DNA of 64,000 nucleotides, taken from Octopus sinensis. Lineage: Eukaryota. The notes under the pieces are model-generated. The model was not told where the DNA came from. It was given only the letters and a program-made list of their open reading frames with translations, and made no database searches. Positions 1 to 64,000 of the stretch are shown here, piece by piece (the first letter of the stretch is position 1; each line of letters begins with the position of its first letter). The position numbers and the translations under genes were made by a program. The stretch is taken from assembly GCF_006345805.1 (NCBI RefSeq), contig NW_021836167.1, positions 1 to 64,000 of the forward strand, in the 5' to 3' direction.

Positions 1-153
1 GTCAGACAATCAGCTTTGGACGAGGAAGCAATGTCAAGGCTCCAAAGAGCAAGTCCTCATTAACCAATACTTAAATAAAAATTATGGAAATGGTCTATAT
101 TCTGCTTGGATATTTGACTCAATTGATCATGAGTTTTTGTTTTACGTATTGAG

Positions 154-462
154 TTGATTTTAAATTCCTCATTGAATCGTCAACTTTGTAAAGAAAATAA
201 TCAAAAGGTGGACAGAAAACGTACATATCGATGTGAAAGAATTGGCAAAGTAAAGTTTTGCCGGGGGAATATTCCAAAGAGGATGGATCTCTTATACAGG
301 ATGCATAACTCAATGTTTTCCAAACTCCAAGAGCCCAATATGTTTACATACTTCACGAATCAATTCTTCTTTATTGACGACCATAAAATAGTTTCTTTCA
401 AAAGAGATGTGCTAGTCAAAATAATAACGTCTGTTAATAGATTCTTGAAAATGTTTGTTTAG
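154..462 (+). mobile_element. degraded hAT (Buster/Charlie-like) transposase fragment
   Basis: ORF segments FCRGNIPKR and MHNSMFSKLQ..KIVSFKR loosely match the WLSRGxVLxR and LNxxLQ..KIxSFK blocks; weak match. Confidence 0.3.
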
Positions 463-1021
463 AGATGAATCGCGAAAAATCAGTATCTAATGTGAAAATT
501 TTATCATGCTAGATATAATTAATGACTTATGTTTAAAAAAATTTTTTTCATTTTAATAGAAAACCAGGAACTCATGTTGCCAAACGTAATGTTCTAAATT
601 TTAGATAGAATTTAAACCGATTTTCATAAGCAGATTAAAAAATGCATCTTACCAATCAGATATCATAGATATATTAAAATATACTGCAGAATGCTTAGTC
701 TGTAGCAAACATACATTAAAATATTGCTCAAATTTTTCCCTAATAAAAAAATTTGAATTTAGAACAGATGAACGCGAATTCATATATCGAAACCTTACTG
801 TTACGCAGAAACAATTGATTCGTTTAAGAAAAAATATCTTTATTCTCATCATATAAGAAATAAAAAAAGCATTTCCGTGCATAATTATTATTTTGCATAT
901 TTAATAATAAAGCTGAAGAAAAAATATCTTTTATTAAAAAGAACTAATCAAAAAATACTCCTTAGGTTAGAAATTAATTGTGTTAGCTTATTTTCTATCG
1001 AATAATTATGAATGAGATGTA

Positions 1022-1205
1022 TTACTTCATTGGAGCACTTCGATCGTTTGTTGTTGCATGTGCCAATTTAGGTTTTCCTTTCTTGATTTGGCTCATAACG
1101 GCATCTTTTCCAGCGGGCTGAGTAGGAATGTCTGTCTTTGTCTTTGGCTCTTGTGTTTTTCTATTTTAATTTAATTAATTTGTGACAAAAGGTGACTAAC
1201 CCCAT
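1022..1205 (-). CDS. 47-aa single-WH2 micro-protein (actobindin/WIP/beta-thymosin-like)
   Basis: Exon 1205-1201 (ATGGG), 40-nt GT-AG intron 1200-1161, exon 1160-1022; gives MGKTQEPKTKTDIPTQPAGKDAVMSQIKKGKPKLAHATTNDRSAPMK*, matching the WH2 pattern xxLMxQIKxGxxLKxxxTNDRSAP. Confidence 0.7.
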
Positions 1206-1689
1206 GACTGTAGTTTGAACATTTAGCGTTAACTAGAATAATATATTGGGCGATTAATTAAATTCTTACGGAAATGTTAATCCTTCCGCAATATTCATGC
1301 AAGTTGATTAGTTTCGTTGTTTCGCAAAAAATAATTCGTATTTTTGCTCAAAAGATAGCAATTTATCATGTACAGCCAGTGTTAGACGGAAAAATCTAGT
1401 CATTTGTATGAGTTATACAGCTATTAACAACTTTTTTAGAATATTTTTTCTTTCACAACAGTTTTTTTATTAAAAACAAGTTGATTTAGTAAATATTTTA
1501 TATAAAGAGATGGCACTATTCATAAGCACGTCTACGTATTAAAGACAAAAAATAAGAGAGTGTTCACGAACACGTGTACGTATTGAAGTTCGAATGCAAA
1601 GAGTCGAAAAACAAAAAAATCCCAATATTATAAGTTTACAATTAAACAAAAAAATAAAAGATTGAAATCTATCCAATCCTATTTCCGTT

Positions 1690-1770
1690 GATCCCGATCC
1701 GAAGGAAACTGTTGATTTGGTTTAACTTTTTATTACAAAAAGTCTTATTTTGTTGGTTATGATGATCAAC
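1690..1770 (+). pseudogene. C-type lectin gene fragment
   Basis: ATTTTGTTGGTTATGATGATCAA is shared with exon 3 of the lectin at 4561-5082 (YFVGYDDQ), preceded by a 23-nt GT-AG intron-like stretch. Confidence 0.35.
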
Positions 1771-1789
1771 TGATGCAATTTTTTATTCC

Positions 1790-1960
1790 ATGTGCTGGAG
1801 TGTGTAGGAACTCATCTGTCAATAACAAACCTTGTGAAAAATGTCGTTAGATAATGGTCTCCTATGTAAACTTAACTGTGGAATTCTACAACGTGATTCA
1901 TTATCCCGTCAATTTTTTGTTATGGTCATAGGTCCTCTCAGTCGAATACTAATTTTCCTA
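1790..1960 (+). mobile_element. non-LTR RT fragment (R4/NeSL-like)
   Basis: LNCGILQRDSLSRQFFVMVIGPLSRIL resembles the RT motif GIFQGDSLSPLLF..PLS. Confidence 0.45.
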
Positions 1961-2299
1961 AATTTTGAATTAATTTAAGAATCACTTGTTTTTTGTGGAG
2001 AATCTTAAAATAAGTTCTCAAGAAGGAAATACCTCAACAAAAATTATGGATGTCATTGTCAATTACTTTTATTTCACTGGCTTTTAATTAATCCTTAAAA
2101 CAATTAATTTACCTTTGACTCTATTTTTATAAGCAAACGAATGGTCCTCCTGTTTCTGAAAGATTTAAATAAAAAAATTCAATTTTTGTCTATGGAGGTC
2201 GGGAATAAACAAAAATGGCATATTGCAATTATCGCAAAGTAGAGAACTACTGACAAACATGCTATTACTGTTAGAAAATTGAGAGAAGCGCACATGCAA

Positions 2300-3500
2300 T
2301 ATTTAAGTAAGAAAATTAGAAGTAAATTGCTTCACCCCCCTTTGTTTAAATTTCGATATCAAAATATCAAGTAAAGTGTTGGCAAAAGGGATTAACTCTC
2401 CATGATGTGAAACTCTATACTGTTTTCTACAAAATAGGAATCTATTCTTTGATGGACGTGAGTATCTATGTATCCATTGCAAAATTCCCAAAAAGTTGCA
2501 AGAGTATTATGAAGAGAATAAAACTGGATATAACATAGAACTCCAAGTATGAACTTCTGAAGAGAGATATCTAGGTTAACTTCTATTAAAGCATTGCGAA
2601 CATCCAGTTCCGATATGAATAGAATATCAACTTGTATTTCGAATTGTCGAATTCTACACGCATGAGCGCTACCGGCTACTTTCAGATTAATTTCAATTGA
2701 TTTGGCATCCAGGATTAACATTTGAACAGATGATCTTTGATAACGGGAATTCCTTCTTCAGCCTTGTTTAAGGCAATTACATTAGATGAGAGAAAAATAA
2801 CCAGAGCTACCATTAAGAATCCAAGTACATAGAGTTTTGATTAAAAGACATCTGACAGCCTTTATAGTTATCGGAAAAAGAAAGTTCGATTTCTAAGATC
2901 GAGAAATCAGATTGATAATTTTAAAACGAATAAGATACCGAGCTGATAAATATCTATTTTCATAAAATCTTACGGATTTTTTCAGTCCAATCAAATATTT
3001 TCAAATCTTCTCATGTTTCTTAGTATTTGAAAAAGCGAATCCCAGTTTTCATGTTGAAGTTAGAGAAAACTATAAATTCTTAATATTGTCAAGTAGTGAA
3101 TTCAATAGAGCAATTATGGAATTATAAAAAAAAGTATTACAAATCAGTTTTAATTAACAATGAGAAGAGATTGAGATCTAGAAAACTCCAAAAGATTTAA
3201 CTTTTACATCCACTAGAAAAAATTGAGAAAAAACCTTTACACTCAATTCTATACTAGTGTCTGAAAAGCACTGATGTGAATGTTGTAAAATGCAGGTGAC
3301 TAAAAAACAAAAATAACTTTCTACCAGCTAAAGGAATCTTTGTTCATTCTTGAGCTGTACTTACCACTCATCCATCTTACAGGGTTAGCATCTTCTGTGA
3401 TCATTCTTAAGTTCGACTCAATGACTTCATTTGGCAAGACTTCGTTGCTCAATTTGTAAAAAAGTCTTTTGGCATTCTTCTGGAGAGATCATTCCAAACT
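2300..3500 (-). mobile_element. heavily degraded non-LTR retrotransposon remnant
   Basis: QVDILFISELD resembles the APE motif DIxxxSE; NAKRLFYKL resembles a pre-RT block; many stops. Confidence 0.3.
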
Positions 3501-3509
3501 TATGTCCTA

Positions 3510-4340
3510 TGCGTATTTATTTTATTTATTCATTAAATCACCAAGACCACGCTAAAAACCGAACAAACGTCACGTGATCCCAATGCACTCAACCAGGGAC
3601 CTCATCTTCGCTCGGTGATCTTTCCACGAGCCCACACAAGATCGCACAGGGCAGCAGGCTGTTTTTGGCGGAGCATTCGCTGACGGGCCGAGGTTCAGCT
3701 TGATGAGGTCTTCCAGAGAAGCTGGACCGGGGCGTTGGCTATCATGCGACCAACGATCGGTTAATCTGAGGGCCCTTTGTTGGGCCTCCTCGATTCGCCT
3801 CCTGTTGGACCGCGTATACTCTCTGATGTACTAATAGCATTGTGGATTATTCCAATTCACTTGCAAGTAGGTCGTACTTATAGAGATTTTTCACCTCACA
3901 ATGATTCAAACCTTTATGGACTGTGATTCCAGTCTCTTGGCTGAAGACTAAGCTATGGATAATGGATTTGGACAGTCGTGAGTTCGATTCCGAAGGAGGC
4001 CAGTTTTCATCCTGGGGCCAATTCTCGTTATCGTTCCCCTGCCCGTGAGGTAACGAGTACTTCTGGCACGACACAGTTGGAAATGAGGATCTCTTACCTT
4101 CCGGTCTTAGCGTGGCGTTACGGGGTCCACCATGTCAGTTGGAAAATTCCAATCGGATATGGCAACGCTCAGGAGGCACTTAATGCCTACCGAAAAAGGA
4201 CTTCTAGCTCTCAGACCCTGGGACATCGTCGTCTCAGGCCGATCATGCGGGCAGGATCGAACCTTTCATTAGGATCTCCCTCGTTTGGATCGGCGATCAC
4301 GGGAATAACTATAATTAACTGGCTTTGCCCGTGTTTGGTC
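3510..4340 (-). mobile_element. I/Jockey-group non-LTR element, 3' part with (TAAA)n tail
   Basis: 3540-3830 is a close match to 57270-57530; both end in CGTGGTCTTGG..TAAATAAA; frame EAQQRALRL..DRWSHDS. Confidence 0.6.
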
Positions 4341-4560
4341 TTTAATAATAATAATAATTCCAGTCTCTTATTTATCAAATAGATATTTTTTGTAATGAAA
4401 TTTACCAGTTTGTTTATTTAGAAATATTTTAATCTTAAATAAATATTTTGCTTAATATTGCTTCATATCTAATTATAAAAAATAGTCAGCTGCTCATAAT
4501 AACAGATGTTTACTTAATATGTATATTAACTTATATTTCAAAAAGTAATTATACGAAACA

Positions 4561-5082
4561 ATGCTATTATACTTGACTGTTATATTAAATCTTAATCAAA
4601 TTCTGTCTGTTACTTGGAAAGGTATTCCATTTTGTTAAACCTTAAGGAGATTGCAATAAAGACATCCAGAAGTGTTTTAAGATATACAACGTCTATAGAT
4701 TTCAACGTTCTGGAAAATATTTATGCCAAATATATGGAGGAGACTTAGCAACATTTAAATCGGACAAAGAATTGGAATATATAAATGGTGCCATATAAAA
4801 AACTAACTATTAAAGTACTGATCAAACAATACAGCAAAGATTATTTTGTTGGTTATGATGATCAAGTCACAGAAGGCAAGTTCAAAGACACAGAAGGAAA
4901 TTTGGCTGTATAGTAGATTAATTGATTTTATTAAACATTTATAGTCGGAAATAAAGTGGGGAGCTGACCAACCAGATAACAAATATAACGAAGATTGTGC
5001 TGCCATAAATTCAGATGGGAAGATGTATGATATTTCATGCCTACGTAAAACCGGATTCATCTGCCAATATCCTTACACTTAA
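4561..5082 (+). CDS. secreted single-domain C-type lectin, 143 aa
   Basis: Introns 4622-4646 (25 nt), 4788-4815 (28) and 4908-4944 (37) restore one frame: signal peptide, LCQIYGGDLA, YFVG, KWGADQPDN..EDCA, MYDISC, FICQ. Confidence 0.9.
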
Positions 5083-5199
5083 CAATCCTAAACATTTAAT
5101 TTAAAACAAACAATATTATTTCGAAACGGTGTGGATCTAATGTTCAAAACAATACGAAAAATTATTACTTTATACTCAGTAACGTAGCAGCGTACCTGA

Positions 5200-5480
5200 A
5201 AGTCTTCAAACCTTTAATGTGAGAGGGACGCCAAAAAAATAAAAGACCGCGCGTCATGTGGTTCATCATTTTTGTTCGCATCAGATAAAATCTTAAATTG
5301 TATTCAAAAAGAACCATTTGTCGACATCCATCCAGATGACCTCCCTCTGGGCAGCACTTCCTCCAAGTTCGGGTACTTTCCCGCGAGCGGCTCATCTTCT
5401 CCGGAGATGTTGAGGAAAATCCTAAACCTAAAAAGAAGCTCAATATATTGAGCCTGAATATCAACTTCAAGTTGAATATT
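5200..5480 (-). mobile_element. pogo/Tigger HTH fragment
   Basis: GKYPNLEEVL resembles the CENP-B-type HTH motif GKYPxLExAL; disrupted. Confidence 0.3.
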
Positions 5481-5589
5481 TACTGAAAAATCAAAAAGAA
5501 TCCCTTGCACTTTATTTTGTTTTAATATTTGATAAATACTGAAGTTGAGTTCATGTTAATAAATCTTGTGGGTGACCAGACTATGAAAA

Positions 5590-6160
5590 AAATTCCCCCC
5601 GGACCGAAGCAAGCCTGTGCATACTGCAATACCGAAACTTGTTTTTAAATAAGGGAGAGAATAAATGCAGTCACTGTAACTCATATAAAAAGACTGTTGA
5701 TACGTTACTACTAGGTGTGGCCAAATGCTTAACAGCTCCTTCCTCAGACGCCAATAAAGAAGTTGTCAAATGTCTGTATTTGCATCTACGCCTGCAATAT
5801 TGAATGAAAGACTCAAAAAATTAAAAACCCAATCAATCTAATTTGTTATCATTATCAAATTTGTAGAAATCCTAGTCGACACGGACGTTCCCGCAAATAC
5901 TGTTATCTAGAATAACAAAACTGAAATTTTTGTTCGCGCAAGTTCGAGTAAAACAATTAATTTTATTGAGATGGGGCTCATTTCAAAAAATTGTCTCAAG
6001 CAGGTCGAAGTAGAAGAATTCTGCAAATATAGCTTGACGGCAAATGAACTGGAGGCAATCCACTGAATGAAAGAAAAAATCATCCTTGCTGTTATGATCG
6101 GGGATGGAATTGAGCCTAAAAAGAAAAGTTTGATTAACAAAATACATCAAGTAACTAACT
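5590..6160 (+). mobile_element. possible LTR-retrotransposon gag/protease remnant
   Basis: EILVDTDVPANTVI resembles the aspartic protease motif LVDTG; broken by stops. Confidence 0.25.
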
Positions 6161-6254
6161 AAATTTGATATTTGGTTATTAAATAAGTTATAAAAAACAA
6201 TCAAATAACAAAACGCATAAAAGTTGCATTTTTATTATTATTTTGTATTAAAAA

Positions 6255-6641
6255 TTATTCAAGTCTAAAACCAGGATCTTGATGAAAGCCCGTTTTTTGT
6301 ATAAATGATCTTTGGTTGGAACAATTCAAACAAATAGTAATCAAGGATCGTCCTTGAAGAAAAAAAGTTGCTGATTTACCCGGAGCGAGGATAATATTAC
6401 AATATTTACAAATTGAGCGTTTGATAGATCTATCACTACAATATATTTTTATCAAATACTACAGTCTCTGAACTGTCTTTCGACCAATTCGTTTCATGGT
6501 AGAGATATTCATTCTGGTTAAAATAGAAGGACAAGAATCAGAATGAATCATTATATTTGACAGCTATTTATGATTATAAAAATAATTTCATTTCACCTGA
6601 TAGAGGTAATTCATACGTTCTTGGCCATGTTTATTACTCAT
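6255..6641 (-). CDS. RPP21: RNase P subunit Rpr2/RPP21, 108 aa
   Basis: Introns 6596-6564 (33 nt) and 6462-6436 (27) give RMNYLYQ, KRIGRKTVQRLDRSIKRSICKYC..LAPG..CLNC (zinc ribbon). Confidence 0.9.
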
Positions 6642-6721
6642 AACAAGAAAATATTCTCATCACTCCATATTTATATCACATTTAAATATATTTTATAAAT
6701 TAAAAAAGGATAAAATAAATA

Positions 6722-7542
6722 TCAATTTATACTTTTCTGAAAATTATCAACTATCTTATGAAAAACATCCATTTCATCAAATTGAAAACACAGAGCAGAT
6801 ATAAAATGAAGGGCACTAGAAATCCATCCACAATAAAATCCATAATCGTATTTGAATTCTCCATGATGTATATTTGATGACAAATTTTTTTGATGTTCGA
6901 TCATATAAGTTACCAGAGACATTGTTATAAACATCGATATACCTAAAATGATCATAAAATAAAAAACCTGAAACTATAAATCCTTCTGCTGCCGAGTGAT
7001 AATAATATAATTTTTTACTTAGGAATTTGTGAAAAATTCCGATTGTAGATAAGAATATGCTAAAAATATTCATTGTTAGTCCAAAAATCGCTAAACAGCT
7101 TGTAACAGATTGAAATCCTATTTTGACATAAAGTTATACATACTTGATATAGACTCGCATCCTGTTAATGATATCGCAGTAATATTAGCAAAACATGGAT
7201 TAATAAGAGATATATTCATAGTTCCAGAACTGAAAACAGTTTTCCATAATAGTAAACAGTGAAATATTGTACTCAAAATTCCAGAAAAAGTTCCAAATAA
7301 TCTTATTTTTCTAAAAATTGGAGTATTTAGGTCGTCTCTTTTGATTCCCGGGGCGACAAATGTAGAATTGATACATAGTTCACTTAATTGGCGAGGATAA
7401 TTATTTACTTTCAAATTATCAAAATCTAAATTGTCCAAAACTAGTAAAATTATTAATATTTATCACAAGTTATCAATGCATCGTTTCTGTCTTTTACATT
7501 TGTTTCAAAAATCTCTGGCAATTTTCGAATATTTTTTGTCAT
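6722..7542 (-). CDS. multi-pass membrane protein, claudin/PMP22-like, 247 aa
   Basis: Introns 7466-7441, 7143-7118 and 6967-6943 (26, 26, 25 nt) join three ORF-track pieces in frame; four hydrophobic segments; YDYGFYCGW before the last helix resembles the claudin YGxxFYxGW motif; family call tentative. Confidence 0.65.
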
Positions 7543-8059
7543 TTAAGACGATTTTATTTTAATAATCATTAATATATAATTGGAATTGTTCGATTATTCA
7601 ATAATCCCTCGAGTGTCAACGTTTGGTATTGATTCTTAGTGATAGTTATAATTGTTTATGTATTTTTTGATTTAATCAATATGTTAATACTTTTTGAAAA
7701 CATAAAGAATTTGAAAAAATGTAGCTAAAAATCATTTAATCAATTCACTTTAGGTAACTATTTTTTACTACACGTAAATTATTGATTTTCATATCATTAA
7801 CTTTTGTTTAATATAATAAATTCAATTTGACTTCTGTGTAATTTAGAAAAAACGAATGCACCGCACTATTTCAGTATATTTTACAACAAAAAACTAAGAA
7901 GCCTTTTCTTGTCAAACTCTAGAGGATTTTTTTGTCATTTTAAAAAGAAATGATTATTGGAAAGTTGATAAATGATTTTATATGTTATCACTATTTAATT
8001 AAAAAGTACCTAATAGGTGTTAATATCATTATTATTTTCACTATCATAGGAACATAATT

Positions 8060-9400
8060 TAAAGAAAAATTAATTAAGCTCCCACATATGCCACACATGA
8101 AATTGCTGCCTTGATCATATTTTTCCAAGATGCACGGTTCCATGCTATACTCATGAGAGTATTAAAGTCGTCTCTGATTTTTAGCTGTCTTTTAATGTGG
8201 TGAAGGTCTCTCGGGATAACAATAGGTAGAGTTGTCCGTGAACCTCCTCGGAACTTTGATTTGTCATTTTTGTATTATAATTTCATTGCTTAACTGACAT
8301 AAGAAGTTGTGTCGAGTTTTAGTATGTGCCGAATAGGCGCCAACGAGTTTCGGTAATGTGATGGGTCTACTGTTTCAGATATATAATATAGAGTAAAGTT
8401 CTTGTTTTTCTTCGGTCAGTTGATGCCGATAAGAAGTATTACCTGTCTTCTGTAAAACGCATCGAGAAATTTTAGTTCAAACTTCCAACCTTGCGGTTTC
8501 GTAGCCACGTCGTCCACAGATCGTTAAGTGCAACAGTCGACAGCATTTTTTTCCTCATAATGTCTTCGCTATCTCCTACGAATGTTTCAACTTTTTTTGA
8601 GTTTTATCATTTTTCGCCTGTTCTGTTTGCCTTCCGGTTGATTGTTACATACTCAGTTTTTTGATGTTCATTTTCAAGAACCATTTTTTCAGTGCTTGGG
8701 AAACAATGTTTAGCGATTCTTGGAGTTTCGACAAAAAGTCTACACCGTCGGCATAAATCACTTCAGTGTTGCTTCGAGCTAGACAATGAATAGTACAAGC
8801 GATATCGAATGACTTTGGGGCGTTACAATATTTGTTTTAAAATATTTGGATTCTACGGGCCCGGTCTTTACTGTTAACTATAGATGTCTATAAGCAGTGC
8901 TCGAACAATTCTAATCGAGTCATCGTCAAAAATATTTCTGAGGACTTTTATTTGCTTGTCTCTGCGAAACGTATCAAATGCTCTTCCCATATCAATACCT
9001 AATATTGTGGTTGCCATTTCAAATTTTTGACATATGCCATAAATCCATATATGCCCCCATTTTACATCTGCAGTTGATCTTCCAGGCCTAATTTCACTTT
9101 GGCTAGCCGACAGATAGTCATTGACAGGGTCTTTAATGCGTTACAGTGTTACGAGTGAAAAGATATTCCTTGTGTTCAGGAGTATGATCGGGCAAATGTT
9201 GTTAAATGGATTTTGCAGCTTGTTGAGTTTTTGAAGAGGAATCTTCCCAATAGATAACATAGTATTAGCATGGAAAATCTTTTTCATGAGATTTGTAAAT
9301 TATAGTTGAGATTTCTTAAGTACAATATCAACTCACCTTTGTTGTTGTCTGGACCCGCCGCACGGTTGTTTTTTAGTTTTTTATAGCCTTCAAAACTTCA
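8060..9400 (-). mobile_element. degraded RTE-like non-LTR RT region
   Basis: GIDMGRAFDT, KWFLKMNIKKTE, GDSEDIMRKK; same family as 43740-44555. Confidence 0.65.
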
Positions 9401-9429
9401 TTCCTTCCTTTAATGAAAATATTTGCAAT

Positions 9430-10012
9430 TCCATTCAGCGTGAAAATTAAGGATGCGCCTGCAAAGTTTCAACTAGAACTCATTAATTTACAACATGATA
9501 TAGAACTGGCGGCATTATTCGAAAATGCGTCCATTATTAATTTTTACGAATTAATTCCTCAAGACAAATTCAAAATATAACACACAATGCATATATTATA
9601 TCAATGTTTGGATCTACATATTTATGCGAATAAATATTTAGTAAAATGATTTGAATAAAAAATAAATATCGCAACAAACTCACGGATAATCACTCGAGTC
9701 AGCTTTTACAAACTTCTTCGACTTTACTTATTCCGGATTTCAAAAACTTAATAAACAAATAATACTTTCTTTTTAGCTCAACGCCTTTTGTAGATTTTTT
9801 AACTTTTATTTCTTTATAAAGGAAATGGAAATTAAAAAAAGAAAAAAAGAGTCCAAAAAACTCATTACGCATCAGCAGTGGCTGCACTTCGGATTGCAAG
9901 CGAGTTACCGGCTTGGAAAATATAAAAATATATAAAATATTTTTTGTGCGGCCCGCGAAGCTAATCTTAATTATCGATTTGGCCCTTGAGCTGAAAAGGT
10001 TGAGAACCCCTG
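9430..10012 (+). mobile_element. hAT Buster/Charlie 3' end
   Basis: FQLELINLQ, SMFGSTYLCE, KNKYRNKLT; terminal GGTTGAGAACCCCTG followed by flank GTTTAGAT with central TA. Confidence 0.75.
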
Positions 10013-10691
10013 GTTTAGATAACGTTCTTCACTTTCATCAAGAGAATCGATTTTGTCATTGAATTGGTTTTTCAAGTGGCTGTCAATTGCATTGACCATT
10101 TCGATTAAGTTTCGAATTGTTTTCCCAATTAGATTTGTTTTCTGTTGTCGACGATTCAGTAGCCTAATGGCCATCTTTCAGGTCTGTGAACAATCCTTCG
10201 GGTTCAATTTCTGATATTTGAGAGTTTAATGAAGTTTTCACGTATTTAAAATTTTCCTTCTTAATTGTTCTGGATATTTCCCTACATTCTCTTGAGTTTT
10301 TCTTTTACTTCCTGGTCATTTGTTTTTTCGATTTTCAGTTTGATGGCCTTTTTTTGCAACATCGGCAATATTTAGATTCAACAGGTTTGAGTGGCTTTTG
10401 CAGACAGTTGTTCCAATAGATCCTTTCGCATCCTTGTGAATAAGTTATTTCAATATATCTCCGCTTTCGTTTGGGTCTTTCTCCGTCTCTTTTACTGGTC
10501 GATTTTGGATCAATTTCTTTTTGGTATTTTATTAATTACACAAAAATTTTATACTTCTTATGTCTGGAAAAATCGATCTCCTGGGAGTTTTAAAAACACT
10601 CTGAATGATAAAATTGTAAAATAAACAAATCATTTATTAAAATTTAGAATTGTAATTAATATTAATTTTGTTATGTATTAAGTCCTGGTCA

Positions 10692-11664
10692 TTATTTATT
10701 GGTGTTACATTTGCAGAATTTACCCTGATCAACTTGGCGAACTTTACAAACAAATGGCTTTGTTATCTTGGAATTATCAGTAACTGCAAGATGTTCCCAT
10801 TTTCCACATAAATTCATATAAATACATTGTCCCTTAATTTTATCGGACATGTCACGATTTGACCAATGTTGGAATGCCTATATAATTATTTTTTAAAGAC
10901 TTGATTTTGAGGAGGTTGTTTTATCCAGATTTCGGTTTGGTATTGGTCCACAAAATTTTCTATCGTTTTGTGTAATTAATAAAATACCAAAAAGAAATTG
11001 ATTTTCGTCACTGTCGCTCGGTTCTACTAAAGTTCCATTTATTTTTGAGCAAATGGTTTCTGCTGCAGTGCATAGTACTTTTGATTTGTGATAAAGATAG
11101 CAGTAGCCTCCATGGCAAGACACATTTGTGACTAAATATAGAGCAGATATATCGGGCTAATAACCTCCAGAATTGCATAAAAAATATCTATTATCTGTGC
11201 AGCAAGTTGTTTGCCATTTCCCGCATTCGTCAATTTCTATACATTTTTGACATTTTCCGGACATTATTGGTTCGTGATTCCCCCAATTTGCATATTTCTG
11301 GTATTGTATAATTTAAAATATTAGTAACTAAAGCTGAATTATAATGATGTCTGAATTTTTCATCACGAATAGTTTGTGCAATCCAAAAATTCCCCCCTAG
11401 TGTTTTAGAAACGTCTAGAAGTTATAGTAATCAAAAAACTAAGTATAAATTGGTTTTGTTTTGGAGAATATGAGTCCATTAACTGTAGATCAAATGCTTC
11501 GCAAAGATTAAGAGCTGCTTGGTAGTTTAGTTTATTTCCAGTGTACAAGAAATAATAATTAAAAAGGTATGACTTCATAAAATATCCAGAACCTTTTAAT
11601 TATATTAAATAGTTTATAGACTTAAAGAAATCCATGATGCCAACAAGTAAAGAATAGAATTCAT
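10692..11664 (-). CDS. secreted protein with two C-type lectin-like domains, 267 aa
   Basis: Six introns (29, 25, 31, 33, 28, 23 nt) give one frame: signal peptide, ALNLCE, NFWIA, NWGNHEP, KCIEI..GKWQTTCC, CYLY..AETICSKINGTLV, EIWI, QCIYM..GKWE, FVCK. Confidence 0.85.
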
Positions 11665-11912
11665 TTGTTTAAGTTTGACTATAAAGCTTAATCGAATATA
11701 AAAATAAATATGGTCACATATTTTTAACAAGTGTAATTAAAAACTTTGAAAAATAAACAGTTGGTTCATGATAGTCAAAAAAACACTTCAGAATTAATTA
11801 AATCGTTACATAAATACTCTCAAAGTGAAATCACGTTCTCATACAGTAAAGAATTTATTAATTGAGTTTTTTAATAATTATTATGTTAAAAATGAATCAC
11901 ATTTTTCATCAT

Positions 11913-12400
11913 TAGGGCAACCGCAAATATGACTTAAAAAATTCAAATATGACCGACAAAGTATGATTTATATAGCCACAAAAATATATGCCCGTGAATA
12001 TGATCTGATAACTTTTTATTTTTATGTATTAATACAGTTTTAAGTGTTCGTTTATATGGCACTCAAATTTATTATAATATAACGAGAAATAATATGTAAT
12101 GTTATCATTTTTTAGTTTCTATCCTTCTCCAGCATTTTCTAAAGCATAAAAAACTTCATTCAATCGAAATAGTTATAGCTGGACATTTCCATAACATTGA
12201 ACAAATTTCTGGAAAACAATTAGCAATCGTTGCACCATGGATTTCTTTTAATCGATTTTTAAAATTTGGGTTTGATCAACATTCAAAAATATTTTCAAAT
12301 TTAAAATAAGATTTTTGATCCGTTTAACATTTACAAGATATTTATCATATATACTAATTTGCGACAATGTGTTTCCGATGGAACATAATGATTATGAAAA
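11913..12400 (-). mobile_element. degraded relative of the hAT family at 38078
   Basis: TAGGGCAA terminus at 11913; AATATGAC subterminal repeats; C-terminal WKCPAITISIE*SF matches CQPSSSSIERCF. Confidence 0.45.
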
Positions 12401-12457
12401 ATTTTATAAAGAGGGATATTCACATCCGTCATCATCAAAACTAATTTAAAACAAAAA

Positions 12458-24577: not shown

Positions 24578-26215
24578 AATGTCCTCGACTTACATGATGA
24601 GGTCCTTAAAACCTTCCCCCCAAAAAAATAAAAAAAAAATTTTCTGCATTTTGGTTAAAATGAACAACTACAATGTCCTCGACTTACATGATGAAGTCCT
24701 TAAAACCTTCCCCCCAAAAAAAATTAAAAAAAAATTTTCTGCATTTTGGTTAAAATGAACAACTACAATGTCCTCGACTTACATGATGAAGTCCTTAAAA
24801 CCTTCCCCCCAAAAAAAATTAAAAAAAAATTTTCTGCATTTTGGTTAAAAGGAACAACTACAATGTCCTCGACTTACATGATGAAGTCCTTAAAACCTTC
24901 CCCCCAAAAAAAATTAAAAAAAAAATTTTCTGCATTTTGGTTAAAATGAACAACTACAATGTCCTCGACTTACATGATGAAGTCCTTAAAACCTTCCCCC
25001 CCAAAAAAATTAAAAAAAAATTTTCTGCATTTTGGTTAAAATGAACAACTACAATGTCCTCGACTTACATGATGATATCCTTAAAACCTTCCCCCCAAAA
25101 AAAATTAAAAAAAAAATTTTCTCCATTTTGGTTAAAATGAACAACTACAATGTCCTCGACTTACATGATGAAGTCCTTAAAACCTTCCCCCCAAAAAAAA
25201 ATTATTAAAAAAAATTTTCTCCATTTGGTAAAATGAACAACTACAATGTCCTCGACTTACATGATGAAGTCCTTAAAACCTTCCCCCCCAAAAAAAAATT
25301 AAAAAAAAATTTTCTGCATTTTGGTAAAATGAACAACTACAATGTCCTCGACTTACATGATGAAGTCCTTAAAACCTTCCCCCCAAAAAAATTAAAAAAA
25401 ATTTTCTGCATTTTGGTTAAAATGAACAACTACAATGTCCTCGACTTACATGATGAAGTCCTTAAAACCTTCCCCCCAAAAAATAAAAAAAAATTTTCTG
25501 CATTTTGGTTAAAATGAACAACTACAATGTCCTCGACTTACATGATGAAGTCCTTAAAACCTTCCCCCCAAAAAAAATTAAAAAAAAAATTTTCTGCATT
25601 TTGGTTAAAATGAACAACTACAATGTCCTCGACTTACATGATGAAGTCCTTAAAACCTTCCCTCCCAAAAAAAATTAAAAAAAATTTTCTGCATTTGGGT
25701 TAAAATGAACAACTACAATGTCTTTGACTTACATGATGAAGTCCTTAAAACCTTCCCCCCCAAAAAATTAAAAAAAATTTTCTGCATTTTGGTTAAAATG
25801 AACAACTACAATGTCCTCGACTTACATGATGAAGTCCTTCAAACCTTCCCCCCAAAAAATTAAAAAAAATTTTCTGCATTTTGGTTAAAATGAACAACTA
25901 CAATGTCCTCGACTTACATGATGAAGTCCTTAAAACCTTCCCCCCCAAAAAAAATAAAAAAAAATTTTCTGCATTTTGGTTAAAATGAACAACTACAATG
26001 TCCTCGACTTACATGATGAAGTCCTTAAAACTTCCCTCCCAAAAAAAATTAAAAAAAAATTTTCTGCATTTTGGTTAAAATGAACAACTACAATGTCCTC
26101 GACTTACATGATGAAGTCTTAAAACCTTCCCCCCAAAAAATCAAAAAATTATTTTCTGCATTTTGATAAAATGAACAAGCGAATGTCCTCGACATTCATG
26201 ATGAGGTCCATTAAA
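24578..26215. repeat. minisatellite of about 95 bp, about 17 copies, inside the Helitron
   Basis: Unit AATGTCCTCGACTTACATGATGAAGTCCTTAAAACCTTCCCCCC(A)nTT(A)nTTTTCTGCATTTTGGTTAAAATGAACAACTAC; copies differ mostly in homopolymer length. Confidence 0.95.
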
Positions 26216-26430
26216 ACCTTCAAGGCAAAAATCTCACGTATTAAGAATATCCTTGATGAAAACGACAGCGAGAATATTAACAATGATGAACTCCCAATTA
26301 TTCGCGATAAAGAAATTCAATTCATCCTATGTTTTTCTCTTTTAAATTAAATGCATATATCATTATCGACCATGAATCAAAATTAAAGCTATTATCATAT
26401 TTGACTTTGACAGAATGTGCAATCACAGAT

Positions 26431-26634
26431 TGCACGACTTTGAATAGAGTGTGCAATTAACAGATTTTGAAAAACCACTTTGATAGTTGAAACCACATTA
26501 GCAAAATCATTAACACAATTTACCACCAATTGACGCACGACCTTGAATAGAGTGTGCAATTAACAGATTTTGAAAAACATTGATAGTTGAAACCACATTA
26601 GCACAACCATTAACACAATTTACCACCAATTGAC
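26431..26634. repeat. two-copy direct repeat of about 104 bp
   Basis: GCACGAC(T/C)TTGAATAGAGTGTGCAATTAACAG..CACCAATTGAC occurs twice. Confidence 0.8.
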
Positions 26635-27173
26635 AGCGCAATCAGAAGAATTTGCGTAAAATATTAACTATTTACTTGAGTTTTTCGTAAAGATAGAATT
26701 TATTTTCGGTATGCCTCTTTCCTAAACTTTTTATTCAAAAATAATTTTTTAAATAGATATAACCAAAAAAAAAAAACAAACAAACACAAACAAAAACCGA
26801 AGGAGGAAAAACGAAGTGAAGAAAAAACGTCAGCTAATAAGGTATTATTAATCTTTTTGTGTGTCGCTTTCTTGCCTGCCGCATCTCCCCCTGCCCCATT
26901 TCCGCCAGTAAAAACCAAAAAAATAAAAAAAGAAAAAAAAAAGGAAATTACAAAGGAAAAATGAAAAAATTAAATATAAAAAAAATAGACCACAAAAAAT
27001 GAAAAAAAAAGTTTGCAATGACAATAACAAGGCCCAGGGACAGTCATTAAAGGTAGTTGGGTTATTTTTAGAGAGTGAGTGCTTTTCACATGGACAGCTG
27101 TATGTGGGATGCTCGAGGGTAGGCAGAAGAGAAAATTTATTCATATATGCCAAGGAAGGAGGACGACAAACAC

Positions 27174-27699
27174 TGATAATAACCAATTTTAATTTTTATT
27201 TTGTCTAATGTGACTTGTGGTCCAGTAGCATTTGAAGAATGTGGGGGATCATCATCTATTACAAGCATTGATGTTACAGATTGTAATATGACCTCATGTT
27301 ATGTATATGGAGGGGAGAATTGGAAATAAAAATAAATCTTACCATATGTATAAATACGATTTTATTTTTAGCAAAGTCACTTAGAAAAATCAGCGCGGAG
27401 GGATTTATCGAAACACCCCGTCTTCCCATTTTTAGAGCACCCAACGCATGTCTTTATATCTCAGAGCAGTGTCCACCTGTAGAAAACAGTCAAATCAGCT
27501 TTGACTATAGACGGAAACTTCCCAATGTACATTTGAATGTATTTTATATATATTTATCATATAGCCGATGAATCTAAAAGTTTTTGTTAAGTTTTTAGAA
27601 GACGATGAAATAATTGCCTGCGCAAAATTTAATGTACAGATTGGCTCGCGTGAAAAGAATTTTGAAAATGAAATTAATGTCAAAATTCGATTTGACTGA
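27174..27699 (+). pseudogene. NPC2: NPC2-like copy with its start codon destroyed
   Basis: Paralog of 45830-46356; the A of ATG is replaced by Helitron sequence and there is a +1 base in the signal-peptide region. Confidence 0.85.
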
Positions 27700-27829
27700 A
27701 TTTCATTAATCTAATTAATCTCACTAATAATTCTGGTTTTGATTTTGATTAATTCTTTGTTAACAATTTATAATTTGAGGAGAACCATAAGTACAGTGCG
27801 ACCCAGAATTGTGGGAATTTTTCTTTAAT

Positions 27830-28200
27830 TTTGAGGCTTTCCCCAAAAAGAGGGTTTTCCTTAAATGTAAGTCTCTCCTGTTCGATGTCTTACCTCAATA
27901 ATATAACCAAGACAAATAACTACAATTTTTATTTTGTTTTAATTCGGACAAGTTTAGTAATGTCGATTCGCAGACATATGTTGATCCAAATATCGCTAAA
28001 TTTTTGTATTATTGGCTAGATTCGGTAATCGGTTCTCTGGAATTCTCGAATAAAAGTCAATTATTGCAATGTTGCTGAACAAACTTTTCAGTTCGACATC
28101 ATTTTGAAAATCAATCAATTCCAGTTGGTAAATGCAGGAAATTTCCTCACATTTTCATAATTAATGGAGATGAAAATAATCTCATTGAATTTGCATCTTC
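27830..28200 (-). mobile_element. hAT Buster C-terminal fragment (also at 46490-46860)
   Basis: LELIDFQNDVELK, AIFGSTYVCEST, RIKTK. Confidence 0.65.
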
Positions 28201-28427
28201 TTTAAAGCTCTGTCAGGTTAAATTAAATACTAAAAACCTGAAATCTTGTATCAAATTGCGAACTTAAATCTTTAATTATTTTTAAATATTTATCAGTTGA
28301 CCCACTTTCGAAATTTTCTGACAAATAAGGAAAATGTGTGTAACCATTATTTGATATCTGCGCTTTCCATAAAATTAATTTCTTAGCGAAGGCATTGATA
28401 TATCCATAAATTTGATAATTTAATGTA

Positions 28428-29088
28428 GTGTATAAATTGGCACGTGTACGTGTTGTGCTGTGTGGTGTTTCGTTCTGATAAAGAAGACAAAAAAGAAGAT
28501 AAAGAAGATGAACCCTGAGAAGATGGTGACCAAGAAACTTGGAAAAAATAGCAGCTGTGTTAAAGAAACCAAACCAGTCTACACTTTCCTCCGCGAGTCT
28601 TCATCATGTGGTGTCTGTTTTTCCTCTTGCCCTGGCAAAAATGGGGTCCGCTGCTCTCTTTGCAATGGCTATTTCCATCTCTATTGCCTCAAAATCAGCA
28701 AGAAAGCTGCTTCGGCAATCACCAGATGGCTTTGCTCTGCCTGTCTGCTTGCTCCCCACTGTTCTGGGCCTATTCGCAATCACCAGACAAGAAAGCTGCT
28801 TCGGCAATCACCAGACAACCACCAGACCATGCCCACAACGGCCAATAACTCATTTGAAAGCGTGGACTCCTTTCTCGTTGAATTATCGTGCTTCCGCCGG
28901 TCTCTAAAAATCCCTCTCCGAATTCCTAAATCTGCCCGCATACAAGCAGTTTTGTGCCTGTCAACTGTTATCAACGATACGCTTCTGTTGGACACTTGGG
29001 AAGCATGGACCCGCTTTATCAGCTTTGCCTCTCTGACCCTCGGGACTCAAATTCGCACTGAAAAAAATCCACAACCTCTCTCCTCACG
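28428..29088 (+). mobile_element. CRE 5' segment only (5' end, PHD finger, RIPK block), flanked by an 11-bp direct repeat
   Basis: C4HC3 pattern CGVC..CSLC..FHLYC..WLCSAC; LRIPKSAR; AATTTAATGTA at 28417-28427 and 29089-29099; absent from the paralog near 47080. Confidence 0.85.
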
Positions 29089-29859
29089 AATTTAATGTAT
29101 TTTCCCCTTGTAGTTCGACATTTAGGGCAGACAGATGCATCGATAGATCCACTATAGAGGAATCGAATGTAGACTTACCTACTCATTTACAATAATTATC
29201 CAAAGGGAACAATGGCCCTCTATACTATAGAGGAATCAAATGTAGACCTACCTACTCATTCACAATAATTATCCAAAGGGAACAATGGCCCACAGGACAG
29301 TTTGAATAAAGATTGTTTCCAAACGAACTTTCGGTTCTCCACGAAGCAAAAGTAAATATTATTACGTTAGTCTTGAAATGGGATGCGGTTGTCTTAAGGT
29401 TTTTTAAAAGTCACATGGATAAGTTATCCACTAAAGAAGTAACGAGGACATACATCTAGTCGGTTAAGCTAAAAGGACGCTGGAGAGTACGCTGGTTGAA
29501 TACAGACATGGAATGAAGGTAGACGACGTAGAGTAACTCCGCGGAGCTGATATGCCACGTGGACACTCAACTGGATAAAAACCTCGAAACGGAAACGAAA
29601 AAGAAAGGAAGTTTGTGGTAAACACTTCTTACAAACTAAGAAGGCAAATCACTGACGATTTAGACTCCTAATTAGATAATTTAGTTGATTAAAATTAAAC
29701 GATTCAAATGAAATAATTTAATTTATTACGCAAGAAATATGCTTGTTTATTTCCTTTTTTATTTCCTAACTAAAAACTCTCGATAACTCACAAAGCGAAA
29801 ACATAAAAAATATGAAACCAATAAGGAAAACAAAAAAAAAAACGAAAATGTTCACGAAT

Positions 29860-30284
29860 AAATACTTTCAAGTTCATCTTTAAAATATTGAGATTCAACT
29901 GAAAAACGCCTGAAATTATCGAAACAAGAATCTCCATATACAAACGCTAAGCATTTTTATGGCCATACACGTGTCCATCAAGTACAAAAGAACTTTCAGA
30001 CTTTGTTCGCATTAGCCGGTAGCAAAAACCACATCTGTCATCATCAAACTGTGGTTCACTAGTATCCCATGTTATTTCTTCTAGTTTTGCAAGATCCTTT
30101 AGACATTCTTTGAGAGATGGTGAAAGGTCTCGAAATTCTGGACTCTCAGGAGAGAATTCATAAAACCCGCCCTGTAATTTTGCAATTATCAGCTGGAGAT
30201 CTATATTTTTGACTATTCAAAATATTATCACCAACAAAAACCTTCATCCATATGATCTGACAATTTAGACATGTCCAGGTTCAT
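29860..30284 (-). CDS. orphan protein-coding gene, 3' end unresolved
   Basis: Introns 30241-30213 (29 nt) and 29970-29947 (24) give more than 120 open codons (MNLDMSKLSDH..DDDRCGFCYRLMR..); against the paralog, 3 synonymous and 1 non-synonymous changes were seen and an indel falls inside the predicted intron. Confidence 0.6.
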
Positions 30285-30558
30285 GATAACAAAAACTAAA
30301 CTTGAAAATATTTTATTTATTTTTTTAAATAATATCTAAAAAATTAATATAATAAATAATTTTTTTTAAATCTAGATAATTATAATTTTTCAAAATATGT
30401 GCTTAATTTATTTGGGCAGTTAAAGTCTCAGTAAAACAATTTGTTGTACCTCATTTTATAATGACATAAAATTTTGTTTTTCACATTTCACTTTAGTATG
30501 TAATCATTTATATTGCCATATTTTGTCTTGATTAAATTTTTCTTTGATCATTGAACGA

Positions 30559-31404
30559 ATGAATTTCAATACCACCGACCTTACCGTAGCTCATCATTGT
30601 GAATATATTTACAAATAGGCGGTGATCATTTAATATTCATATCAATTGTAGTCTATAATGTTTACTATTTTTATAGGAAATGTCAAGTTACACGACTGCA
30701 ATGGCAATTCGTTATAATGGAGGGGTGATTCTTGCTGCTGATACTCGAATGACTATTACTTTTGGCCATTCAGTGACATGTATCATTATTATTCACTTAA
30801 TTTAGTCGTCGACGGGAGGATCAAAATTTTTCAGATTGCAACAAATGCAATCGTTACCTTTTCAGGTGATTTTATTGTCATATATCAATTGGTTCAATGC
30901 ATTCGAGCCATCGTCAGGTAATTCTCAACATTTTCAATATTTAGAACAACGTGGGGAAATTCAAATGCACACAAAGAATCTTTGGAACGCCTAATTTTAC
31001 AATGCCTGAGACGATTTAAATCTCCTATGCAATATACCGTAAATTTAAGTTTTCTTTAACTATTAGATGGTGATTCTCGTTTTTCTGGACAATTTCATAC
31101 ATGTTGTGTTGATCGATCACGTGAACATTGTACAAAGCTATAACACAATAACTTCAATCGGCTCAGGCAGATACTATGCAACAAGTTATGCCACAAATAA
31201 GTTTTAAACATATAGTAAGTAATAGTTACCCGGGCTATTATAAAGAAAAAGAACAAATTCTAGATTTGGCACATCGTGCAATTCAAGAGGCCAGCGTTAC
31301 CGATATGTACACTGGAGGGCCCTCTTATTGTATTTTTTGTTTATAATTTATTAGTGGCATCCATTACAATTAATGGAATACAATTAGAGGGTTATCGAAG
31401 TTAA
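30559..31404 (+). CDS. highly divergent proteasome beta-type (Ntn-hydrolase) subunit
   Basis: Introns 30780-30805, 30918-30944, 31039-31066, 31201-31225 and 31330-31354 give 197 aa from the ATG at 30680: TTAMAIRYNGGVILAADTR, RIK, IGSG, DMYTGG; two further introns (20, 29 nt) would extend it in frame to the ATG at 30559. Confidence 0.85.
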
Positions 31405-31589
31405 CCTGTAAAGTGGTTATCGAACTTATTTATTATTTTAAAATCTCTTTTTATTTTTATGCGATGTCATTAAACAGACTGGTGCTAAAATAACTCCAAA
31501 ATTACTCGAGTTAGGTTTAGATAAGCTTCCTATGCTTATATGCACTCAAATGTGTTTAATTCAATAATTTTAAAATAAAATCAAAATTT

Positions 31590-31660
31590 TGCATCTGCCG
31601 GGAATCGAACCCAGTTCACTGGCATGGGAAGCGAACATGAGACGATCACACCACAGATGG
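31590..31660 (-). pseudogene. tRNA-Gly(CCC) pseudogene
   Basis: Copy of 56351-56421 with G1 changed to C, D-loop GG lost and an anticodon-stem mismatch. Confidence 0.8.
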
Positions 31661-32059
31661 TTTATTTTTTCCCTGGATTCTTTAAGGTTCGGGCATCATA
31701 CAACGTTTTTCTTTTTTAAACTCAAAGGTACCTTATATAATTACAAAAAATAAGGGACCTAATTTTGTGAACTTTTAATAAATCCTTTTATTATTTCAGT
31801 GGCCGAAATTTTGTTTGGCTCCGATTCTGTATCCAGATTCAAAGAGGTCCTTTTGTCTAATGATACAATTTCTCTAAGAATTTAAGATATGTCTGGTAAT
31901 ATCTTGTCTCAAATTCTCAAAACTACAGTTCTTTCTCGATAAGCATCCAGTTCGATGAATCGACTGATATAACTTAGTCAGTTGGTTTCTTTTCTTTTGA
32001 ACAGGATCGCCATCAGTTCTTCTTATTGACCTTAACATCATAATTTTTAGTTAATTAAA

Positions 32060-33183
32060 TAAAAATTTTTAGAAATAAAATATGTTTGATTTATAGTATT
32101 TTGAGATGTTTTTAATATCAATTGTAGCCATGACCTTGAGTTCATTTTGTCAAAGAATGAGTGAATTCTCTTCATTGTGCTTTTTAATAATTTGAATTTA
32201 CTTATTTTTAAAAGACAGGAGGAAAGATTATAATATATTAGTGGCATCCATTACAATCAATGGAATACAATTTGAAGGTTACCGCAGTTAACCTGTGCAT
32301 GTGAATATGTCCAAATTTTAGAAATAAATCTTATTTTTAGAAATAAAATATGTTTGATTTATAGTATTTTGAGATGTTTTTAATATCAATTGTAGCCATG
32401 ACCTTGAGTTCATTTTGTCAAAGAATGAGTGAATTCTCTTCATTGTGCTTTTTAATGATTTGAATTTATTTATTTTTAAAAGACAAGAGGAAAGATTATA
32501 ATATATTAGTGGCATCCATTACAATCAATGGAATACAATTTGAAGGTTACCGCAGTTAACCTGTGCATGTGAATATGTCCAAATTTTAGAAATAAATCTT
32601 ATTTTTAGAAATAAAATATGTTTGATTTATAGTATTTTGAGATGTTTTTAATATCAATTGTAGCCATGACCTTGAGTTCATTTTGTCAAAGAATGAGTGA
32701 ATTCTCTTCATTGTGCTTTTTAATGATTTGAATTTATTTATTTTTAAAAGACAAGAGGAAAGATTATAATATATTAGTGGCATCCATTACAATCAATGGA
32801 ATACAATTTGAAGGTTACCGCAGTTAACCTGTGCATGTGAATATGTCCAAATTTTAGAAATAAATCTTATTTTTAGAAATAAAATATGTTTGATTTATAG
32901 TATTTTGAGATGTTTTTAATATCAATTGTAGCCATGACCTTGAGTTCATTTTGTCAAAGAATGAGTGAATTCTCTTCATTGTGCTTTTTAATGATTTGAA
33001 TTTATTTATTTTTAAAAGACAAGAGGAAAGATTATAATATATTAGTGGCATCCATTACAATCAATGGAATACAATTTGAAGGTTACCGCAGTTAACCTGT
33101 GCATGTGAATATGTCCAAATTTTAGAAATAAATCTTATTTTTAGAAATAAAATATGTTTGATTTATAGTATTTTGAGATGTTT
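32060..33183. repeat. 268-bp tandem repeat, about 4.2 copies, containing a proteasome-beta last exon
   Basis: TTAGTGGCATCCATTACAATCAATGG recurs at a 268-bp period (about 32238, 32506, 32774, 33042). Confidence 0.95.
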
Positions 33184-33245
33184 CAAATTAGAAATTGCAA
33201 AGGCTTTAAAAACGAAAAATATGTCAGAAAACAAGTTTTAAACAA

Positions 33246-36200
33246 GTGTTGTGAGCCACGTGCATTGGTTTCTTGTGGTGTTTTCAATTTCTTTCATTGC
33301 ATCTGTTTATCTCTCTCTTATCCTTCTATCTCTCTTATCCTTCTTCTCCATCCCTCTCTTTCCCTTTTTTTTCTTTTTTTCTTTTTTCATTTTATCCTTT
33401 CATTCTTGTCTATCCCATTTCCCTATTTTTATTCTCTTTTCCTCTATTCTATTGGACTCTTCTGTAGCTATCCCCCATGTCATTTTGTTTATCTTGTAAA
33501 TCTGTTAATTCTCGCAAACCGGGTCGCTCCTGCGCCTCTTGCAGTCAGTTTTTCCACCTCTCGTGTGTTAAACTCACTAAACGTGATTTGGCGTCAATCC
33601 TTTCTTGGAAGTGCCCCTTATGCCTCCCACACACGTGGATCCCTAAGCCTTCTCCCCACCCGGCGCCCATCCCTCCCGACAAGTTCTTGTCGCTTCTTTC
33701 CGAATCCCGAAGCCTCCGCGTAATCCCTGCAAGAATTCCCAAATCTACGCGAATCTGCGTTGCTGATACGCTATCCGACATAATCGATCAGTCCCTTTAA
33801 AGCAATCTTCCAGAAACTTGGTGCAAACTATTTTCGTTTCCTTCTGTTTGTCTGGGCGCTGCCCCTCGTTAAACGGAGTCAGTAAATAGGACATCGGCCG
33901 CTCAGCAGATTAAAGACCGCTACAGTTCGTTCATAAAGGCACCCTTCGACTTATCATGTATCACGCCAGATCGCCCCTCGACCGCGAAATCTCGCGGACG
34001 TCTTAAACAAGACGAAGGGGTACGCTTAGCCCGGTCAGTTAACAGCAAACTAATGCAGGGAGATGTCTCAGCTGCTGTCCGCCTGATTTCATCCACGGCA
34101 TCCATTGCCCCGCATACTGATTCCGTTCTGAATTCACTCCAGCTGAAACATCCTCCCGCTCCACCTGATATCCGTGAACCCCCTCACATAGCCAAATCCG
34201 AACGAATTGTTTCCTCCAGTGACGTGTTAGCCTGCCTTGGATCATTTCCACCGAGCAGCAGCGGGGGAGTAGATGGCCTAAAGCCGATACACCTAAAGGA
34301 TCTTGTCGCGCCCATGACAGGGGAATCTGGTGCACGCCTCCTGTCCTCGATTGCATTCTTGTGCAGCAGAATTGTCTCTGGAAATATCCCATCTTTTGCA
34401 CGCGATTTACTGTGCGATTTACTGTTCTCGGCCAACCTGACAGCACTTAATAAAAGTGATGGGGGCATCAGACCCATCGCTGTGGGAAACACATTCAGGA
34501 GGCTCTCTGCAAAAATTATCCTCAGTGTTGTCCTCTCTGATTTGAGCCCTCAGCTGCTGCCACATCAGTTTGGTGTCGGTGTTCGCGGTGCTTGTGAGGC
34601 TTCTGCCCATGGGGTGAGGGAGTTGGTCATCAATGGCAATCCAAAAATTCCATATCTTGTTAAGCTGGACGTGCGCAACGCTTTTAACAGTGTTCGCAGA
34701 GACCACATCCTGGAAGTTGTGCACACCCGCTGCCCGGCACTCTACCCAATTGTCCATCTATCTTATGCGCGTTCCTCGAATCTCCTTTTTGGGAAAAATC
34801 TGTTGTACTCAGCGTCTGGGGTTCAGCAAGGGGATCCATTGGGACCTCTCCTATTTGCCCTCGCAGTGGACCATATTGCTAAAAGGTTTTTGTGCTTGCT
34901 AAATTTCTGGTATCTCGACGATGTCACCTTAGGTGGCTCGCTTGAAAATATTCATAACGACGTTGCTGATATTATTTCGGGTTTTAGCCAAATTGGCTTA
35001 TCCCTTAATGGCTCAAGTCGGAATTTACCCTGCTCTCCCTCGATCATTCTTTATTTCATCCTGCCTTCACGTCCCTGTCCGAGAAAGTTGTCGGTCTCTC
35101 TGCGACAGACCCGGATGATCTGGTCATCCTTGGTTCACCAATCTCTGGTCGAGGTATTTCCGCTGCCATTGAGTGTAAAAAACGCCAGCTGGCTCAACAT
35201 CTCCTAACTGGGCGCACATGTCGGGCTATTAAAGCTTCTTAATGTTGACTTTGGCGGGGACCAACTTACCCGCGCAATGTTACCCCTCCGTTTCGGAGGC
35301 ATCGGTATCCGCTCGTGCAAAGACATTTTTATCCCATGCTATCTATCTTCGCTCTCGGCATCAAGAAATTTTGTCAGTTCTGTTCTTTTTCGCTCCCCTG
35401 AACGTTTTGAACTGACTGAATTTTCTTCTGCCCTCGCTGCCTGGACCGCCTCAGGTCTTGCCTTCCCTGTGGAGGATCACCTGCAGAGGAGTTGGGACTC
35501 CATCCGCTGCAAAGAAGTTATAAAGTCCCTTAAAGGAAGCGCCGATCAAGTTAAACTCGCCTCGTTGAATGCAGCCTGTCACCCGCATTCTGGAGACTGG
35601 TTGAAAGCCATCCCTCTGTCCACCGCTGGCCTCCTCTTGGATGATGAATCGACTCGAATCGGGACCTGTCTTCGTCTGGGAATTCCCCTTTGCCACCTTC
35701 ACCGGTGCAAGTGCGGCCACATGATTGACCCCGATGGTCTCCACCCCCTTTCGTGCCGCTTAAGCACCGGGCGTATCCCGAGACACGCTGGCCTGAACCA
35801 CGTCGTTAAACAGGCCCTCAATGCCGCAAGCTTCCCTTCTGTTCTGGAGCCTGCCGGCCTCGACCGTGGCGACGGCAAGCGTCCAGACGGAATGACGGTC
35901 TTTCCATTCTCCGAGGGGAAATGCTCGTTTGGGATGTTACCTTCGCGGACACCTTTGCCCCCGAGACCGTTGCTCAGTCTGCGTCCTCCCCCGGCTTCGC
36001 TTCCCGTCGGGCTGAGGAGACGAAGCGGAAGAAATACGCCTCTCTCCCACAAAATTACCACTTTGTCCCGATTGCTGTGGAGACAAGTGGAGTGATAGGG
36101 ACGGCCGGAGTGTTGCTTCTGACGAATTGGGAAGTGCATCCACAAGTGCACGAAGGACCACCGCCAAATCGGCTGGCTGTACCAGAGGATATCGATCGCA

Positions 36201-36314
36201 ATCTTGCGAGGTAACTTGCTTGCAATCCAAGGTGCAGCCACTGCTGACACTTAATTAGCTATTTTGAAGAACTCTTTTGTTGTACTTGTTTGGAACGTTT
36301 GCCTTTATAAAAAA
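33246..36314 (+). mobile_element. full-length (about 3.07 kb) CRE retrotransposon with N-terminal PHD finger, disabled
   Basis: TSD AAGTTTTAAACAA at 33233-33245 and 36315-36327; PHD at 33477; RIPKSTR; RT motifs LDVRNAFNS, GVQQGDPLG, YLDD; CxCG..H..SC; KRPDG; short A-tail; two in-frame TAA and several frameshifts. Confidence 0.95.
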
Positions 36315-36350
36315 AAGTTTTAAACAAATTCAAGACAAGCAAAGGGACTA

Positions 36351-37395
36351 CAGTGAATACCCCCAAATTCGCCATTTTTGAATTCGCCAATTCTTAGATT
36401 CGCCTTTTTTTAAAAAATTCTAGTTTCAATGGAAATTCGCCAATTCTGAAATTCGCCACAATTTTTTAAAATTTTTAAATAAAAAATACAAAAATATGGA
36501 TAAATAATACATTCTTAAAAAGTTCTTGTTCAAGTTTGAAAAAAGACATGAATTCCGTCTGAGAAAATTGCATGGGCAGATAAAAATTATGTTCTTTCCT
36601 AAAAATACAACAAGAATAATTCAACCAATGGACATAGGAATTATCAAAACATTTAAAGTGCACTTTAATAAGCACCAATTATTTTATCTCACTAAAATTT
36701 TGGAAACTAACGAAGTTTCGGTTTATGAATCCTATAAACATTTAAATCTCAAAGACACTGTTTTTTATAAAAATGGCTTGGGAAGACGTATGCTCGAACA
36801 CTATTGAAAATTTCTTCAAAAACTGAAAAAAATAGATTTTGATGAACAATCTACAGATAAAAATTTAATCGATGAATTGATAATTAAAAAAAATATTTAT
36901 GATCCTATTCAAATTGAAAAATTCATTTATATAAATTATTTAGAAGAAAATGCAATTAGCGAAGAAAGTAATTTCAATAATGAAGATCCTGAAGAACAAT
37001 CTGCAGATAAAAATTTTTCCTTCAAATGAACAAACAATAGTTTATCTCACTAGAAATGAGATCGGTGTAAAATTAAGAGAAATTGAGAAGTCACTAATCG
37101 AAATTGGCGAAAACGAAGACGTGCGTCTAGTTACTTCAATTCGAAGATTTGAGGGAAAAAATCAAAATATAAAAAGACAACAAACAGGACTGGAATATTA
37201 CTTTGACAAAAAAGCATAATTCTTTCTTAAAATAAAATTAATTTTTTCAATCACGTCAATTTTGGCTATTTTCGAATTATTAAACAGTTCTACTCACATT
37301 CAAAAATAATTGATTATATTCTGAAATTCGCCATTTCTTAAATTCGCCGCAAAAAATGACGGAACCAAAAATGACAAATTTTGAAGTATTCACTG
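36351..37395 (+). mobile_element. internally deleted pogo/Tigger element with TIRs and TA TSD
   Basis: TA-CAGTGAATAC...GTATTCACTG-TA with about 30 bp of imperfect TIR; KFEKRH..KLHG fused directly to FFPKNTTRIIQPMDIGII. Confidence 0.9.
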
Positions 37396-38077
37396 TATTT
37401 CTAGAATCAAACGAGAAATATGTAATTTTGATGGATGTGAAGGTTCTGAGGGCTTCAGAGAACCCGATAATAGTGATAAACATTCATTTCTCGACAAGGT
37501 CGTTTTTACTTCATTTCAAAAGTAATAATTAAGTATGCATAAATTTCTATAGATTTAGAAATTATAATTTAGTAGTTTCCGGACCATTATTACAAACTAC
37601 TGCCAAGAAAGCAGCTCAAATTTTAAATTTACCAGAATTTAAAGCTTCCAATGGATGGCTTGACCGTTTTAAGAAACGGCATCAACTTTTTTTAAAGCAA
37701 TTTCTGGTGAAAAAAGTAATGCGACACATCCATGCTGAAAAGCTTTTTTAAAACTTATGATAATCACATGGAAGCATATTCCAACAAGGATATCTTCAAC
37801 TGCGATGAGACTGGATTATTTGTCAAATAATCCGACTGTAGATCCTTCGTAGAGTTAACGGACACTTGTAGTGGTGGCAAAAAAATAAAGAAAGAGTTAC
37901 CGTTCTTTTATGTACAAATTTAATTGGTGAGAAAATGAAACCTTTGGTAATCGGAAAATACAAGTCTCCTCGTTGTTTAAAAAATTTTAATATTGAACAG
38001 CATAATGTATTATATATGTCTTCAAAAAATGCTTGGATGACAAGTTATATTTTTAATGCATGGTTATATGTGATAAT

Positions 38078-39856
38078 TAGGGCAATTTAAGTTAAAAAAG
38101 TTAAAATATATGAAAATGTGTATTTTGGCTTAAAAGTAAAAATAAAGTATTTTTTAAATGAAATAGTTACTTATTAAAGAAAAAAATAAAGTTAAAAAGT
38201 TAAAAAAAATTTTTTTATAAAGTTAAAAATTTTAACTTTATTTAAAATAGCGCGTGGGTGTTTAGTATGCCAAGTACTGCAAAAACAATGTATTTTAAGG
38301 CAAAAAAAATTGTTATTGAATATCCGCTGGAGTTTTTATTACGAGAGAATGGCGAGTTGCAATGTCAACTTTGCTTATGCACAGTCAGGTGTGAGAAAAA
38401 GCATTTTGTGAATTCTCACCGAGAATCGAAGAAGCACTCAAATTTATTAAGTTTTTACAAATTAATATAATTTTTAGAGAATAATTTCTATCAGCCTTGT
38501 TTGGACGAGTTACCCAATGATGACTGGTCAATGCAAGTCACTAAAGCATTTATTCAATGCGATATACCCTTGCATAAATTGACTATGCCTCCTCTAAAGA
38601 ATTTATTCAAGAATACTTCTTTGCCTCTTCCTTCCCAATACAAAGCACGAATGTGCGTTAAACAATTGAAAACTGAATATATTGTATTATTTCAAGAAAA
38701 GTTTAGGTTTATGAATATATAATTTTTTAGAAATCAACTTGTATTCGCCATAAGTGACGAGGTCACTATTCGTAGTCAAAAATTTGTTGCAGTTTTAATG
38801 GGGATACTTAAAAATCCCGATAAAACTTATTTGATTTCTTTCGTAAAAATTGATAAAACTTCTACCAAAGAAACAATTATTCAAATTGTTGACGATACGA
38901 TTAAATGCGTTTTAATTGAAAGACAAAATTTCCTTCTCCTAATAACAGATTCCGCTAAATATATGCTAGCAGGTTTTAATTTAACATATAATTATAGCTG
39001 GAAAAGTTCTTAAGCTTTTATATCCAAGGTTATTTCACGTAACTTGTGTTGCTCATCTGATGCATAATTGTTCAATGAAAATCAGGACTATTTATCCTGA
39101 AATTGATTCTCTTATTGCATCAATTCAAGCGGCAATAACAAAAAATAACAAGAGAAAACGACTATTTAATGAAATTGGAATTCCACCTCATGTAGTTTTA
39201 ACTAGATGGGGTACTTGGCTAACTGCTGCATTTTATTATGCAAAAAATTTAATACATGTGATAAACATTTTCAAAACAATTCCTGATGATGGAATCATTG
39301 TTCAGGCTGCAAAAAATAGCCTAAGAGATGAATCTCTAGTAAAAAGCTTAAGTTCTATTGTTAGAAATTATTCGACAATTCCAGGTAAAACTAGTTTAAT
39401 AATAGCAGAATTATTGTGCAAATTTGAAAGTTCTCACTCCTCAATAGAGTTAGCTTACAATGAGCTAAAGAATTTAAAATTTGACGACGAATCAGATATA
39501 ATTGAAAAATATTTGAATGAACGATTACAAAAAAATGATTTATGTCAAATTATAAGAATGACAAATTCATCAATTTCTCCTGAAGAATATTGTATGCTTT
39601 TAAAGTGTCAGCCTTCATCCTCTTCCATAGAACGATGCTTCTCTCAAATTAAAAACTTTATGAGGGATAACAGAAATTTTAATATTGAAAATATAGAGAA
39701 TTATGTTATATGTTTGTATAATAAATGATTCTTAAGTTAAAATTTGTTAGGTTAAAATTTTTGTTTTATAGGTTAAAATTTGGTTATTTTTAGGTTAAAA
39801 AGTTAAAATTTTTAGGTTAAAAAATCGAAGTTTTTAGGTTAAAAAAAATTGCCCTA
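38078..39856 (+). mobile_element. complete 1779-bp hAT transposon
   Basis: 11-bp TIR TAGGGCAATTT/AAATTGCCCTA; 8-bp TSD GTGATAAT at 38070-38077 and 39857-39864; GTTAAAA subterminal repeats at both ends. Confidence 0.95.
38267..39728 (+). CDS. intact intron-containing hAT transposase, 454-461 aa
   Basis: Introns 38451-38477, 38707-38730 and 38973-38997 (optional in-frame 39385-39405) give one ORF: C2H2 finger CQLC-x14-H-x5-H, ISDE, TDSAKYM, HVTCVAH, TRWGTW, SIERCFS. Confidence 0.9.
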
Positions 39857-39960
39857 GTGATAATTTATATGTGATAATTTATCTATTCGGAACTTATTCG
39901 TCATTAATTTGTCATTAACAAATAAATTCAGAATATGTAAGAAGAACAGATTATAAGAAT

Positions 39961-40652
39961 TAGTGATGCACCGATAACCATTTTTGGATTTTGCCGATTA
40001 CCGATTATCCGCCAATTTCACCGATAGTAATTTATTTTATTAAAAATGTAATTAAATATTTTGTTTCATAAGACTTCAAGATTTCATAAGACTTGTATGA
40101 TTGAAAGAATTAAAAAATTGATTGTTAAATATATGAAGGATAGTAATTCTCATGACACGAAGTTATCTGAAAATGCCATTTCTTTGACAAAAATACAAAA
40201 TTCGGAAACATTAACATTTGAAAAAATATTTTCTCAAATTTCATCTTCTAACCGAATTATGTCTATGGAGAAAAATTACCAACATTGCTATTTGACGGAA
40301 CTTCAAAATTATTTAGAGCTAGATTTAATACCACGAACTGATAATATACTTCACGAATATATTTCCCCGCTTAAGTAAAATGGCGTTGAAATATTTAACA
40401 GCTCCTGCTTCGTCTGTAGAATGCGAAAGAGTTTTCAGCACTGGAGGAAATATATATCAACCGAAAAGAAATAGACTTTTGCCAGAGAATGGAGAAATGA
40501 TGATGTACCTTCAATATAATTTTAAAACATTAGACTTTAATTATTGATTCTTTTAAACAAAATTTGTTTTTTTAACGTTTTGTTGTATACAATTGTATTT
40601 CGGAAAATAATTACATTACCGATTAATCGGCAGATTAATCGGTGCACCTCTA
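39961..40652 (+). mobile_element. non-autonomous hAT deletion derivative
   Basis: TIR TAGTGATGCACCGAT/ATCGGTGCACCTCTA; dimerisation domain LSKMALKYLTAPASSVECERVFSTGG..KRNRL. Confidence 0.85.
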
Positions 40653-41370
40653 GATTATAGGAATCAATTCAAAAAATGTACAAAATAATGATAAATAAGT
40701 TCAGAATATGTAAGAAGAACAGATTATAGGAATCAATTCAAAAAATGTACAAAATAATGATAAATAAGTTCAGAATATGTAAGAAGAACAGATTATAGGA
40801 ATCAATTCAAAAAATGTACAAAATAATGATAAATAAGTTCAGAATATGTAAGAAGAACAGATTATAGGAATCAATTCAGAAAATGTACAAAATAATGATA
40901 AATAAGTTCAGAATATGTAAGAAGAACAGATTATAGGAATCAATTCAAAAAATGTACAAAATAATGATAAATAAGTTCAGAATATGTAAGAAGAACAGAT
41001 TATAGGAATCAAATCAAAAAATGTACAAAATAATGATAAATAAGTTCAGAATATGTAAGAAGAACAGATTATAGGAATCAATTCAAAAAATGTACAAAAT
41101 AATGATAAATAAGTTCAGAATATGTAAGAAGAACAGATTATAGGAATCAATTCAAAAAATGTACAAAATAATGATAAATAAGTTCAGAATATGTAAGAAG
41201 AACAGATTATAGGAATCAATTCAAAAAATGTACAAAATAATGATAAATAAGTTCAGAATATGTAAGAAGAACAGATTATAGGAATCAATTCAAAAAATGT
41301 ACAAAATAATGATAAATAAGTTCAGAATATGTAAGAAGAACAGATTATAGGAATCAATTCAAAAAATGTT
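40653..41370. repeat. 69-bp tandem repeat, about 10.4 copies
   Basis: GATTATAGGAATCAATTC..GTAAGAAGAACA at an exact 69-bp period; a related partial single unit at about 49283-49340. Confidence 0.95.
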
Positions 41371-41566
41371 ACAAAATGATGAAATTTCGGATAATTTGAT
41401 CATTAAACGAAACTACATCGCGAATTATTCCTTCTGAATCCAATTACATTCAAAAATAATAACGACGATATTGTAAAAAAAGCACAACATGAAGAGAATC
41501 CGTGTGCTTCCACGTAGCACAATTTATTAGGTTTGCCATGAATAATTAAGATAATTAAATAATAAT

Positions 41567-41989
41567 ACAAAAGAAAATATAGGTTAATTAAGGTTGCTTA
41601 AGAGCAGAAAGGATAGCGTGGCTATTACCCCTGACAACGGTTGTTGAAAGGCGTTGAAATAGCCATTCGGTCTCCCTTCTATCTTTCGTTTGAACCGAGA
41701 TCAGGGATCCAAGTTTCCTAATGAAAGAGATTGATTCCGGGCCGAAGACTCCAGATGACTCCACAATAATCGGTTGCACTATGAACCTGTCCTTGAGCTC
41801 TGAATATTTTGATTTTTTAATTTTTTCGTAGTTCTGTGAAGCATATCCTGGAGAGGAGGCTGAAGCGATCAGGTTTGTCTCTGAGAAGGTGTCGGTGCAG
41901 GCGCAGTCCCAAACAAGGGACTTCCCGTTGGTGTACGGGAAAATTGTTATCCCAATTCTGCAGAGCAATTCTTTTGTTTTATATAATAA
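41567..41989. mobile_element. CRE insertion with internal inversion and 14-bp TSD
   Basis: TSD AATTAAATAATAAT at 41553-41566 and 41990-42003; empty site at 49509-49522; endonuclease C-terminus on the minus strand, last about 22 nt of the 3' UTR on the plus strand. Confidence 0.85.
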
Positions 41990-42039
41990 AATTAAATAAT
42001 AATTAATAAAAAATAAGATTTATTTTAATTAAAACTATT

Positions 42040-42103
42040 TTATATTTTAAGGGCTCGCGGGCCGCACCTATACATGCAAAGAGCCGCATATTTGACACCC
42101 CTG
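42040..42103 (+). mobile_element. hAT Buster-type 3' terminus (also near 49560-49623)
   Basis: GCGGGCCGCA..TTTGACACCCCTG followed by CCTTAGAT. Confidence 0.6.
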
Positions 42104-42159
42104 CCTTAGATAATTTAAATCTTTTCTTCATTATGCCGTAAATTTAAGGTTTTTTAGCT

Positions 42160-42469
42160 ATTAGAGAGTGATTTTCGTATTTTTGGACAATCTTGTACAT
42201 GTTTCGGTGATTAATCACAATACTTTCTATCGGCTCAGGCGATTCTTTTGCAAGAAGTTATGCCACAACTACGTTTTGACTATATAGTAACTAATAATTA
42301 CCCAGGGTATTATCAAGCAAAAGAACAAATGGCACATCATATTATTAAAGAAGCCAGCGTTTTCGATATGCACACTAGAGGGCCCTCTTTTTGTGGTTTT
42401 TTTGTTTATAATTTATTAGTGCCATCCATTACAATCAATGGAATACAATTTGAAGGTTGTCGCAGTTAA
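42160..42469 (+). pseudogene. proteasome-beta paralog, 3' fragment
   Basis: IGSG..NYPGYY..DMHTRG..SITINGIQFEGCRS; one acceptor is mutated; internal deletions. Confidence 0.8.
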
Positions 42470-43094
42470 CCTGTGCAAGTGAATGTGTCCAAATCTTAGA
42501 AATAAATCTGATCTTTAGAAATAAAATATGTTTAATTTATAGTATTTTTAGATGTTTTAATATCAATTGTAGCCACACTGCAAAATTTGCGCTTAAGAAA
42601 TTCTAGACCCTTATTATGATTTTTCGCTCAAATCGATAATAAACATTTGATTTCTGCTGTCACGGGAAAAATTTGAAAATTTTTTAAGTACGAAGAAAAC
42701 TTGAAAGTTTTTAAAAGACAAAAAACAACTGATCAACTTTTTTAATTACTATACTCCTCGATGTCACAGGTTCTTTGCGAACTGATAAAATATTCAGACT
42801 GCAGAGCAATAATATTAGATAGTTTAACTAAAAAAGTTATTTGTTATAAATAATCACGAAATGCTTCAAATGCCATAACAGCAATAGGAAAATTATACAA
42901 GACAATGAAAACAGCAGTAAAACATAACTGGCTTTGAAGACAGAATTATCAAACATTAAAATATGAGACAATTTAATCCATGATGAAAACACAGCCTTAA
43001 AGAATTAGAGAGAAAGGCTTAAAAAACTATACACACATCGGTTAAATGTTTGTCAAAATTAACAATTGCTGACAAAACTAACAAATACCAATTT

Positions 43095-43600
43095 TTAGGG
43101 TTCCTCCAGACCACGACCTCTTCCTCGACTTGCACCGCGAGGTCCTCCTCGGGAAGTACCTCTGCCCGCGTGACGATCCCCTTCCCGTGAATTACTTTCA
43201 GGCTGAGTAAAGCGAGACATTGGAAGAAGTTTAGCAGAATCAACGTAAAATTTGGTTTGATCTTGAAACGACTCAGGTTTTATTCCATGAGATGTTTTGA
43301 CTGAGCACATAAAACTATTTATGGGACCAAGGACATCATCCACACTACACATTAAGTCATAAACAACCGATCCAATTTGCTGCTCATTTTCGTTAAAAAT
43401 GGGTGCATTAAAGAATGGAACTTGGTCAAATCCTGAGCAATTAAGAAGCAATAAATCGTCAAAGCTCTTTTCCTTGCTCCTCCCAAACATTTTAGTTCAG
43501 ATGGCTGATTGTAGGAGTAAGATGCTCCTCTATAAGTACCTCGAGAATTGTTATATCGTCCACGTGAGTTATTGAATCCTCTAGTAATTCCTTTGTTCAT
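43095..43600 (-). pseudogene. GAR1: GAR1 copy, 3'-truncated by deletion, with indels
   Basis: Matches 52839-53394 up to the RGRGRG repeat, then fuses to unrelated sequence at about 43103. Confidence 0.85.
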
Positions 43601-43739
43601 CACCAGAAATAAAATAATAAAAATCGTGACACAATATTTTATGAAATTAATTAATTTTAAAATTGAAATTATTCTTATTAATAATCACGAGATGAATTCA
43701 TTCAAACGTTAGAGATTTTTACAGTGAACCTATCCCTAT

Positions 43740-44555
43740 TATTATTATTATTTGCAACATACGTAGAATCATATTAGTTATAATTTTACTCGTGCAGCAT
43801 TAAAAACAATCCTTTGAACCAGCCTCCTCCAACCTCCTCTGTCGTGAGCGAGTTTCCTCAGCTCGTCCAGATCCTCACCACTCCTTAGCCTTTTCTTCAC
43901 ACATTTCAGGTCTCCGTCAAGTGTTTCCCGGCAGCGTAACACGTGGACGTCCACGGAAGCTCGATCCCTCTTTCAGGAAGTAGCCCTCCATTGCTATGTT
44001 AGCTGGGGCAAGCATGTCCATTCGTAGAATATGGCCAAATAACCTCCACCGCATATTAACGATTTCCACACTCAGAGGGCCAGTTCTGCATCTATTGTAT
44101 AGCGATCCTGGTTGATTCTTATAGGCCAGTTCAATCCCAGTAGGGATCTAAGTTGCCTGCGGTGAAAAGAATCGAGTCCACGTTGTCAGTACTAGACATT
44201 CCCCAGGTCGCCGAATTATATGTCAGGATTGGTTTGACAAAGGCTTCATACATCCTCAGACGAAGTGACGTACAGAGTCGTCGTTTGCCGATCCACTCTT
44301 TCTTTATCTTGTTCATCGTGGCCCAAGCGAGAGCCTTTCTTCTAACAATATCATGGCCGTCCCCAAGTAGAGAACCGAGTTTGTTCGTTTTGCGCCAGGC
44401 TTCACTTGAGCTGCTCTCCATCCTCATGATTTCAACGATGTCGGTTTTTCCAACGTTCATTTTAAGGAACCATCTGTTCAGCTCAGCAGGTGCCACTTCA
44501 AGGAGTCGAAGTAAGGCCGATTTGTCGTCTGACACGAAGTCGACGTCATCTGCAT
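43740..44555 (-). mobile_element. 5'-truncated RTE with (TAA)n tail and 13-bp TSD
   Basis: YADDVDF, LGSLLGD, RWRLFGHILRM, RGRP; TSD AACCTATCCCTAT at 43727-43739 and 44556-44568; empty site at 53521-53533. Confidence 0.92.
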
Positions 44556-44741
44556 AACCTATCCCTATCTGGAAATAAAATTCGAATCCAAACTAAATCA
44601 ATACTAAATGAATCAATTAACCAAGTGTGTGTATTACAGGATTCAAACCCTTCTGGATAAATCTTTATGTATTGTCAGGGCTCTCAATTTGTTCCGATAA
44701 GTTAATTATGATCAATGTTAAAAAAACCTTTATTAATAAAA

Positions 44742-45079
44742 AGCCGACTTTGGGTTTGTGAAGCTTATTATTTCCCGAGAATGAGAGAAGTTGGCGAAAC
44801 AGTAAAGAATTATGATAAGATGACTCTTGAGCAAGCTCAAAGTGTGATCAGCCAGCTTACAGATCAGGATAAAAAGCTTCTTGGAATGATTGTAAGACAT
44901 GGAAACAAAGTGTCGAGTTATTCAGATAAGAACCTGATGACTCCTTATAATTTGAGTGTTTACTTTGCACCTAATTTGTTTCACTCTGGCATGTTTGAAT
45001 ATATAAATAAGTCAATTTATATGCTAAGTTTGTCGCCTATTTGATTGACAATCATGAAAAGAAACTTGAGTTTTTATAA
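44742..45079 (+). pseudogene. RhoGAP C-terminal fragment, 5'-truncated
   Basis: LLGMIVRHGNKVSSYSDKNLMTPYNLSVYFAPNLF; a 23-nt GC-AG intron at 44989-45011 continues to FVAYLIDNHEKKLEFL*. Confidence 0.7.
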
Positions 45080-45829
45080 AATAGCGGGCAAGTTTTTAAG
45101 AGTAAAACAATAAAGTGTTCATTTTAGCTTTTTTTGTCTACAAACTCAAGAGGGTGTCCATTTTTGTATTCGATAGGTGGATTGGCCACATTTGAGTTAC
45201 TTTTGGAGGACTCACTCCCTTCGTCTTAGAATTCATCAAAAAAAGGACAAATTAACAACAAATGTGCAGAAATTCAAAGACTTGCTGACTGAAATGGACC
45301 CTCAGTCGATAAACTGTGTGCTCACCACAACCTCCTGCTTTGCTCCTCGAGTTCCTGACACGTTTTTACTGTTTTTGATTACTGATAGAATACCAGAACT
45401 GGCCCGTCTCAATGGTTGTCAATTAAACTTTAAATTATATAAATATTATTATTAACCCCTAAGCTTGCTTAGCATAACAAACCCTGCACAAACAGTCATA
45501 GCTAACTAATTGAATGAAGAAGCCAAGGAAGAAGGAACTGTTTGTGCTGATCAACATTAGGCTCCAAATCTTCAATACAGCTTTCCGGATTTAAAGAGAG
45601 GTAAGGAATATCTGGTTAGCCCAGTTCCCATTTGTCAGCTTCCTACCGTTGCTCACCGCACGTCATTTGTTTCCGGAAGGGTTTTACATACTGAAGATTT
45701 TTCATTGGTAAGTAATCATAGATAGATCAATGATTATATTGTTAAAAAATTTTTAATTAAATTGAATTTTTTTAAATTTGTTTGAATAAACTAACATTAA
45801 AATAATTAGGCCATTTTTTGTGATTATAT

Positions 45830-46356
45830 ATGATAATAACAGTTTTAATTTTTATTTTGTCTAATGTGACTTGTGGTCCAGTAGCATTTGAAGAATGTGG
45901 GGGATCATCATCTATTACAAGCATTGATGTTACAGATTGTAATATGACCTCATGTTATGTATATGGAGGGGAGAATTTGGAAATAAAAATAAATCTTAAC
46001 ATATGTATAAATACGATTTTATTTTTAGCAAAGTCACTTGGAAAAATCAGCGCGGAGGGATTTATCGAAAGACCCCGTCTTCCCATTTTTAGAGCACCCA
46101 AAGCATGTCTTTATATCTCAGAGCAGTGTCCACCTGTAGAAAACAGTCAAATCAGCTTTGACTATAGACGGAAACTTCCCAATGTACATTTGAATGTATT
46201 TTATATATATTTATCATATAGCCGATGAATCTAAAAGTTTTTGTTAAGTTTTTAGAAGACGATGAAATAATTGCCTGCGCAAAATTCAATGTACAGATTG
46301 GCTCGCGTGAAAAGAATTTTGAAAATGAAATTAATGTCAAAATTCGATTTGACTGA
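45830..46356 (+). CDS. NPC2: NPC2-like ML-domain secreted lipid-binding protein
   Basis: Signal peptide; six cysteines (EEC, TDC, TSC, KAC, EQC, IAC); 24-nt (in-frame) and 26-nt introns; ends LEDDEIIACAKFNVQI..RFD*. Confidence 0.85.
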
Positions 46357-47799
46357 ATTTCATTAATCTAATTAATCTTACTAATAATTCCGGTTTTGGT
46401 TTTGATTAATTTTTTTTTTGTTAACAATTTATAATTTGAGGAGAACCATAAGTACAGTGCGACCCAGAATTGTGGGAATTTTTCCTTAATTTTGAGGCTT
46501 TCCCCAAAAAGAGGGTTTTCCTTAAATGTAAGTCTCTCCTGTTCGATGTCTTACCTCAATAATATAACCAAGACGGATAACTACAATTTTTATTTTGTTT
46601 TAATTCGGACAAGTTTAGTAAATGTCGATTCGCAGACATATGTTGATCCAAATATCGCTAAATTTTTTTTGTATTATTGGCTAGATTCGGTAATCGGTTC
46701 TCTGGAATTCTCGAATAAAAGTCAATTATTGCAATGTTGCTGAACAAACTTTTCAGTTCGACATCATTTTGAAAATCAATCAATTCCAGTTGGTAAATGC
46801 CGGAAATTTCCTCACATTTCATAATTAATGGAGATGCAAATAATCTCATTGAATTTGCACCTTCTTTAAAGCTCTGTCAGGTTAAATTAAATACTAAAAA
46901 CCTGAAATCTTGTATCAAATTGCGAACTTAAATCTTTAATTATTTTTAAATATTTATCAGTTGACCCACTTTCGAAATTTTCTGACAAATAAGGAAAATA
47001 TGTGTAACCATTATTTGATATCTGCGCTTTCCATAAAATTAATTTCTTAGCGAAGGCATTGATATATCCTATAAATTTGATAATTTAATTTATTTTCCCC
47101 TTGTAGTTCGACATTTAGGGCAGGCAGATGCATCGATAGATCCACTATAGAGGAATCAAATGTAGACCTACCTACTCATTCACAATAATTATCCAAAGGG
47201 AACAATGGCCCACAGGACAGTTTGAATAAAGATTGTTTCTAAACGAACTTTCGGTTCTCTAGGAAGCAAAAGTAAATATTATTACGTTAGTTCTGAAATG
47301 GGATGCGGTTGTCTTAAGGTTCTTTAAAAGTCACATGGATAAGTTATCCACTAAAGAAGTACCGAGGACAGACATCTAGTCGGTTAAGCTAAAAAGGACG
47401 CTGGAAAGTACGCTGGTTGAACACAGACATGGAATGAAGGTAGACGACGTAGAGTAACTCCGCGGAGCTGACATGCCACGTGGACACTCAACTGGAAAAA
47501 AACCTCGAAAAGGAAATTAAAAAGCAAAGGAAGTTTGTGATAAACACTTCTTCCAAACTAAGAAGGCAAATCACTGACGATTTAGACTCCTAATTAGATA
47601 ATTTAGTTGATTAAAATTAAACGATTCAAATGAAATAATTTAATTTATTACGTAAGAAATATGCTTTTTTATTTCCTTGTTTATTTCCTTTTTTATTTCC
47701 TAACTAAAAACTCTCGATAACTCACAAAGCGAAAACATGAAAAATGTGAAACCAATAAGGAAAAACGAAAAATGTTCACGAATTTAAATAACTTTCAAG

Positions 47800-48212
47800 T
47801 TCATCTTTAAAATATTGAGATTCAACTGAAAAACGCCTAAAATTATCGAAACAAGAATCTCCATATACAAACGCTAAGCATTTTTTATGGCCATACACGT
47901 GTCCATCAAGTACAAAAGAACTTTCAGACTTTGTTCGCATTAGCCGGTAGCAAAAACCACATCTGTCGTCATCAAACTGTGGTTCACTAGTATCCCATGT
48001 TATTTCTTCTAGTTTTGCAAGATCCTTTAGACATTCTTTGAGAGATGGTGAAAGGTCTCGAAATTCTGGACTCTCAGGAGAGAATTCATAAAACCCGCCC
48101 TGTAATTTTGCAATTATGAGCTGGAGATCTATATTTTTGACTACTCAAAATATTATCACCAACAAAAACCTTCATCCATATGATCTGACAACTTAGACAT
48201 GTCCAGGTTCAT
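47800..48212 (-). CDS. second copy of the orphan gene
   Basis: Paralog of 29860-30284 with the frame preserved. Confidence 0.55.
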
Positions 48213-48304
48213 GATAACAAAAACTGAACTTGAAAATATTTTATTTATTTTTTCAAATAATATCTGGAAAATTAATATAATAAACAATTTTTTTAAATCT
48301 AGAT

Positions 48305-48350
48305 CAGTGATTCGCAAAGTGCGGCCCTAGGATTTAATTAAGGGGCTTAT
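48305..48350 (+). mobile_element. hAT Buster 5' stub
   Basis: CAGTGATTCGCAAAGTGCGGCC after ATCTAGAT; absent from copy A. Confidence 0.5.
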
Positions 48351-48470
48351 GTTTCTATATATTTTATTTAATATTTAAAAAATTGTCAGTTTTTTATTTT
48401 TCACTATAGTATGCAATCATTTATATTGCCATATTTTGTTTGATTAAATCTTTCTTTGATCATTGAACGA

Positions 48471-48786
48471 ATGAATTTCAATACCACCGACCTTGCAATA
48501 ACTCATCATTGTAATATATTTACAAATAGCGCTGATCATTTCATATTCATTGCAATTGTAGTCTATAATGTTTACTATTTTTATAGAAATGTCAAGTTAC
48601 ATGACTACAATGGCAATTCGTTATTATAGAGGAGTGATTCTTTCTTTGATAGTCGAATGACTATTACTTCCGGCCATTCAGTGACATGTATCATTATTAT
48701 TCACTTAATTTAGTCGTCGACGAGAGGATCAAAATTTTTCAAATTGCAACAATTGAAATCGTCATCTTTTCAGGTGATTTTATTGT
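48471..48786 (+). pseudogene. proteasome-beta paralog, 5' fragment
   Basis: TTMAIRYYRGVIL.. with frameshifts; truncated at TGTCACG. Confidence 0.8.
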
Positions 48787-49679
48787 GTCACGAGCCGGAC
48801 GCGTTACACTTGTGTTTTTTCTGTTAGTGGACACAACTTGGAATACCATTGCATGCGCAGTTCTTCGGAATAAAAAGGGAAATTATTCGGAAAATAGTGT
48901 CAGATTGTGAAGTGTGCCGTTTTTCCACACCATTAAAAGTTGGCGATGAGCAAACTCATATTCCCTCTATCAAGGAAATTGCTGATTTCATAACTTTCAG
49001 CTACTGTGATTAACTGGTTACATATCAAATAATGTATTTTTGCATCATCGTTGTACAAAATGGAAAAGTTCCCATTTTTTGAAACATTCAGTTTCATCTC
49101 ACAAACACCAGTTTTTAGTTGCAGAAAAACAAGTGACATAGTCAAACAAGATTTACAATAAACTAATTATTAAAAATAGATCCAAAAATGTGCTCTGTGC
49201 ATAGATATTTGGAACACGGCACTTGATAGAGAAACAAACTCTGGAAAAAGTGAATTAATAAGGATGAGATAAAATAATGACGAGAATATGTAAGAAGAAC
49301 AGATTATAGGAATATTTCAAAAATGTTACAAAATGATGAAATTTCGGATAATTTGATTATTAAACGAAACTACATCGCAAATTATTCCTTCTGAATCCAA
49401 TTACATGCAAAAATAACAACGACGATATTGTAAAAAAGCACAACATAAAAATAATCCGTGTGCTTCCACGTGGCACAATTTATTAGGTTTGCCATGAATA
49501 ATTAAGATAATTAAATAATAATTAATAAAAAATAAGATTTATTTTAATTAAAACTATTTTATATTTTAAGGGCTCGCGGGCCGCATTTATACATGCAAAG
49601 AGCCGCATATTTGACACCCCTGCCTTAGACGATTTAAATCTCTTATTCATTATGCCGTAAATTTAAGTTTTTTTTAGCT

Positions 49680-49988
49680 ATTAGAGAGTGATTTTTCTAT
49701 TTTTGGACAATCTTGTACATGTTTCGGTGATTGATCACAATACTTTCTATAGGCTCAGGCGGTTCTTTTGTAAGAAGTTATGCCACAACTAAGTTTTAAC
49801 CATATAGTAACTAATAGTTACCCGGGCTATCATCAAGCAAAAGAACAAATGGCACATCATATTATTAATGAAGCCAGCGTTTTCGATATGCACACTGGAG
49901 GGCCCTCTTTTGTGGTTTTTTTGTTTATAATTTATTAGTGGCATCCATTACAATCAATGGAATACAATTTGAAGGTTGTCGCAGTTAA
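49680..49988 (+). pseudogene. proteasome-beta paralog, 3' fragment
   Basis: Paralog of 42160-42469. Confidence 0.8.
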
Positions 49989-51387
49989 ACTGTGCAAGTG
50001 AATGTGTCCAAATCTTAGAAATAAATCTGATCTTTAGAAATAAAATATGTTTAATTTATAGTATTTTTAGATGTTTTAATATCAATTGTAGCCACACTGC
50101 AAAATTTGCGCTTAGGAAATTTTAGGCCCTTATTATGATTTTTCGCTCAAATCGATAATAAACATTTGATTTCTGCTGTCACGGGAAAAATTTGAAAATT
50201 TTTTAAGTACGAAGAAAACTTGAAAGTTTTTAAAAGACAAAAAACAACTGATCAACTTTTTTAATTACTATACTCCTCGATGTCACAGGTTCTTTGCGAA
50301 CTGATAAAATATTCAGACTGCAGAGCAATAATATTAGATAGTTTAACTAAAAAAGTTATTTGTTATAAATAATCACGAAATGCTTCAAATGCCATAACAG
50401 CAATAGGAAAATTAGACAAGACAATGAAAAACAGCAGTAAAACATAACTGGCTTTGAAGACAGAATTATCAAACATATTAAATATGAGACAATTTAATCC
50501 ATGATGAAAACACAGCCTTAAAGAATTAGAAGAAAGGCTTAAAAAACTATACACACATCGGTTAAATGTTTGTCAAAATTAACAATTGCTGACAAAACTA
50601 ACAAATACCAATTTTTAGGGTTTTTTACGATAAAAATATCAGAAATAATCTGGTTAGTCACTATAAATATTCAGGTTTGTACATCACGTCTTGTTTTAAA
50701 ATATAAAATTTATAGACTTAGTTAAAGTAAACAAAACAGCTGTATTCTCATACGAGTTCTGCAAAGTTGTTTCCAGGTAAAAAGAATACTCACTGAATTT
50801 ATGACCTGAGTACATTTTATCAAAAAATAAGTGAATTTTCTTTATTGTGCTTTCTGGTGATCTGAATTTCTTTATTTTTAAAAGACAGGAGGAAAGATTA
50901 TTTTTTGATAATGTCTTTTGGTTTAACTTTCATTTCTTATGAGTTTCTACCAGAGAACGAGCATTTTTATAAAGAGTTTTTTCTTTAATATGGATTATGT
51001 CGTTCAATTTTTAGTGATTCTTTCATTTTTCCCTGACGCTTTTACTTGTTCTCATATTTCAAATAACGTCGTTATAATCAAAGTCTACATAAATTTAAAA
51101 TTTATAAACTCTATTTATTTTAGTATTAACTGATGGTCGCTTGCTAGTTTGCTAATAATCCTGTAATGCAGGGGTTTTGTCGCATTAAACATCAAATCAT
51201 CGCCAATTTTAAAAAGAGCAAAACATTTTTATTTGCCAATTTAGTGTTCATATTGAATTAATAATGACACATTAATGTAAGCCGTCTTATATCAAAAAAT
51301 AAATACATTTATTGAAAATTTTAAAAACGCAAAAATTTATTATTTAAAAATCTGATTTGAATATCCGTTATTTTTCATTAAAAATAT

Positions 51388-51960
51388 CTAAAAAAAATTT
51401 TGACTGGTCTCATTATCCTTGATATCCGTCGACCGATCGAGCGAAGGAAGCAGAGCGTCTTGGGGCCGAAAATCCCCGAAGACTTCGAGGCAATTGAAGT
51501 AAAAAATGCGAGTTCGAGAGGTGGCCAGATTTGAGAATCTTACGATCCTCGGCCAGCCTCGAAGCATGCCCAGGATCAACAGCGGACAGAGCAAGATTTT
51601 CGCGTAAGAATGTATCTGAGCAGGTAGAGTCCCTAATAAGAGATTTCCCCTGCTCGTAAGGGAAGGTGTACATGCATTTTGGGCGTCGGCTGTCATCTTT
51701 ATCAAGCCCAACAGGCTCGAGGATTGACGAGATACCCGCGGTAACGAGGGCTCTCTGTATGATTATGCTAAGTTCACTGTGGCGAGGGGCACGACCAGCA
51801 TCATAGGCAAGCGAGAGTGTGCAAGACCGTACTAGTTAAAGTTTCCCCACAGCTGCATTTGTGCGCCTGACATATCTTCAGCCTAACAAGGATGGAGATT
51901 GCGATTCTTAAACAATCCTTGTCAACCAGATTCCCGATGGAAAGTAAAGGGAGAGCTTTT
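51388..51960 (-). mobile_element. degraded CRE 3' region
   Basis: GRAPRHSEL, LEPVGLDKDDSRRPK, TFPYEQGKSLIRDSTCSDT. Confidence 0.8.
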
Positions 51961-51987
51961 TACCAAACACCGCTGTTTTGACATCAA

Positions 51988-52330
51988 TCAGGACGTAAGC
52001 AAGCGAGTCGGACCGGTCCGCATTAGTGCATTGAAAACCTGTCTTTTAACATTTTGAAACAATTTTTGCAGCTTTGTGTATACACTATTTGAAGAAATTG
52101 TTTTGTAAAAAATACTCGTTTCATTAGCGTTGTATACATTTTCAATTCTGTATTCTAAGATTTTATCTTTCATGAAAGAAAGAAAATTATTAAAACATTT
52201 TTCATTCAGTTCATTACATAATGAAATTTCACCGTGCAATTTTCTTAATTCTAGACCATTCTGTTGTTTAAATTTTTCTACCCAATCTTCAAGTGAAACG
52301 AAAAAATAAAACAACCTGCACTTGCTTTAA
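51988..52330 (-). mobile_element. pogo/Tigger fragment
   Basis: WVEKFKQQNG..KLHGE, NVYNANETSIFYK. Confidence 0.75.
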
Positions 52331-52838
52331 GATAATTCCTCCATTTCCACAATCCTTTTAACTTTCAGATTAGAACCATAAAAATAAACCGTAAAATATT
52401 GCAAAGAGATTCATTGTCTTCACAATTTTTTCTTTGTTATGGATTTGTTGAGTAAAATCCTGAGTAATCTTGAACAAACTTTTAACATTATCTATTCGTC
52501 GAAACGACCAATATACGGAAACGTATTCTACAAGCCATGTCTAGAAGAAGGTTAAAAAGAATACCAGTAATCAATAGTTTTAGTTGAACTAAATCAAAAC
52601 ACTCTCGAAAAAATTATGGAGTCTTGTTAATCAGGTCACTTTGATGGCTCTTGTTTGTTTCAAGTACTCAGGATTTCTGATTTTCGAACTGGATAAATAG
52701 TTGAGTTGAGGAGAGTTTGTTAGATTATACAATAAACAAAATTAGTCACTGGAGGAATGAGGTAGTCTTTTGTAAAATAAATTTATAATAAAATAAATTG
52801 AATAAAAAAGTTCTTCAACAATGAAATGACTAATTTTA

Positions 52839-53394
52839 CTAAAATCGACGTCCTCTTCCAAAACTTCGATTTCCACCGAACCCTCCCCTTCCACGTCCTC
52901 CAGAACCACGACCTCTTCCTCGACTTGCACCGCGAGGTCCTCCTCGGGAAGTACCTCTGCCGCGTGACGATCCCCTTCCCCGTGAATTACTTTCAGGCTG
53001 AGTAAAGCGAGACATTGGAAGAAGTTTAGCAGAATCAACGTAAAATTTGGTTTGATCTTGAAACGACTCAGGTTTTATTCCATGAGATGTTTTGACTGAG
53101 CACATAAAACTATTTATGGGACCAAGGACATCATCCAACTACACAATTAAGTCAATAAACAACCGATCCAATTTGCTGCTCATTTTCGTTAAAAATGGGT
53201 GCATTAAAGAATGGAACTTGGTCAAATCCTGAGCAATTAAGAAGCAATAAATCGTCAAAGCTCTTTTCCTTCGCTCCCAAACATTTTAGTTCAGATGGCT
53301 GATTGTAGGAGTAAGATGCTCCTCTATAAGTACCTCGAGAATTGTTATATCGTCCACGTGAGTTATTGAATCCTCTAGTAATTCCTTTGTTCAT
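52839..53394 (-). CDS. GAR1: H/ACA snoRNP subunit GAR1, 176 aa
   Basis: 25-nt intron 53163-53139; VPFFNAPIF..QIG.LDDVLGP..KFYVD..KLLPMSRF flanked by RGG repeats. Confidence 0.92.
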
Positions 53395-54239
53395 CACCAG
53401 AAATAAAATAATAAAAATCGTGACACAATATTTTATGAAATTAATTAATTTTAAAATTGAAATTATTCTTATTAATAATCACGAGATGAATTCATTCAAA
53501 CGTTAGAGATTTTTACAGTGAACATATCCCTATCTGGAAATAAAATTTGAATCCAAACTAAATCAATACTAAATGAATCAATTAATCAAGTGTGTGTATT
53601 GCAGAATTCAAACCCTTCTGGATAAATCTTTATGTATTGTCAGGGCTCTCAATTTGTTTCGATAAGTTAATTATGATCAATGTTAAAAAAACCTTTATTA
53701 ATAAAAAAATTGACTAATTCTCATTTTCTAAGCATATCAACAATCTTAAAACTAAACTATCAAGAAGATTAAACTTTTAAATAGCCTTTCTTGGTTCGTG
53801 CACGGTAATAAATCAACCCTGGTGTAACATTATATACAAACTTTATGTCGAGCTCTCCATTTTCGAAAATGGGAATAACTGATCTGTGTTCATCAGGACA
53901 GTTTGTAGGAATGTTTTGTTTTTATATATTTTTGACATTTCCGATGCTTTATACTTCCGAAACTATTGAAGGATGTATTTAATGACAAACTTAATTTTAT
54001 TATCGGAAAAAGAGTTTTCAACTTTGAGAAATGCAGAAAATGGTATAATTTAATGGAATTGCCATTTCAATATATTTGTTTTTTTATTTAGGACTAAATG
54101 AGAACACTTACCGAGGAGACTAGGGCATAAACTGATATTTACAATCATTAGAAATTTTGGATAATTAAAATAGAAAATGGGTTAGTGAATTTGTGTGAAT
54201 GAAAAAAATAATGCTTGAGTTTAAAATGGAATGTCGTCA

Positions 54240-56100
54240 ATTTGTACTCCATAAACCAGGTTCAATGCGAAACGTCTTTTTTTCCAACTGTTTGACAAGG
54301 TAGTCATTCTCCTCCGTACCGTACTAGCTCTCGTAGCCATATGTGAGGACTGGCTGTACACACGTTTTGTAGACGTAGATGTACGTTTCGGGATATAGAT
54401 GGAACCTGGTTTGAGGATTCTAACGCTCCTCTTCCTTTGGTTAGCTACGTGGTCGGCGTACGAACCACGACAGCTGACTATTACTCCAAGGTAGTGTAAA
54501 TTAAACTCTTAGAGAGGTCCATATCATAACGACTCATACATAGCATAAAAACATGTAGCTGCACAACGCGTTCCTCATCGCATCCATAAAATGGTGCTCT
54601 TCTCAGGTGCTATGGTCAAGTCCTTCTCAGCAGTCCACTTCTTTAACTCGGCAATGTACGACTTCAGTCGTCTCCAAGACTGTGATATCCTTTTCGAGGT
54701 ATCTATAACCAGGATATTATCAGCGTAGATGACAAACTTGCCAGTACGTACAGACGGTAGGGGAATGTCCAAAAAGACGAGGTTGAAAAGAAGTGGACTC
54801 AAAACAGATCCCTGCGGGACGCCCCTTCTAAGTTCCACACATCCCGATAGGCGGTTCCTACAGCGAACAAAAGATTTCCTTCCACACAAGAAGTTTTCTA
54901 GCCATCGATAGGTCTTTATTCCGGTTCCAGTGTCATGGACTCTCGCAAGTAGGCCTAAGTTCCATACGCTATCATAAGCTTTTGTGAGGTCCAGACACAC
55001 TGCAGTTACACATGCTTCGTTCCTGTAAGCACGTGATAGCTGGTGCTCTAATTTCATGAAACAGTCCCCTGTGGATCTTCCTTCACAGAATCCCTATTGT
55101 ACAGACGATTTGTGATTCTACATAACAAGAAAGTCTGTTAAGGACAATCTTTTCCATAGTTTTGGAAAAAGCACAAATCAGACTGATCGGCCGATAGTTC
55201 ATTGCTAGCTGTTTCGATTTACCAGATTTCGGTATCATTCGAACGATCCATGTCGATGGAATATGTCCAAATGTCCAGCTGGCGTCAAACATCATAGTCA
55301 GTGCTTGCATCAGAAGGTCAGGCGCCTTCTTCAACAATATCTGAGGAATTTAGTAGAAACCAGGTGATTTGTTTTTCAACCCGGCTATTGCCTTTTCAAC
55401 TTCCTCTTGTGTTATCGTTCCACATAATGGTCCTTCTAACAGCTGCAAAGAGTTGACGTCTGTCGTGAAACAGCGACATCGATCTCTTATATCCTACTAG
55501 GTTTGTCTCTGAGTGCATCCGAAACGAGATCAAAGCGGATGTATTTACCACCTGGTCCTTTTAGCGAGATTTCAACTCCCTTGGCATCATTTTTGCTAAG
55601 ACGTTGTTATATTTTCCAGAAATTAGGATTTCGTTTGTCAAGTTTTTGGCATTCTGACATCCATTTACTTTTGACCTCAGCCTTGACCATTTTTGTAATA
55701 ATAGATTTGATTTTTTCAATCTCAATTTACAGGCGATATTTAATAGACTGACATGACATCTTTTGCGGTTTTACAAAGTACCTTTCGATTTGAGCTAATT
55801 AACAAGTTTCGAATTTAGGTCTCCAAATAATTTTTCCAGCGTAAGTGTCCAGGAATTTTATGATTGACGATCTTAGGTGATCGTCAAGGTTTTCAAAAGC
55901 ATCTCTGTTTTTCAAAGGCTGAAGCACGACAGTTCGAAGAGACTTCCGTATAAACGATTTAAATAAGCTCCAGTCCATATTTACAAGGTTTTAACCAATG
56001 AATAAGTCGTCGGTAACATTCACAGTTATCCGTATTTGCATTGTTTGGGAGATATGGTCAGAGCCAATGTCCGCCTCCAATCTCGGTATATAATATAAGG
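54240..56100 (-). mobile_element. I/Jockey-group non-LTR element, APE remnant plus RT, disabled
   Basis: GSDH; NYRPISL; LDLTKAYDSVW; GVPQGSVLSPLLF; YADN. Confidence 0.85.
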
Positions 56101-56350
56101 GACTAATTGACGCCGAGCATAGAAAGAGACCCAATATTTAAATGAAAAAACAATAAATTTTTAAAAATCAAGTAATCCTTATGATCACTTATTTATTATT
56201 CTAAAATCTCTTTTTATTTTTATGCGATGTCATTAAACAGACTGGTGCTAAAATAACTCCAAAATTACTCAAGTTAGTTTAGATAAGCTTCCTATGCTTA
56301 TATGCACTCAAATGTGTTTAATTCAATAATTTAAAATAAAATCAAAATTA

Positions 56351-56421
56351 TGCATCTGCCGGGAATCGAACCCGGTTCGCTCGCATGGGAAGCGAACATG
56401 ATACCATTACACCACAGATGC
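56351..56421 (-). tRNA. tRNA-Gly(CCC)
   Basis: GCATCTG/CAGATGC acceptor stem with discriminator A; TGGT in the D-loop; TTCGC-TTCCCAT-GCGAG anticodon arm; CCGGG-TTCGATT-CCCGG T arm; T4 downstream; the flanking block of about 580 bp is duplicated at about 31423-31992. Confidence 0.95.
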
Positions 56422-56774
56422 TGCAATCCTTTCCCTCGGAATCTCTACAGTTCGCGCATCATACAACGTTTTTTCTTTTTTAAACTTAGAGGTACCTTAT
56501 ATAATTACAAAAAAGAAGGCACCTAATTTTGTCTGGTGAACTTTTAGTAAATCCTTCTATTATTTCAATGGCCGAAATTTTGCTTGACTCCATTTCTGTA
56601 TCCAGATTCAAAGAGGTCCCTTTGTCTAATGATACAATTTCTCTAAGAATTTAAGATATGTCTGGTAATATCTTGTCTCAGATTGTTCATTGTATTAACT
56701 ACAGTTCTTTCTCGATAAGCTTCCAGTTCGATCAATCGACTGATATAACTTTGTCAGTTGGTTTCTTTTGACGT

Positions 56775-58780
56775 TTTCTCGTGGAAAACAAGATTGTTGA
56801 GGATTTTCTTGTTTGTATCGAACTTGATCGAAGAACACGATGTCAGGATATTTTTGCTGTTGTTGACAAATTTATGGAACTTAATTATATTGACTGGAAT
56901 AAAGTAGAATCAATTTGCACTGACAGAGCTCGTTCAATGCTTAAATATCGGTCAGGATTTATTGCACATGTAAATAAAAAATCCAAATATCCAATCTTTC
57001 TATTGTGCAATACACAAATATTTGCTTTCATTAAAACTTTACCATCAGAGATGAAGATTTTTCTCGATCAAATAATAAAAATAATTAGTATTATTCGCTC
57101 AAGAGCAGTCAATCATAGAATTTTTCGGAAGCTGTCAAAGAACTTGGATCAGAACATTCAATTTTGTTATTCATTCAGAAGTCAGATGGCTTTCCCGGGG
57201 AAAGGTTTTGACATGAGTTGTTGAGTTGTCTGATGCTATTTCAACGTTATTATTATTTATTTATTTAACCGCCAAGACCACGATAAAAGTCAAACAAAAG
57301 TCACGTGATCCCGATGCACTCGACCAGGGACCTCATCTTCGCTCGCCCCACACAAGATCGCACCAGGCGGCAGGCCGTTTTTGACGGGGCATTTGCTGAC
57401 GGACCGAGATTCAGCTTGATAAGGTTTTCCAGAGAAGCTGGACCGGGGCGTTCGCTATCATGCGACCAACGATCGGCCCTTTGTTGGGCCTCCATGATTC
57501 GCCTTCTGTTGGACCACGATAACCGCGGACTCCATGATCCGGAGGCGTAGGCGATAGATGGTTTGAAGTACTGGCGGTAGATATTCACCAGTACCGGGTG
57601 CGACCAGTTTTTTCATATACCGGATAGAATTCGGAGGATGTTCAATTTTTTTCGCATTTGCGAAGTAGGTTGTCTGCTTGTGGGGAGAAACAGAGGTGCA
57701 TATCAAGGGTTACCCCTAGGACCGTCTGACTCCTGTAGAAGGGCACGGACATATTATTCAGCTTTAAGTCGACTGAAGTCTTTCCCAATCTTTTGTCGGA
57801 AGTGAAAAGGGACGTGGCGGACTTTGCCGCGTTTACCAAGAGTCGGTTGTCCGTCAGCCATAAGTTAGCTTGGAGCCTTTCAGAGGCCTTCTGGATGTCC
57901 CGGTCCCGTGAAGCTAATACGATGTTGTCCGCGTATGAAAGAACAATCTCATTGTTGTCGAGGAAGGGAGATCTTCCAGGAATAGGTTGAAAAGGCCCGG
58001 GGATAAGAGGGATCCCTGAGGTACTCCGTTGGGTAGAAGACGAGATTTGAACTTCAGACCACCGAGGCACACCCTTCCCCTTCGTCCACTTAGGAAGTTG
58101 GTGATCCATATTTTTAGCTTCAAAGAAATTCGGATTGGAATATCTTCCTTAAAAGAAGCTTCCTCGAGACAGAGTCAAAGGCTTTGTGGATGTCATTTTG
58201 ATTTATTTGAATTGATGGAATCTATTGAATTCAAAAAAATAATTTTATCTTGCTGACATTTTTTTCCATTTTGGATGATTTTGATTTATCTTTGCAAAGT
58301 TAACTATATTTATGAACTTTAGGCAAATATACATGTCTTCAATTGAATTGAATGAAAAAATCACTAGATTCAAAAATAAATTATATTTGTGGAGAAATAA
58401 ACTTTTGAATTTAAATATATCAATGTTTCCTCTTGTTGAAACTTTTTATCGAAATACAGATTCCTATAATTCGTTGTTGGAAATTGTTGATGAACATCTT
58501 GAAAATCTTATTGAGAAATTTGAAAATTATTTTCCTGCACAAAATTCTGTTCCTGATTGGATTGTAAATCTCTTGCTTTTTCCCATGAATGTAGATGACG
58601 ATCTCGAAATTCAAGAATCCCCTATCTAAGACAAAGCCGAACATTGATATTTTGATCTCTAAAATGCAAGATTTAAGATTTGATTTAATTCTTGATTAAG
58701 ATAAAATCGATATTAGGGGGTCCCTAATATTTTTTAAAAGCACCTTGGGGTCCACGTTAAAAAAAGGTTGAGAAACGCTG
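56775..58780 (+). mobile_element. hAT Buster-type transposase, disabled and interrupted
   Basis: ICTDRARSML, EVRWLSRGKVL, YLADIF; terminus GGTTGAGAAACGCTG followed by CTTTAAGG. Confidence 0.85.
57248..58110 (-). mobile_element. 5'-truncated I/Jockey-group element inserted in the Buster transposase
   Basis: GVPQGSLLSP, YADN, LGVTLD; (TAAA)n/(TAA)n tail; same family as 3510-4340. Confidence 0.85.
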
Positions 58781-58799
58781 CTTTAAGGAAATATTAACA

Positions 58800-59450
58800 A
58801 AATATCTCCTTGGTTATGTACAAACCAGCTAAACCTAAGCCCCGAAAAATGCATGACCGCTCTATTCATGACTAACAAAAAATATCCAATTCTGAAATCA
58901 ATTTTGTTTTGAACGGAACAACAATTCCGCAGACTAAAACGCAGGAAATAATAGATGTGACTTTTGACACCTAATTCTCATTCTCTAAGCATATCAACAA
59001 TCTTAAAACTAAACTATCGAGAAGATAAACTTTTAAAAGGCCTTTCTTGGTTCGTGCACGGTAATAAAACAACCCTGTGTAGCATAATATACAAACAATA
59101 TGTCGAACCCTCCATTGGTATGCTTGCGGTACCTGGGGATTATATCTGGCCCTAACAAATTGTCAAAAGATCTCGAACCTACATCGGGAGGCTGCAAAGA
59201 CCATCTCCAGTTTTACTGAACGGCTTATAAAGCCAACTGCTTTCAAAACGCTGATAAGGGCGACCGGTTTCGAGTTCTAAGTTAAAAAATGCTGGAATAA
59301 GCACAGACCCTTGAATTCTCGTCCAATCAGAAGATCCGCCGGATCCCTGGCTGAACACAGAAAGAAGATGCCCAGATTGATTAAGAACTTTGTTTTCTGA
59401 CTTTAACAGTGTTTTCGGTATAAAATAAATAAATCTAATAAATAACATAC
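58800..59450 (+). mobile_element. degraded I/Jockey-group 3' fragment (part duplicated near 53718-53860)
   Basis: LNGTTIPQTK..DVTFD..FSKHINNLKTKLSRR; TAAATAAA tail. Confidence 0.6.
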
Positions 59451-59474
59451 CACAGAATGCTATATTCTTTAGAT

Positions 59475-59725
59475 CAGCGGTTCTCAACTTTTTTTAGACT
59501 AGGGACCACTTGCAATATAAAATTTTATGGAAACCACATTAAATAAAATAAACATTTTTTTGCTATTAGCAAAGTCAAAAACGACATCGCTATTTCACAG
59601 TGATAAGTAGTGGGGAATGTGAACATTGATTCCAATGCAGTTTTACACAAAATGGGAAATATTATTTTTTTCGAAATTTCTGATGTTTACTAAAAATTTT
59701 TGAAGACCACGGTTGAGAACCGCTG
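59475..59725. mobile_element. 251-bp hAT (Buster-type) MITE
   Basis: Perfect 14-bp TIR CAGCGGTTCTCAAC; perfect 8-bp TSD CTTTAGAT at 59467-59474 and 59726-59733. Confidence 0.95.
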
Positions 59726-60169
59726 CTTTAGATAATCTCACGTAAATAATAAATTTAATAAATATTATTTTTTGAAATAAAAATTATTTGATCTTTTAGT
59801 TAGTGGCTTTGTCTTTAATTATTGTAATGATTACAAAGGCTATGAATGATAAATTAACCAGACATCTAAAAGTACTCATATTATCTTACCTCAAAGCCAA
59901 TATATCTATCGATAGTGAACGAGAGCCACAAACACAGTGGAAGACAACTTGAGAGTCATTTCAAAATGATCATTGTGTCAAATATGTTCTCTAACATGCC
60001 CAAATTAGAAGTAAACTAAACCAATTATGTATCAGCGTCATAGACTAGTCAGTCATATTCTGAAGGAAGAAATGACCTCATCCATTCACGCCCTTTCAAT
60101 AAGAGTAGATTTGGGAGGAAACACACCTTAGGCTCACTGCCCGTTAGAGTGGGATGGAGGGACACACCA

Positions 60170-60420
60170 CACACCCAATTGTCTGGGATTGAATAGATGA
60201 TGTAATGCATCTTTCATTTCAATAAATACGCTTTTATACTAATTGTGAAAACATCAGTAGACATGCCCATGTTGCCAGACCGGTCCACCAAATATTTATA
60301 TTCCAGTGATTTTTCAGATAAAACAGTAAAGCTAACATACAATAAAAAGGCGGAATTTCCCGTTCCTTTCAATTGAATAAACTTTCCTTTCCTTATTCCC
60401 AAAATGGGGTGGCACAAGTT
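60170..60420 (-). pseudogene. possible VWA-domain (vWA5A-like) gene fragment
   Basis: YVSF..YLVDRSGNMG resembles the MIDAS motif DxSxS; then IEMKDAL and IIYSIPDN in shifted frames. Confidence 0.35.
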
Positions 60421-60506
60421 ATGTATGCGCTTACATATATTGTTTCTTATTTTTTTGAATTTTTAAAGAACTGGCGTTCAAAATATTTTTAATAAACACA
60501 GGAATT

Positions 60507-60636
60507 TTTTTTTCATAGAATAACCATCAATTGAAAATAGAGAAGTTAACTAAATTAGATCAGTCGCCGAGCGGATGGACAGGCAATTTCCACGTAATAT
60601 CGCAAACGATATCCGCTGAAAAAGCCAGCTCGCTTC
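60507..60636 (-). mobile_element. 130-bp CRE 3' stub with poly(A) and 11-bp TSD
   Basis: WLFQRISFAILRGN; TSD ACACAGGAATT at 60496-60506 and 60637-60647. Confidence 0.85.
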
Positions 60637-61129
60637 ACACAGGAATTATGTTCCAAAAAAGATTTCATAAGTTTAGAATTTTTTAATGATTGTCTTTAAT
60701 GGATGGATTTTTTGTTTGAACAAATAATGTTAGATACCAACTCTATTTAAAATAAAACCACAAAGTCTATCATGAGATAATGTAATAAAATTGGTACTCA
60801 TGTTATCATTAAAACCTTGTAATTAATGTCATTAACCGAATGAACTTGATAATAATCAATAGTTAAACATGAATGGGCAAGTCAAGTATTAATCAAAAGA
60901 GCGATAAATAATCTATTTGACAATCTATTATTCACAACTTAATGTGAAGTGCATTTGATAAAAATCGAACATTAATTTTGTATTTTTCCAAAAACTTGTT
61001 GGCCGTGATTAATATTACGCAGTATATAAAAATACAATCAAATAAATTGTAAGCAGGAAAATCGAGGATGAAAAATAAATTATGTAAATAATATATAATT
61101 TATAGACAATCTTGAGACATATCCAGTGA

Positions 61130-62582
61130 TTAGCGAACGTAATTTTCCAGGGTAAGAACAGAGTAAGGTCGAGGAGGACTTGGATTTGAATCAAATAAGT
61201 GCCAGAAACGAAGAGTTTCGTCGCCCGAGCCCGTGACAACACTCCTTCCATCCGGAGAAAGTGCCATATATAAAACCCGAGAAGTGTGGCCAGATAACTT
61301 GACAACCGGAGACATTATTGGATACTTCCATACTATCAACTCATTAAAAGAAAATCCATGAGTAGTGACGAGCTCATTTGTGTTCTTTGACCATACCATA
61401 TTACAAATTTGAGATTCAGTCTTGTGATTAGAAAGAGCTTGTCCAGTCAGAGAATTCCACAACCGAATCTCCTGATCGGCAGTACCTCCTCCAGAGGCAA
61501 GAAGTCCCCGTTTATGGGGGGACCAAGCCAAAGCTTTAACAGCAGCTTTATGGTCAGTAAATGTGTAGCTGGGAGTATTGGAATTTCCATAAATATCCCA
61601 CAATAATAATAAATTGTCATTTCCTCCGGAAGCCAAATAGCGCCCATCGGGGGAATAGCGCAGACCACAGACTTCCTGAGAATGCCCCTTGAGTGTACTG
61701 TGATTCCATCGAGAGGCATTGTCCAAATTAGAACTTCCTAAAGTCATTAGACCACAACATCGCATATCCAGCAGAGAAATAGTCTTATCTCGAGAACCGG
61801 AAGCCAAAACTGTCTTATTCCAAGAAAGTGACCCCACTCTTGAAGAATGAGGCCTGAATGACTTTAATTCACGTGCCTCTTCCATAGAATATATTGATAT
61901 TCTCCCCTGATTTGTGGACACAGCAACCACATTCTCTACAGGAGAACAAGAAACTGCAGCCACTGTCTCTGGTGAGTCCAACTCACAAAGTTTCATAACT
62001 GCAGAGCTCTTTGAATTCCAAATGTAAACTGCACTTCCAAGTCCAACAGCCAAATTATCAAAAGGAGACCAATCCACAAGGCTGAGATAAAAGTCATCTT
62101 TAAGATCGGGGCGTCCAAAGTCTTGTAAGGCGATTTTGGAATTTTTCGTGGCTTTTCAATCGCACTTTCAAGCAGACGTCGACTTTTTTCAGTCAGCCCC
62201 AAAAATTCCAAGAAATATAATCAGATTTGTCAATTGATGAATGCTGAGTGTTTTTCCGATCACGTTTGAACCTGAAGTAGTTTGTCGTTTCCTCGAGCAT
62301 TCCGGCTCTCCTCGGAGGTGTTGTTAATTGAGAACGGTTTATTGATTCATTAGCCAAAAGTTCCTGGAAAACTTGATTATTTGCATATTCGCAGTTTTCA
62401 TCAACTGTTTCGGGTGTATCGGGAAAATCGTCGTTTGAATACCAATCTATAGACTCGGAGGGTTCGGCAGTAGGAACTAGTCTTTCGGAATAAACATGTT
62501 TCTTAGAACGAGTAGATCGGACTGAAGACGAATCTTCAAATACTTTGCTCGTCTTTCTTTTCTCAAAAGCATCATTTTTCAT
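61130..62582 (-). CDS. FZR1: fizzy-related/Cdh1 APC/C activator, WD40 repeat, intronless
   Basis: C-box-like ERLVP; LDAP.LKDDFYLSLVDWS; LASGGGTAD; NELVTTHG..VWKYP; GHTSRVLY; VR tail; two 1-nt frameshifts near 62210 and 62110. Confidence 0.9.
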
Positions 62583-63429
62583 TGCAGGTATAAAAATGCT
62601 TGTGTAGGGGAATTCTTATCGATAAACTATAATAAAAACATTATTTATTATTTTGATAAATGATTGAAACAAAATAAATAATATATAATTAATAAAACTC
62701 TATAATTTTAACAATATATCTAGTTTAAATTATCGAATAAAATAATTAAATGTAACACACCAGAAAAATGAACAGTGGTTTCAAACCTATATTTTATTTA
62801 ATTAAAAACATATGATTATATTTTTCCATAATTTATAATTTTTCTAAGCTTAATTCTTATTTTTATATTATTTTAAAATTAAATATTTACAATAAACTAA
62901 TTAATTTTAACCACGTTTTTTTGAATCTTTACTAAGACATTAAAATACAACAATATGACTTAGCTAATTTTTAAATTAATGAATTACAAGGCAACTATTA
63001 TAATCATTTTTATTGGAAAACTTTACTTATACTAGTTTTCTGTTTTTTAAACGATTATTTGACGACCTTTCGAGCCAGAGCTTTTGTAAATTGAATTCTT
63101 TTCCTCTTGACTCTTGCAACTAAAATATTTATTCCGAGAAATAATTAATTGAAGCACAACATCAATTCGTGATTAGTTTCCAATCAATAAATTATGACGT
63201 TTTTGTATATGGTGATTTATTAAGTGCTTATTGTTAATATTTGTCTTTATTTATGTCCAAGCTGTGCCCCCTGTCATCTGCAAGCTCCACTGGGAGACTT
63301 TAATTAGTTCAAAACAAGTGTCTGAAATCAACAACCAATACCTGCAATGAAAAACCAATCTTCTCCTGATAGATAAACATCTAAATATGAATAAGCATAA
63401 TTTCTATTTGCCTCACGTAAATCCTATCA

Positions 63430-63930
63430 CCCTTGCATTGTTCTAAACATGCTAAATGACAATGGCCGTGCATCGAAGAGCACGCCGGCTAAACAATACT
63501 CCCAGATCCTTGCTAAAATCAACGGCTTAAACCAATTTTCATAGCCAATGAAACAAATCAACGACTTTATCTTTACCTCGTCAATTCTAAGGCTGACTCC
63601 TAACTTCGTTCTCAACATACTTCCACCAGAAGTTTACCCCTCCGAATTGCTTTGGAGCGCTCTGGTCATATCAACCTTGCCCGTTTTCGCTCAGATCATC
63701 ATCACTCCTTAAACTCCTACGCTCACTCAATGAACGACTTGATCTCTCCTTTCTGTAATCTTTGCTGTGTTGACAAGCACTTTTTCGCTGCTCTAGTCTT
63801 CTTCTCATCCGCAGAAAACTTGCTGTTCACTCCCCCAAGGTCCTTTAGGAGCAACCCTTGAAAACGCTGTCGTTTCTGCTATCCGCTGATCTCATACCCT
63901 GATTTGATACCGGGGTTATAAAACAAGGGC
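63430..63930 (+). mobile_element. I-clade non-LTR 3' fragment
   Basis: LARFRSDHH..LNSY..PFCNLC zinc-finger remnant. Confidence 0.55.
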
Positions 63931-64000
63931 TCCACAACTCCTGGGTGCAAATAGATGGGGAAATACTCTTCACTTGCGGAAAAGTACAAATTACTTCCTT

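What the first reader, a model, noticed from the sequence alone, without database searches (positions are those of the whole stretch)
38078..39856. Intact, possibly active hAT transposon whose transposase is split by host-type micro-introns
Seen: perfect 11-bp TIRs and an 8-bp TSD. Four separate ORF-track fragments become one stop-free 461-aa frame when GT-AG introns of 27, 24 and 25 nt are removed (phases 1, 2, 1 all consistent); a fourth 21-nt in-frame candidate removes an apparent 7-aa insertion. The zinc finger, both Asp, the CxxH motif, RW and the catalytic Glu are all present. Established: hAT transposases use a DDE fold with CxxH and make 8-bp TSDs; the N-terminal finger resembles CGGBP-related hATs; intron-containing transposases exist (Ac, P, Tc1). 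Inference: a long-resident element whose introns shrank with, or were gained under, the host micro-intron regime. This makes mobility depend on the unusual spliceosome, offers splice-level (for example germline) control, and may limit horizontal transfer. A decayed relative lies at 11913.
Basis: partly seen in the sequence, partly recalled or inferred. Interest (0 to 1): 0.75.

Follow-up and report, generated by a model that had tools for sequence, protein, structure and literature searches.

The report
hAT transposon with 25-base introns
A complete 1.8-kb cut-and-paste (hAT) transposon lies in what is most likely dicyemid parasite DNA filed inside an octopus genome assembly, and its transposase gene reads through only if three or four introns of 24-27 bases, the tiny kind typical of that parasite, are removed; splicing and mobility are untested.

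Summary
At 38078-39856 there is a 1,779-bp element with perfect 11-bp inverted ends (TAGGGCAATTT), an 8-bp target duplication (GTGATAAT) and 13 subterminal GTTAAAA repeats. Removing GT-AG segments of 27, 24 and 25 nt gives a stop-free 461-aa protein. It is collinear, without gaps at the junctions, with about 455-aa relatives found elsewhere.

The family has the Hermes (hAT) fold, and the DDE, CxxH and RW residues are present. Complete relatives have TAGGG ends and 8-bp duplications.

The window is the first 64 kb of an unplaced contig of the Octopus sinensis assembly. It behaves like dicyemid DNA: a host ML-domain gene in the window carries 24- and 26-nt introns, and a fizzy-related gene is only about 50% identical to the best-matching proteins, which include other molluscs.

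Of 80 related loci, 27 are intronless. At least 10 carry ordinary 44-347-nt introns at other positions. None shares the window's four positions, so these introns are private to this lineage.

Not shown: spliced RNA, other copies, or activity. This is a new variant of a known kind, of moderate interest.

The parts
38070..38077 (.). Left copy of the 8-bp target-site duplication, GTGATAAT
   Evidence: Identical to 39857-39864. It fits the hAT target pattern nTnnnnAn and the family pattern nTnATnAn seen in five complete relatives.
38078..38088 (+). Left terminal inverted repeat, TAGGGCAATTT
   Evidence: Matches 39846-39856 as an 11/11 reverse complement. The same TAGGGCAA start is found in relatives L003 and L032, and as the reverse complement at the end of L001.
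38089..38266 (+). Left subterminal region and 5' leader, with 5 direct and 1 inverted GTTAAAA repeats; these are presumed transposase-binding sites
   Evidence: There are 13 GTTAAAA copies in the 320 bp at the two ends, 1 in the 1,459-bp middle, and 0.66 per kb elsewhere in the window. That they bind transposase is inferred from other hATs.
38267..38450 (+). Exon 1: start codon and the C-x2-C-x14-H-x5-H zinc finger (C33, C36, H51, H57)
   Evidence: The MP.. start aligns with the MPK.. start of the relatives.
38451..38477 (+). Intron 1, 27 nt, phase 1, GTTTTT..TTTTAG, 89% A+T. If it is retained, an in-frame TAA gives a 67-residue finger-only product.
   Evidence: It is the only stop-free GT-AG solution at this junction. 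The retention product was computed.
38478..38706 (+). Exon 2
38707..38730 (+). Intron 2, 24 nt, phase 2, GTTTAT..TTTTAG, 88% A+T, with in-frame stops if retained
   Evidence: It is the best of 4 stop-free solutions: 130.4 bits, against 123.4 for the next best and 118.5 unspliced.
38731..38972 (+). Exon 3: first and second catalytic Asp (D147 at 38756-38758, D211 at 38948-38950)
38973..38997 (+). Intron 3, 25 nt, phase 1, GTTTTA..TTATAG. It is the only one of the four whose removal changes the reading frame.
   Evidence: 269.9 bits spliced against 66.8 unspliced. The junction falls in the conserved stretch AxYMxAAG..LK and aligns without a gap.
38998..39384 (+). Exon 4: CxxH (C235 at 39045-39047, H238 at 39054-39056) and RW (39204-39209)
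39385..39408 (+). Candidate intron 4, 24 nt, phase 1, GTAAAA..AGCAG, in frame and without a stop, so splicing would be optional.
   Evidence: It corresponds to an 8-residue insertion absent from all 17 relatives. Scores are 493.9 bits (24 nt removed), 488.0 (21 nt removed) and 481.2 (retained).
39409..39728 (+). Exon 5: C-terminal hAT region with the catalytic Glu (E430 at 39630-39632) in S-I-E-R-C-F-S, and the TGA stop at 39726-39728
39729..39845 (+). Right subterminal region with 7 direct GTTAAAA repeats
   Evidence: The homologous 'aggtcaaaa' repeats lie at the right end of relative L001.
39846..39856 (-). Right terminal inverted repeat (AAATTGCCCTA on the + strand)
39857..39864 (.). Right copy of the target-site duplication, GTGATAAT
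37605..38077 (+). Pogo-type transposase fragment (HTH_Tnp_Tc5 plus the start of DDE_1) into which the hAT is inserted
   Evidence: Pfam DDE_1 57 bits and HTH_Tnp_Tc5 34 bits. The reading frame stops at the insertion point.
11913..12900 (-). Decayed, internally deleted relative of the same hAT clade but a different subfamily; one end reads TAGGGCAACCGC
   Evidence: The profile matches at positions 8-67 (E 3e-7), 73-155 and 441-457, colinear on the minus strand. The end is at 11913. No second end was found.

Best explanation
The element is a structurally complete, autonomous-type hAT DNA transposon of 1,779 bp. It sits in the genome of a dicyemid, a renal-sac parasite of octopus whose DNA was co-assembled into the Octopus sinensis assembly.

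What the sequence shows. The single gene encodes a 453- or 461-residue transposase with an N-terminal C2H2 finger, an RNase-H-like DDE core with CxxH and RW, and a hAT C-terminal region. The gene is interrupted by three obligatory spliceosomal introns of 27, 24 and 25 nt. A fourth in-frame segment of 24 nt is a probable optional intron.

What is inferred. Dicyemid splicing machinery would remove the introns from the pre-mRNA. The protein would then bind the GTTAAAA subterminal repeats and the TAGGGCAATTT ends, and cut and paste the element in the usual hAT way. That would make an 8-bp duplication at nTnATnAn targets, as happened here inside an older pogo fragment. If intron 1 is retained, the product is a 67-residue finger-only peptide. 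It could compete for the element's ends, so splicing efficiency would set the level of active transposase.

Origin. The four introns are private to this lineage. They were most likely gained after the lineage split from its sampled intronless relatives. Whether they arose at about 25 nt or shrank later is open.

My separate estimates: real hAT with real introns of host type, about 0.8; the host is a dicyemid, about 0.85; this copy is currently mobile, about 0.35.
For: - Ends, target duplication and subterminal repeats.
- Frame restoration: each reader intron is the top-scoring stop-free GT-AG solution under a profile built without the query. The junctions align without gaps against 17 relatives. 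The protein keeps 24/27 invariant and 67/76 highly conserved columns.
- Family identity: all 18 aligned members hit DUF659, the hAT RNase-H-like domain, and 12/18 weakly hit Dimer_Tnp_hAT. An AlphaFold model of relative P0001 (pLDDT 88.6) has Hermes transposase as its top 12 PDB matches (E down to 1e-9, TM about 0.5).
- Complete relatives: TAGGG ends of 10-24 bp, 8-bp duplications, sizes 1.8-2.4 kb.
- Host: the contig is VCDQ01011872.1 of GCA_006345805.1, which is O. sinensis. Its fizzy-related gene is about 50% identical to the best hits, which include other molluscs.
- Host-type introns: the ML-domain gene in the window needs a 26-nt intron and scores above the Pfam cut-off only when a 24-nt one is also removed.
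- Literature: dicyemid median intron 27 bp, and a repeat-rich genome of 36.7% GC (PMC6543705, PMC6736024). Among animals, only dicyemids and myxobolid myxozoans have introns under 30 bp (PMC13644364).
- Private introns: of 80 related loci, 27 are single stop-free ORFs and at least 10 carry canonical 44-347-nt introns. Those lie at profile columns 47, 54, 71, 76, 87, 131, 156, 179, 310 and 338. The window's lie at 61, 140, 220 and 349.
Against: - No RNA evidence was available. The search of 5.8 billion proteins returned nothing above 44% identity, so it holds no assembled spliced transcript and no near-identical copy. This is weak evidence, because the window's own ORF pieces are not in that collection either.
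- Only one intact copy is visible in 72 kb of the contig. Copy number and recent movement are therefore unknown.
- The window protein gives no Pfam hit to Dimer_Tnp_hAT or zf-BED.
- Three of the four introns start GTT, whereas the reported dicyemid consensus is GTa.
- Intron 4 has no stop and keeps the frame, so it may simply be an 8-residue insertion.
- Two host genes in the window show 1-nt frame changes at homopolymers. The assembly may therefore carry indel errors, and 'intact' rests on this one assembly.
- The dicyemid assignment is indirect. No dicyemid reference sequence could be compared.
Confidence: 0.75

Rival explanations
1. The element is a dead relic. The four short segments are ordinary small insertions in a pseudogene and are never spliced, so no transposase is made.
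For: There is a single copy in the window and no transcript or second copy in the protein collection. The surrounding region is a graveyard of broken pogo, Tc1, LINE and hAT pieces.
Against: All four insertions start with GT and end with AG, are 24-27 nt long and 75-89% A+T. They sit exactly where their removal leaves a gap-free alignment. By my own estimate from base composition, a random insertion has both dinucleotides about 1 time in 100 even allowing for register slippage, so three or four by chance is below 1e-5. Outside these segments there is no stop or frameshift in 1,386 nt, and 24/27 invariant residues are kept. Truly decayed relatives look different, with abutting frameshifts and single stops (L003, L008, L022, L055).
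Confidence: 0.1
2. The gene is a domesticated hAT-derived host gene. It is fixed and single-copy, and its introns were acquired in the way host genes acquire them.
For: Only one copy is seen. Introns are often taken as a sign of domestication, as in the CGGBP study (PMC8097297).
Against: The element has perfect inverted ends, an intact 8-bp duplication and 13 subterminal repeats. It lies inside another transposon fragment. Relative L032 carries a 63-nt intron yet has 23-bp ends and a target duplication, so introns and mobility coexist in this family.
Confidence: 0.05
3. Same element, different origin of the introns: they are old, were once conventional in length, and shrank together with all host introns during dicyemid genome reduction, rather than arising at about 25 nt.
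For: Dicyemid host introns are reported to occupy conserved positions and to have shortened (Ogino et al. 2010, as cited in PMC6543705). Relatives in other hosts do carry 44-347-nt introns. A second, diverged subfamily in the same window suggests long residence.
Against: None of the four positions is shared with any sampled relative. The closest relatives are intronless. No sister element with longer introns at these positions was found. The data do not decide between gain at small size and later shrinkage.
Confidence: 0.3
4. The contig is genuine octopus DNA, the element is an octopus hAT, and the 24-27-nt segments could not be spliced by a conventional animal spliceosome.
For: The record is filed under Octopus sinensis. 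The best relatives of the LINE in the window are proteins annotated as O. sinensis, at 58% identity.
Against: Those O. sinensis proteins lie on 0.28-0.5 Mb contigs, not on chromosome-scale scaffolds. The fizzy-related gene is no closer to molluscs than to mites, tardigrades or rotifers. A host ML-domain gene on the same contig, present in two paralogous copies, needs a 26-nt intron.
Confidence: 0.05

Closest known systems
Hermes / hobo / Ac (hAT superfamily of cut-and-paste DNA transposons)
   Same: It has an 8-bp target duplication fitting nTnnnnAn, short inverted ends, subterminal short repeats, and a DDE core with CxxH and RW motifs. The family has the Hermes fold.
   Different: The transposase is much smaller (about 455 residues against 612 for Hermes; that figure is from my own knowledge). 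The N-terminal finger has C-x2-C-x14-H-x5-H spacing and hits no BED model. Sequence identity to Hermes in the structural alignment is only 11-13%.
Intron-containing autonomous hATs such as maize Ac and medaka Tol2 (own knowledge)
   Same: The transposase gene inside the element must be spliced before an active protein can be made.
   Different: Their introns are of conventional length. Here they are 24-27 nt, a class reported among animals only in dicyemids and myxobolid myxozoans. The positions are not shared with any sampled relative.
Drosophila P element, where retention of the third intron restricts transposition to the germline and yields a repressor (own knowledge)
   Same: By analogy only: retention of intron 1 would give a 67-residue DNA-binding-domain-only product that could act as a competitor.
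   Different: The P element belongs to a different superfamily. No tissue-specific splicing, repressor activity, or transcription at all has been shown here.
CGGBP-type hAT lineage (hAT-19; PMC8097297)
   Same: It is a hAT with an N-terminal zinc finger followed by a helical DNA-binding region. From my memory of the human CGGBP1 sequence, the finger spacing is the same.
   Different: This was not confirmed here. There is no zf-BED or Hermes DBD Pfam hit, and none of the 39 relatives carries a CGGBP name. The only weak profile match is to U1C-type fingers (E 0.004).
Dicyemid host-gene micro-introns (PMC6543705, PMC6736024, PMC13644364)
   Same: The length (24-27 nt against a median of 27 bp), the GT-AG ends, the A+T richness and the A residues a few bases before the AG all match. 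The host ML-domain gene in the window shows the same type of intron.
   Different: Host introns are described as sitting at positions conserved with other animals. These sit in a mobile element whose relatives lack them.

Membership tests
hAT superfamily transposon | 8-bp target-site duplication, consensus nTnnnnAn | tested here: met
   GTGATAAT on both sides, with T at position 2 and A at position 7. Five complete relatives give nTnATnAn.
hAT superfamily transposon | Short terminal inverted repeats starting with YARNG | tested here: met
   TAGGGCAATTT, 11/11. TAGGG ends of 10-24 bp occur in relatives.
hAT superfamily transposon | RNase-H-like DDE core interrupted by an all-alpha insertion domain (the Hermes fold) | tested here: met
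The model has pLDDT 88.6. Its top 12 PDB matches are all Hermes, with E from 1e-9 to 2e-6 and TM about 0.5. The window protein aligns full-length to P0001.
hAT superfamily transposon | Catalytic D, D, E plus the CxxH and RW motifs | tested here: met
   D147, D211, E430, C235-x2-H238 and R288-W289 lie in invariant or nearly invariant columns. That these correspond to the Hermes catalytic residues rests on motif knowledge, not on a residue-level superposition.
hAT superfamily transposon | C-terminal hAT dimerisation domain (Pfam PF05699) | tested here: inconclusive
   The window protein gives no hit at E <= 1. 12 of 18 family members hit weakly, best E 0.0018. The S-x-E-R-x-F-S motif is present.
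hAT superfamily transposon | BED-type zinc finger at the N-terminus | tested here: not met
   There is no zf-BED hit. The finger is C-x2-C-x14-H-x5-H, and a family profile matches U1C-type fingers weakly (E 0.004). A BED finger is common in hATs but not universal, so this does not exclude membership.
hAT superfamily transposon | Excision and reinsertion catalysed by its own protein | not testable with these tools
   This needs an excision assay.
Spliceosomal introns of the dicyemid size class | GT..AG boundaries and a length of about 20-30 nt | tested here: met
   The introns are 27, 24, 25 and 24 nt, all GT..AG. The reference distribution is in PMC6543705.
Spliceosomal introns of the dicyemid size class | Removal restores a reading frame collinear with intronless homologues | tested here: met
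Spliceosomal introns of the dicyemid size class | The same kind of intron occurs in host genes of the same contig | tested here: met
   The ML-domain gene has introns at 46005-46028 (24 nt) and 46196-46221 (26 nt, frame-correcting). Pfam gives 23.8 bits spliced against 19.2 with the first intron retained. The paralogue at 27174-27839 has the same introns.
Spliceosomal introns of the dicyemid size class | Absence of the segments from mature RNA | not testable with these tools
   No transcript data were reachable. The protein collection holds no spliced product.
Domesticated (exapted) hAT transposase gene | Loss of terminal repeats and target duplication; a fixed syntenic single copy | tested here: not met
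   The ends, the duplication and the subterminal repeats are intact. Synteny could not be tested.
CGGBP-related hAT lineage | zf-BED plus a Hermes-type DNA-binding domain recognised by the CGGBP model | tested here: inconclusive
   Pfam zf-BED and DBD_Tnp_Hermes do not hit. The Panther/InterPro CGGBP model and Repbase hAT-19 were not available.

The most novel reading that the evidence does not exclude
After entering the dicyemid lineage, a mobile element gained four new spliceosomal introns within 1.4 kb of coding sequence, each created at or near the 24-27-nt minimum. If so, micro-introns are made de novo in this animal, not only by shrinking old introns. The element would then be a natural, datable reporter for intron gain and for the minimal requirements of splicing. 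Its mobility would be gated by splicing, with a finger-only repressor produced from unspliced RNA, and it could not function after transfer to a host with a conventional spliceosome.
Probability: 0.3. Interest if true: 0.7.

Novelty: new variant of a known kind. Interest (0 to 1): 0.5.

Why it matters
Intron gain is rare in animals and its mechanism is unsettled. Dicyemid introns have been described as old introns that shrank. A transposase gene whose sampled relatives are intronless, or carry introns elsewhere, yet which itself holds four private introns of 24-27 nt, would bear on that question. It offers a small test case for whether such introns can arise at minimal size. It also offers a test for which sequence features suffice for splicing at 24-27 nt. 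The survey shows that this compact hAT clade has picked up introns repeatedly, at positions that differ between loci and with lengths from 44 to 347 nt. There is a practical point as well: an unplaced contig of a widely used octopus assembly appears to be parasite DNA, and its genes are at risk of being analysed as octopus genes.

Tried and rejected
- Ciliate host with a reassigned code. I rejected this. The CDS has 15 CAA and 3 CAG codons but no in-frame TAA or TAG. The window also holds animal-type LINE, Tc1 and pogo elements and a fizzy-related gene.
- Exact-protein look-up of the 222-aa last-exon ORF: not on record.
- Sequence search of the PDB with the protein alone: nothing. With the family profile: only weak U1C-type finger matches.
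- Tandem-duplication origin of the introns. The longest exact matches between each intron and its flanking exons are not beyond shuffles, except weakly for intron 2 (19/500).
- 'Introner'-like origin: no other copy of any of the four intron sequences occurs in the window at up to 4 errors.
- Shared intron positions with relatives: none. One apparent coincidence (L066, column 141) rests on a poor splice solution. The ORF pieces there actually break at columns 148-149.
- A paralogous empty site for the insertion: none in the window.
- Extra copies in the 8 kb of the contig beyond the window: none.
- Other transposons in the window as further examples of micro-introns: the Tc1 and pogo copies are truncated and uninformative.
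- Rooted tree to show that the query nests among intronless relatives: unresolved, nested in 48 of 100 bootstraps. The outgroup members are also continuous ORFs.
- Literature search for hAT intron gain: nothing on dicyemid transposons.
- Apparent frameshifts in the host fizzy-related and GAR1-like genes: these could not be explained as micro-introns.
Full report
**1. What is there**

The region 38078-39856 is bounded by TAGGGCAATTT and its exact reverse complement (11/11). It is flanked on both sides by GTGATAAT. The 8-mer TAGGGCAA occurs only twice on the + strand of the window, and its complement only once, at the right end of the element. The 320 bp at the two ends hold 13 copies of GTTAAAA. 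The 1,459-bp middle holds one, and the rest of the window has 0.66 per kb.

Between the ends, an ATG at 38267 opens a frame that is broken three times. Removing 38451-38477 (27 nt), 38707-38730 (24 nt) and 38973-38997 (25 nt) joins four pieces into 461 codons ending in TGA. All three segments are GT..AG and 88-89% A+T, against 69% for the coding sequence. The first two contain in-frame stops, and the third corrects the frame. The phases are 1, 2, 1.

**2. Is it more than chance**

I built a profile from relatives only and scored every stop-free GT-AG solution of 12-59 nt around each break. The spliced protein aligns with 17 full-length relatives without a gap at any junction. That includes the conserved stretch AxYMxAAG..LK, which intron 3 interrupts.

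The protein keeps 24 of the 27 columns invariant in those relatives, and the three differences are conservative. Truly decayed relatives look different. Their pieces abut with single stops or one-base shifts (L003, L008, L022, L055).

The fourth candidate corresponds to an 8-residue insertion (GKTSLIIA) that no relative has. Removing 24 nt (39385-39408) scores 493.9 bits. It keeps the frame and has no stop, so it could also be a tolerated insertion.

**3. What family**

Pfam sees only DUF659, the RNase-H-like domain of hAT transposases, just above its cut-off. All 18 aligned members hit DUF659, and 12 hit the hAT dimerisation domain weakly.

The tool would not fold the spliced protein, so I modelled the relative P0001 (43% identical in the alignment) with a 20-sequence alignment. 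The model has pLDDT 88.6. Its 12 best PDB matches are all Hermes transposase, with E down to 1e-9 and TM about 0.5.

The window protein has D147, D211, E430, C235-x2-H238 and R288-W289 in invariant or nearly invariant columns.

Complete relatives recovered from metagenome contigs are 1.8-2.4 kb. They have TAGGG ends of 10-24 bp and 8-bp duplications: GATATGAG, ATTATGAA, GTTATCAC, GTAATGAG and GTGATCAT. Together with GTGATAAT these read nTnATnAn, a refinement of the hAT pattern nTnnnnAn. One relative ends in the same AAATTGCCCTA and has 'aggtcaaaa' subterminal repeats.

The N-terminal finger has C-x2-C-x14-H-x5-H spacing. It hits no BED model, and a family profile matches U1C-type fingers only weakly.

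**4. Whose genome**

A gene called in the window identifies it as the start of VCDQ01011872.1, a 75.7-kb contig of GCA_006345805.1. That is the Octopus sinensis assembly. Three things argue that it is not octopus DNA.

- The fizzy-related gene at 61130-62077 is about 50% identical to its best hits. These include molluscs, mites, tardigrades and rotifers alike.
- An ML-domain gene at 45830-46353 needs a 26-nt GT-AG intron to keep its frame. It passes the Pfam cut-off only when a further 24-nt one is removed. A 97.5% paralogue at 27174-27839 has the same two introns.
- Among animals, introns under 30 bp are reported only from dicyemids and myxobolid myxozoans. Dicyemids live in octopus kidneys, have a median intron of 27 bp and have a repeat-rich genome of about 37% GC.

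The LINE in the window has its best relatives (58%) among 'O. sinensis' proteins that sit on 0.28-0.5 Mb contigs, not on chromosome-scale scaffolds. The dicyemid assignment is therefore well supported but indirect.

**5. Where the introns came from**

A pattern-based scan that does not depend on open reading frames returned 80 related loci. Twenty-seven carry one stop-free frame over the whole profile. At least ten carry canonical GT-AG introns of 44-347 nt. One position is shared by three loci.

Mapped on the family profile, the relatives' introns lie at columns 47, 54, 71, 76, 87, 131, 156, 179, 310 and 338. The window's lie at 61, 140, 220 and 349. So this hAT clade has acquired introns repeatedly, at positions that differ between loci and with lengths from 44 to 347 nt. 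The window's four are private.

All four are pure insertions relative to the relatives' coding sequence, not converted coding sequence. I found no sign of tandem duplication or of a repeated 'introner' source. The data do not say whether they arose at about 25 nt or shrank after gain. A second, diverged and broken subfamily member at 11913-12900 (end TAGGGCAACCGC) shows that the clade has been in this genome for some time.

**6. How it most likely works**

Shown: the anatomy of an autonomous hAT, and the need to remove three segments to obtain the protein.

Inferred:
- Transcription occurs, and the dicyemid spliceosome removes the introns.
- The protein binds the subterminal repeats and the ends.
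- The element moves by cut and paste and makes an 8-bp duplication, as at this site inside a pogo fragment.
- Unspliced intron 1 gives a 67-residue finger-only peptide. By analogy with the P element, it might inhibit transposition.

Dependence on an unusual spliceosome, and a resulting barrier to horizontal transfer, are reasonable but untested.

**7. What is missing**

There is no RNA evidence. There is no second intact copy in 72 kb of the contig. The protein collection holds no close relative or spliced product, and it does not hold the window's own ORF pieces either.

Two host genes in the window show one-base frame changes at homopolymers. The assembly may therefore carry indel errors.

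**8. Verdict**

The element is a new variant of a known kind. Intron-bearing autonomous hATs are known, but introns of the minimal animal size class inside a transposase gene, private to one lineage, are not described in the literature I could search. Interest is moderate. It would rise if transcripts and multiple copies are found.

Noticed in passing
whole window (record VCDQ01011872.1 of GCA_006345805.1): The contig is filed under Octopus sinensis but looks like dicyemid parasite DNA. It has micro-introns in host genes, and a fizzy-related gene that is about 50% identical to its best hits, which span several animal phyla. Its genes risk being analysed as octopus genes.
   Followed up: partly
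61130-62580 (-): The fizzy-related (FZR1-like) gene has a clean 315-residue WD40 frame with no intron. Upstream there are two one-base frame changes at homopolymers (about 62100-62230). These could be assembly indels or a pseudogene.
   Followed up: partly
43095-43590 (-): The GAR1-like gene (Pfam Gar1, 52 bits) has a frame change at an AAAA run near 43490. It also has a 24-nt in-frame insertion (VYDLMCSV) whose boundaries do not fit GT-AG in register.
   Followed up: partly
45830-46353 (+) and 27174-27839 (+): The ML-domain (NPC2-like) gene is present twice at 97.5% identity. Both copies have the same 24-nt and 26-nt introns, and the copy at 27174 has lost its start region.
   Followed up: partly
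17101-17200 (+); 31590-31660 (-); 56351-56421 (-): There is a U6 snRNA gene (111 bits) and two tRNA-Gly(CCC) genes. The copy at 31590 scores much lower (33 against 60 bits).
   Followed up: no
23175-24296 and 34053-36095 (+): LINE reverse-transcriptase ORFs of 46-52% G+C sit in a contig of 30-35% G+C. Their best relatives (58% identity) are annotated as O. sinensis proteins on 0.28-0.5 Mb contigs, and one at 49% is annotated in a cuttlefish assembly.
   Followed up: partly
24575-26221; 32065-33183; 40652-41382: There are three tandem arrays: 95 bp x 17, 268 bp x 4 and 69 bp x 10.6, at 93-99% identity. A 41-nt stretch of the hAT's right flank (about 39920-39960) matches the 69-bp unit.
   Followed up: no
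40329-40544 (+): This is the C-terminal end of a second, unrelated hAT transposase (Dimer_Tnp_hAT, 65 bits). A possible end, TAGTGATGCACC, lies near 39966. The element is internally deleted.
   Followed up: no
36574-37000 and 37605-38077 (+); 19346-19906 (+): There are two pogo-type fragments, one holding the later part of DDE_1 and one holding the HTH plus the start of DDE_1. There is also the 3' half of a Tc1-type transposase. All are truncated.
   Followed up: partly
38064-38077 and 39865-39878: The 14-mer TTATATGTGATAAT precedes the element and recurs just after the right target duplication. The empty site would therefore carry a 14-bp tandem duplication, giving three copies of GTGATAAT in all. 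It may be an old footprint or a pre-existing repeat.
   Followed up: no
L011-L090 (metagenome loci): The compact hAT clade (about 455-residue transposase, TAGGG ends) is widespread in metagenome contigs of unknown eukaryotes. Different loci carry canonical introns at different positions, and three loci share one at profile column 310.
   Followed up: partly
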